From: Candidatus Saganbacteria bacterium
GTDB lineage: Bacteria > Margulisbacteria > WOR-1 > JAKLHX01
Direction: 5' to 3'
Assembly (NCBI GenBank): GCA_026387835.1
Contig: JAPLKZ010000013.1
Location: forward strand, 60,001 to 92,000
DNA length: 32,000 nt
Shown: in pieces, positions 1 to 32,000 of the stretch
Layout: the number at the start of each line of letters is the position of its first letter
Position numbering within the stretch: position 1 is the stretch's first letter
Notes under the pieces: generated by a model
What the model was told of the DNA's origin: nothing
What the model saw: the letters and a program-made list of their open reading frames with translations, nothing else
The model's database searches: none
Made by a program: the position numbers and the translations under genes

Positions 1-51
1 TTTTTTTTGGTCTTCCCTGATCTCGAAAGTACCGAGATTTCTTCTGAACAT
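1..51 (-). CDS. 5' end of an unidentified gene running off the window (MFRRNLGTFEIREDQKK...)
   Basis: An ATG (complement of 49-51) is preceded by AAGGAG about 7 nt upstream on the minus strand. Only 17 codons are visible, so no product can be assigned. Confidence 0.35.
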   Translation of the reverse strand, partial: MFRRNLGTFEIREDQKK

Positions 52-139
52 ATTTCACTCCTTTGCCGCTATTTACTTGCAGCAAAGGTCTCTATACCAT
101 TTATCGTTTATTAGGAGCACAGACTTGCATGTGATACGA

Positions 140-535
140 TCACACGTGGTAGATTATCCCGCTTTTGCCCCAGAGGTCTTCGAGTTTGTATCTTGAGCGC
201 TCTTCCGTCCCCATGACATGCGCGATGACGCTGATCATGTCGAGTATCATCCAGTTCGAATCCGGCCGGCCCTGCCAGCGCGGAACCCTGACAGAGTTCT
301 TTTCCAGGACTTCATCTATGCCGCCGGCGATTGCGCCTGTCTGGGCTTTTGAAGAAGAGGAGCAGATGACAAAATAATTGCAGACGGATGAACTTTTCCT
401 TACATCTATTATCTCGATATCCTCAGCTTTTTTGTCAACAGCGCCTTTTGCGATGAGTTGCGCGAGCTTTTGAGAGGTGATCTCTTTGGGCCTGTCCGTT
501 CTTTTAGTTGGCTGCCGTCTCTTTCGGGATCTCAT
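140..535 (-). CDS. rsfS: Ribosomal silencing factor RsfS (iojap family)
   Basis: 131 aa with the typical RsfS core (KKAEDIEIIDVRKSSSVCNYFVICSSSS...WMILDM..VIAHVM..EERSRYKLEDLW). It lies downstream of yqeK, as in many bacteria. Confidence 0.85.
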   Translation of the reverse strand: MRSRKRRQPTKRTDRPKEITSQKLAQLIAKGAVDKKAEDIEIIDVRKSSSVCNYFVICSSSSKAQTGAIAGGIDEVLEKNSVRVPRWQGRPDSNWMILDMISVIAHVMGTEERSRYKLEDLWGKSGIIYHV

Positions 536-1481
536 TTACCCTCCTTCCTCTAAGGTATTGGTCGACTATAGGGATCACCTTGTCCATTTCAGGCTGCAGG
601 TAATAGATCCCATCGATCCTTGTGGATGTGCCGGGAATAGAGACCACCGCGATATTTCCTATCTCGTAGGACTGCCTTACCATGGACGCAAGTCCCAGGA
701 TCTGCGATGTGGATAAATTGGTCTCGACGCACCCCAGCATATCCATCAGCAGCTGGTAGACCTGCACGATATTCTTTGTGCCGGCCATTTCGGTTACAAC
801 TTCCTGAAGGAATTTTTGCTGGCGCTTTATGCGCCCAAAATCACCTTTTGCGTCATGCCGGAAGCGCAGGTAGCCTATCGCCTGTTTCCCGTTCAATCTC
901 TGTACTCCGGGCTTGAGGTCTATAAAAAGTCCTCCGGCGTAATCGACATAGTACATCCTCTGGTCCACATCGACCATCACTCCGCCGAGCCTGTCGATTA
1001 TATTTGCAAGGCCGTCTACTTTTATCTTGATATAGTAGTTGATGGGTACGTTCAGAAAACTTGATGTTGTCGCGCAGGCCAGTTCGGGGCCTCCGAAGGC
1101 GTACGCGTGATTTATTTTATCTATCCTGATCCCCGGGATGACGACGAGAGTATCTCTGGGGATCGATACGATGCTTACTGTCTTGCTTTCGGGATCGATA
1201 TGCATGACCATGATCGTGTCGGACCTGTTGACGCCTTCGGTGGCATCAATGCCAAGAAGCAGGATGTTCATCTCGGGGAACTGTACATTTGAAGGGGACA
1301 AAGTAAAAAGCATCTCGAATACCGATATCCGGCTGAGGATAAATGAGGCTGTAAACCCCAGAAAAGCGGAAAGAACTACAAGGATGACAGTGAAGAATAT
1401 CAGAAGTTTTGTCCAAGCTTTTCCCGAAGAATTTAAGCCGGAACGGGCCGCAATCTCCGGAAAAAGTTGTTTATCTGACAT
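504..1481 (-). CDS. LytR-CpsA-Psr (LCP) family protein, N-terminal membrane anchor
   Basis: One TM helix (LLIFFTVILVVLSAFLGFTASFIL) is followed by the LCP core (NILLLGID...RSDTIMVMHID...VSIPRDT...INHAYAFGGP...YYIKIKVDGLANIID.LGGV). Confidence 0.85.
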   Translation of the reverse strand: MSDKQLFPEIAARSGLNSSGKAWTKLLIFFTVILVVLSAFLGFTASFILSRISVFEMLFTLSPSNVQFPEMNILLLGIDATEGVNRSDTIMVMHIDPESKTVSIVSIPRDTLVVIPGIRIDKINHAYAFGGPELACATTSSFLNVPINYYIKIKVDGLANIIDRLGGVMVDVDQRMYYVDYAGGLFIDLKPGVQRLNGKQAIGYLRFRHDAKGDFGRIKRQQKFLQEVVTEMAGTKNIVQVYQLLMDMLGCVETNLSTSQILGLASMVRQSYEIGNIAVVSIPGTSTRIDGIYYLQPEMDKVIPIVDQYLRGRRVNEIPKETAAN

Positions 1482-2051
1482 TTATTTTAAGTAATAATTC
1501 CTTGTAATGACTGTCCGGCAATAGACGGGCAAATTGTTTTTCAAAAGATATTGTATCATCTCTCCTGCCACAAGCGCAATCGCTTTTTCCATGTTCTTTT
1601 TCGCGGCCCCCCTTATTTTTTTTACATGGTGTTGTTTTCTGCCGGGTTCGATATGGTCCGCCAGATAAATGATCTTTTCAAGCTTTGTCATGTTTTCTTT
1701 TCCGGCGGTGTGATGGCCGATCGCGGAAAGGACCTCCCTGTCTTTTATCCCAAAATGCTTTCTGGCGATGACCGCGCTCACTTTGTCATGTAAAAGCTTC
1801 GGGTTCTGCAGGACGAAGCTGTCCAGTCTCAGTTTTTCTTTTTTTGCGGTTTTCAGCAGTTCACCGGGAGAAAGGGATTTTGCGCAATCATGGAGCAGTC
1901 CCGCTATCGTGGCTTTTTTTATGTCCGCGCCGTGGATCCTGGCCAGGCGGACAGCCGTTTTTGAAACTGACAAGCTGTGATCGAAGCGCTCGGCATCCAG
2001 AAGACAGCGCAGTTTTTCTTTTAATGATTTTTCTTCAGCCATGCTTTTCAA
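1482..2051 (-). CDS. yqeK: HD-domain phosphohydrolase, YqeK family
   Basis: HD motifs RFDHSLSV and GLLHDCAK with GHHT, about 190 aa, adjacent to rsfS. The start is uncertain: TTG at 2051 or ATG at 2042. Confidence 0.8.
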   Translation of the reverse strand: MKSMAEEKSLKEKLRCLLDAERFDHSLSVSKTAVRLARIHGADIKKATIAGLLHDCAKSLSPGELLKTAKKEKLRLDSFVLQNPKLLHDKVSAVIARKHFGIKDREVLSAIGHHTAGKENMTKLEKIIYLADHIEPGRKQHHVKKIRGAAKKNMEKAIALVAGEMIQYLLKNNLPVYCRTVITRNYYLK

Positions 2052-2071
2052 TATAAATATTATACCTCAAG

Positions 2072-2100
2072 TTGACGTGGATTTACCGAGATCCTATAAT
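2072..2100 (+). promoter_or_regulatory. Sigma-70-type promoter, TTGACG-17 nt-TATAAT, 6 nt upstream of the ATG
   Basis: TTGACG 2072-2077, a 17-nt spacer, TATAAT 2095-2100, then tgaaac and ATG at 2107. There is no SD, which implies a leaderless transcript. Confidence 0.55.
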
Positions 2101-2106
2101 TGAAAC

Positions 2107-2850
2107 ATGAAAAATATAACGGCGGTGATCCTTGCCGCCGGCAAAGGCACAAGGATGAAGTCCGACATGCCCAAAGTGCTGCACAAGCTTTGCGGAAAAC
2201 CCCTGTTGAGCTATGTGCTTGGATCAGTCAAAAAACTCGGGATAGCAGCGCCTTACGTAATAGTGGGCTACCAGGCCGGCAAAGTTAAAGCGTTGTACAA
2301 AGGCCGCAGCCTCCGTTTTGTCCTGCAGAAAAAGCAGCTGGGCACGGGGCACGCGCTGATGCAGACAAAGCCTTTTTTTGCCGGAAAAAATGTGACGATA
2401 CTTGTGCTGAACGGGGATATGCCCCTTATCAATGCCGATGTGCTCACAAAGCTGATCAGGCATCACCGTAAAAAAAACGCTTCCGCGACGGTTTTAACCG
2501 CCCTGATCGACGATCCATCGGGATACGGGCGAGTGATCAGGGACAAGCGCCTTGACATCGAGAAGATCGTGGAGCAGAAAGACGCGGTCCCCGGGGAGCT
2601 TGAGGTGAAAGAAATAAACACCGGGACATACTGTTTTGAAAGCGGGGAAATATTCTCTTCTCTGGACGAGATCAGGCCCGAGAACAGCCAGCACGAATAC
2701 TACCTCACGGACATAATACAGATACTGAAAAAACACCGTAAAAAAATCTCGGCCTGCTGCATGGATGACCCGTCACTTGCGATAGGCGTGAACACAAAAG
2801 AGCACCTTGAAGCCGCGGAAAAGATCATAAAAAGAAAAAGGACCGTTTGA
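2107..2850 (+). CDS. UDP-N-acetylglucosamine pyrophosphorylase-like nucleotidyltransferase (GlmU N-terminal domain only)
   Basis: AVILAAGKGTRMKSDMPKVLH, LGTGHAL, LNGDMPLI, DDPSGYGRVIRD, EINTGTYCF and EYYLTDII match the GlmU uridyltransferase domain. At 247 aa it has no left-handed beta-helix acetyltransferase domain. Confidence 0.8.
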   Translation: MKNITAVILAAGKGTRMKSDMPKVLHKLCGKPLLSYVLGSVKKLGIAAPYVIVGYQAGKVKALYKGRSLRFVLQKKQLGTGHALMQTKPFFAGKNVTILVLNGDMPLINADVLTKLIRHHRKKNASATVLTALIDDPSGYGRVIRDKRLDIEKIVEQKDAVPGELEVKEINTGTYCFESGEIFSSLDEIRPENSQHEYYLTDIIQILKKHRKKISACCMDDPSLAIGVNTKEHLEAAEKIIKRKRTV

Positions 2851-2930
2851 TATAAAAGGGCATTATGCGGTCCGCGTGGTATAATTGATGGATAAAAATC
2901 GGGTGTCCGCTAAGATCACGGAGATCATTG

Positions 2931-4235
2931 ATGAATAAAATTCTTATCTTTTCAAAAGACCCGTCAGTCTGCCCCGGCATCGAAAATATGCTTAGCGGCA
3001 GTTACAACGTGCACAGCGTTTCAGACCTGAACGAAGCTCTCGAGCACATGAGGAACAAGCATTCCGACATCATAGTGATCGACGGCGACTGCGAGGGGAT
3101 AAACGGCCTTGAAGCCTTTAAGACCATAAAAAGCGTGGTGCCGCACCTGAAGGCAGTGATGATCTCAAAGAAAGGCAATATCAACGAAGCTGTGGCAGCC
3201 GCAAAAAAGGGAGTACTCGAACTCATACCCAAACCGCTAAGCAAGGAATCGCTGGAGGGATCGATCGAAAAGATAATTTCAAGGTCGCAGTATCCCGGAA
3301 GGATGGTCATTCCTGATGACACGGTCCCATGGCTTGAAGGGACAAGCGCTGTTGTACAGGAGATGTTCGTTAAGATCGAGGAGGCGGCTTTAAGCGAGCA
3401 GGATGTGATGCTTATCGGCACTATAGGCGCTTCAAAAAAAATGGTCGGCCGCCTGATCCATGACAATTCCCCTAACAGGAAAAAGAAATTTATTGAACTG
3501 AACCTGACGGCTTTTGAAAAGGAGTCTTCAGAATCCATGTTCTGGACGGCCGTGAACGAGCTTCTTGCCGATCATTCATCTGATACAAGGTCCGAGAAAG
3601 AGGCCAGCGGCACTATATTCCTGGACGGGTTCGACCTCCTGCCGGTGCATTTTGAGCAGAGCATCCTGGAATTCCTGAAGAACAGGAGCGCTGCCAAGAT
3701 CGACAAGTCTATCAAGATAATTCTTGGTACGGCCGGCGACATTGCCGTCAGTATGGAAGGCAAGGGAAAGTTGATCGAAGATTTTATAAAGATCCGCATC
3801 CCTGAAATAGAGGAAAGAAAAGAAGATATCCCTGCGATGCTCAAAGCATATACCGATAAATTTTGCGCAAGACATGACAAGAACATCAAGGGTTTTTCAT
3901 CCGACGCGCTTCAACTCATGATGGACTACAGCTGGCCGGGGAACTGCGACGAGCTGAGTTCCGTGGCCGAAGCGGCCGTGCTGAGAGCCAAGGGCGATTA
4001 CATAGATATTTCCGACCTGCCGGTGGACTCTTCAATGATACTGGGCGCGTCGCTTAAAAAGGCCATGGTCAAAGGGGATTGGGACCTTTCATCCTCAAAA
4101 GATATATTCCATAAAAGATTGATAAATACAGTGCTAAAGAGCAGCGGGAACGACACTGATGCCGCCTCAAGGATCCTGGACGTTCCGAAAACTACCATCC
4201 TGGACAGCGTCAAAAAGCTCGGGATACGTATCTAG
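2931..4235 (+). CDS. NtrC-family response regulator homologue (receiver + degenerate AAA+ sigma-54 interaction domain + C-terminal HTH)
   Basis: The receiver domain reads DIIVIDGDCEGINGLE...KP. The central domain is collinear with bEBPs (LEGTS..., FIELNLTAF, GTIFLDG, WPGNCDEL) but has altered catalytic motifs. The tail is Fis-like (AASRILDVPKTTILDSVKKLGI). GGAG lies 8 nt upstream of ATG 2931; the ORF track starts at TTG 2928. Confidence 0.75.
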   Translation: MNKILIFSKDPSVCPGIENMLSGSYNVHSVSDLNEALEHMRNKHSDIIVIDGDCEGINGLEAFKTIKSVVPHLKAVMISKKGNINEAVAAAKKGVLELIPKPLSKESLEGSIEKIISRSQYPGRMVIPDDTVPWLEGTSAVVQEMFVKIEEAALSEQDVMLIGTIGASKKMVGRLIHDNSPNRKKKFIELNLTAFEKESSESMFWTAVNELLADHSSDTRSEKEASGTIFLDGFDLLPVHFEQSILEFLKNRSAAKIDKSIKIILGTAGDIAVSMEGKGKLIEDFIKIRIPEIEERKEDIPAMLKAYTDKFCARHDKNIKGFSSDALQLMMDYSWPGNCDELSSVAEAAVLRAKGDYIDISDLPVDSSMILGASLKKAMVKGDWDLSSSKDIFHKRLINTVLKSSGNDTDAASRILDVPKTTILDSVKKLGIRI

Positions 4236-5587
4236 ACCAGATCTTTCACCTCATCGACAAGGCGTCTTGTGCTTTCAATATCTTTTCCTTCGGCGATCAC
4301 GCGCACGACCGGCTCGGTATTCGAGGCCCTGACGTGTATCCAGCCGTCCGGCAGGTCTATCCTTATTCCGTCTGACATATCCATCTTGCATCCTTTGAAT
4401 TTTTCCCTGACCTTTTCAAGCAATGCTTTTGTGAGGCCGCTGTCGTCAAGAGCGATCTTTTCCTTGATCATATAATACGCCGGTATCTCTTTGATAATAG
4501 AAGACAGTTTTTTGCCTCTGGCGGCAAGGCAGTTCAGTATCAGGCCCATCCCCGTGATGCTGTCGCGGCCGTAACCGACCTTGGGATATATTATCCCGCC
4601 GTTGCCTTCACCACCGGCAGATGCGTTCGTCTGCTTCATCTTTTCGGAGACATTGACTTCGCCGACCTTTGTCCTTTCGAGCGTTGCCCCGTATCTTTTT
4701 GCGGCATCTTCCGTCATCCTGCTTGTCGAAAGATTCGTCACGACGGTCTTTTTCTTGCCGTTCTTTTCCCTTGAAAGGATGAAATCGACAGCAAGCACGA
4801 GGGAATACTCTTCTCCAATGGCTTTTCCTTCGTCAGAAACGATCGAGAGCCGGTCCGCGTCGGGATCCTGCGCGAAACCGATATCAGCACCGAATTTTTT
4901 TACCATGTCGCACAGCGCTTTGAGATTACCCGGAACGGGCTCGAGGCCTCTTAAAGGATCTTTACCCGGCTGCGTGTTTATCGCGATGATCTCGCAGCCG
5001 AGTTTATTTAGAAGCTTTTTTGTAATGACCGATCCGGCGCCGTTGCAGCAGTCGATCGCGACCTTGAAGTTTTTATTCTTGATCAGCTCGACATCGATGC
5101 ATTTGAGCACAAGCCCGACGTGGCGGTCAAGAGCGCCGACATCTTTATGAAAACAACTGGCCGCGAGATCTCCGGAGCTTACACGCGGGCCTTTTTTCAG
5201 GCCTTCATAGATGCCGATAAGTCTTTTTGCCTGCTCTTCGTTCAAAAAGATCCCGTCATCCCTTACGAATTTGAGGCCGTTCCATTCAAGCGGATTGTGG
5301 CTCGCGGTTATTATCATCGCGCCACCGGCTTTCTTGTCCCTGACAGTCACCTGCACGGTGGGTGTCGGCGCGATGCCGATATCGATGACCTCTATCCCGT
5401 TCCTGCAGAGCTCATTTATCACGATGTCCCTGATAAAACCCTCGGAACTTCTTCCGTCGCTCCCAAGTATCACCGTGCCGCCGCCGATATATGAAGAAAA
5501 AGCTTTCGTAAAACCAAGGATCACGTCTTCGGTCAATGATCCTCCTATGGTCCCGCGGACTCCGGATATGCTTACTTTCAGTGTCAT
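4232..5587 (-). CDS. Phosphoglucomutase/phosphomannomutase-family enzyme (possible phosphoglucosamine mutase)
   Basis: Phosphoserine loop ITASHNPLEWNGLKF, metal loop FAQDPDADR, sugar loop GGEGNGG, and N-terminus MTLKVSISGVRG. I place the start at ATG 5587; the ORF track extends to 5668. Confidence 0.85.
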   Translation of the reverse strand: MTLKVSISGVRGTIGGSLTEDVILGFTKAFSSYIGGGTVILGSDGRSSEGFIRDIVINELCRNGIEVIDIGIAPTPTVQVTVRDKKAGGAMIITASHNPLEWNGLKFVRDDGIFLNEEQAKRLIGIYEGLKKGPRVSSGDLAASCFHKDVGALDRHVGLVLKCIDVELIKNKNFKVAIDCCNGAGSVITKKLLNKLGCEIIAINTQPGKDPLRGLEPVPGNLKALCDMVKKFGADIGFAQDPDADRLSIVSDEGKAIGEEYSLVLAVDFILSREKNGKKKTVVTNLSTSRMTEDAAKRYGATLERTKVGEVNVSEKMKQTNASAGGEGNGGIIYPKVGYGRDSITGMGLILNCLAARGKKLSSIIKEIPAYYMIKEKIALDDSGLTKALLEKVREKFKGCKMDMSDGIRIDLPDGWIHVRASNTEPVVRVIAEGKDIESTRRLVDEVKDLV

Positions 5588-5593
5588 GAAGGA

Positions 5594-5602
5594 ATTATAG
5601 CA
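5594..5602 (-). promoter_or_regulatory. Extended -10 element TGcTATAAT, 6 nt upstream of the PGM/PMM ATG
   Basis: The minus strand reads TGcTATAAT-tccttc-ATG(5587), with no SD. Confidence 0.5.
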
Positions 5603-5670
5603 AAAAACCGAGTCCGACTCCAAAAATATCCTTGCAGTTTCCGGAATAGTTTGTATAATATTAAACATAA

Positions 5671-6471
5671 ATGGGAAAAATAGTTTACGGGATGATATCC
5701 CCGCATCCCCCGATACTCGTCCCCCAGATAGGAGGACAAAGGATAAAGGATGCGGAAAAGACGAAAAAGGCGCTGGAAGCCGCTTCGAAAAAGCTGAAGA
5801 CGTTAAATCCTGACACCGTGATCATCATCACTCCTCACGGGGAAATATCACAGACCACGGTGCACGTCTATTCAAGCCATATATTTGAAGGCGACTTCGG
5901 CCAGTTCGGGGCATCGCAGGTCAAGGTTTCATGCAAGGGCGACACGGAGCTTGGCCGCCGTATCGTTAAAGAAGCGTCCGCGACAAAGATCTTTTGCGCG
6001 GAGATAGCAGAATCATATCTTGACCACGGGATAATGGTCCCGCTCCATTATATTCAATCGGCGGGATTCAAGGGGCGCCTGCTGCCCGTGGCGATATCGT
6101 TTTCCTCTCTCAAAGAGCTTTTTGAGTTCGGCAGGATAATGCAGTCGGCGGTAAAAGCTTCCGGAGAAAACGTCGCGATCGTCGCTTCCGCCGACATGTC
6201 GCACAGACTTAAGAAAGACTCTCCGAACGGTTACAGCGAAAAAGGTGCGGTGTTCGATAATAAACTTGTCGAGCTCGTAAAAAACAACGATGTAAACGGC
6301 ATACTTAATTTTGACCCTGTCCTTGCGGAACAGGCCGGCCAGGACGCTCTCTGGTCGATCGCCATTTTGCTCGGTGCTCTTGACGGATTGAGGTGCAGGC
6401 ATGAACTGCTTTCATACGAAGGGCCGTACGGCGTAGGTTATATGGTCGCGAAATATGAGGTAGATCAGTAA
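5671..6471 (+). CDS. Class III extradiol dioxygenase (LigB)/Memo-like fold protein
   Basis: The N-terminus ISPHPPILVP...VIIITPHGE and ADMSHRL resemble the LigB/Memo superfamily. It is coupled to AMMECR1 through a TAATG overlap. Confidence 0.6.
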   Translation: MGKIVYGMISPHPPILVPQIGGQRIKDAEKTKKALEAASKKLKTLNPDTVIIITPHGEISQTTVHVYSSHIFEGDFGQFGASQVKVSCKGDTELGRRIVKEASATKIFCAEIAESYLDHGIMVPLHYIQSAGFKGRLLPVAISFSSLKELFEFGRIMQSAVKASGENVAIVASADMSHRLKKDSPNGYSEKGAVFDNKLVELVKNNDVNGILNFDPVLAEQAGQDALWSIAILLGALDGLRCRHELLSYEGPYGVGYMVAKYEVDQ

Positions 6472-6983
6472 TGTTGCATCCTCTGGTTGTCCTTGCAAAA
6501 AATGCGATCGCTTCCTATGTCAAAGAAAAGAAGATCATCGATGTTCCCGACACTTTGATCCCCGAGATGAAAGGCCGTGCGGGGACATTCGTATCGGTGC
6601 ACACTTTAAACGGAGCTCTGCGCGGCTGCATCGGCACGTTCGCTCCCACACGGGAAAATATTGCAAGGGAGATCATCTACAATGCGATATCGGCGGCGAC
6701 GCAGGACCCGAGATTCCCTCCGATAGAGGCCGATGAACTTGACGGCCTTGATATCTCGGTCGATGTGCTGAGCGAGGCTGTGCCGGTCGGCAGCATTAAA
6801 GAGCTTGATGCAAAAAAATACGGCGTGATCGTGAAAGCGGGCAACAGGAAAGGCCTTTTGCTTCCCGATCTCGACGGCGTGGACACTCCCGAGCATCAGA
6901 TCTCAATATGCAGGAGAAAAGGCGGTATCGGAGAGAGAGAACCGGCCGAGCTGTTCAAATTTACCGTAAAAAGATATCATTGA
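6471..6983 (+). CDS. AMMECR1-domain protein (AmmeMemoRadiSam system protein A-like)
   Basis: The hallmark GTFVSVH..GALRGCIGT and DPRFPP motifs are present, in 170 aa. Confidence 0.85.
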   Translation: MLHPLVVLAKNAIASYVKEKKIIDVPDTLIPEMKGRAGTFVSVHTLNGALRGCIGTFAPTRENIAREIIYNAISAATQDPRFPPIEADELDGLDISVDVLSEAVPVGSIKELDAKKYGVIVKAGNRKGLLLPDLDGVDTPEHQISICRRKGGIGEREPAELFKFTVKRYH

Positions 6984-7034
6984 CATAAGAACAGCATCGC
7001 GATACTCTCATATATATAAACAGAAAGGACATAT

Positions 7035-8087
7035 ATGAACAAAAAGATCAAAGCGGGTCTTATGGGGGCGGCAGGGTATGCCGGCATCGGGATAATCCAG
7101 ATACTTAATGATCATCCGGAAGCGGAGATATCATGGTTGTCCAGCGAGGAAGCGCACTCGGGCAGGAAAATATCGGATATCCGGCCTTCGCTTGACGGGC
7201 TTTGCGACATGACCTGCAATCCTCCGGATATTTCAGGACTAATAGATAAAGCGGATGTCATTTTTTTGGCCGTGCCGAACGGGCTTGCGATGAAATGGGC
7301 GCCGAAGATCCTTGAAAAAGGCAGGAAAGTTATCGACATAAGCGCGGATTTCAGGATAAAGGACCTGAAGGAATATTCGAAATGGTACAAGATCGACCAT
7401 GCAAGCCCCGGCCTTGTCGCTGAAGCGGTCTACGGCCTTCCGGAACTGTTCAAGGACAAGATAAAGACTGCCCGCCTTATCGCGAACCCGGGCTGCTACC
7501 CGACAGCTTCAATACTCGGCATAGCGCCGCTTGTGAAGAACAGGCTGGTAAAAACAGAGTCGATAATAATCGATGCGAAAAGCGGGATCTCGGGAGCAGG
7601 AGCGGCATTGACGGATATTACGCATTTTCCGGAGTGCAACGAAAATATCAGGGCATACGCGGTCGCTTCGCACCGCCACAATCCCGAGATAGACCGGATC
7701 GTCAGCGAAATAGCCGGCAAGAATATCATTACGACATTCACTCCGCACCTGGTGCCGATGAACAGGGGCATCCTTGCGACGATCTACGCGGACCTTGTAT
7801 CTCCGATGTCCGTCGACGAGGTCATGGCGGCTTTCAGGGACCTGTACAAAGGCGCGGCATTCGTCAGGATACTTGAAAAAGGAAAGCTCCCGGCGACAAA
7901 GTATGTGAGCTGTTCAAATTACTGCGATATCAATGCGGTCGTCGACGAAAGGACGAACAGGGTCATTGTGATGAGCGCGATCGATAATCTTGTAAAAGGC
8001 GCCGCGGGACAGGCGGTGCAGAACATGAACATAATGTTCGGCTTGGATGAAAGATCCGGGTTAAGGAGGATGCCGGTATACCCGTAA
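7035..8087 (+). CDS. argC: N-acetyl-gamma-glutamyl-phosphate reductase
   Basis: GAAGYAG nucleotide-binding N-terminus, active-site NPGCYPTA, 350 aa, with an AAAGGA SD upstream. Confidence 0.92.
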   Translation: MNKKIKAGLMGAAGYAGIGIIQILNDHPEAEISWLSSEEAHSGRKISDIRPSLDGLCDMTCNPPDISGLIDKADVIFLAVPNGLAMKWAPKILEKGRKVIDISADFRIKDLKEYSKWYKIDHASPGLVAEAVYGLPELFKDKIKTARLIANPGCYPTASILGIAPLVKNRLVKTESIIIDAKSGISGAGAALTDITHFPECNENIRAYAVASHRHNPEIDRIVSEIAGKNIITTFTPHLVPMNRGILATIYADLVSPMSVDEVMAAFRDLYKGAAFVRILEKGKLPATKYVSCSNYCDINAVVDERTNRVIVMSAIDNLVKGAAGQAVQNMNIMFGLDERSGLRRMPVYP

Positions 8088-9325
8088 TGAAAAAAGGCAA
8101 AAGCACTAAAGTCAGGATCAACGAAAAATTTAAGTTGATTGAGGGAGGCATTTGCGCTCCGAAGATGTTCCTTTCCGCAGGAACGGCTTGCGGTATAAAA
8201 AAGTCAAATAAAAAAGACATTGCGCTTATCTATACCCCGCACATTGCTTCGGCCGCGGCGGTGTTCACGACAAATAAAGTCAAAGCAGCTCCGATACTTG
8301 TTTCTCAAAAAAATATCAAAGGGGGAAAAGCACATGCGGTAATAGTGAACTCCGGCAACGCGAACGCGTGCACGGGCAGGCAGGGAATGAAAGATGCCTG
8401 GGAGATGATAAATCAGACCGCCGCGGCGATGAAGATACTACCTTCCCATGTCCTGGTAGCGTCTACCGGAATAATAGGCGTTCCTCTTCCGACGAAGAAC
8501 ATCTCATCCGGTATCTGGACTGTATCAAGGATGATAAAAAGGCATGATCCTGGTGACGCGGCCGAGGCGATCATGACGACAGATACCAGGAAAAAAAGCG
8601 TGGCCGTAGAGCTCGTATTCGGAAAGAACAGGAGAGTAAGGATAGGAGGGATCGCGAAAGGCTCCGGAATGATATGCCCTGACATGGCGACGATGATAGC
8701 GGTACTGACAACGGACGCGCTCATCGGTCCAAAACCGCTTCAAAAAGCGCTGAAAGAAGCGGTCAGCGATTCTTTCAACATGCTGACCGTTGACAATGAT
8801 ATGAGCACCAACGACTGCGTATTCATTTTAGCCAACGGGCAGAGCGAGAAAGTGACCACGGGTAAAAAGTTCGAGCAATTTGTCAGCGCGTTGAAATATG
8901 TCTGCTGCTGCCTTGCAAAAGAGATCGCGCGGGACGGGGAAGGCGCGACAAAACTCATCACGATCAATGTCACGGGAGCACGATCAAAGGAGGACGCGAG
9001 AAAGACGGCAAAATCCATTGCGGGTTCCAGCCTTTTTAAATGTGCTGTGTTCGGCACGGACCCGAATTTCGGCAGGATCCTTGCGGCTGCAGGATACTCG
9101 GGTGCCGGAATTGATCCCGACAGGATAGAAGTGGACATTGAAGGCGTAAAACTTGTGAAAAATGGCGTGCCGCTCAGGTTTGACGCGCAAAAAGCTGTCG
9201 GATGCCTGAAAAAAGATAAAGTCATAATAAATGTGGACCTTAATCAGGGAAAATACAGCGCGACGGCATGGGGCTGCGACATGACGGAAGGTTATATAAA
9301 AATAAACGCGCACTATCATACATAG
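8087..9325 (+). CDS. argJ: Bifunctional ornithine acetyltransferase / N-acetylglutamate synthase
   Basis: Self-cleavage region PDMATMIAVLTTDA and GATKLITINV motifs. It overlaps the argC stop by 1 nt. Confidence 0.92.
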   Translation: MKKGKSTKVRINEKFKLIEGGICAPKMFLSAGTACGIKKSNKKDIALIYTPHIASAAAVFTTNKVKAAPILVSQKNIKGGKAHAVIVNSGNANACTGRQGMKDAWEMINQTAAAMKILPSHVLVASTGIIGVPLPTKNISSGIWTVSRMIKRHDPGDAAEAIMTTDTRKKSVAVELVFGKNRRVRIGGIAKGSGMICPDMATMIAVLTTDALIGPKPLQKALKEAVSDSFNMLTVDNDMSTNDCVFILANGQSEKVTTGKKFEQFVSALKYVCCCLAKEIARDGEGATKLITINVTGARSKEDARKTAKSIAGSSLFKCAVFGTDPNFGRILAAAGYSGAGIDPDRIEVDIEGVKLVKNGVPLRFDAQKAVGCLKKDKVIINVDLNQGKYSATAWGCDMTEGYIKINAHYHT

Positions 9326-9335
9326 GGAGAGGATC

Positions 9336-10199
9336 ATGTTTGAAAAGCTGATCAAAAGGGCCGAGGTCGTAATAGAAGCGCTTCCGTACCTTCGAAAGTT
9401 CTACGGGAAGACGATCGTGATAAAATACGGCGGCAACGCGATGCTTGAAAAGGAACTGAAGGCAAAAGTGGTGCAGGACGTCATCCTGCTCAGGTATGTC
9501 GGGATGAACCCTGTCCTGATACATGGCGGCGGTCCGGAAATAAGCAAAGAACTGAAGAAAAAAAAGATCGAGACAAAATTCCTCGAAGGGCTGCGCATCA
9601 CTGACGAAAAGACCATGGAAGTGGTCGAAAAAGTACTCACGAGGGTGAATTCAAAGATCGTCGCTTTACTAAACAAGGGCGGCCGTATAGCAAGAGGCAT
9701 CTCCGGGAAAAAAGGGAAAATAATCAGGGCAAGAAAGCATGTCTTTTTCAGGAACAAGCAGAAGATAGACATCGGGTTCGTGGGCGACGTCACGAAAATT
9801 GACGCAAAGGCCCTGCGGCAGATGATCACAAAAGGGGCGATCCCCGTCATCTCATCGATCGGATTTGACGGAAAAGGCAGGGTCTACAACATAAACGCGG
9901 ATTCAGTCGCGGCGGAGATAGCCGCGGCTCTCGGAGCCTCAAAGCTTATACTTCTTACGAATGTTATGGGGGTACTTGATAAGAACGGCAGGCTGATATC
10001 ACAGATAAACGCTTCAAGGACGAGAAGGCTGATAAAAAAGGGTGTCATCTCCGGCGGCATGATACCAAAGGTCAAGTGCGGGCTGTTCGCGCTTAAAAAA
10101 GGCGTCGAAAAAGTCCATATCCTTGACGGGCGCGTCCCGCATGCCATTCTTCTGGAACTCTTTACCGATTTCGGTATCGGGACCATGGTGGAAAGATAA
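9336..10199 (+). CDS. argB: Acetylglutamate kinase
   Basis: GKTIVIKYGGNAM, HGGGPEI and NINAD motifs of the amino-acid kinase family. Confidence 0.92.
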   Translation: MFEKLIKRAEVVIEALPYLRKFYGKTIVIKYGGNAMLEKELKAKVVQDVILLRYVGMNPVLIHGGGPEISKELKKKKIETKFLEGLRITDEKTMEVVEKVLTRVNSKIVALLNKGGRIARGISGKKGKIIRARKHVFFRNKQKIDIGFVGDVTKIDAKALRQMITKGAIPVISSIGFDGKGRVYNINADSVAAEIAAALGASKLILLTNVMGVLDKNGRLISQINASRTRRLIKKGVISGGMIPKVKCGLFALKKGVEKVHILDGRVPHAILLELFTDFGIGTMVER

Positions 10200-10274
10200 A
10201 TACGGCCACTGCCTACATTAATATACAAGTTATGTCGGCAATACCTCGATATATATAAATGAGTATATAAAATT

Positions 10275-11111
10275 ATGGAAATATCACGCATAGGAGCAGT
10301 GGGCGCGAGCCCTGTATCGTCTGCCCTTCCGTTCAAGGTGGGAATGCCGGGAGAACATATACCCGTCCATACACCCGCGGGGATGGAGATCAGGCAGAGG
10401 ATATTTCGTGGTTTCGGTATAGAGGTCCTTGACAGCGATGTCAGGTTCTCAAAAGCAGAACTCATTATGATCGAAAAGATCCTTTTGGACCTCAGAAAAA
10501 AGAAAAAAAACCATCTTCTTGGCGTCAAAGAGATCGTGAAGAACAAAGAAATGAGAGTAAGGCTTTTGAATAACGCTCTGATACATGCCGGCGGGGCTTA
10601 TGTGGCCGAACAAAAGCGCATATATCTTTTTGACGAGCTTCCTCAGGAAGAGATCCAGGAAGTCCTTGTCCACGAGATCGGGCACGCGGTAAACCATTTC
10701 AATCTTTCTTTCGAAAGGTTCATGGACTTTGTAAGGCAGAGCGGCTGGAACATGACCGAGATGAGAAGGGTGTTCTTCAACAGCAACCGGATGTACCAGT
10801 TCGGCGTGAAACCCCTGGAGATACCGAAGGACAAATGGGGGAACGTCTGGAACCGCTTCAGCCTGAACTCTCTCTCGAAGGACCAGGATACTTTCGGAGA
10901 GATATTTTTGCAGCTGCCGAGGAACACCGGCGCTCCGTGGGACAAGAACCCCCTTGAAAAGTTCGCGTGGGCTTACGAGTGGTTCTACGATAAAAAGGAC
11001 AGGTTCAAGCTGATCGCCGAAAAAGCAAAAGAAGAAGGAGACCCCACTTTGAGCGAAGCTTTCAAATTCATGGAAAAAGAAGTCTTTTCGGACGAAGAAC
11101 AAAAAAATTAA
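10275..11111 (+). CDS. Hypothetical zincin-like metallopeptidase-motif protein
   Basis: The ORF contains VLVHEIGHAVNH (HExxH), preceded by AGGAYV..KRIYLF, with a distal NPLEKFAWAYEWFY segment. No signal peptide and no clear SD. Confidence 0.55.
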   Translation: MEISRIGAVGASPVSSALPFKVGMPGEHIPVHTPAGMEIRQRIFRGFGIEVLDSDVRFSKAELIMIEKILLDLRKKKKNHLLGVKEIVKNKEMRVRLLNNALIHAGGAYVAEQKRIYLFDELPQEEIQEVLVHEIGHAVNHFNLSFERFMDFVRQSGWNMTEMRRVFFNSNRMYQFGVKPLEIPKDKWGNVWNRFSLNSLSKDQDTFGEIFLQLPRNTGAPWDKNPLEKFAWAYEWFYDKKDRFKLIAEKAKEEGDPTLSEAFKFMEKEVFSDEEQKN

Positions 11112-11147
11112 GATCCATGCCGAATATCCTATCTCCAAAATCGGAAA

Positions 11148-11156
11148 TGCTACAAT
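11148..11156 (+). promoter_or_regulatory. Extended -10 element TGcTACAAT, 6 nt upstream of the ATG
   Basis: TGcTACAAT-atcctc-ATG(11163), with no SD. Confidence 0.45.
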
Positions 11157-11162
11157 ATCCTC

Positions 11163-12602
11163 ATGATAATCAAGACCGATCAGGACACGATAAGACCATT
11201 CCTCGAGGATGCTTCAGGCCTGACCGGAGCGCACACGGATAAAGTATTCCTTGCAGAAAATACCGGAGAAGTTTCCGAATTGTTAAAAGAATGCTCTTCA
11301 AAAAATATTACCGTTACTGTCTCCGGCGGGGGCACGGGCGTGACAGGAGGCAGGCTTCCGTTTGAAGGAGTCGTTCTCGCGACGGACAGATTGAACAGAA
11401 TACTTGACCTTAAGCCTGGCTCGATAGTTGTCCAGTCCGGCGTGCCGATAACGGAAATTCATAAAGCAGCCGGTTCTATCGGATATTTTTACCCTCCGGA
11501 CGCTACGGAATGGACGGCTTTTATCGGGGGGAATATTGCCACAAACGCTTCGGGAGCGAGGACGTTTAAATACGGGGCGACGAGAAAATATATAAAGAGG
11601 ATAAAAGTTGTCCTGAGTAATGGAGATATTATCGATGTCGAAAGAGGCAGACTATTAGCAAAGAGTAATATTCTCGAAATCCGAAATACGAAATCCGAAA
11701 TTCGAAACAAATTCGAAATCCCAAATTATAAAATCCCAAATATAAAAAATGCGGCGGGGTATTATTCCAGGAAGAACATGGACCTGATCGATCTGTTCAT
11801 CGGAAGCGAAGGCACTCTCGGAGTGATCGCTGAAGCGGAATTAAGTTTGCTGAAAAAAGAGGGGTTTGTTTTCGCCTGTTTTTCATTCTTCAACAGATTG
11901 AACGACGCGCTCAACTTTGTGGCCGAAGCGAAAAAATGCGATGCGCTCGCGATAGAATTCTTTGATGCCAGGGCTCTGGACCTCTTGCGGACAAAATATC
12001 TTAACATGCCGAAAGCCGCTGCCTGCGTGTTCTTTGAGGAAGAGATCACTACGGAAAAAGAAAAAGATTATCTTGAAAGATGGGGAAACCTGCTGGAAAA
12101 ACACAATGTATCTTTGGACGACGTCTGGACATCGGAGACTCCCGAAAAAGCGCAGGAGTTCAAGGATATGAGACATTCTGTCCCCGAGCTTGTGAACGAG
12201 ATCGTAAAGAAAAGAGGCTTTCCGAAACTGGGGACGGATATTGCCGTGCCGGACAGGGCTTTTGCCGAAATGTTCGGTCTTTACGAAAAGACTTTGTTGT
12301 CCTCGAATATCGACAGCCTGATATTCGGGCATATCGGGGATAACCACCTTCACGTGAATATGCTTCCTAAAGACAGCGATGAGGCCGAAAAGGTCAAGGA
12401 CATCTATATTTCTTTTGTGAGGAGAGCAATAAGCCTGGGAGGGACCGTTTCGGCCGAGCACGGGATAGGGAAGATCAAGCACAGGTTCCTGAAAGAGATG
12501 TATGGCGACAGAGGGATACTGGAAATGACAAGGGTCAAGAAAAGTCTGGACCCGGATCTTATCTTAGGTTTGGGGAATATCTTTCCGAAGGAACTGCTTT
12601 AA
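11163..12602 (+). CDS. FAD-linked oxidase (GlcD / D-lactate dehydrogenase family)
   Basis: FAD_binding_4-type VTVSGGGTGVTGG, LFIGSEGTLGVI and C-terminal SAEHGIGKIK. It carries a repeat-derived insert (next feature). Confidence 0.85.
   Translation: MIIKTDQDTIRPFLEDASGLTGAHTDKVFLAENTGEVSELLKECSSKNITVTVSGGGTGVTGGRLPFEGVVLATDRLNRILDLKPGSIVVQSGVPITEIHKAAGSIGYFYPPDATEWTAFIGGNIATNASGARTFKYGATRKYIKRIKVVLSNGDIIDVERGRLLAKSNILEIRNTKSEIRNKFEIPNYKIPNIKNAAGYYSRKNMDLIDLFIGSEGTLGVIAEAELSLLKKEGFVFACFSFFNRLNDALNFVAEAKKCDALAIEFFDARALDLLRTKYLNMPKAAACVFFEEEITTEKEKDYLERWGNLLEKHNVSLDDVWTSETPEKAQEFKDMRHSVPELVNEIVKKRGFPKLGTDIAVPDRAFAEMFGLYEKTLLSSNIDSLIFGHIGDNHLHVNMLPKDSDEAEKVKDIYISFVRRAISLGGTVSAEHGIGKIKHRFLKEMYGDRGILEMTRVKKSLDPDLILGLGNIFPKELL
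11673..11750 (+). repeat. Heptamer-based repeat (CGAAATN units) in frame inside the FAD oxidase
   Basis: The DNA reads cgaaatc cgaaata cgaaatc cgaaatt cgaaac aaattcgaaatc ccaaatt ataaaatc ccaaata and translates to LEIRNTKSEIRNKFEIPNYKIPNIKN. Confidence 0.7.
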
Positions 12603-12685
12603 GCCTTGCCGAGCCTCTTGCGTTTCTTGAGGTTTTCTTTCCTGCGTTTTCTTCTGCGCTTGAGCTCTTTTTGTCTTTCTCTCAT
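12599..12685 (-). CDS. Candidate 28-aa highly basic small protein (MRERQKELKRRRKRRKENLKKRKRLGKA)
   Basis: An uninterrupted ATG-to-TAA ORF below the ORF-track cutoff, with its own TTTACA-17-TATAAT promoter 8 nt upstream. No family recognised. Confidence 0.4.
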   Translation of the reverse strand: MRERQKELKRRRKRRKENLKKRKRLGKA

Positions 12686-12693
12686 ATATTACC

Positions 12694-12722
12694 ATTATAC
12701 ATAATGCTTAGGTTATTGTAAA
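12694..12722 (-). promoter_or_regulatory. Sigma-70-type promoter TTTACA-17 nt-TATAAT for the small basic ORF
   Basis: On the minus strand: TTTACA (12722-12717), a 17-nt spacer, TATAAT (12699-12694), then ggtaatat and ATG at 12685. Confidence 0.45.
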
Positions 12723-12773
12723 ATATGCTTGTCGGGGCGCCCCGATCCGATCGGGGTGCCCGCCATAAAACTT

Positions 12774-13694
12774 ATGCGTGAATATATCGTCCCGAAAGAA
12801 TACGAACATTTAAGGCTTGATCTTTTTCTCGCGAAAAAGCTCCCGTCGATGAGCAGGTCGTTCGTTCAGAAACTTATAAAAAGCGGTCAGGTGAAGGTCA
12901 GGGGGAAGATCGACAGGAAGGCCTCCCGCGAACTTATCCATAACGACACAGTTGAAGTAGATATCCCTCCCATGAAAAGGAATGAATCTGTTCCGGAAGA
13001 CATCCCTCTGGATATAGTCTATGAGGACGACCAGCTAATCGTGATAAACAAACCTTCCGGGATGGTGGTCCATCCCGCGCACGGCAATAGGACGGGGACC
13101 CTTGTTAACGCTTTGCTCCACCACTGCAAAGATCTATCGGGTATAGGTGGCGTAGAACGGCCGGGGATCGTTCACCGACTGGATAAAGACACATCAGGGG
13201 TCATGGTCATCGCAAAAACGGATCAAACTCACAGGTATCTTGCGAACCTTTTCAAAAACCGGCAGATCACAAAAAAATATCTCGCGCTGGTACACGGAAA
13301 TGTTAAAGATGATTCGGGGACTATCATCGCTTCGATAGGCAGAAGCCCGTCCGACAGGAAAAAGATGGCGGTTATCGAGATAAGAAATGAAAAAGACAAG
13401 GCATTGAACGCTAATAAACCAAGAAAATGCAAGACAAGGCAGGCGATCACTCATTATCAGGTTCTTAAAAGGAATAAAAGCACTACTTTGCTCGAATTAA
13501 AACTTGAGACCGGAAGGACGCACCAGATAAGGGTCCATCTAGCGCACATTCATCATCCGATAGTTGGGGACAAGGTTTATGGTCTTAAGAAGGACAAGGC
13601 GGCGGAGATGGCACTTCACAGTTATTATCTAAGCTTTGTGCATCCGGTCACTGGGGAGCTTGTTGAGTTCAAGAGAGAGAAAGAGCTGAAGTAA
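12774..13694 (+). CDS. rluD: 23S rRNA pseudouridine synthase, RluA/RluD family
   Basis: S4-like N-terminus (RLDLFLAKKL), catalytic HRLDKDTSGVMVIAK, and THQIRVHL. The start is set at ATG 12774 (MREYIVPKEY); the ORF track begins at TTG 12729. Confidence 0.88.
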   Translation: MREYIVPKEYEHLRLDLFLAKKLPSMSRSFVQKLIKSGQVKVRGKIDRKASRELIHNDTVEVDIPPMKRNESVPEDIPLDIVYEDDQLIVINKPSGMVVHPAHGNRTGTLVNALLHHCKDLSGIGGVERPGIVHRLDKDTSGVMVIAKTDQTHRYLANLFKNRQITKKYLALVHGNVKDDSGTIIASIGRSPSDRKKMAVIEIRNEKDKALNANKPRKCKTRQAITHYQVLKRNKSTTLLELKLETGRTHQIRVHLAHIHHPIVGDKVYGLKKDKAAEMALHSYYLSFVHPVTGELVEFKREKELK

Positions 13695-13835
13695 AAAAAC
13701 AACCTTGTTCCATCTCCCTGTAACTTCACATGTTCCCATGCTTTTCTAAACAAAACCGAAAATCCCTGAAATTTCGCAAAAGATATGACGATAGATATAT
13801 AGACGGGAATTAACAAAAAAAAGGAGAAATGAAAA

Positions 13836-14603
13836 ATGGCAATAGGAACGGTCATTGGCAGAATGAGAGTATCGAGTTTAACAGCAGGAAGGATGACATT
13901 AACGCCGATAGGAAGAAAGACGCATGTAAACCTTCCCGAAATGGTAAGGGTCGCCGGCGGGAAGTTCTCAATGGGCAGCACAAGATTTACTGATGCCCAG
14001 CCCCTAAGGCAGGTCACATTAAGGGATTTTGCGATAGGCAAATATCCTGTGACGAACGGTGAATACCTTGGTTTTCTTCAGGCAATGAATAGAGAAATAC
14101 CTCAACTTGTAGCTAGCACAAAATTTGCGTTACATCCTGTAGTAGATGTTTCATGGAACAACGCAACCGAATACTGCAAATTTCTAATGGAAACAACGGG
14201 CAGGAAGTTTGGTTTGCTTACAGAAGCACAGTGGGAATATGCGGCAGGAGGGACAGGAGGAAGAACATATCCGTGGGGAAATGAATGGGACGCGAGCAAA
14301 GCCGTATTCAATACATCTGGAACGCAACCTGTTAGCACGCATCCTGAAGGAGCAAGCTGGTGCGGTGCTATGCACATGTCAGGGAATGTATGGGAATGGG
14401 TACAGGATTGGTATGCAAATGGATATGACGCAAAAGCTTTAACGAATCCTACAGGGCCGGACAGTGGTACTTATAAGGTGTTGCGCGGCGGTTCCTGGTA
14501 TAACAGCGATTCTAATAGGCTGGATGCTGCGTACCGGATCTGCAACTTACCGGAGTTTCAGTACTACAATATCGGTTTCCGCCTCGCCGAGGACTTAAAA
14601 TAA
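13836..14603 (+). CDS. Formylglycine-generating-enzyme (FGE/SUMF1) fold protein, C-type-lectin-like
   Basis: VAGGKFSMGS, YPVTNGEY, WEYAAGG, YPWGN, NVWEWVQDWY and RGGSW...NIGFRLA. AAGGAG SD 9 nt upstream; no signal peptide. Confidence 0.85.
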   Translation: MAIGTVIGRMRVSSLTAGRMTLTPIGRKTHVNLPEMVRVAGGKFSMGSTRFTDAQPLRQVTLRDFAIGKYPVTNGEYLGFLQAMNREIPQLVASTKFALHPVVDVSWNNATEYCKFLMETTGRKFGLLTEAQWEYAAGGTGGRTYPWGNEWDASKAVFNTSGTQPVSTHPEGASWCGAMHMSGNVWEWVQDWYANGYDAKALTNPTGPDSGTYKVLRGGSWYNSDSNRLDAAYRICNLPEFQYYNIGFRLAEDLK

Positions 14604-14669
14604 TTAGTCCTTATGCCTTTGTCCCTTTACGCCTTTTCCGGCGTAAAAAAATTTGGGTGTGCAGAATAA

Positions 14670-14789
14670 ATGATTGAATCGGCTAATTCGATCACAAAAA
14701 CATATGACTTGATCAGATGGCTGATGCCTGTAGTTTCAAAATTCCCGAAATGCAAAAGGAAAAAAATGACACTACTTTGTATTCTATAG
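14670..14789 (+). pseudogene. Truncated Avd-like (DGR accessory, four-helix-bundle) N-terminal fragment
   Basis: A 39-codon ORF, MIESANSITKTYDLIRWLMPVVSKFPKCKRKKMTLLCIL. The KTYDLIxWxxPxVxKFPK pattern is what I recall at the N-terminus of Avd-type proteins, but the reading frame ends right after helix 1. Confidence 0.4.
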
Positions 14790-14907
14790 CCACATAGTTT
14801 ATTCCAAAATCAAGTGAAATTCACTAATAAAAATGACGACAAATATATGAAGTCAAAAAGACCTAATACACTAATGACCTTTAATAAGATGAAAGGGAGA
14901 AAAAGAA

Positions 14908-15501
14908 ATGAACGCTACTAATCCAAGTCTATTAGCAAAGATCGTTCCATGTAGAGCCGCGGCGATATCAAGGGCGATGAATTTCGCGGCCCAGGGAAAA
15001 ATTCCAAATTTAGAACTGTCCGGGATAACAAGACTTAGACAAAGTGGATATCAATACCTTCATTTCACAAGTTTTTCACGTGTTGCTCAAGGAAATCCTC
15101 GTCCAGCTGTGTCGGTCTGCGCAAGAACTTTGGATCAAGGTAAAGACATCACTATTAATCAAATATCGTTCCAGCACGCATTGGCGGCCCTTGATGTTCT
15201 TGGGTTACTAGCATGGAGCCCGAGACGTGCTAAAGCCATTTCAGAAAGACTTTCTGCTTTTCCAGATCCTAATTATGTAATGTCACGAAGTGTCCCGAAT
15301 ATGTGGCTGGAAGATAATCATGATATCAAGATCATGCTTTTGGGCGGACAAGTTTCATTTAAGGCGACTTATCATCAGTGGGATTCAGGACATTATGATA
15401 AAAGATTTACACATACAAATCTTTTTAATGCAATAATAATAGCGGCCGGCCGGCAGCTCGTTCTAAATCTAGATAAGAACGAACTTTTCACTCCGGCGTA
15501 G
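14908..15501 (+). CDS. Hypothetical protein, no recognisable domain
   Basis: A 197-aa ORF with an AGGGAG SD 8-9 nt upstream. The region looks more AT-rich by eye. No motifs recognised. Confidence 0.6.
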   Translation: MNATNPSLLAKIVPCRAAAISRAMNFAAQGKIPNLELSGITRLRQSGYQYLHFTSFSRVAQGNPRPAVSVCARTLDQGKDITINQISFQHALAALDVLGLLAWSPRRAKAISERLSAFPDPNYVMSRSVPNMWLEDNHDIKIMLLGGQVSFKATYHQWDSGHYDKRFTHTNLFNAIIIAAGRQLVLNLDKNELFTPA

Positions 15502-15590
15502 CTACTCGCAGTTCTTTTCAACAGATTCTTTTTGGAGCGGTATAGCTGCTATTTGGACACAGGACTTATGCTTAATTACCACAGATAGCG

Positions 15591-15599
15591 TGTTATAAT
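15591..15599 (+). promoter_or_regulatory. Extended -10 element TGtTATAAT, 6 nt upstream of the ruvC ATG
   Basis: TGtTATAAT-ctctcc-ATG(15606), with no SD. Confidence 0.5.
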
Positions 15600-15605
15600 C
15601 TCTCC

Positions 15606-16091
15606 ATGCGGACACTCGGAATAGACCCGGGAACGGCCACGACGGGATTCGGGGTCATCGATGAGAACGATAATAAACTTTCACTGGTAGATTATGGCTG
15701 TATAAAAACATCCCCTAAAAACACAGCTTCTGACAGGCTGAAATCAATTTCCTCCGAGTTAAAAAAGATCATCGATAAATTTAAACCCGAAAATGTGGCT
15801 GTGGAGCAGTTGTTCTTCGCGGCTAATTCCAAAACCGCGATAAAAGTAGGAGAGGCGAGGGGGGTCATTTTGCTGACTGCGGCTCAAGCCGGCGTGAAAA
15901 TATCGGAGTATACGCCGCTTCAAGTCAAACAAGCCCTAACAGGGTACGGAAGGGCTGACAAAAAACAGATACAATATATGGTCAAAAATTTGCTAAAATG
16001 CAAGGAAATACCGAAGCCGGACGATGCGGCGGATGCTCTGGCAATAGCGATCTGCCACATTAATTCCAGAAAGCTGAAGGAGCTGAGATGA
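15606..16091 (+). CDS. ruvC: Holliday junction resolvase RuvC
   Basis: LGIDPGTATTGFGVI, VEQLFF and DAADALAIAICH catalytic-acid motifs; 161 aa. Confidence 0.92.
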   Translation: MRTLGIDPGTATTGFGVIDENDNKLSLVDYGCIKTSPKNTASDRLKSISSELKKIIDKFKPENVAVEQLFFAANSKTAIKVGEARGVILLTAAQAGVKISEYTPLQVKQALTGYGRADKKQIQYMVKNLLKCKEIPKPDDAADALAIAICHINSRKLKELR

Positions 16092-16690
16092 TAGGACATA
16101 TCGAGGGGATATTTGAAGGAGCTGAGAACGATAAGATCACTGTCGATGTCAACGGTATCGGTTATGAAATAACCGTCACAAATTCTGTGCTCCGTAAGCT
16201 CCCGAAGAAAGGCGAAAAGATAAAAGTCATTACATATCTTAACGTCAGAGAAGACCTGATGCAGCTTTTCGGATTCTCTTCCAAGGAGGAAAAAGGCCTG
16301 TTCGGCCATCTGCTTTCCGTATCCGGCATAGGGCCGAAGGGGGCGATGAACATGGTTTCTTCTTTCGACATCAACAGGCTCGTCGTCGCAATAACAAAAG
16401 GCGATGTCGGGCTTCTTACCTCCGCGCAGGGGGTTGGCAAGAAAACGGCCGAAAGGGTCATTGTCGAATTAAGGGAAAAGCTCGGAAAGATCTATATGCT
16501 TGAGACCGAGAGCGGTTCGTCCACGCAGGCCCTTGAAAACCCGGTCATAAAAGATGCCGCGTCAGCGCTGATGGTTCTGGGCTATTCCGCGAAAGAAGCA
16601 AAGCAGGCGATAATGGAAAGCGGAGCCGACCTTTCGGGGAACATGCAGATCGAAGAGATAATCAAGCGGTCGCTCAAGGCCTTGGCCTGA
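16088..16690 (+). CDS. ruvA: Holliday junction DNA helicase subunit RuvA
   Basis: MIGHIEG N-terminus and HhH motifs (VSGIGPKGA, GVGKKTAERVIVEL). It overlaps the ruvC stop by 4 nt. Confidence 0.9.
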   Translation: MIGHIEGIFEGAENDKITVDVNGIGYEITVTNSVLRKLPKKGEKIKVITYLNVREDLMQLFGFSSKEEKGLFGHLLSVSGIGPKGAMNMVSSFDINRLVVAITKGDVGLLTSAQGVGKKTAERVIVELREKLGKIYMLETESGSSTQALENPVIKDAASALMVLGYSAKEAKQAIMESGADLSGNMQIEEIIKRSLKALA

Positions 16691-17210
16691 GCTTAAGAAG
16701 TCTTATCAAAAAATTATCCAGCAGCCTCATCGGCATCCTGAACAATGAAGTCTCTTCGGAAAGAGGGTTTACCAGTATCGTATACATCCCGAGGATATTG
16801 CCTCCCAGCATGTCGGTGATCAACTGGTCGCCGATCACGGCTGTATCGCCGGCTGACACATCCAGCACCTTCATAGCGTTATAGAACGCGAAAGGAAGTG
16901 GCTTAAATGACAGGGCGTTGCCATCGATCTGCAGGGTCTTTATTATGTATTTCACCCTGGGCAGCCTGCTCCCGTTCGAAGCAAGATATATTTTGAAACC
17001 TTTTTCTTTTGCCTTTTCCACCCAGGCGTATATTGTCATAGGGACACTGTAATCCCTGCGCGGGATCAGCGTGTCGTCAAGATCGATTATCAAAGCCCTT
17101 ATGCCGCGCCTGTAAAGCCGGTCAAGGTCGATCCTGTATACCGAATCCACGTATTCTTTGGGACGGAAATAATCCGCCAGCCCCTTTTTTTCTTCCATTT
17201 CAGTTCTCAA
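16674..17210 (-). CDS. YqeG-family HAD-IIIA phosphatase
   Basis: HAD motif I LIIDLDDTL, SNGS, FKP and VIGDQLITDMLGGN, typical of the YqeG subfamily. Confidence 0.78.
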   Translation of the reverse strand: MRTEMEEKKGLADYFRPKEYVDSVYRIDLDRLYRRGIRALIIDLDDTLIPRRDYSVPMTIYAWVEKAKEKGFKIYLASNGSRLPRVKYIIKTLQIDGNALSFKPLPFAFYNAMKVLDVSAGDTAVIGDQLITDMLGGNILGMYTILVNPLSEETSLFRMPMRLLDNFLIRLLKLRPRP

Positions 17211-17979
17211 GTCCCGGTATTTTCTTTATATAGAACAGATTAACAGTCAGGGAAAGTTCTTGCAAGTATTTGTTCAGGGACCTGAGGCGTTTTGTGATCT
17301 CTTTAGCCTCTGCCGTCGGCAGTGAGTCGATAGCATCGAGAGAAGAATCGACCTTCCCGTCCCTGAGAAAGAAAAAGTTCGCTTCCCCGGCTGAGCCGAA
17401 CAGGTCAAACAGCAGTCTTTTTGACGAAACAGCTTCGGCTGTCGGCATGTCCGGTTTTGGGAGGAGTTTATATCCTATCAAGAACATGTGGTATTTTCCG
17501 GAAGACAGATAATCCTCCCACTTCTCGCCTTCGCTGTACTTTATCTGCTTGAGTTCGATCCTGACCCCGATCTTTTTAAGGTCGTTTTGAATGGAGTTTG
17601 CTATCTCTATTGTCTTTACCCCGTCGGTGTGGGCAAGCATAAGACCGGAAAGCCTTTTGTCTTTCTTTAAGTATCCCGCTTTTTTGAGCAGTGATGCCGA
17701 TGCATTGAGGTTAAGAGGATATCCTTTTAAGACACCGTCATATCCGTCCATGCCTTTCGGGATCACGCCGGTCGGAACGTTGTCGTCCCTGATGATCTCT
17801 TTGCAAATATATTTACGGTCGACGGCGTATTGGAAAGCCTTCCTGACGGAGCTGCCATTCCTGTCGCCGAAAACATCTTTGTTCGTGTTAAATCCCAAGA
17901 ACCAGACACCGTCATAGCCGGCAGCCAGGCAGCTGGAGCACATCAAGACAAATGTTAATGCTGTTAATATCTTTCTCAT
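17200..17979 (-). CDS. Short family-5 (Opp/Dpp-like) solute-binding-protein homologue with signal-peptide-like N-terminus
   Basis: VRKAFQYAVDR, LLKKAGY and IGVRIEL patterns match the central and C-terminal SBP_bac_5 region. It is only 259 aa, with a hydrophobic, Cys-containing N-terminus MRKILTALTFVLMCSSCLAAG. Confidence 0.6.
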   Translation of the reverse strand: MRKILTALTFVLMCSSCLAAGYDGVWFLGFNTNKDVFGDRNGSSVRKAFQYAVDRKYICKEIIRDDNVPTGVIPKGMDGYDGVLKGYPLNLNASASLLKKAGYLKKDKRLSGLMLAHTDGVKTIEIANSIQNDLKKIGVRIELKQIKYSEGEKWEDYLSSGKYHMFLIGYKLLPKPDMPTAEAVSSKRLLFDLFGSAGEANFFFLRDGKVDSSLDAIDSLPTAEAKEITKRLRSLNKYLQELSLTVNLFYIKKIPGLEN

Positions 17980-17986
17980 CGGTAAA

Positions 17987-17995
17987 ATATTAACA
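17987..17995 (-). promoter_or_regulatory. Extended -10-like element TGtTAATAT, 7 nt upstream of the ATG
   Basis: The minus strand reads TGtTAATAT-tttaccg-ATG(17979), with no SD. Confidence 0.4.
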
Positions 17996-18119
17996 TATTA
18001 TTGGAACAACTTTTGCCCGGTCCTTGCGGACCTCGGTAGAATCTCAAAAAAGGCCGGACGGGCGGCCAAGGTAAAAATAATGATAGAATAATATGGATTT
18101 GAAAGTAAGGGGAAATAAA

Positions 18120-19214
18120 ATGAAGAACACCCGTTTTATTACAGTCATGACGATCTGCGGTCTCGCTTTTTTCAGCGCTGCGGCGTTTTCTCTTGAGAGC
18201 GCTGACGGGCTTATGGCCCTCAAGAGGATAGAATATAAACCACAGCAGTTAAAACAAGTGAGTTACGCGAAAGCAGCCGACAGCAGCGTAAAAATTGACG
18301 GTGAGATCTTTTTCTATTTCCAGAAATATCTGACACAGACGAGCACCGTTTCATATAATAAATTTGATATCTCCCGCGCGTACATCAATTTCAAAAAAGA
18401 CCTTTCAGAAGGTGCGGCAGTCAGACTGACACTGGATGCCAGCCGGCTGAACCAGGCGACGGACCCGCAGTCTAAAGGCCAATCCCTGCTCGATTTTCTT
18501 AAATATGCTTACTTTGATCTCCCTCTGCTCAATAACCAGAACCTGACAATATCGACAAAGATGGGTCTTCAGCAGACCGCGTGGATACAGTGGGTGGAAA
18601 AAGCGTGGAACAACAGATACATCGCGAAAGTATTTACCGACGACGAGGAACTCATGCCTTCTGCCGATTTCGGAATAGGATTTCAGGGTGTGTTAAAGGC
18701 GGTCAATACTGAATACTGCATGACACTGACAAACGGTTCCGGCTACAAGGATCAGGAGACAACTGCCGGCAAAGATGTGTCCCTGAGGCTTAATAAAGAT
18801 GTGTTCTCAGACCAGCAGAGAGGCAGCGTTTCGCTCGGAGGCTACGTCGTGCTGTCCGACAGGTTCTCTGCCTACTCGGATGAGATCAGGTATGGCGGCC
18901 TGCTCGGGTACAGGAGCGCTTCCAAGACAAATATCTACGCGGAATATGCCGGCGGTAAAAAGAGCGGGAAAGACATCTCGGGATGTTCCGTAGCGGGCTC
19001 CGTTTATTTTGTTCCCGAAGTCTCACTGATCGGCAGGTATGATTATTTCAAGCCTGATATCTCCGCGGCAAACAACGAGGTCCAAAAGACGATAGCAGGC
19101 CTCTCTTTTGAACTGATCAAAGAGATCAGGCTCGCCATTGACGTCCAGTCAACACAAACAGGAGCTTCAGCTCCTGAAAGGGCGATATATCTTAACAGCG
19201 AGATCAAATATTAG
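18120..19214 (+). CDS. Putative outer-membrane beta-barrel (porin-like) protein
   Basis: Signal peptide MKNTRFITVMTICGLAFFSAAAFS, alternating-hydrophobic strands, and a C-terminus ending ..IYLNSEIKY. AAGGGGA SD upstream of ATG 18120; the ORF track starts at 18093. Confidence 0.6.
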   Translation: MKNTRFITVMTICGLAFFSAAAFSLESADGLMALKRIEYKPQQLKQVSYAKAADSSVKIDGEIFFYFQKYLTQTSTVSYNKFDISRAYINFKKDLSEGAAVRLTLDASRLNQATDPQSKGQSLLDFLKYAYFDLPLLNNQNLTISTKMGLQQTAWIQWVEKAWNNRYIAKVFTDDEELMPSADFGIGFQGVLKAVNTEYCMTLTNGSGYKDQETTAGKDVSLRLNKDVFSDQQRGSVSLGGYVVLSDRFSAYSDEIRYGGLLGYRSASKTNIYAEYAGGKKSGKDISGCSVAGSVYFVPEVSLIGRYDYFKPDISAANNEVQKTIAGLSFELIKEIRLAIDVQSTQTGASAPERAIYLNSEIKY

Positions 19215-19219
19215 GTAAC

Positions 19220-20053
19220 TCAGGTGAGAGAGTCTGATAGTCTCGCGAATTCCGCGATAGACAGCGTCTCGCCCCTTCTTTTGCCGTCGATGCCGGCTTG
19301 AGAGAGAGCCCTGTCGACTTTCTGAGGTTCAAATTTAGTAAGCAGACAATTTCTCAGTGTCTTTCGTCTTTGTGAAAATGAGGTCCTGACCACTTCAAAG
19401 AACGATCTCTCATCCTTTACATCAACAAAAGGTTTTTCTCTGATAGTTAAAAGTATTATCGCCGACCCTACTTCCGGTTGCGGCAGGAAAGAGGACTTTG
19501 GGATATACGAAACGATCTTCGGCTCGGTATGATAATTCACAAAAACGGTGAAACTTCCGTATTCCTTTGTCCCGGGTTTAGCCGTCATCCTTTGCGCAAA
19601 TTCTCTTTGGACGGTCAGTATCGCGAGCGAGATCTGTTCTTTGTTCTCAAGTATTTTCTCGATCACGGGAGTTGTGATGTAATAAGGGACGTTGGCGACG
19701 ATTTTAGTATTGGAAAAGGAAGACAGCAATGTTCCAAGGTCAGCTTTTAAGAAATCATCATTAATCAACTCCACATTTTCATGACCGGCAAGATATTCTT
19801 TCGCGGCTTCAATAATAGTTCTGTCAATTTCGAAGGTAATCACTTTCTTTGCGGTTTTTGCCAGCTCTTTTGTCAGAATGCCGGTGCCTGTTCCGATCTC
19901 GATCACCGTGTCAGACGATCGGATGTCGCCCGCTTTTACTATCCTGTCCAGAGCGGCTTTATCGACAAGAAGGTTCTGGCCAAGCGAACGTTTTAAACGG
20001 ATGTCGTATTTATTAAGGAGATGCTTAGTTTGTCCGGAAAAAGATTGTTCCAT
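19220..20053 (-). CDS. rsmA: 16S rRNA (adenine1518/1519-N6)-dimethyltransferase
   Basis: SLGQNLLVD, VIEIGTGTGILT and VANVPYYITTPV motifs, with the conserved pdxA-ksgA adjacency. Confidence 0.92.
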   Translation of the reverse strand: MEQSFSGQTKHLLNKYDIRLKRSLGQNLLVDKAALDRIVKAGDIRSSDTVIEIGTGTGILTKELAKTAKKVITFEIDRTIIEAAKEYLAGHENVELINDDFLKADLGTLLSSFSNTKIVANVPYYITTPVIEKILENKEQISLAILTVQREFAQRMTAKPGTKEYGSFTVFVNYHTEPKIVSYIPKSSFLPQPEVGSAIILLTIREKPFVDVKDERSFFEVVRTSFSQRRKTLRNCLLTKFEPQKVDRALSQAGIDGKRRGETLSIAEFARLSDSLT

Positions 20054-20090
20054 GCATTTTGAATTTCGCGCTTCGAATTTCGAATTTTTA
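20054..20090 (-). repeat. Heptamer repeat copy filling the pdxA-rsmA intergenic spacer
   Basis: The minus strand reads taaaaattc gaaattc gaagcgc gaaattc aaaatgc ATG. It runs from the pdxA stop codon to the rsmA start codon. Confidence 0.65.
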
Positions 20091-21116
20091 CTCTTTCTTC
20101 TTCAACACCATCATTGTAGCGACTTTTATGGCCTGGACCATGCTCCCTGGATTTGCCCAGCCTTTGCCGGCGATGTCAAAACCGGTCCCGTGGTCCACGG
20201 AGGTCCTTATTATCGGAAGTCCTATGGTGACATTGACAGATCTGTTGAATGACAGGAGCTTTAAAGGTATCAGTCCCTGATCATGGTACATTGCAACAAC
20301 TATATCGAACATTCCTATGTTTGCGAGATAAAATATAGCATCTGCGGATATCGGACCTTTTACGTCTATGCCAAGCTTCTTTGCTTCTTCCACCGCGGGC
20401 CGTATTATCTTTTCTTCTTCCTGGCCGAATATCCCGCCTTCACCTGCATGAGGGTTGAGTCCGGCAACTCCTATCTTGGGTGATTTACCCAGCAGCCTGT
20501 GAAGCTCTTTATCGACAAGCTTAATGAGGTTCAGTATCTTTTTCTTGTCCAGCTCTTTCGGGACCTGGGACAGGGGAATGTGCGTCGTCACAAGCGCGAC
20601 CCGGATGGAATCCGAAAGGAACATCATGGCATAATTTGTCGTGCCGGTCTTTTTTGCCAGGAGTTCGGTGTGCCCGTCGAATTTATAGCCCGCTTTGTGC
20701 ACTGCTTCTTTATTTATCGGGGCTGTCGCTATAGCGTGGACTTTTCCTTCAAGCGCAAGATCGACGGCTCTTTCCACATATTTTATAGCCGCTCTGCCGG
20801 CTTCCGCGGAGATCTTCCCGATCTTAAGCTTTGAGACCTCCACGTTGTCCATGTCGAGGATATTGATCATTCCGGCCTGGAAGTTCCCGTTGTCTATCCT
20901 TTTTATCTCGTTAAGCACGAGAGGTGATACCTTTGCAACTTTCATCGCGTTCTTCATCACCGACGCGTCCCCGATGACGACAGGCCTGCAGAGCCTGTTT
21001 ATCTCTGCCGTCGAAAGGGCTTTGATGATTATCTCAGGGCCTATGCCCGCGGGGTCTCCCATCGTGACCGCGATTATCGGCCGTTTGTCCAGATCGGCTT
21101 TGTTCTTATTTGTCAT
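20088..21116 (-). CDS. pdxA: 4-hydroxythreonine-4-phosphate dehydrogenase
   Basis: GDPAGIGPEI, GHTELLA, NPHAGEGG and VDHGTGFDIAGKG motifs. Confidence 0.92.
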   Translation of the reverse strand: MTNKNKADLDKRPIIAVTMGDPAGIGPEIIIKALSTAEINRLCRPVVIGDASVMKNAMKVAKVSPLVLNEIKRIDNGNFQAGMINILDMDNVEVSKLKIGKISAEAGRAAIKYVERAVDLALEGKVHAIATAPINKEAVHKAGYKFDGHTELLAKKTGTTNYAMMFLSDSIRVALVTTHIPLSQVPKELDKKKILNLIKLVDKELHRLLGKSPKIGVAGLNPHAGEGGIFGQEEEKIIRPAVEEAKKLGIDVKGPISADAIFYLANIGMFDIVVAMYHDQGLIPLKLLSFNRSVNVTIGLPIIRTSVDHGTGFDIAGKGWANPGSMVQAIKVATMMVLKKKE

Positions 21117-22281
21117 ATTTTATACCTGCCTTTTCCATTCTGTTTATTGCTTCGGTGATCCGTTCTTTTGTGTCGATAAGAGCGATCCTGACATAACCTT
21201 CTCCGAGATCGCCAAAACCTATCCCCGGAGACACCACCACACCGGCTTTTTTAAGAAGTTCCATAAAAAAACTTGTGGAATTATAACCTTTAGGCACTTC
21301 GATCCATACATACATAGAGCCCTTCGGGCTTTCGATCTTCCAGCCGAGTTTCTGAAGCCCTGCTATCAGGACATCTCTTCTTTCCTGGTATTTCTGTCTT
21401 GTCTCGTCAAGATAGGATTTTGGAAGCTGCATCGCGGCAATACCGGCTTTTTGGGTCGCGGCAAAAAGACCGTAATCAAGATTGGTCTTCATCTTCCGCA
21501 GACTCGCAATAAGTTCGCGATTGCCAACGACAAACCCGATCCTCCAGCCCGCCATGCTGAAAGTCTTTGAAAGAGTGTGGAACTCTATGGCGATGTCTTT
21601 TGCCCCGTGGACCTCAAGCAGACTATGCGGTTTGTTCCCGTTAAAATATATTTCGGCATACGCGAAGTCGTGGATCAAAATGATGCTGTGTTTTTTACAG
21701 AAAGCGACCGCTTTTTCAAAGAACTCAAGCGGAGCCACGGCGCCGGTCGGGTTTGTGGGATAACTCAGGAACATCATCCTTGCTTTGTTCGCGATGGCTT
21801 CGTCTATTACGGTCAGGTCCGGGACATAACCCGTCTTTTCGCTTGTCGGCATCACTATAAGTGTTCCGCCGGCAAGGAGCGTCCCCCTGAAATGCGCCGG
21901 ATATGCCGGAAGAGGGACCAGTGTCGTATCGCCCTGTTCTATGAACGCGAAAGCAAGATGGACTAAACCTTCCTTTGAACCGATGAGAGGTATTATTTCC
22001 TTGTCAGCATCGATATCGATCTTGTATTGTTCGCGGCACCACTTTACAGACGCATGCCTGAACTCAGGAAGGCCGTCAAAACTTGGATACCTGTGATTTA
22101 TTGGTTCATCGAGAGCATTTTTCATTGCCTCAACGACAGCCGGAGGTGTGGGGAAGTCCGGGCTTGCCATGCTGAGGTCTATGAGGTCTTTTCCCTTAGC
22201 GCGCTCTTCCTGTTTCAATTTATCGGTCGTGTCGAACACGTAAGTGGGGAGATCCCTTAATCTTTTTGCTTCTTCAAACAT
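21106..22281 (-). CDS. Class I/II PLP-dependent aminotransferase (LL-diaminopimelate/aspartate aminotransferase-like)
   Basis: LSYPTNPTG and the PLP-lysine motif LSKTFSMAGWRIGF. The start is set at ATG 22281 (MFEEAKRL), overlapping the lipA stop by 8 nt; the ORF track extends to 22314. Confidence 0.85.
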   Translation of the reverse strand: MFEEAKRLRDLPTYVFDTTDKLKQEERAKGKDLIDLSMASPDFPTPPAVVEAMKNALDEPINHRYPSFDGLPEFRHASVKWCREQYKIDIDADKEIIPLIGSKEGLVHLAFAFIEQGDTTLVPLPAYPAHFRGTLLAGGTLIVMPTSEKTGYVPDLTVIDEAIANKARMMFLSYPTNPTGAVAPLEFFEKAVAFCKKHSIILIHDFAYAEIYFNGNKPHSLLEVHGAKDIAIEFHTLSKTFSMAGWRIGFVVGNRELIASLRKMKTNLDYGLFAATQKAGIAAMQLPKSYLDETRQKYQERRDVLIAGLQKLGWKIESPKGSMYVWIEVPKGYNSTSFFMELLKKAGVVVSPGIGFGDLGEGYVRIALIDTKERITEAINRMEKAGIKYDK

Positions 22282-23119
22282 GTGCTTCGCTCGCTTTGTA
22301 TGAACTTCTGACAAAAGGTCCGGAAAAAACTTTTTTGAAACCCATGCGTTCCCCTATATCTTTATAATCATCGAAATCAGATGGTTTTATATATTCCAAG
22401 ACTTCGACCTGTTCTTTTGAAGGCTGAAGGTACTGACCTATGGTCAAAATATCACAATCAACTTCGCGCAAATCTTCCATCAGCGCGATAACTTCTTCCT
22501 TCGTTTCTCCTAATCCTAACATAATCCCGCTCTTTGTGTAAAGCGAGGGATCCCTGTCTTTTACAGCCCTCAGGAGTGAAAGCGACCTTCCGTAATCCGC
22601 CTGGGATCTTACAGCAGGGTAAAGTCTTTTAACAGTTTCGAGGTTATGGTTGATGATATTTGGCTTAATATCGATGATCTTGCCGATGCACCCTTCATTT
22701 CCTTTAAAATCAGGGACCAATACTTCTATTTTGGTCCCGGGGAGCAGGCTTCTGATCTCACGGATAGTTCTGACAAATTGATCCGCTCCTCCGTCTTCAA
22801 GATCGTCACGGGTGACAGAAGTTATTACTACATATTTTAGTCCGAGCCTTTTTGCCGCATCAGCAACCTTTTTAGGTTCATCTTCATCGGGCGGTGAAGC
22901 ATGCCCGTGACTGACCGCGCAAAATCCGCAATTCCTTGTGCAGATATTTCCAAGGATCATAAAAGTGACCGTTCTGTTCAGATAACATTCCCCGATGTTC
23001 GGACACTTCGCGCTTTCACATACCGTATGTACGGAGTCATCGTCCAGAAGACTGTGGATCTCTCTGATGTTCTGTGATTTTGGAGTACGTTTAATGAGCC
23101 ACTGCGGCAAGGTTTCCAT
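22274..23119 (-). CDS. lipA: Lipoyl synthase
   Basis: Auxiliary cluster CESAKCPNIGEC and radical-SAM cluster CTRNCGFCAV. Confidence 0.93.
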   Translation of the reverse strand: METLPQWLIKRTPKSQNIREIHSLLDDDSVHTVCESAKCPNIGECYLNRTVTFMILGNICTRNCGFCAVSHGHASPPDEDEPKKVADAAKRLGLKYVVITSVTRDDLEDGGADQFVRTIREIRSLLPGTKIEVLVPDFKGNEGCIGKIIDIKPNIINHNLETVKRLYPAVRSQADYGRSLSLLRAVKDRDPSLYTKSGIMLGLGETKEEVIALMEDLREVDCDILTIGQYLQPSKEQVEVLEYIKPSDFDDYKDIGERMGFKKVFSGPFVRSSYKASEAHV

Positions 23120-23125
23120 ACTGAT

Positions 23126-23131
23126 ATTATA
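23126..23131 (-). promoter_or_regulatory. -10 hexamer TATAAT, 6 nt upstream of the lipA ATG
   Basis: The minus strand reads TATAAT-atcagt-ATG(23119), with no SD. Confidence 0.45.
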
Positions 23132-23247
23132 CCCAAAATGGATGCAAGTTTTGTTATATGCCTGCCGATATATTATAAAGTCGTTTGATATTAATTAATA
23201 CCGAAAGTTTGCCTGTTGGGTTCGGCATTATTATTTATGGAGGGTAT

Positions 23248-25809
23248 ATGGACGGAGCAAAGCCTGCAGATCTGAATGTTAAACCGGAGTTGGCTCAATC
23301 ACTCATTGGCAAGCCGCAGTTTACAAGAGAACCAATTACTGCACCTGTCCCCATAGAAAGACCGGACATGAAAGTGGTCGAACAGCCAGTGGTCCCCGAG
23401 TTCCGGTGGGCTCAGTATGTTCCGAGTATTCCAAAGGACAAGATAGATGAAATAGACAGTGTAGTAGCGGCAGAAGAAAAGAAAATGAAAGGTGCCGGGA
23501 TAGATACAGAAAAACTTAAAAAGGAAATGGGGCTCGGCCCCCTTCAATGGAAAATGTTCTGTGAAAGCCTGGCGAGTCCGAAGTTACTTGCACAGGACAA
23601 AGAATTATTTCAGAAATACCTGAAAGCCCTGACAGGTGACGGTTCGGGACTAAGTGTTTTGACGGAAAAAATATCCGGGCGTATTGCAGACGTGTTTTTC
23701 GATGCTTTGGAGAAATATTCCGGCAAAGAGGACCCGGGAAAAAGGCTAAAGAATTTTGATGCCATGTTTGAACTGGTCACATATTTCACAAGCAGGGAAC
23801 AGGCCCAGATGCTGAGCGGTTTAGACGAAAGGATATCAAAACTGCTTACTGAACAGAATAAGTCCTTGTTTAATTTTATTAATAACCGTGACCTGAAAAG
23901 AAAAGAAAAAGTCCGCGAGATTTTGGAAGCTTATAAAAACGCTTTTAACGGCGGAATATTCGGGACACGGGAAAGAGCCGACAATTTCAGGGCAATGTCG
24001 ATGCTTAATATGTTCGCATTGCTTAAAGATGTTGATCAGACAGCTATGTCGTTTGATAAAGAATTCGGCAAGTATGAGGATATCAAAGAAATTGCGACAA
24101 GGATATTATCTCTTTCAAACGAAGCGAATTCTGCTTCAAAGTTAGACGACTATGCCGTGCGGGGTAAGTTCCTGGAAGATTACCAGGAGCTGATAGGGAA
24201 ATATTATGCCGAACTATGCAAGGAAAAGCCGGATCATGAAAGGGTACGCAAGTTGGGGATGATAGCCGCGCAAAGCGACGAGTTGTTTTTTAATCTCAGC
24301 ATACTGTTTAAAGAAAGAGACAAAATAATCAGTATAGTCGCGAAAAATTTCCCTTCTGTAAAATCCGATCAGAAACACTCCGTCTTTGTATGCGCGACTT
24401 CAGCACTTCCTGACAAGGTCATCGGGATCGATATCAAGGGGACCCTTGAAGGCATCAAGTTAGAAGACGGGACCACTCTCCTGGATTACGTAAAGAGCAA
24501 CAGCAGGTTCATTGTCTTTTCGGATGATTACAAAGATGATGAAAGCCGTCTTGCTTTTATCGGCGGCGGCAGCGCAGGATGCTACGCCGGGGCAGGCGTG
24601 ATAATGATCAACGCAAAAGCATTAAAAGCGTTGAAAGACACGGGGAAAATAAAAACAGAGCTTGTCATGATCTTAAGCCATGAAACCAGGCACGCGGCAG
24701 ACGACAGGCGTTTAAGCGTAGATTCTGATGCGAGATTTTCAACGATCACGGAACTGAACGCATACAAATTCGAGCTCAAAATAATGCAGCAATTGATGAC
24801 GGCAGACGAGAGGGAACATGTTGAAGCTTTGGTAAAAGGGGCCGGAGAAATAGTGGCGCTATTCAAACAGGGGCACGATATCGACCTGAACGTTTATCCG
24901 ACGAAGACCCCTGCATTCATAGCATTCGAAATGACATCCCGGCTTTCCCTTGCAGGTATAATATCAAAGAAAGAAAGGAATGGTTTTCAGGCGATATTCG
25001 ATGATGCCCTTCTGGGAAAGGTAAAGCTTGAGGATGTGGCGGATAAAAGATTTCAAGATGTAACGCTGAAAATCATCTATTTTCTAAGACCGGTACTCGC
25101 GGGGAAGGATTACAAGAGCGCAATAATCGCGTTAAAAACCCCCCCGGTCGACAGTAAAGCAGAACAAGGTAAAAATCAGATAGACGATAATGATGTCTTA
25201 AACTTTCTCGTCAAGGAAACGAATAAAATTATCGGTAATTGCGCTTCTTTGTGCTTAAGTGCCGGAGTCTTGACGGAAGCAGAGGCGGAAAAGACAATTG
25301 CTCCTATTTATGACGTGATCTTTAACGGTGCAAAACTGGAAAATATAAATAATGAGGGATTTTGCCGGATGTTCATGATGTTTTTGCCAATGTCTTATTC
25401 GGAGATCAAGACAAAAAATTATAAGGAAGCTATTGCAGGATTGATAAAAAACGGGAAAACCGACAAGTCGATAATGATAGACATAGTTAAACAGGCGGTG
25501 AAGAGAAATAATCTCACCAATGAGGTAATAGAGTTTCTCTCAAAAAGAGCGACCGGCGGAGAAAAGATCAATGAAGAAACGATAAAAATAATTTTGGGAT
25601 TGAACCTGGGCTTGATAGACCTCTTTCAGATCAAAGATGAGAATTTCCGATCGTTGACATTGAGGCTGTTCAAGAGTTCAAGGATAAAAGGGGAAATAAA
25701 AAATTATAATGAAGCGGTAGAATTTTTACATGAAAAATATCCGAAAATTAAGGATGACTCAGAATTATTTATTGCTTTTTTAAGAGAAGTATATAAGTCG
25801 CATCAATAA
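23248..25809 (+). CDS. Large hypothetical protein with HExxH (HETRH) zincin-like motif and three C-terminal repeat modules
   Basis: GGAGGG SD upstream of ATG 23248; the ORF track starts at 23185. MILSHETRHAAD lies at 24679-24693, preceded by GGSAGCYAGAGVIMIN. No signal peptide or TM helix seen. Confidence 0.7.
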   Translation: MDGAKPADLNVKPELAQSLIGKPQFTREPITAPVPIERPDMKVVEQPVVPEFRWAQYVPSIPKDKIDEIDSVVAAEEKKMKGAGIDTEKLKKEMGLGPLQWKMFCESLASPKLLAQDKELFQKYLKALTGDGSGLSVLTEKISGRIADVFFDALEKYSGKEDPGKRLKNFDAMFELVTYFTSREQAQMLSGLDERISKLLTEQNKSLFNFINNRDLKRKEKVREILEAYKNAFNGGIFGTRERADNFRAMSMLNMFALLKDVDQTAMSFDKEFGKYEDIKEIATRILSLSNEANSASKLDDYAVRGKFLEDYQELIGKYYAELCKEKPDHERVRKLGMIAAQSDELFFNLSILFKERDKIISIVAKNFPSVKSDQKHSVFVCATSALPDKVIGIDIKGTLEGIKLEDGTTLLDYVKSNSRFIVFSDDYKDDESRLAFIGGGSAGCYAGAGVIMINAKALKALKDTGKIKTELVMILSHETRHAADDRRLSVDSDARFSTITELNAYKFELKIMQQLMTADEREHVEALVKGAGEIVALFKQGHDIDLNVYPTKTPAFIAFEMTSRLSLAGIISKKERNGFQAIFDDALLGKVKLEDVADKRFQDVTLKIIYFLRPVLAGKDYKSAIIALKTPPVDSKAEQGKNQIDDNDVLNFLVKETNKIIGNCASLCLSAGVLTEAEAEKTIAPIYDVIFNGAKLENINNEGFCRMFMMFLPMSYSEIKTKNYKEAIAGLIKNGKTDKSIMIDIVKQAVKRNNLTNEVIEFLSKRATGGEKINEETIKIILGLNLGLIDLFQIKDENFRSLTLRLFKSSRIKGEIKNYNEAVEFLHEKYPKIKDDSELFIAFLREVYKSHQ

Positions 25810-25813
25810 GGCC

Positions 25814-26599
25814 ATGCCGGAATTGTTGTCATTCTCTCGATTATATAATAGAATTAATCATCAGATGGCAACACTTCTCTGGATAATCGGGGCGACGGTC
25901 GTAGACAGCCTGATGGGGCTTGCGGGAATCGTAAGCCTCTGGATGCGGCCGGACACTCTGAACAGGTTCATTAAATTCTTCATAGCTTTTTCTGCGGGAG
26001 TGCTTATCGGCGGGGCATTTTTCCATCTTCTTGTGGAATCTCTTTCCCTGCTTTCACCAAATCTAACTTTTCTAACAACTGTCATCGGTTTTCTCCTATT
26101 CTTCGTCTTTGAAGAATATCTGCACTGGCACCTTTGCGAAGAATGCGAGATACACCCCTACAGTTATCTGATGATAGTGGGGGATAGCATACATAATATA
26201 ATTGACGGTCTTGTCATAGCGGGAGCTTTCATCGTTAGCGTCCCTCTCGGAGTGGTGACGACAATAATGATCCTTGGTCATGAGATCCCGCAGGAGCTCG
26301 GAGTGTTCGCGATACTGGTTTCCGGTGGCATTAAGAACACAAAAGCAATAGCTTACAGCTTCTTCGCGCAGTGTTCATGCGTGCTGGGCGGTATCATCGG
26401 GTTCATGTTCATGCAGAGGATCACGGTCCTTTCTTCATTCCTTCTACCGTTCGCTGCAGGAGGATTTATTTACATTGCCGCTTCCGACCTTATTCCGGGT
26501 ATGCACAAGACCGAAGGTTTTGGTAAAGTCACCTCGTTCATCTGGCTTTGTCTCGGCATTGCGTTCATGATCGCGGCAAAAGCCCTGTTCGGGGCATGA
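25814..26599 (+). CDS. ZIP-family divalent metal (zinc) transporter
   Basis: Multi-pass membrane protein with the ZIP signature GHEIPQELGVFAIL. An alternative start is ATG 25865 (MATLLWIIG). Confidence 0.85.
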   Translation: MPELLSFSRLYNRINHQMATLLWIIGATVVDSLMGLAGIVSLWMRPDTLNRFIKFFIAFSAGVLIGGAFFHLLVESLSLLSPNLTFLTTVIGFLLFFVFEEYLHWHLCEECEIHPYSYLMIVGDSIHNIIDGLVIAGAFIVSVPLGVVTTIMILGHEIPQELGVFAILVSGGIKNTKAIAYSFFAQCSCVLGGIIGFMFMQRITVLSSFLLPFAAGGFIYIAASDLIPGMHKTEGFGKVTSFIWLCLGIAFMIAAKALFGA

Positions 26600-26664
26600 T
26601 CTCCTCTAAGTTGAACTGAATATTCATATCTGATAAAATATATCAAATAAGCAAGGAAACTACT

Positions 26665-28338
26665 ATGGAACTCACGGGCGCGCAGGCGCTGCTTGAATCG
26701 TTAAAGAAAGAGGGGGTCGAGGTCATCTTCGGACTTCCCGGAGGACAGGTACTGCCTCTTTATGACGCGCTGTACAGTGAAAAAGGTATCAGGCATATCC
26801 TTGTCAGGCACGAACAGGGTGCGGGGCATGCTGCGGACGGCTACGCCAGGGCAAGCGGAAAAGTCGGGGTCTGCCTGGCTACTTCAGGTCCCGGCGCGAC
26901 GAATCTTGTCACGGCGATCGCGAATGCGCACATGGATTCTATCCCGATGGTCGCTATCACAGGGCAGGTCGGTACCGCTTTCCTCGGAAAAGATTCTTTC
27001 CAGGAAGCGGATATCACGGGAATAACGCTTCCCATTACAAAACATAGTTACCTTGTGAAGGATGCTTCTCAAATTCCTTATATCGTCAAGGAAGCGTTCC
27101 ATATCGCATCTACAGGAAGACCGGGCCCGGTCCTGATAGATATACCCAAAGATATTCAGATAAAAAAGATAGAATTCAATTATCCGGAGAAATTAGATCT
27201 GGATTCATATAAGCCGACATATCACGGCCATCCGAAGCAGATATCCATCGCTTCAAAACTGATCGACTCGGCGCAAAAGCCGATGATATATGCGGGAGGC
27301 GGTGTCATCATGGCGGGAGCTGAAAAAGAACTGCTTGAGCTCGCGACAAAAATATCGGCGCCTGTCACGACAACTTTGATGGGAAAAGGCGCTTTCCCGG
27401 AGACTCATCCGCTCTCTCTCGGAATGCTTGGGATGCACGGGACGGTCTATGCCAACTACGCGGTCACGGAATGCGATGTTCTCATCGCGATCGGCGCGAG
27501 GTTCGATGACAGGGTCACCGGCCACATAGACCATTTTGCGCCGAATGCCAAGATCATCCATATCGATATCGATCCCGCTGAAATAGGGAAAAATGTTTCC
27601 GTTGACATCCCCATAGTCGGCGATGTCAAGAATGTCCTTACGGCTCTAAACAAGCACGTCAAGCAAAAAGAAGCGCATTCGCCATGGATCGCGCAGGTCA
27701 TGGGATGGAAAGAAAAGCATCCGCTCTGCTATAAAGACGACGGAACGCTGAAGCCGCAGGCAGTCATAGAGAAAATATACGAAGTCACAAAGGGCGAAGC
27801 GATAATCTGCACTGAAGTCGGGCAGAACCAGATGTGGGCGGCGCAATATTATAAATATACCAAGCCGAGGACATTTATTTCTTCCGGCGGTCTTGGTACG
27901 ATGGGATTTGGGTTCCCTGCTGCTATAGGAGCGCAGGTCGCGTGTCCTGACAAGATAGTCATCGATATAGCGGGCGACGGAAGCATACAGATGAACATAC
28001 AGGAGTTAAATACAGCGGTAAATAATAAATTGCCGGTCATTATCGCTATTTTGAATAACCGTTATCTGGGGATGGTCCGCCAGTGGCAGGAACTTTTGCA
28101 CGGCAGAAGATATTCGCACACGGATCTGGAAGACAATCCCGATTTTGTCAAGATCGCGCAGGCTTACGGAGCGAACGCGATAAGGGTCGAAAAGCTCGAA
28201 GACGTCGGGCCGGCCCTGAAAAAAGCCATTGCTTCAAGAGACAAGCCGACCGTCATCGAGTTTGTTGTTACCAGGGAAGAGAATGTTTTTCCGTTCGTTC
28301 CCGCGGGACAGCCGATAAATGAAATGATAGTCGATTAA
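26665..28338 (+). CDS. ilvB: Acetolactate synthase, large (catalytic) subunit
   Basis: ThDP enzyme motifs [16 protein letters not shown] and GDGS..MN.QEL, 557 aa, followed by ilvN and ilvC. Confidence 0.93.
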
Positions 28339-28349
28339 CACGGAAGAAA

Positions 28350-28841
28350 ATGATGAAAAAACATACAATAGCGGTGATCGTCAACAATAGAGCCGGGGTC
28401 CTGTCAAGGGTTTCCGGGCTTTTCAGCAGGCGCGGATACAACATCCACAGTCTTGCGGTGGGAACTACGGAGGATGAGGACCTTTCAAGGATGACGATCG
28501 TTGTCGAGGGCGACGATGAAGTCCTGGAACAGATCACAAAACAGCTTTATAAGATAATAGAAGTGGTAAGGGTTTACGAGCTTTCAAACATAAATGCCGT
28601 CGACAGGGAACTTGTCATGATAAAAGTCGCGGCCAGTGATATCACGAGACCGGAGATCCAGCAGATAGTCGATATCTTCAGGGCAAAGGTAGTCGATCTA
28701 GGGGAGACCGCGCTTATCATAGAGGCGACCGGAGATTCGAAGAAGATCGACGCGCTCGAAGAGCTGCTTAAAAAGTTTGGTATAAGGGAGATGGTAAGGA
28801 CAGGGAAGATCTCGCTGGCGAGAAGCGAAGAAACAAAATAA
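28350..28841 (+). CDS. ilvN: Acetolactate synthase, small (regulatory) subunit
   Basis: ACT domain HTIAVIVNNRAGVLSRVSGLFSRRGYNIHSLAVG; 163 aa. Confidence 0.9.
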   Translation: MMKKHTIAVIVNNRAGVLSRVSGLFSRRGYNIHSLAVGTTEDEDLSRMTIVVEGDDEVLEQITKQLYKIIEVVRVYELSNINAVDRELVMIKVAASDITRPEIQQIVDIFRAKVVDLGETALIIEATGDSKKIDALEELLKKFGIREMVRTGKISLARSEETK

Positions 28842-28856
28842 AGAAAGGGGAAAGAA

Positions 28857-29858
28857 ATGGCGAAAGTTTATTATGATAAGGATGCGGACCTCAAGTTGTT
28901 GAAGGGAAAGACAGTTGCGATAATCGGTTACGGCAGCCAGGGCGGGGCACAGGGGAGCAATCTTAGGGACAGCGGCGTGGATGTTATCGTGGCCGAGCTT
29001 CCCGGGACACCTAACTACGAGCGTGCAAAAAAAGACAAGATGAAGATCATGACTGCAGATGAAGCGGCGAAACAGGCAGATATCATACAGATCCTTGTGC
29101 CTGATGAACTTCAGTCAAGGGTCTATAAGGAATCCATAGAGAAGCACCTGAAAAAAGGGAAAGTGCTTGTATTCTCACATGGGTTCAACATCCATTTTCA
29201 CCAGATAATCCCGCCCAAGGATGTCGATGTCATAATGATCGCGCCCAAAGGGCCGGGACCTCTTGTCAGAAAATTGTATGTTGATGGCGGCGGAGTGCCG
29301 GCTTTGATAGCGGTGTTCCAGGATGCTTCAGGGAAAGCAAAAAAGATAGCTCTCGCGCATGCCAAGGGCATCGGAGCGACACGCGCCGGAGTGCTTGAGA
29401 CGACATTCAAGGAAGAAACGGAGACCGACCTTTTCGGGGAGCAGGCGGTCCTTTGTGGCGGATGCACGGCGCTTGTGATCGCGGGGTTCGAGACGCTGGT
29501 CAACGCGGGCTACCAGCCCGAGATAGCTTATTTTGAATGCATGCACGAACTGAAGCTGATAGTCGACCTGATGTATGAAAAAGGTATGTCCGGGATGAGG
29601 GCGGCGATCAGCAACACGGCCGAGTACGGTGATTTCACAGTCGGGCCGTTCGTCATCGATGAGTCGGTCAGACAGAGGATGCAGTACGTGCTTTCAAGGA
29701 TCCAGACTGGAGCTTTCGCCAAAGAATGGATACTTGAGAACCAGGCGGGAAGGCCGGTATTCCTGGCGCACAGAAGAAGAGGCATCGAACATCTGATAGA
29801 AAAAGTCGGCAAAGAGCTCCGCAAGATGATGAGCTGGATACCGAAGACGAACGCTTAA
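28857..29858 (+). CDS. ilvC: Ketol-acid reductoisomerase
   Basis: [23 protein letters not shown] site, [20 protein letters not shown]. Confidence 0.93.
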
Positions 29859-29872
29859 GAGATCGTACTGCA

Positions 29873-31024
29873 GTGAAAAAACGCATCGCAGTACTGGGTT
29901 CAACAGGATCTATCGGAAAGCAGGTACTGGAAGCAGTATCTGCCTTTCCTTCTTTATTTACCATAAACGGGCTTGCCACTAAAGGTTATCTCGATATTTT
30001 CAAAAAGCAGATAAAAGAATTTAAACCAAAGCATGCTATTGTCAACGATGAGAAAGGATTGATAAAAATTGCTACAGATCCCGGCACGGATATCGTAGTG
30101 ATGTCGATCGTCGGGACAGCGGGACTTCCGGCAACCATAGCCGCAATAAAAAAAGGAAAGACGATCCTTCTTGCAAGCAAAGAAATACTTGTTGCTGCCG
30201 GGGATATTGTGATGCCTCTGGCAAAGAAGTACAGAGCTAAGATTCTTCCTCTGGATAGCGAGCACAGCGCGGTATTTCAGTGTCTTGGAGGAAAATCCGA
30301 AATCCGAAGCACGAAATCCCCCTCGACTTCGCTCGGGGCAAGCGAAAAAAATTCAAAATTCAAAATTCAAAACAACAGAATAAAAAAAATAATCCTCACT
30401 GCATCAGGCGGGCCGTTCAGGGCATATTCAAAAGCCCAACTGAAAAAAGTGACCGCAAAACAGGCCCTGGCGCATCCTACATGGAAGATGGGGCCGAAAA
30501 TAACGATAGATTCTGCTACGCTGATGAACAAAGGACTTGAGGTCATTGAAGCGCATCATCTTTTCGGGGTTCCTTATGACAAGATCGAGGTCGTCGTTCA
30601 TCCGCAGAGCATAATCCATTCGATGGTGGAATTCACCGACGGCTCTATTCTTGCTCAGATGGGAGCCCCTGATATGAGGACTCCGATACAGTATGCGCTT
30701 CATTATCCTGACAGGGCACCGAAGAGCTTTGAGACCATCGATATTTCAAAAGCCGGCCAATTAACATTTGAAAAACCGGACGCGGATAGGTTTCCGTGTC
30801 TAAAGATTGCATATCAAGCGGGAAAAACAGGCGGGACCATGCCGGCCGTGATGTCCGCGGCGAACGATACTGCGGTCGAGATGTTCCTTAAAGGCAAGAT
30901 CAGGTTCACGGATATTCCGAAGATAGTTTTATCGGTAATGAAAAAGCATGAGTTTATCAGAAAACCTTCACTTGCTCAGATACTCAAAGCGGAGAAATGG
31001 GCGAGAACTGAAGCGGGTGTATAA
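29873..31024 (+). CDS. dxr: 1-deoxy-D-xylulose-5-phosphate reductoisomerase
   Basis: [33 protein letters not shown] and NKGLEVIEA motifs, with a GTG start. It contains a repeat-derived insert (next feature). Confidence 0.92.
30291..30376 (+). repeat. Heptamer repeat with GC-rich core, in frame inside dxr
   Basis: The DNA reads gaaaatc cgaaatc cgaagca cgaaatc - ccctcgacttcgctcggggcaagcg - aaaaaaattc aaaattc aaaattc aaaac. It translates to [27 protein letters not shown]. Confidence 0.7.
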
Positions 31025-31032
31025 TATACCTA

Positions 31033-32000
31033 TGGACAAAGGACAATTAGAAGTATTGCGCCATTCCACCTCCCACATAATGGCGATGGCGGTAAAGGAA
31101 CTTTTTCCGGAAGCAAAGCTGGCTATAGGCCCCGCGATAGAAGAAGGTTTTTATTATGATTTTGAGATCCCCAGCGTACTTACACCGGAAGACCTCAAGA
31201 AGATCGAAGACAAGATGAAAGAAATAATCAAAAGGGACATTAAATTCGAGCGGATCGAGATGGACAAGGGAAAAGCGATAAAAGAGATGGAAAAACTCGG
31301 GGAAAAATATAAAGTAGAGCTTTTAAAAGAAATTGAAGGTGACAAGGTTACTTTTTATAGGAATGCGGGCTTTACAGATCTTTGCAGAGGGCCGCATATC
31401 GAATCTACGGGAAAAGCAAAAGCTTTCAAGCTGCTCAAACTTGCAGGAGCATACTGGAGAGGAAGCGAAAAGAATAAAATGCTCCAGAGGATTTACGGGA
31501 CATCTTTTGACACGGAAAAAGAACTTGAAGATCATATTAAAAGGATGGAAGAAGCCGAGAAAAGAGACCACAGGCGTCTCGGAAAAGAGCTTGATCTTTT
31601 TAATATCTACCATGAAGAAGCGGGAGCCGGACTTGTGTTTTATCATCCGAAAGGCGCAGTCTTAAGGGGGGTGATAGAGGATTACCTGAAAGCAGAGCAC
31701 AGAAAACGCGGCTACCAGACGGTCATCATCCCTCATATTGCGAAAATGGATCTCTGGCAGACATCAGGCCACGCGGATTATTACAAAGACAACATGTATT
31801 TCATGGATATCGACGAACAAAAGTATGTGCTGAAACCGATGAACTGCCCGGGACATATTTTGATATACAAAAGGAAACTGAACAGCTACCGTGACCTGCC
31901 GGTAAGGTTTTTCGAACTTGGGACAGTATACAGGCATGAAAGGTCCGGCGTGCTCCACGGACTTCTAAGGGTCCGCGGTTTCACGCAGGATGACGCGCAT
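31033..32000 (+). CDS. thrS: Threonyl-tRNA synthetase (5' part, continues beyond the window)
   Basis: Not in the ORF track because it is open-ended. It reads [45 protein letters not shown] ... KPMNCPGH ... [11 protein letters not shown]. Confidence 0.9.

Follow-up and report, generated by a model that had tools for sequence, protein, structure and literature searches.

Sequence and limits of the heptamer array

The repeat lies inside an FAD-linked oxidase gene. Positions below are those of the window, i.e., the whole 32,000-nt stretch of DNA that was analyzed.

11163 to 12602, plus strand: host gene, FAD-linked oxidase, intact ORF of 479 amino acids
11675 to 11708, plus strand: heptamer array proper, CGAAATC CGAAATA CGAAATC CGAAATT plus the 6-nt unit CGAAAC
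11709 to 11750, plus strand: conserved motif and not an insert, K183 to N196, KFEIPNYKIPNIKN, F-x-I-P-x-Y-x-[MI]-P-x-I-K-N

The host protein has the fold of D-lactate/D-2-hydroxyacid dehydrogenases (VAO/GlcD type), with Pfam domain PF01565 (FAD_binding_4; residues 27 to 159, E = 1.5e-30) encoded 5' of the array and PF02913 (FAD-oxidase_C; residues 241 to 469, E = 4e-35) encoded 3' of it. The AlphaFold2 model of the oxidase reached a mean pLDDT of 85.3, and its top Foldseek match was mouse D-lactate dehydrogenase (8jdt; E = 6e-33, TM 0.82).

A sequence-only reading had described a heptamer element of about 78 nt within this CDS, translated as LEIRNTKSEIRNKFEIPNYKIPNIKN (residues 171 to 196), and regarded it as an insertion. 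The sequence and the intact ORF are as described, but the clean array, made of four head-to-tail 7-nt units and one 6-nt unit (at least three copies being taken as an array), is confined to 11675 to 11708, which together with the preceding CT encode L171 to N182, LEIRNTKSEIRN. TRF called a period-7 array at 11675 to 11726 with 7.9 copies, 77% matches, and the consensus CGAAATC. The core CGAAATNCGAAAT, with at most one mismatch, occurs six times in the window versus 0.65 expected, and none of 100 shuffles reached six. The A-rich codons of 11709 to 11750 (AAATTCG AAATCCC AAATTAT AAAATCCC AAATATA) are roughly 7-periodic and merge into the array; this near-periodicity is happenstance, and the TRF periods of 14 and 15 at the same positions are those of an IPNYK/IPNIK peptide repeat.

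In an alignment of 22 orthologues, Omnitrophota among them, P192 and K195 were invariant and P187 and Y189 nearly invariant, in the fuller motif K-F-x-I-P-N-Y-x-[IM]-P-x-I-K-N, whereas the array part aligned with a stretch of variable length. The motif encoded by 11709 to 11750 is kept by every orthologue, Omnitrophota included; these 3' 42 nt are thus ancestral and not inserted DNA, and an insertion of the whole 78 nt is ruled out. The alignment, which had been proposed for placing the insertion boundaries, marks 11675 to 11708 as variable. Likewise, the view that nothing in the enzyme family corresponds to the peptide fails for the 3' half, where a homologous peptide in orthologues of unrelated lineages, named beforehand as the observation that would speak against an insertion, is indeed present. 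Only about half of the flagged 78 nt is repeat derived. The stretch from NASG to AAGYY is 74 residues long here and 57 to 72 residues long in array-free members of the class, so that the net length is little changed.

Predicted structure of the loop

In the AlphaFold2 model, strands at residues 170 to 174 and 180 to 185 flank a turn at 175 to 179 (pLDDT about 79 to 84), and the array peptide is predicted to be the variable tip of a β-hairpin, probably at the surface. Solved relatives, e.g., LctD (7qh2_C), are without residues ~166 to 194 altogether, and the hairpin is a peculiarity of this subfamily of D-lactate-dehydrogenase-like flavoenzymes. An origin of the hairpin itself from the array was rejected, as a hairpin of about equal length is encoded by Omnitrophota orthologues, whose DNA has no signal or excess of period 7. 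In the closest lineage, the loop length is constant (the same 74-residue stretch) and the pattern I-E-I-[RL]-N-x-K-x-[EK]-I-[RL]-N-K recurs; the peptide could therefore now be under structural selection and not neutral.

The same loop in related genomes

Within the class (Margulisiibacteriota/Saganbacteria), 13 of 32 orthologues show lag-7 matches of at least 16 of 21 in the ~73-nt loop and 19 are array free, while none of the 32 reaches this level in the same loop at lags of 5, 6, 8, 9, or 10. The other ~1,380 nt of the oxidase gene hold lag-7 arrays at only one further site, and two relatives (L029 and L030) each carry the same unit at both oxidase sites. Across lineages, the loop holds at least eight kinds of units (CGAAATT, AAATCCN, AATGTCC, AATTTCC, ATTACGC, GTTACTC, CATTCCG, AACTCGT, and AAATGAC), and the encoded loop peptides are radically unlike one another (KSEIRN, CPMSNVQ, RITHYALRIT, and SRYSLLV). 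Since relatives hold other 7-base repeats at the same spot, the loop would be a long-lived parking place for repeats and not the site of a fresh 78-base insertion.

In one relative (L001), an array of five perfect CGAAATT units matches the oxidase array in position and length, even though third positions of conserved four-fold codons are only 47% identical between the two genes, i.e., synonymous divergence is near saturation. The array is not recent, given that such near-saturated relatives have an array of the same place and length. We likewise rejected an ancient array passed down vertically without disturbance, because the five units of L001 are perfect despite this divergence. Furthermore, in G018 and G019, whose proteins are 90% identical, every one of the five oxidase units shows one and the same G/T difference at unit position 4, and purL behaves alike.

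Short tandem repeats can be misassembled, and only a single contig on record encodes this exact oxidase protein, so that a repeat created or missized by the assembler, or a binning error, has to be weighed. We regard such an artifact as highly improbable. Conserved domains flank the array within an unbroken ORF, the 34-nt array is shorter than one read, and arrays occur at the same codon positions in independent assemblies of relatives: L004 (JGI), L005 (Logan SRR8542065), and L008 (genome collection) are identical at the array, as are L002 and L003, which come from two samples.

Sister copies in this genome

The look-alike copies that had been pointed out in dxr (30293 to 30372) and in the pdxA-rsmA spacer (20056 to 20087) proved real, with the following extents.

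30291 to 30376, plus strand: composite copy in dxr, AAATCCG-type heptamers, GC-rich core CCCTCGACTTCGCTCGGGGCAAGCG, and AAAATTC heptamers; in frame, 27 residues
20054 to 20090, minus strand: copy in the pdxA-rsmA spacer, untranslated and filling the spacer; coding (minus) strand AAAAATTCGAAATTCGAAGCGCGAAATTCAAAATG

The A-rich orientation of the spacer copy relative to transcription is the same as that of the oxidase array. Members of the family are read in frame in dxs, dxr, a metH-like gene, purL (two sites), and nnr, in addition to the oxidase gene. The dxr composite and the copy in the metH-like gene (contig C8) are identical at 78 of 81 nt, and the 24-mer CGAAATCCGAAATTCGAAACAAAT (11689 to 11712) of the oxidase recurs without change in purL on contig C13, including its irregular CGAAAC-AAAT junction, which is also found in several genes of G058. 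A GC-rich core of 25 nt is nested in the dxr, metH-like, and purL arrays; the oxidase copy is without it. The dxr site is empty in G011 and occupied by a 42-nt AATGTCC/AATTCCC array in G018.

Both CDS copies had been noted to be read in the same frame. This is of limited meaning, because all three frames are used in turn along any perfect run of heptamers, and the variant unit CGAAGCA is read as R-S-T in dxr and the metH-like gene and as S-K-H in the oxidase of a relative (L009). Besides, the intact ORF had been taken as a sign of frame-preserving insertion; purifying selection alone suffices to account for it, so that it does not point to a frame-aware insertion mechanism.

The array might instead be kept for a function, either as an EIRN hairpin co-opted for, e.g., an oligomer or partner contact or as a contingency locus that switches the gene off and on. 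The loop length and the amphipathic I-x-I pattern are kept across a family-level clade, a hairpin is predicted (pLDDT about 80), and heptanucleotide repeats are described as driving phase variation in some pathogens, e.g., of HMW1A in Haemophilus (PMC8262952). We nevertheless judge a retained function improbable, in view of the dissimilar loop peptides and the 19 array-free orthologues. As for a contingency locus, the same arrays occur in dxs, dxr, and purL, whose on/off switching would be lethal because they are essential single-copy genes, and slippage should be infrequent with only 4 to 5 units.

Genome-wide census and unit types

At a TRF score of at least 40, this genome holds 37 period-7 arrays, versus 2 of period 6 and 5 of period 8, and the block-shuffled genome gave no period-7 arrays. 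When all units are taken together, 24 of 55 arrays lie between genes although coding sequence takes up 93% of the genome, a strong enrichment outside genes; the AAATCC-type family, to which the oxidase copy belongs, is mostly intragenic. Gene calls for this census came from a crude in-house ORF scorer, with dxr (77-nt overlap with the next gene) added by hand, and copies were found by TRF and mismatch-tolerant patterns, a strict GAAAT-spaced regular expression having found few. No CDS-internal copies occurred among the 26 arrays with stop codons on both strands of the unit, versus 13 among the 29 other arrays (Fisher P = 5e-5). Among stop-free AAATC-type arrays, the A-rich strand was the sense strand in all 7 cases in this genome and in 12 of 13 in G058 (19 of 20 in total; binomial P = 4e-5).

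The unit in the oxidase goes with the units found elsewhere in the same genome. G018, whose oxidase unit is AATGTCC, has roughly 25 AATKTCC loci and 2 CGAAATC-like loci, and G058, whose oxidase unit is AAATCCG, has roughly 17 CGAAATC-type loci; reversed-pattern controls for these counts gave 0 loci. At six shared sites (oxidase, dxs, dxr, purL 1, purL 2, and nnr), the unit is always of AAATC type in this genome and always of AAT[GT]TCC type in G018. The unit sequence thus goes with the genome and not with the site.

These data bear on a purely local origin, in which a native proto-repeat would have grown upstream by slippage until it filled the loop, separately in every lineage and without contribution from elsewhere in the genome. 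About 2.5 AAATYCN units are already present in the native K-F-x-I-P-N codons (AAA TTC NAA ATC CCA AAT), the array runs unbroken into the conserved motif, and the adjoining native sequence is itself heptamer-like. Besides, units of several relatives match their own native flanks, namely, AATGCCC AAT at M-P-N (L004 and L008), CCCAATT (L007), GTTACTC at R-Y-S (L030), and ATTACGN at N-Y (L022), and the published excess of heptamer SSRs has been put down to polymerase slippage (Mrazek 2007, as summarized in PMC4679880 and PMC4692102). We nonetheless consider a purely local origin rather unlikely. The same unit type is present at five other sites of the genome that share no flank, and G018 has its own unit at all six shared sites. 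A single-unit slippage would break the frame of an otherwise conserved gene, and neither the irregular short unit within the 24 nt common to oxidase and purL nor the near-identical dxr and metH-like composites fit this origin.

Comparison with known repeat systems

Heptamer long SSRs have been described as STRR in heterocystous cyanobacteria, (GGGAATC)n in Xanthomonas, GGGGA(C/T)T in Nostoc, and TAACTGA in Beggiatoaceae and Microcystis (PMC4692102, PMC4679880). They usually have about four units per array, tens to hundreds of dispersed copies, and a lineage-specific unit, and lie mostly between genes or at gene ends, sometimes as inverted pairs, with occasional intragenic copies only in the stop-free orientation (PMC4692102, PMC4679880). 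The arrays studied here resemble them in their tandem 7-nt units, dispersal, and lineage-specific unit. In contrast to the published families, which are mainly intergenic and underrepresented in coding regions, one stop-free family of this genome is mainly intragenic, in sense orientation, and in housekeeping genes, at hairpin sites shared between genomes with different units. In the literature, we found no paper on a stop-free heptamer family that is mainly intragenic at shared hairpin sites. The host phylum is, according to record titles, the sister group of Cyanobacteria.

Rickettsia palindromic elements (RPE), to which the sequence-only reading likened the array, are dispersed, in frame in unrelated metabolic genes, translated, and thought to be compatible with the fold owing to a surface location; they are about 100 to 150 bp, palindromic, and marked by a family-specific conserved peptide (PMC10969869). 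The analogy holds for the multiple dispersed in-frame copies in unrelated housekeeping genes of this genome. However, the array lacks the defining feature of RPE, because it is not palindromic: the predicted MFE of the array region was -5 kcal/mol versus a shuffle mean of -7.5 (z = +1.03), i.e., no hairpin potential, and no inverted repeats were found within 11600 to 11780 except an unrelated 12-nt palindrome. A search for known RNA families gave as its sole match a subthreshold miRNA (18 bits versus a gathering score of 82), a chance hit. Also unlike RPE, the array is 34 nt long (81 nt in the largest composites), its peptide varies with unit and frame, and its site is occupied across the whole class instead of by a lineage-specific insertion.

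The array has no inverted termini of the kind that define MITEs, and no target-site duplication beyond the repeat itself was seen when the 42-nt G018 dxr array was compared with the empty G011 site. The small dispersed repeats (SDR) of Nostocaceae (Elhai et al., 2008, Genome Res 18:1484, as cited in PMC3116915) are reportedly mobile repeats of about 21 to 27 nt that often lie within tandem heptamer arrays and at times within genes. By this description, the 25-nt GC-rich core of the dxr, metH-like, and purL arrays is reminiscent of them, and the oxidase copy, having no such core, differs from them.

Proposed origin and significance

The oxidase array is probably passenger repeat DNA of the heptamer SSR/STRR kind, tolerated in a permissive hairpin and continually renewed by slippage or interlocus copying. 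It would be one copy of the genome's stop-free AAATCC(G)-type family, with the A-rich strand as sense, located at a variable hairpin tip. The array is presumably translated, as judged from the intact ORF, and its peptide would form an amphipathic, hydrophilic hairpin (xEIRN-turn-xEIRN) that replaces the ordinary hairpin of array-free orthologues, with no required role in catalysis. At this long-occupied permissive site, the array DNA may be renewed faster than neutral decay, via replication slippage and/or copying between dispersed arrays, and because renewal would outpace decay, the unit would reflect whichever repeat family the genome currently carries and not the site. The dxr and metH-like composites, identical at 78 of 81 nt, and the 24 nt shared by oxidase and purL argue for copying between loci. 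Purifying selection would remove out-of-frame lengths, stop-containing units, and the hydrophobic antisense reading.

We also put forward, tentatively, that in-frame arrays in Margulisiibacteriota evolve in concert. Permissive hairpins in the oxidase, Dxs, Dxr, PurL, Nnr, and other proteins may have been occupied since before the families diverged, with the units at all sites being rewritten together by interlocus conversion or by array-specific machinery, possibly tied to heptamer-ended cassettes. If this is true, a common set of protein loops is written in a different 7-nt "dialect" by each genome.

Knowledge of bacterial heptamer repeats dates from 1990 and that of their excess from 2007, and to our knowledge they have no accepted mechanism or role. 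The locus offers a compact test system, in which the same hairpins of essential enzymes carry different arrays in related genomes, cleaner than neutral decay allows. It raises the questions of whether renewal proceeds by slippage, conversion, or an element-encoded activity, why the period is seven, and how a repeat load is bearable inside essential genes of a streamlined 1.5-Mb genome. In practice, array segments lead to faulty alignments, misplaced domain limits, and distorted structure predictions when proteins of uncultured bacteria are analyzed, and they should be masked as repeat derived and not read as lineage-specific functional inserts.

Heptamer-ended cassettes carry a four-helix-bundle (23S rRNA IVS-type) or GxxExxY/PDDEXK_3 gene. 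One four-helix-bundle gene of this genome, encoding 121 amino acids, is flanked on both sides by arrays of AATGTCC (contig C10, 44796 to 45316), the unit found inside G018 genes, and CGAAT-rich inverted ends surround a PDDEXK_3-type gene located 13 kb outside the window. No cassettes with AAATCC-type ends were found, and we know of no enzyme that moves heptamer arrays; a link between cassettes and the intragenic arrays is no more than a lead.

Heptamer array inside the oxidase gene

The sequence-only reading placed heptamer repeats inside the coding sequence of an FAD-linked oxidase, and this was confirmed by the sequence, tandem repeat finder (TRF) output, an intact open reading frame (ORF), and the flanking Pfam domains, as follows.

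11163-12602, plus strand: intact ORF of 479 aa enclosing the array, with FAD_binding_4 upstream and FAD-oxidase_C downstream (Pfam)
11675-11708: clean heptamer units CGAAATC CGAAATA CGAAATC CGAAATT and the short unit CGAAAC (sequence)
Directly after 11708, to 11750: 3' continuation AAATTCGAAATCCCAAATTATAAAATCCCAAATATAAAAAAT (sequence)

TRF reported a period-7 array of 7.9 copies at 11675-11726 and also described the 3' part as overlapping period-14 and period-15 repeats. Allowing at most one mismatch, the window contained 6 occurrences of CGAAATNCGAAAT, where 0.65 were expected, and 0 of 100 shuffles reached 6. The AlphaFold2 model of the oxidase (mean pLDDT, 85.3) matched D-lactate and D-2-hydroxyglutarate dehydrogenases in Foldseek (E of about 1e-32; TM, 0.8).

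L171 is the codon at 11673, and the flagged peptide comprises residues 171 to 196. In an alignment of 22 orthologues (77% to 48% identity, including source-named Omnitrophota and Saganbacteria proteins), K183-N196 (KFEIPNYKIPNIKN) corresponded to the family motif F-x-I-P-x-Y-x-[MI]-P-x-I-K-N, with P192 and K195 invariant and P187 and Y189 nearly invariant, and the 5' part (L171-N182) fell in a stretch variable in sequence and length. The proposal of an insert without family counterpart thus fails for 11709-11750, since a homologous peptide is conserved in unrelated lineages, and only half of the flagged stretch is repeat-derived. Residues ~166 to 194 were absent from the solved relatives LctD (7qh2_C), glycolate oxidase, and mouse LDHD, and therefore the whole hairpin is an old insert particular to this oxidase subfamily. 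The AlphaFold2 model predicts paired strands (170-174 and 180-185) around a turn (175-179) with pLDDT of about 79 to 84, each strand being one of the two EIRN repeats. Omnitrophota orthologues have a hairpin of similar length (FSLKLKNKEIKIKIP) encoded by ordinary A-rich DNA, and no lag-7 excess was found in their hairpin DNA.

The oxidase loop as a heptamer hot spot

We compared the loop DNA of orthologues from relatives and 30 same-class genomes, scoring an array where at least 16 of 21 lag-7 positions matched in the ~73-nt loop. Among 32 scored orthologues, 13 reached this value at lag 7 and none at lags 5, 6, 8, 9, or 10, and the rest of the gene (~1,380 nt) contained just one additional lag-7 array site, in more distant families.

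Heptamer units in the oxidase loop of orthologous loci
L001: CGAAATT, five perfect units
L002: AAATCCN
L004, L005, and L008: AATGTCC, four units
L007: AATTTCC / AATTCCC
L018: AAATGAC
L022: ATTACGC
L025: AAATCCG
L029: AACTCGT
L030: GTTACTC
L032: CATTCCG

This second hot spot lies at about residues 375 to 381 of our protein, is found only in the more distant families (L018, L029-L032, and L035), and encodes NSQLT-x-x-NSQLF-like repeats. Within each of L029 and L030, the unit was identical at both oxidase sites. An assembly artefact as the source of the phenomenon is argued against, because L004 (JGI), L005 (Logan run SRR8542065), and L008 (genome collection) were independently assembled and carry an identical array. 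Besides, L004 and L005 have a PDDEXK_3 gene two genes away from that of the oxidase.

Genome-wide census

In the genome of the window (G000, a 1.5-Mb MAG in 13 contigs, C1 to C13), TRF arrays scoring at least 40 numbered 37 at period 7, versus 2 at period 6 and 5 at period 8; the shuffled genome gave no such period-7 arrays. Based on our own approximate ORF-based gene calls (genome 93% coding), 0 of 26 arrays whose unit has stop codons on both strands were gene-internal, versus 13 of the 29 other arrays (Fisher p = 5e-5). Arrays of AATGACT, a common unit with stop codons in either strand, formed inverted pairs between genes. At least 10 such intergenic elements, never gene-internal, were built from (AATGACT)x4-5 and (AGTCATT)x4-5 separated by about 30 nt, often beginning at a stop codon (e.g., C1 15271-15369, C3 110138-110223, C5 83651-83735, C6 117475-117568, and C10 24425-24524).

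Intragenic stop-free AAATC-type arrays had the A-rich strand as sense in 7/7 cases in G000 and 12/13 in the related genome G058 (binomial p = 4e-5); the sense reading is hydrophilic KSEIRNP, and the antisense would be GFRISDF. By judgement, one orientation was shared by about 14 of the 17 AATKTCC arrays within genes of another relative, G018. The 34-nt pdxA-rsmA spacer (window 20054-20090) is made up of the same heptamer family as the oxidase array, its A-rich strand matching the direction of transcription, and a Shine-Dalgarno sequence ahead of rsmA would have no obvious place there.

Genome-specific units at shared sites

Pattern searches detected roughly 25 AATKTCC loci and only two CGAAATC-like loci in G018 (oxidase unit AATGTCC), and roughly 17 CGAAATC-type loci in G058 (oxidase unit AAATCCG); reversed-pattern controls of both searches gave zero matches. 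Other G000 genes with in-frame arrays, identified by sequence, were dxs, metH-like, purL, nnr, tsaD, tgt, and radA. In Dxs, the hairpin flanked by GKGE and IGSMV carried five different elements in five genomes (four heptamer arrays and one palindrome); here and throughout, the genomes compared are relatives, not independent samples.

Elements in the Dxs hairpin
G000: (AAATCCG) x 4.4, C5 64526-64556
G058: AAAATCC / GAAATCC
G018: AATNTCC
G011: ATTACAA
G019: GC-rich palindrome CCCCTCTCCCAAAGGGAGAGGGG

G018 and G019, both of one genus, differ here. At four sites (dxr, purL site 1, purL site 2, and nnr), arrays lay at matching places in G000 and G018, invariably AAATC-type in the former and AAT[GT]TCC-type in the latter. 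In these comparisons, the array unit tracks the genome and not the site. Compared with the empty dxr site of G011, G018 dxr has a clean 42-nt insertion of six units. G018 also has arrays where the G000 site is empty, in a 290-aa ORF, a 494-aa ORF, and, with length unchanged, ligA- and coaX-like genes, and thus gains or losses occur too.

Renewal and probable copying of arrays

At conserved four-fold codons, our oxidase gene and L001 share 47% third-position identity, close to saturation, yet the perfect repeat of L001 spans 35 nt and equals the G000 array in position and length. G018 and G019, whose oxidase proteins are 90% identical, differ by the same G/T at unit position 4 in 5/5 units, and their purL arrays show the same tendency; such uniformity is the signature of concerted change and not of independent substitutions. 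In genus g2, the oxidase loop of L010 is shorter than that of L011 by exactly 21 nt (three units), the sole frame-keeping step size. These arrays are thus not relics but are being renewed.

Composites in dxr (window 30291-30376) and the metH-like gene (C8 about 15950-16050, minus strand) were identical at 78 of 81 nt, a match that takes in the odd CGAAGCA unit and the GC-rich core of 25 nt nested between AAATCCG-type and AAAATTC heptamers. This composite is read in one frame in the two unrelated essential genes (peptide end, [KT]NSKF[KQ]IQN), and a third, more diverged one is in purL (C13 about 13240-13320). The oxidase array and purL site 2 share a 24-nt identity, CGAAATCCGAAATTCGAAACAAAT, including the short CGAAAC unit, and the CGAAAC-AAAT junction was seen again in G058, in several genes that are unrelated to one another. 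These identities are evidence of copying from locus to locus. A pattern search of G000 gave 17 hits for the GC core, about a dozen of them plausible copies, and this core is a small repeat in its own right (CCCTCGACTTCGCTCGGGGCAAGCG and variants; e.g., C3 175015, C10 5232, C10 139346, and C13 13255). Some of its copies are intergenic, and others lie in frame within tsaD, dxr, purL, and the metH-like gene, at least two reading frames being used (TSLGAS and LRSGQA/LARGK). At the G058 loci L039, L044, and L046, a GC-rich TCCCCCTTATCAAGGGGGAGA-type palindrome often comes immediately after the AAATCC-type array, in frame in long ORFs.

For the oxidase site alone, local slippage from native heptamer-like K-F-x-I-P-N codons is possible, because the unit of every lineage is also similar to the native sequence flanking it in that lineage, but this origin leaves unexplained both the genome-specific units at six sites and the nearly identical copies shared by unrelated genes. 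We consider a functional role less likely, since the loop peptides of different lineages are unrelated, arrays are missing from most orthologues, and essential genes contain the same arrays. The evidence best supports reading the array as passenger DNA of the heptamer SSR/STRR kind, which would occupy a permissive hairpin tip, be translated, be held in frame by purifying selection, and be continually renewed through slippage, copying from one dispersed array to another, or both.

Relation to known repeats

Bacterial heptamer SSRs include GGGAATC in Xanthomonas and GGGGA(C/T)T in Nostoc (PMC4692102) and TAACTGA in Beggiatoaceae and cyanobacteria (PMC4679880). Known features are their excess, units specific to a lineage, arrays of about four units, and inverted pairs, intragenic copies being rare and limited by stop codons (PMC4692102, PMC4679880); polymerase slippage was proposed by a 2007 survey, as cited in these two papers. 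In the literature searched, we found no description of a stop-free, mainly intragenic heptamer family, of one that recurs in the same hairpins throughout a class, or of genome-specific units at shared sites. The suggested analogy with Rickettsia palindromic elements (RPE) holds for their hallmark, in-frame translated repeats within housekeeping genes (PMC10969869), whereas the oxidase array has neither RPE palindromy nor RPE size.

Two cassettes with heptamer ends were also observed. At C10 44796-45316, a gene for a 121-aa four-helix bundle (23S rRNA IVS type) is bracketed by AATGTCC/AATTTCC arrays, with direct copies on both sides and an inverted copy on the right; its unit AATGTCC is that of the G018 intragenic family. 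At C9 105200-105820, 13 kb past the window end, inverted ends rich in CGAAT enclose a small gene of the GxxExxY/PDDEXK_3 type.

Follow-up and report, generated by a model that had tools for sequence, protein, structure and literature searches.

Among described diversity-generating retroelements (DGRs), that of phage BPP-1 comprises the mtd variable region (VR), the IMH, a hairpin/cruciform, avd, the template repeat (TR) and brt. The cassette family to which the present locus belongs shares with it the adenine-specific transfer from TR to VR and the presence of Avd, as well as a GC-rich VR 3′-end containing bases that discriminate between VR and TR and an inverted repeat located 4-34 bp downstream (PMC3240598). 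In phage DGRs, the hairpins lying 4-34 bp downstream of the VRs have a GC-rich stem of 7-10 bp and a 4-nt GRNA loop (PMC3240598). Unlike BPP-1, this family has the order target-avd-RT-TR, with the TR placed past the reverse transcriptase (RT); furthermore, the element described here is chromosomal, while BPP-1 is phage-borne, and the copy at this locus is devoid of RT and TR.

A closer parallel on the protein side is TvpA of Treponema denticola (2y3c), which, like the target protein of this locus, is a small protein with a C-type-lectin fold of the FGE-sulfatase type, lacking formylglycine-generating activity. The two organisms also have in common a VR occupying the last ~40 codons and ending in GFR, and the presence of several paralogous targets scattered in one genome (PMC5758913); indeed, targets with the FGE (formylglycine-generating enzyme) fold, remote paralogous targets, as in Treponema, and action in trans are all established (PMC5758913). 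However, Treponema has an intact RT/TR for its remote copies, whereas at the locus studied here no cognate RT or TR was found and avd is truncated; this truncation suggests a cassette that is broken or was copied in part, and not a clean remote target.

Inactivated DGRs are known from the genome surveys of DiGReF, where RTs were found to be truncated by insertion, nonsense or frameshift mutation (PMC3521204). These cases resemble the present locus in that the adenine-substitution footprint is visible in the target while an essential component is disrupted (PMC3521204); however, they keep a recognisable RT and TR, whereas here the whole RT-TR module is absent and 30 avd codons are left. In the survey of Roux et al. 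2021, remote targets were undetectable, as the authors themselves state (PMC8144416). No paper in the literature searched pairs DGRs with Saganbacteria.

The window, i.e., the whole stretch of 32,000 nucleotides that was analysed (32 kb), lies on a contig of 165,873 bp from a Candidatus Saganbacteria metagenome-assembled genome (MAG). Apart from the locus discussed here, its genes are chromosomal housekeeping ones (rsfS, lytR, argC/J/B, rluD, ruvC/A, ksgA, pdxA, a lipA-like gene, ilvB/N/C and dxr), and the target copy sits between rluD and ruvC. The best explanation of the locus, to which we assign a probability of about 0.7, is that its VR was written by a DGR, that the cassette is now broken past avd codon 30 and that the VR has been orphaned. 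The features are the following:

13767-13800, + strand: promoter-like motif TGAAATT-N12-ATGACGATAGATATAT, at the 5′-edge of the cassette homology
13836-14603, + strand: gene of the DGR variable (target) protein, intact ORF of 255 aa, FGE-sulfatase/C-type-lectin fold
14472-14599, + strand: VR, homologue of the VR/TR repeat of related cassettes, with variable codons at 14499-14570
14579-14599, + strand: GC-rich, IMH-like 3′-end of the VR, with a VR-specific G at 14592
14627-14646, + strand: hairpin TTACGCC-TTTTCC-GGCGTAA, 28 nt past the end of the TR/VR homology, candidate DGR target-recognition hairpin
14670-14759, + strand: avd stub, codons 1-30 of the accessory gene; the frame runs into unrelated sequence, with a stop at 14787-14789
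14760-15605, + strand: non-homologous AT-rich segment (GC 0.39) in place of the avd remainder, RT and TR

The variable protein and its relatives in intact cassettes

The 255-aa protein is identical (100%) to MCX5749965.1, from the Candidatus Saganbacteria MAG, where its locus tag is near NTZ10_06990. Its tail reads ...KVLRGGSWYNSDSNRLDAAYRICNLPEFQYYNIGFRLAEDLK, followed by the stop codon at 14601-14603, as the earlier note had given it. Its match to Pfam family PF03781 (FGE-sulfatase) has E 3e-48 and takes in positions 2-254 of a profile of 255, and its PDB matches include FGEs as well as the T. denticola DGR variable protein TvpA, to which the similarity is distant (E 3e-12). It thus has what a DGR variable protein has, namely the FGE/C-type-lectin fold and a VR formed by the last ~40 codons, which aligns to the VRs of three intact cassettes.

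In true FGEs (SUMF1/FGE) the catalytic cysteine pair sits in a GGS(F/Y)LCHxSYCxRYR segment. Both catalytic cysteines are absent from the 255-aa protein, as seen in the alignments to the FGE structures 6muj, 2q17, 6s07 and 2afy: the first one falls on a 2-residue gap, while the second is replaced by Ser. Lacking the Cys pair, the protein is not a catalytic formylglycine-generating enzyme, and the scores of the NCBIfam enzyme models on it are far under their cutoffs. The current name, “SUMF1/EgtB/PvdO family nonheme iron enzyme”, is wrong; the gene product is a non-catalytic DGR variable protein. By analogy with TvpA, it may act as a binding scaffold and not as an enzyme, and it remains intact and is probably expressed.

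The closest full-length homologues of the protein, P0002 (69% identity) and P0005 (62%), are both encoded by complete DGR cassettes (L001 for the former, L002/L003/L004 for the latter), in which a repeat of the tail of the target gene is found directly 3′ of the RT. At the nucleotide level, the region 13759-14759 of the window is homologous to three complete cassettes, all on Margulisiibacteriota/Saganbacteria-like contigs: L001 (JGI Ga0172375_10002937), L002 (CAYUCV010000001.1, as is L004) and L204, a Margulisiibacteriota-type locus with P0010, P0250 and P0124. A scan of JGI metagenomes with the constant 21-mer at the VR 5′-end yielded L204, the L001 contig and a further relative, L218, but no contig of the population from which the window comes. 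The three intact cassettes are bona fide DGRs. Their order is promoter motif, FGE-fold target with a C-terminal VR, hairpin-containing spacer, avd, RT, TR and structured RNA; they encode a bAvd (PF22296, 113 aa) and an RVT_1 RT of 334 aa with IGNLTSQ and YMDD motifs, and the conserved structured element, of ~130 nt, lies directly past the TR.

The sister cassettes share with the window the upstream motif, the hairpin and the register of the VR, in addition to a target protein with 69-62% identity, and the likeness continues through the spacer and the start of avd, where nucleotide identity is 83-86% with L001 and L204 and about 81% with L002. They differ in that avd is complete and is followed by RT, TR and post-TR RNA element, and in their chromosomal sites, ribF/rpsO and yajQ/aspartate kinase, as compared with the rluD and ruvC neighbours of the window copy. 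In detail, nucleotide identity with the L001 cassette is 77% over positions 13821-14759 (E = 0), in an alignment that ends at avd codon 30; positions 13759-14758 align with the L002 cassette and the homology likewise stops at avd codon 30.

The homology begins close to the motif TGAAATT-N12-ATGACGATAGATATAT, which L001, L002 and L204 also have 5′ of the genes for their FGE-fold targets and which may act as a promoter. Two copies occur in the window, versus 0.04-0.07 expected; the second one, at 14815-14848, is located inside the AT-rich segment past the avd stub.

The variable region, its adenine-biased mismatches and the downstream hairpin

The earlier note had proposed, from the composition of the tail and the fold, that the C-terminus of the protein is a DGR variable region, and this proposal holds by descent. 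The window VR aligns with both the VR (10637-10764) and the TR (12171-12298) of L001, and also with the VR/TR pairs of L002 and L204. When it is compared with the TRs of these three cassettes, mismatches are found at 14-15 of the 33 adenines (42-45%), versus 6-12 of the 67 other bases (9-18%), a bias with Fisher P values from 3e-4 to 7e-3; this is the pattern of adenine-templated variation, observed in comparisons between genes and not within a population. Between the cognate VR and TR of the three cassettes there are 20, 14 and 16 differences per 100 nt, without exception at TR adenines, while pairs made of non-cognate VRs and TRs add 4-13 non-adenine differences. The 6-12 non-adenine differences of the window VR are at this same level, and therefore the TRs of the relatives are not its cognate ones.

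The same codons stand out when the proteins are compared. A comparison of 14 homologues gave a mean pairwise identity of 0.13 for the 11 columns that correspond to TR-N/K (AAY/AAA-templated) codons, versus 0.53 for the remaining columns of the VR and 0.63 for the protein outside the VR; thus, hypervariability in the family is limited to the AAY/AAA-templated codons. Judged from these alignments, the tail of the window protein is a DGR VR by descent, homologous to VRs whose cognate TR partners differ from them at adenines only.

The earlier note had relied in part on the number of NNY codons, 16 out of 24 between TGG and ATCGGTTTCCGC. The count is correct, but as stand-alone evidence it does not hold, since the NNY background in the ORFs of the window is 48%, the binomial P for 16 of 24 is about 0.05 and 7% of all stretches of 24 codons reach 16. 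The third-position pyrimidine is kept in 10 out of 10 AAY-templated codons of the VR, which explains the earlier impression.

The lack of significance of the NNY enrichment taken alone would agree with an ordinary FGE-family protein, with an RGGSW...IGFR tail that is simply the C-terminal motif of the whole family, resembles a VR by virtue of the common fold and has no DGR history; moreover, true FGEs, EgtB and proteins like them conserve RGGS...GFR. We regard this explanation as highly improbable. The nucleotide homology to the three complete cassettes does not end with the gene, but continues through spacer and hairpin and covers 90 nt of avd; the mismatches to the TRs of the family are biased to adenines, hypervariability falls exactly at the TR-N/K codons, and the catalytic cysteines of the enzymes are missing.

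According to the proposed mechanism, the RT would copy the TR RNA, misincorporating at adenines, and the cDNA would then take the place of the VR, with the GC-rich 3′-end and the hairpin as guides, so that about 11 AAY/AAA-templated codons on a ligand-binding surface would be rewritten. The window VR would have been written from a TR encoding roughly GGSW-YNNNSNKLDAAYRNNNKPENQNNN-IGFRLAEHL; past retrohoming at this copy is suggested by the footprint just described.

The elements that would guide such a replacement are recognisable at the locus. At position 14592, within the GC-rich 3′-end, all five VRs examined have a G (GAGGAC), versus a C (GAGCAC) in all three TRs; by analogy with the IMH/IMH* of BPP-1, this difference resembles a discriminator and may have a role in the directionality of homing. 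The small hairpin that the earlier note had placed at 14629-14644 (ACGCC-TTTTCC-GGCGT) is present, and its core extends to a 7-bp stem, TTACGCC/GGCGTAA. DNA folding of the 83-nt region containing the hairpin gave -11 kcal/mol, versus -5.4 for shuffled sequences (z = -2.8), and both position and sequence of the hairpin are kept in L001 and L204, while in L002 it is degenerate. Its distance from the VR is within the phage range, and the stem has four G-C pairs; the 6-nt loop, TTTTCC, is unlike the GRNA consensus of the phage DGRs. An intrinsic terminator was considered and rejected, as none was called and there is no T-run. Thus, G14592 and the hairpin are both present and conserved at the window VR, with a loop that departs from the phage consensus, and the hairpin is a candidate target-recognition element.

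The avd stub and the missing 3′ part of the cassette

The Avd-like fragment reported downstream of the target gene in the earlier note proved real and significant. The ORF 14670-14789 (MIESANSITKTYDLIRWLMPVVSKFPKCKR|KKMTLLCIL*, the bar marking the end of the homology) matches NCBIfam model NF033474, “DGR protein Avd”, with E 6e-4 over positions 4-26 of 104; the score is 20 bits versus a cutoff of 80, and the product is not a full Avd, which is a four-helix bundle of about 110-130 aa. The stub has 90% identity with residues 1-30 of the L001 Avd (tblastn E 2e-14), and 28 of its 30 residues are identical to P0250, named DGR Avd by NCBI; the full-length relatives have 113 aa. In comparison with the intact relatives, 8-10 codon differences are synonymous versus 2-3 that are non-synonymous, which indicates that for most of its history the stub belonged to a functional gene. 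Homology to the cassettes ends at 14759, at avd codon 30, and the remaining 83 avd codons are absent.

The other components of a complete DGR, that is RT, TR, full Avd and post-TR RNA, are all lacking from the locus within the 32-kb window, in agreement with the earlier note, which had found neither TR nor RT there. Tblastn with the L001 RT gave a best E of 1.2, and the other window ORFs of at least 100 aa belong to housekeeping families or have no RT domain. As for the TR, ungapped comparison of the 126-nt tail with the rest of the window gave at most 54/126 matching positions, and the tail is not part of any repeat family. The post-TR RNA element was sought in the window with covariance model R1, whose best match had 10.8 bits and E 0.21; the same model recovers the post-TR element of L219, an independent DGR, with E 2e-25. 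No remnants of the cassette 3′ part were detected on the right side of the junction, whether by blastn (word size 7), by 17-mers with 3 mismatches allowed, or by the covariance model.

Past 14759 there are 148 nt of AT-rich sequence, followed by an ORFan at 14908-15501 on the + strand, which encodes 197 aa and has the lowest GC3 of the window (0.33, z = -3.1); only four weak matches to it were found among 1.8 billion representatives. Having no Pfam, NCBIfam or PADLOC match and virtually no homologues, this ORF was rejected as part of a DGR or of a defence system. Scanning the window for Rfam families and tRNAs gave no match.

An abrupt end of this kind could also be produced during assembly, if the cassette were complete in the organism and the join at 14759/14760 were a chimera caused by collapse of a repeat shared by paralogous cassettes. 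The MAG does break at paralogous FGE genes elsewhere, with P0015, P0018, P0031 and P0032 all at contig ends. Nevertheless, eight independent Logan assemblies, from different sequencing runs, match the window with zero mismatches over up to 11 kb, and seven of them cross the junction, running from 14476 into ruvC/ruvA and beyond with identical VR, stub and junction. A junction that is identical in seven independent assemblies indicates that the truncation is not a misassembly of the MAG, and makes the artefact very improbable.

Two origins may be envisaged for the orphaned VR. In one, the 3′ part of a once-complete cassette would have been deleted or replaced, so that the AT-rich, compositionally foreign segment with its ORFan would have taken the place of the 83 avd codons, RT, TR and post-TR RNA; in the other, a partial duplication would have copied only the promoter, the target gene, the hairpin and the avd stub. 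Both fit equally well. A working DGR at this locus is not supported, and the VR is most likely frozen in its last state, which would make the element inactive at present.

The VR at this locus was recognisable without a TR or RT of its own, since homology to sister cassettes and the avd stub sufficed. A cassette reduced in this way would represent a natural end state of a DGR, in which the diversified binding protein is kept while the mutagenic machinery is lost or was never copied along with it. Surveys anchored on the RT miss orphan VRs; therefore such orphans may be common, and they could mark past accelerated evolution. The main value of the locus is as a worked example of an orphan VR, together with the correction of the enzyme annotation of the gene.

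Paralogues and diversification in trans

The MAG contains further members of the target family, assigned to it by consecutive accession numbers. P0013 is full length, whereas P0015 and P0018 are N-terminal fragments, each situated where a contig ends. P0031 (MCX5749902.1) opens the contig on which the window lies, about 63 genes or about 60 kb upstream, and P0032 (MCX5749901.1) is the last gene of another contig; these two are also fragments. The tails of the paralogues differ from that of the window protein at adenine-templated codons. Moreover, P0032 and the window VR share the non-adenine signature SN.LD, which suggests that they had a common TR at some time.

These genes bear on the possibility that the window VR, as an active remote target, is still being rewritten in trans, with a complete DGR comprising Avd, RT and a matching TR present elsewhere in the genome, as in T. 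denticola, in which several scattered FGE-fold targets depend on one DGR; the avd stub would then be a by-product of how the target copy arose. We consider this unlikely, while giving it real weight. The cis elements thought to be needed for homing, i.e., the VR 3′-end with G14592 and the conserved hairpin, are intact, and the same MAG holds P0013, P0031, P0032 and the two N-terminal fragments, with tails that differ at the adenine-templated codons and with the SN.LD signature of P0032 in common with the window VR. For non-phage DGRs, remote targets at distances of over 100 kb have been documented (PMC5758913). A further point in favour comes from the Logan contigs, all of which start at 14476, the first 31-mer to include the first VR-specific base (G14506); this break implies that a second copy of the constant 5′ part of the VR/TR is present in the samples, and this copy may be a paralogous VR or a TR.

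On the other side, searches of 5.8 billion proteins for RT and Avd returned no cognate RT/Avd on contigs with the lengths of those holding the paralogues of the MAG, and the Logan assemblies of the same runs yielded no RT/Avd of this cassette family; every RT at least 79% identical to those of the family came from other organisms. The only RT found in the adjoining accession range, P0166 (MCX5750908), lies in a different assembly, GCA_026387795.1, and was rejected as the cognate one, as it has a different target and an unrelated TR (FRSFHNENRNNNYNPENRYNNNAFRLV). Also, avd, RT, TR and post-TR element are missing both from the P0013 locus (L084-L086) and from L218, a related orphan encoding P0008. 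P0127, another RT considered, was discarded, since it is from another sample.

The window VR is identical across the seven runs. Invariance across samples was rejected as a sign of inactivity: the P0166 DGR, although intact, has a VR that is likewise unchanged across these runs, so that the comparison says nothing about activity.

A wider form of remote targeting, which we consider rather doubtful, would involve at least four targets with the FGE fold in this genome, which a DGR that escaped assembly or binning would continue to diversify in trans. In such a network the upstream motif, the VR 3′-end and the hairpin, perhaps with the 90 nt of avd, would constitute a portable cis unit; if this were true, DGR target networks would spread by partial duplication of cassettes.

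Conserved elements of the FGE-target cassettes

Directly 3' of the TR, every intact cassette of the group carries a structured, conserved element of about 130 nt. Its pairings are GCCGGAA/TTTTGGC for the outer stem, TCCGCA/TGCGGA for the inner hairpin and CCAGGGC/GCCTGG for a further stem; a covariance model detected it also in an independent DGR, with an E value of 2e-25. In BPP-1 a spacer RNA supports priming, and the element is probably its equivalent; no Rfam family for it was returned by a scan of the window.

Locations of the post-TR element
L001, 12301-12415
L204, 3459-3590
L002, 8540-8650
L087, 11100-11200
L219 (independent DGR), 1435-1613

At the other end of the cassette, the FGE-fold target is preceded in 3/3 intact cassettes (L001, L002 and L204) by the motif TGAAATT-N12-ATGACGAYARATATAT, which is present in exactly two copies in the window, against 0.04-0.07 expected. 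The motif may be a promoter or operator linked to FGE-target DGR cassettes.

Locations of TGAAATT-N12-ATGACGAYARATATAT
Window 13767-13800, upstream of the DGR target gene
Window 14815-14848, upstream of the ORFan 3' of the truncated avd
L001, 9891-9915, ahead of the target in an intact cassette
L002, 6093-6117, ahead of the target in an intact cassette
L204, 1034-1058, ahead of the target in an intact cassette
L218 (related orphan target locus), 497-521

The ORFan that follows the second window copy (MCX5749966.1, window 14908-15501, 197 aa) lies where the remainder of the DGR cassette would be expected. It looks foreign in origin. Its GC3 of 0.33 is the lowest in the window (mean 0.55), no protein family matches it, and a search of 1.8 billion representative proteins gave only four hits, all of them weak.

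Besides the hairpin downstream of the VR there is another small inverted repeat, AGGACT...AGTCCT (window 14590-14611), which spans the target's stop codon and the end of the TR/VR homology; it is only partially conserved in L001 and L204.

Further target genes and DGRs

Seven independent k-mer assemblies of other sequencing runs (Logan contigs L091-L096 and L098) share a common start at window position 14476, which is the start of the first 31-mer containing the first VR-specific base, G14506. This break betrays an additional copy of the constant 5' sequence of the VR/TR in the same samples. Outside the window, the same MAG holds two more paralogues of the target gene, each divided between contig ends (proteins MCX5749378, MCX5749392, MCX5749901 and MCX5749902); their N- and C-terminal fragments overlap by an identical stretch of 38 aa, and therefore the assembly broke at a repeat common to the paralogous targets, and the genome has at least four target-type genes.

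In the L204 cassette, which is otherwise intact, an in-frame TAG within the VR (1870-1872), where the TR codon is AAA, shortens the target protein (P0010) to 245 aa; this is a natural case of a stop codon made by DGR mutagenesis. At the start of the contig L002/L004 (60-230) lie the last part of another TR (its 3' end, …NNNIGFRVAKH) and, after it, the post-TR element once more, so that two DGRs lie within 8 kb in that genome.

Tandem heptamer repeats

Tandem heptamers (CGAAATC, AAATCCG or AAAATTC) occur at three window sites.

Window 11675-11747, in frame, in the conserved FAD-linked oxidase gene
Window 20056-20087, intergenic
Window 30293-30372, in frame, in the conserved Dxr gene

They resemble a short mobile-type repeat whose insertion into genes leaves the reading frame unbroken. 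The array in the oxidase gene encodes the peptide LEIRNTKSEIRNKFEIPNYKIPN, and that in Dxr encodes KSEIRSTKS...KNSKFKIQN and makes the Dxr Pfam domain about 24 residues longer.

Follow-up and report, generated by a model that had tools for sequence, protein, structure and literature searches.

The window analysed here is a stretch of 32,000 nucleotides from Candidatus Saganbacteria, which are siblings of Cyanobacteria. It includes dxr, the gene of 1-deoxy-D-xylulose-5-phosphate reductoisomerase (Dxr). Within this gene about 82 nt of repeat DNA (30292-30373; 28 + 24 + 30 nt) are read in frame. Related sequence is also found in the ORF of a FAD-linked oxidase and between pdxA and rsmA. The features are as follows.

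29873..31024, + strand: dxr (1-deoxy-D-xylulose-5-phosphate reductoisomerase), the host gene, an ORF of 383 aa
30292..30319, + strand: 5' half of a heptamer element (AAAATCC GAAATCC GAAGCAC GAAATCC); encodes KSEIRSTKS, contains the 21-mer GAAATCCGAAGCACGAAATCC and aligns with uninterrupted copies
30320..30343, + strand: GC-rich mini-hairpin core CCCTCGACTTCGCTCGGGGCAAGC nested in the heptamer element; encodes PSTSLGAS and fills a 24-nt gap relative to uninterrupted elements
30344..30373, + strand: 3' half of the heptamer element (GAAAAAA ATTCAAA ATTCAAA ATTCAAA AC); encodes 10 residues and is a period-7 array according to Tandem Repeats Finder
11675..11747, + strand: heptamer-element sequence in the ORF of the FAD-linked oxidase (11163-12602), with the element-like part (EIRNTKSEIRNKF) at about 11676-11714
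20054..20087, - strand: short heptamer-element copy AAATTCGAAATTCGAAGCGCGAAATTCAAAATGC, which matches the 21-mer pattern

Repeat DNA within dxr

The product of the ORF at 29873-31024 contains the Pfam domains PF02670, PF08436 and PF13288, matches Dxr chains of the PDB with E = 7e-94 and is 100% identical to an NCBI protein from a Candidatus Saganbacteria MAG. The catalytic columns that are invariant in the Dxr alignment are conserved in the window protein. Its AlphaFold2 model has a mean pLDDT of 89.7, with values below 50 solely at residues 141-164, and agrees with solved Dxr structures at a TM-score of 0.90. The reading frame, the catalytic residues and, as far as the model tells, the predicted fold are all intact despite the insert. 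The insert amounts to about 24 added hydrophilic residues that are probably disordered; a pLDDT below 50 in the loop is no proof of disorder, because any segment absent from the alignment is expected to score low.

The insert reads GAAAATC CGAAATC CGAAGCA CGAAATC, followed by a GC-rich stretch and then by AAAAAAATTC AAAATTC AAAATTC AAAAC. The first-pass annotation had placed a repeat at 30291-30376, in frame in dxr, and it is present as described. The location is right, and the repeat DNA proper is narrower (30292-30373). The sequence given for the junction between heptamers and core is correct except for the number of C residues, which is five and not four; likewise the linker that carries the repeat is real, and it comprises 34 residues after FQCL rather than 36. 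Period-7 arrays were detected by Tandem Repeats Finder at 30293-30319 and 30348-30372. The heptamer pattern matches the window five times, where 0.85 matches are expected and no shuffle attained five, and the 24-nt core has a single match against 0 expected. Within the 32 kb that define the scope of the own-genome count, there are three copies of the heptamer family and one of the core. The core is predicted to form a hairpin of 6 bp (-7.2 kcal/mol); the number of other GC hairpins across the window is not above the shuffled expectation. The dxr copy as a whole is not palindromic, and its two halves are direct. Since 82 is not divisible by three, native codons were lost or replaced upon insertion, and the exact boundaries are uncertain.

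The linker of the window protein has 24 added residues; in outgroups and many close relatives the linker is of 9-10 residues, and most Dxr relatives in the orthologue alignment have QGSAGNKIKR in this region. In a neighbour-joining tree of Dxr the linker is of 10 aa in every outgroup, and proteins with long linkers occur here and there beside short-linker sisters. The ancestral Dxr linker was 9-10 residues long. The proposed in-frame insertion into a length-variable linker is borne out by the alignment, in which close orthologues without repeat DNA have 9-10 residues at this place and not a linker of the same length as in the window.

At least six other small repeats occupy the same Dxr loop in related genes. 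The inserts of relatives are completely different in sequence from one another, and some are pure heptamer arrays (AGGGTCC x3, net +21 nt; TCCAATG x6, net +42 nt). The Dxr loop is therefore either a hotspot of insertion or permissive to it. Alternatively, the arrays with different heptamer units in relatives could reflect the turnover of one old array. Microhomology between the empty site and the element was rejected as a cause of a hotspot (p = 0.02-0.17, post hoc, not significant). In one relative, other in-frame micro-insertions were found in rsmA and leuS.

Two families of dispersed repeats

The outer parts of the insert belong to a heptamer-built element of about 59 nt (AAAATCC GAAATCC GAAGCAC GAAATCC / GAAACAA ATTCAAA...AAAAC), which is contiguous in at least 120 metagenome contigs. 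The 21-mer GAAATCCGAAGCACGAAATCC is likewise present in at least 120 metagenome contigs, with GC contents from 31 to 69%, and the sequence common to the copies reaches past the search pattern. The order of the units is fixed and non-uniform and is common to at least 120 loci. The members of the family lie mostly outside long ORFs, and the element is open (free of stop codons) in four of the six frames. Some copies are the stem of hairpins of 150-220 nt with long inverted arms and folding energies of -55 to -104 kcal/mol. These hairpins are the fullest form observed for the family; the dxr copy, which had been taken for the most complete one, is one-armed and interrupted. In the syntenic relative L002, period 7 is the sole clearly enriched period, with five arrays, periods 5, 6 and 8-11 having 0-1 each; the corresponding numbers for the window are two and 0-1.

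Several searches characterised this family further. Inspection of five full hairpins by eye revealed no evident target-site duplication, and no bias of orientation relative to neighbouring genes was detected under a crude ORF model. Plasmids gave no match to the 59-nt consensus, to which a low-complexity filter may contribute. The element is not phage-borne, as viral contigs gave five hits in all. When the translations of its four open frames were searched as peptides, nothing beyond short hypothetical ORFs devoid of domains was returned. At the motifs of 18 other loci Rfam gave far-sub-threshold hits to generic hairpins alone; sub-threshold hits to MIR8562 were rejected as a family identity because they merely reflect long hairpins.

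The GC-rich core belongs to another family of about 26 nt with the consensus CCC[T/C]TCGACTTCGCTC[A/G]GGGCARGC. At least 120 genomes contain the pattern TCGACTTCGCTCRGGGCARGC, where chance would give about one; this agrees with the earlier suggestion that a peptide read from the core in another frame is widespread in candidate phyla. The hosts include Acidobacteriota, Patescibacteria, Verrucomicrobiota, Planctomycetota, Chloroflexota and others. The conserved span extends from about -4 to +3 around the 21-mer, i.e., over roughly 26-28 nt, and the closing pair covaries (104 T-A, 17 C-G, 0 discordant). Elsewhere, copies of the core are found in frame within real-looking proteins. A literature search with the peptide and DNA strings of the repeats found nothing relevant.

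Two generalizations about the surroundings of the core were abandoned. The core is not generally flanked by heptamers, strong period-7 flanks being present at 3 of 125 loci. Its usual location in the loop of a flanking stem is partly true: stems of at least 8 bp accompany 26% of the copies vs 7% of the controls. Cores nested in other short repeats (in the window dxr, in Anabaena L054, in L090 and in L024) are a minority of the copies; in Anabaena sp. WFMT the core is located within a heptamer array.

The alignment with uninterrupted elements reveals how the two families are combined in dxr. The insert matches these elements to the left and to the right of a gap of 24 nt, its 3' half being aligned to their portion GAAACAA ATTCAAA TGACCAA AATTCAA AAC. 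The segments 30292-30319 and 30344-30373 together are a single copy (one arm) of the heptamer-built element of about 59 nt, and the segment 30320-30343 is a copy of the GC mini-hairpin family of about 26 nt that spans many phyla. The first-pass annotation had treated arm, core and arm as one full unit. This does not agree with the data: the arms are contiguous halves of one element, which an unrelated mini-hairpin splits, and the two families otherwise occur in different genomes (co-occurrence at 0/120 and 1/120 loci among the matches listed). Other GC hairpins lie within the same internal gap of the heptamer element in L190 and L239, the latter with a possible 5-nt duplication (GAAAC) flanking the nested hairpin. 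In the raw sequence of L198 a GC hairpin stands immediately after GAAATCC; the alignment positions that hairpin differently.

Both other copies noticed earlier in the window, at 11675-11747 in the oxidase and at 20054-20087 between pdxA and rsmA, are present, and the left part is indeed read in the same frame in the two proteins (SEIRSTKS in Dxr, LEIRNTKS in the oxidase). The oxidase sequence had been regarded as an insert, and a second clean insertion was ruled out by alignment with 21 homologues. The segment is largely native to the subfamily and has native length; it is in part element-encoded, with no net insertion, and its remainder encodes the family-conserved IPNYKIPNIKN. An oxidase orthologue (L231) has the canonical 21-mer at the equivalent place.

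Origin of the insert

We consider it likely that the dxr insert is a nested pair of unrelated, tiny, non-coding dispersed repeats that lie in a permissive surface loop and are now translated. The heptamer element would have entered dxr first and the mini-hairpin would have entered the heptamer element afterwards. This order is suggested by the fact that the junction after GAAATCC carries other GC hairpins at unrelated loci. Both repeats would be non-autonomous and copied in trans. Neither a candidate mobilising enzyme nor an autonomous insertion sequence was found in the loci read. Dispersion alone speaks for mobility, as the loci provided no target-site duplication, no pair of empty and filled sites in one population and no candidate enzyme. 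In particular, comparison of the dxr junctions with the empty sites of L246 and L247 gave no target-site duplication, and a terminal inverted repeat is absent from the dxr copy. For these two reasons a single-strand or replication-linked process is favoured over cut-and-paste transposition; template switching or a hairpin-recognising nuclease are candidates. The insertion may have survived owing to the absence of stop codons in four of the six frames, a net length that is a multiple of three and a loop that tolerates variation in length. The different repeats in the same loop of relatives are attributed to such a survivorship filter together with a high flux of repeats in the lineage.

The main competing explanation, which we regard as unlikely, is that the repeats are kept by a role at the level of nucleic acid (a site for a host factor, RNA processing or stability, DNA structure), the dxr copy being retained or re-created by gene conversion. 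One argument for it comes from the oxidase. Over its 25 element-encoded codons two lineages are identical at 83% of DNA positions and 72% of third positions, vs 62% of DNA positions and 37.5% of third positions in the remaining gene (at most 73% and 62.5% in any window of 25 codons). No other part of the gene is as well conserved as the element sequence, even at third positions, which would not be expected of a purely neutral passenger. Identical 21-26-mers in many phyla, in genomes of 31-69% GC, point in the same direction, as does the copy AAATTCGAAATTCGAAGCGCGAAATTCAAAATGC, which fills exactly the 34-nt spacer that separates the stop codon of pdxA from the start codon of rsmA. The variation of the core stem is perfectly compensatory, but the covariation has two states and could equal one inherited double change. 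In dxr itself, however, the copy has neither a significant RNA structure (fold z = +0.61) nor a terminator-like site, and the inserts of relatives are wholly different, so nothing specific is conserved at the locus. The lack of any bias in gene orientation also counts against such a role, as does the lack of an Rfam 15 match in the window.

Slipped-strand expansion of heptamers within a native hypervariable segment would require no insertion of an element at all. Pure heptamer arrays in relatives, with the net gains of 21 and 42 nt given above, agree with such growth in place, and heptamer simple repeats are over-represented and vary between close species at fixed loci (PMC4692102). Oxidase relatives also differ by 7 or 12 residues within the element-encoded stretch. 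Local slippage, though, cannot yield the non-repetitive order GAAATCC-GAAGCAC-GAAATCC, which is identical to that at 120 or more unrelated loci, nor a 24-nt core identical to copies from other phyla; moreover, the spacer between pdxA and rsmA provides another copy of the 21-mer in the window. This explanation is very unlikely.

Still less probable is selection of the extra loop for a function of the protein, such as an interaction or the regulation of Dxr through a Lys/Ser-rich surface loop. Dxr relatives do not share the peptide: their inserts all differ, and many have none. The repeat DNA determines what the peptide sequence is, and the model confidence in the loop is below 50. These facts outweigh the open, in-frame state of the insert, the 80% amino-acid identity of the oxidase stretch between lineages and the proposal that inserts like the Rickettsia palindromic elements are an origin of new protein segments (PMC10969869). 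Finally, although short repeats can cause mis-assembly of metagenomes, we give hardly any credence to an artefact of assembly or sequencing, or to removal of the insert before the mature protein by RNA processing or translational bypass, given that L001, an independent JGI assembly, has the same insert architecture at the same dxr codon, that six other assemblies have different repeats at this site, none of which breaks the frame or contains a stop codon, a property that would be needless if they were spliced out or bypassed, and that no intron or ribozyme match exists in the window.

An extension of the nested-repeat explanation is more speculative, and we hold it to be rather improbable. The heptamer element and the mini-hairpin might represent an undescribed pan-bacterial class of micro-elements, which are kept near-identical through conserved cellular machinery and which spread, nest and overwrite coding loops by template switching or gene conversion, with no transposase of their own. 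If this were true, new protein loops would arise from them quite generally in uncultured lineages. The two micro-repeat families now have concrete sequence definitions and account for recurrent peptides of spurious ORFs (the PFDFAQGR and STSLRAG types). The definitions can be applied directly to gene calling and to the recognition of inserted loops. A mechanistic question is raised by 21-28 nt that are identical across phyla and more conserved than the surrounding codons, with no known mobilising enzyme. One Dxr loop, struck at least six times, is also a natural experiment on the insertion-tolerant sites of an essential enzyme.

Comparison with known repeat systems

The heptamer family resembles MITEs and REP/BIME elements in being short, non-coding, hairpin-forming, multi-copy and mostly intergenic. 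As to the terminal inverted repeats of MITEs, the dxr copy has none, and the fullest members of the family (150-220 nt) have long inverted arms. Unlike MITEs, the dxr copy has no target-site duplication at its junctions, and no parent insertion sequence was found in the loci read. REP/BIME are extragenic elements associated with a RAYT transposase; the dxr copy is intragenic, and most members of its family lie outside long ORFs. The cross-phylum identity of the window repeats far exceeds what is known for MITE or REP.

Cyanobacterial STRR sequences, reportedly described by Mazel et al. in 1990, consist of heptamer repeats, and G-rich heptamers are known from Xanthomonas and Nostoc (PMC4692102). 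Tandem 7-nt units dispersed over the genome, sometimes as inverted pairs, at loci that are constant among related species and variable in length and sequence, are common to these heptamer repeats and to the repeats studied here; the unit CCCCAGT is found both in the relative L002 and in Anabaena. The known heptamer repeats are described as mainly intergenic and under-represented in coding regions (PMC4692102). In contrast, the family of the window is A-rich, its copies in dxr and the oxidase are coding, and it has a fixed order of different units and not a uniform array expanded by slippage.

Elhai et al. 2008 (Genome Res 18:1484) are said to have described SDR1-8 in Nostocaceae, repeats of 21-27 nt that are far smaller than MITEs and insert into other short repeats. 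The window core, with its length of about 26 nt, dispersion over at least 120 loci and nesting in short repeats, is similar by description. It is present across many phyla, whereas SDRs are reported only in Nostocaceae (PMC5861425).

The closest parallel in coding DNA is provided by Rickettsia palindromic elements (RPE). These, reported by Ogata et al. in 2000, are non-autonomous palindromic elements of about 100-150 bp, confined to Rickettsia, which lie in frame in unrelated housekeeping genes, many per lineage, and are translated as added segments compatible with the protein fold (PMC10969869). The repeat DNA in dxr differs in being 82 nt long, composed of nested pieces of 59 nt and about 26 nt, and not palindromic. 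Its host is Candidatus Saganbacteria and its families extend across many phyla, the distinction from RPE-1 to RPE-10 being drawn by host. The Saganbacteria elements are far smaller than RPE and are nested, and the affected genes seen are dxr, rsmA and leuS. Like RPE, the dxr insert lies in frame in a conserved gene whose predicted fold is preserved; RPE-like colonisation of housekeeping enzymes is thereby extended beyond Rickettsia, to a free-living lineage that is a sibling of Cyanobacteria.

Insertion of a repeat into dxr

The gene and the period-7 arrays of the window, the latter located with Tandem Repeats Finder, are:

29873-31024, + strand: dxr, an ORF of 383 aa with Pfam domains and PDB matches
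30293-30319: period-7 array in dxr
30348-30372: period-7 array in dxr
20056-20087: period-7 array in the pdxA-rsmA spacer
11675-11726: period-7 array in the oxidase gene

All three Dxr Pfam domains are present in the ORF, which matches solved Dxr chains in the PDB with E = 7e-94 and shares 100% identity with a Candidatus Saganbacteria MAG protein encoded on a 165,873-bp contig. The repeat sequence reported in dxr by the first-pass annotation was confirmed at 30291-30376; the linker, given there as 36 residues, has 34, and the junction has five C's. In the window, the heptamer pattern has 5 matches (0.85 expected) and the GC-rich core has 1 (0 expected). Two arrays of period 7 were counted, versus 0-1 for other periods; in a syntenic relative (locus L002) clear enrichment is confined to period 7. 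The evidence on the window genome comes from 32 kb.

In an alignment of 30 Dxr proteins, the linker of close relatives (67-76% identity) is mostly FQCLQGSAGNKIKR, and the window linker is 24 residues longer than in most of them. The Staphylococcus schleiferi Dxr structure (6mh4) has almost no counterpart to window residues 142-167. In a neighbour-joining tree built with the linker left out, all outgroups have a 10-residue linker, and longer linkers are scattered across clades beside sisters with 9-10 residues. Thus neither alignment nor tree points to a linker of this length in repeat-free orthologues, and the repeat is a true insertion, as had been claimed.

Dxr length varies elsewhere too. 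In alignment columns 50-95, five relatives (P0014, P0016-P0019) are without about 40 residues that other relatives have, and the window protein is itself about 20 residues short of many relatives there; in this clade, that part of the N-terminal domain is a second length-variable region. Another Dxr (P0003, L246:4544-5692) has an empty linker but, close to its C-terminus, a 13-residue addition (HSGETHNYVSQQY) coded by a small palindrome, GAGACGCATAATTATGTGTCTC.

The AlphaFold2 model of the window Dxr (mean pLDDT 89.7, pTM 0.88) agrees with solved Dxr structures at TM 0.90 and places the insert between helix 129-138 and strand 170-177. pLDDT falls below 50 only at residues 141-164, i.e., in the insert. 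Low pLDDT is expected for a segment without homologues in the alignment, so the model fits, but falls short of proving, a disordered surface loop. With its many K, S, E, N, and T residues, the inserted peptide is hydrophilic. Conservation of the invariant catalytic columns, including D128, S129, E130, and H131, is unbroken.

Two repeat families, one nested in the other

The first-pass annotation had described the Dxr repeat as one arm-core-arm unit. The feature is real; its structural interpretation needs correcting. When aligned with uninterrupted heptamer elements, the insert matches them on either side of a 24-nt gap that is exactly the GC core, so the “arms” are two halves of one heptamer element in direct orientation, split by the core. 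Different small GC hairpins are found at or beside the same internal point of the element at five other loci (L190 and L239 in the alignment; L198, L192, and L197 in raw sequences). Among the matches listed, a heptamer element was present at 0 of 120 core loci and a core-like motif at 1 of 120 heptamer loci; co-occurrence of the two families is not normal. The single exception, L134:1320-1385, adds a second instance of both families lying next to each other: its core-like motif CCTGAGCGAAGTCGAA lies in reverse orientation about 27 nt upstream of the 21-mer.

This 21-mer, GAAATYCGAAGCRCGAAATYC, covers the former “left arm” and recurs in the window pdxA-rsmA spacer and in L002. It was found in at least 120 metagenome contigs with GC contents from 0.31 to 0.69, compared with a few expected by chance, and among the matches listed similarity extends well past the search pattern. 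The consensus of about 59 nt is AAATCC GAAATCC GAAGCAC GAAATCC GAAACAA ATTCAAA TGACCAA AATTCAA AAC; by direct reading, two of three frames are open on the A-rich strand and two of three on the complementary strand. Among the matches listed, 17 of 88 copies have an exact inverted partner at most 450 nt away, and some form hairpins of 150-220 nt (copy, variable apex, inverted copy) with energies of -55 to -104 kcal/mol. In a contig with 35% GC (L237), GAAATCC, GAAGCAC, GAAATTC, and GAAACTC units are mixed in one long array with three matches in about 150 nt, which shows that the family can grow into large arrays.

The core pattern TCGACTTCGCTCRGGGCARGC occurs at no fewer than 120 genome loci versus about 1 expected. 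Most matches listed are from Acidobacteriota; the other listed hosts are Patescibacteria (including Curtissbacteria), Verrucomicrobiota, Planctomycetota, Chloroflexota, Nitrospirales, Omnitrophota, Kiritimatiellae, Proteobacteria, Gemmatimonadales, Dormiibacterota, a Bifidobacteriaceae MAG, and Anabaena sp. WFMT. Conservation spans roughly 26-28 nt, from about 4 bases 5' of the pattern to 3 bases 3' of it. Among the matches listed, the base before TCGAC and the R position form 104 T-A and 17 C-G pairs with 0 discordant, which fits a 4-bp stem CCC[T/C]/[A/G]GGG with a 12-nt loop; because only two states exist, this covariation may be one inherited double change. Flanking stems of at least 8 bp accompany 26% of the listed core copies versus 7% of controls, and strong heptamer flanks only 3 of 125. 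The core is in frame in a PQQ-dehydrogenase-like ORF (YWRDPSTSLRASGNDERIYWG) and in a Curtissbacteria ligase-like ORF (putative identities, by eye); these ORFs look like genuine proteins.

In Anabaena sp. WFMT the core lies within a CCCCTGC-type heptamer array (region of L054:787-862 and L054:1640-1720), near classical arrays ACTGGGG x4.1 and CTGACTC x4.4. The unit CCCCAGT/ACTGGGG is common to this cyanobacterium and the Saganbacteria relative (L002:1747-1771).

Repeats at the same loci in relatives

The same Dxr codon position holds different repeats in relatives:

L001 (independent JGI assembly): TAAATCC-type array, 76-nt hairpin core, AAAATCC array; architecture as in the window, core different
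L002: AGGGTCC x3, +21 nt
L123: TCCAATG x6, +42 nt
L125: degenerate GCAGGGT array
L124: nested GC hairpin, +45 nt

All five are in frame and stop-free. No significant microhomology was seen between the empty Dxr site and the element. We tentatively favour survivorship in a permissive loop under high repeat flux over targeting; in support of this, rsmA (two) and leuS of L002 also have in-frame repeat insertions. An in-frame hairpin element of about 78 nt is present in each of these genes (rsmA, 1700-1775, -; leuS, 14515-14595, -): GGGACTA GGGACTG GGGACTA GGGGCYR, then GTAMAAACAATTCTTCC, then an inverted arm. In both genes unit 2 ends in ACTG, not ACTA, and an in-frame TAG is thereby lost; where these units form an intergenic array (L002:16579-16604), every frame contains TAG. 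The second RsmA insertion (ORF 1183-2079, -) is the micro-insertion VRAYLPAGRHGCHTP, coded by the GC hairpin CCTGCCTGCCGGCAGGCA and missing from the window RsmA (19220-20053, -).

The spacer copy (- strand) occupies all 34 nt from the pdxA stop to the rsmA start. Within 20040-20095 (-), this A-rich repeat (CGAAATTCAAAATGCATGG) directly precedes the rsmA start codon, and no Shine-Dalgarno sequence is recognisable there. The orthologous site L002:2080-2212 holds a different element: about five TCTAAAC-type heptamers, an AT-rich core of about 65 nt with its own hairpin, and inverted TTTAGAG heptamers. The spacer is like the Dxr loop in this, with a constant locus and a repeat that differs between the window and L002.

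Nothing in the PDB LctD structure corresponds to the oxidase stretch, previously called an insert. Yet an equal-length segment ending in the conserved IPxYxMPxIKNAAGY is present in 21 homologues, mostly from Omnitrophota, with identities as low as 48%. The stretch is therefore a native subfamily feature, part of which the heptamer element codes: in the Saganbacteria clade only about 13 residues (EIRNTKSEIRNKF), a part that is 7 or 12 residues shorter in relatives.

Origin of the Dxr insert and known systems

We consider it probable, as regards both anatomy and tolerance, that the Dxr insert is a nested, translated, and tolerated insertion of two non-autonomous micro-repeats. Most likely the heptamer element entered dxr first and the core second; our best guess is that both spread by a process that is either single-strand or linked to replication. 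We found no mobilising gene, no target-site duplication, and no terminal inverted repeat, so we infer mobility from dispersion alone. Nor did any one population yield an empty/filled pair.

A nucleic-acid-level function that keeps the repeats in place is unlikely, though the cross-phylum sequence identity and synonymous-site conservation speak for it. The latter was seen between the window oxidase gene (11163-12602) and its orthologue (L231:10241-11710; 62% protein identity). The 25 element-coded codons are 83% identical in DNA and 72% at third positions, versus 62% and 37.5% in the rest of the gene and maxima of 73% and 62.5% in any other 25-codon window. None of the explanations tested accounts for this conservation, behind which selection, recurrent replacement, or gene conversion from other copies could lie. 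It is the main evidence that the DNA itself is under constraint or evolves in concert. The Dxr copy, however, is without structure (fold z = +0.61), no terminator was found at it, and the Dxr inserts of relatives are not conserved.

Growth of the linker by in-place slippage is quite improbable: the non-uniform unit order is shared with other loci, and the core is foreign. We give still less credence to an adaptive protein loop, and least to an artefact or a segment removed before translation, against which stand the independent assemblies and the universally preserved reading frame.

Rfam has no family matching the repeats, and a literature search by sequence and peptide strings found nothing on them. 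The Dxr event is in-frame repeat colonisation, already known in kind; what is surprising, and apparently not yet described, is the nesting of the two micro-elements and their sequence identity across phyla. Rickettsia palindromic elements insert in frame in housekeeping genes (PMC10969869); the Dxr insert works functionally like them but falls outside that family by size, palindromy, and host. The heptamer element resembles the STRR repeats of cyanobacteria and the heptamers of Xanthomonas/Nostoc; these lie mostly between genes, at loci that stay fixed while the repeats vary from one close species to the next (PMC4692102). By description, the core resembles the small dispersed repeats (SDRs) of 21-27 nt, reported from Nostocaceae only (PMC5861425), and may or may not be one of the named SDRs.
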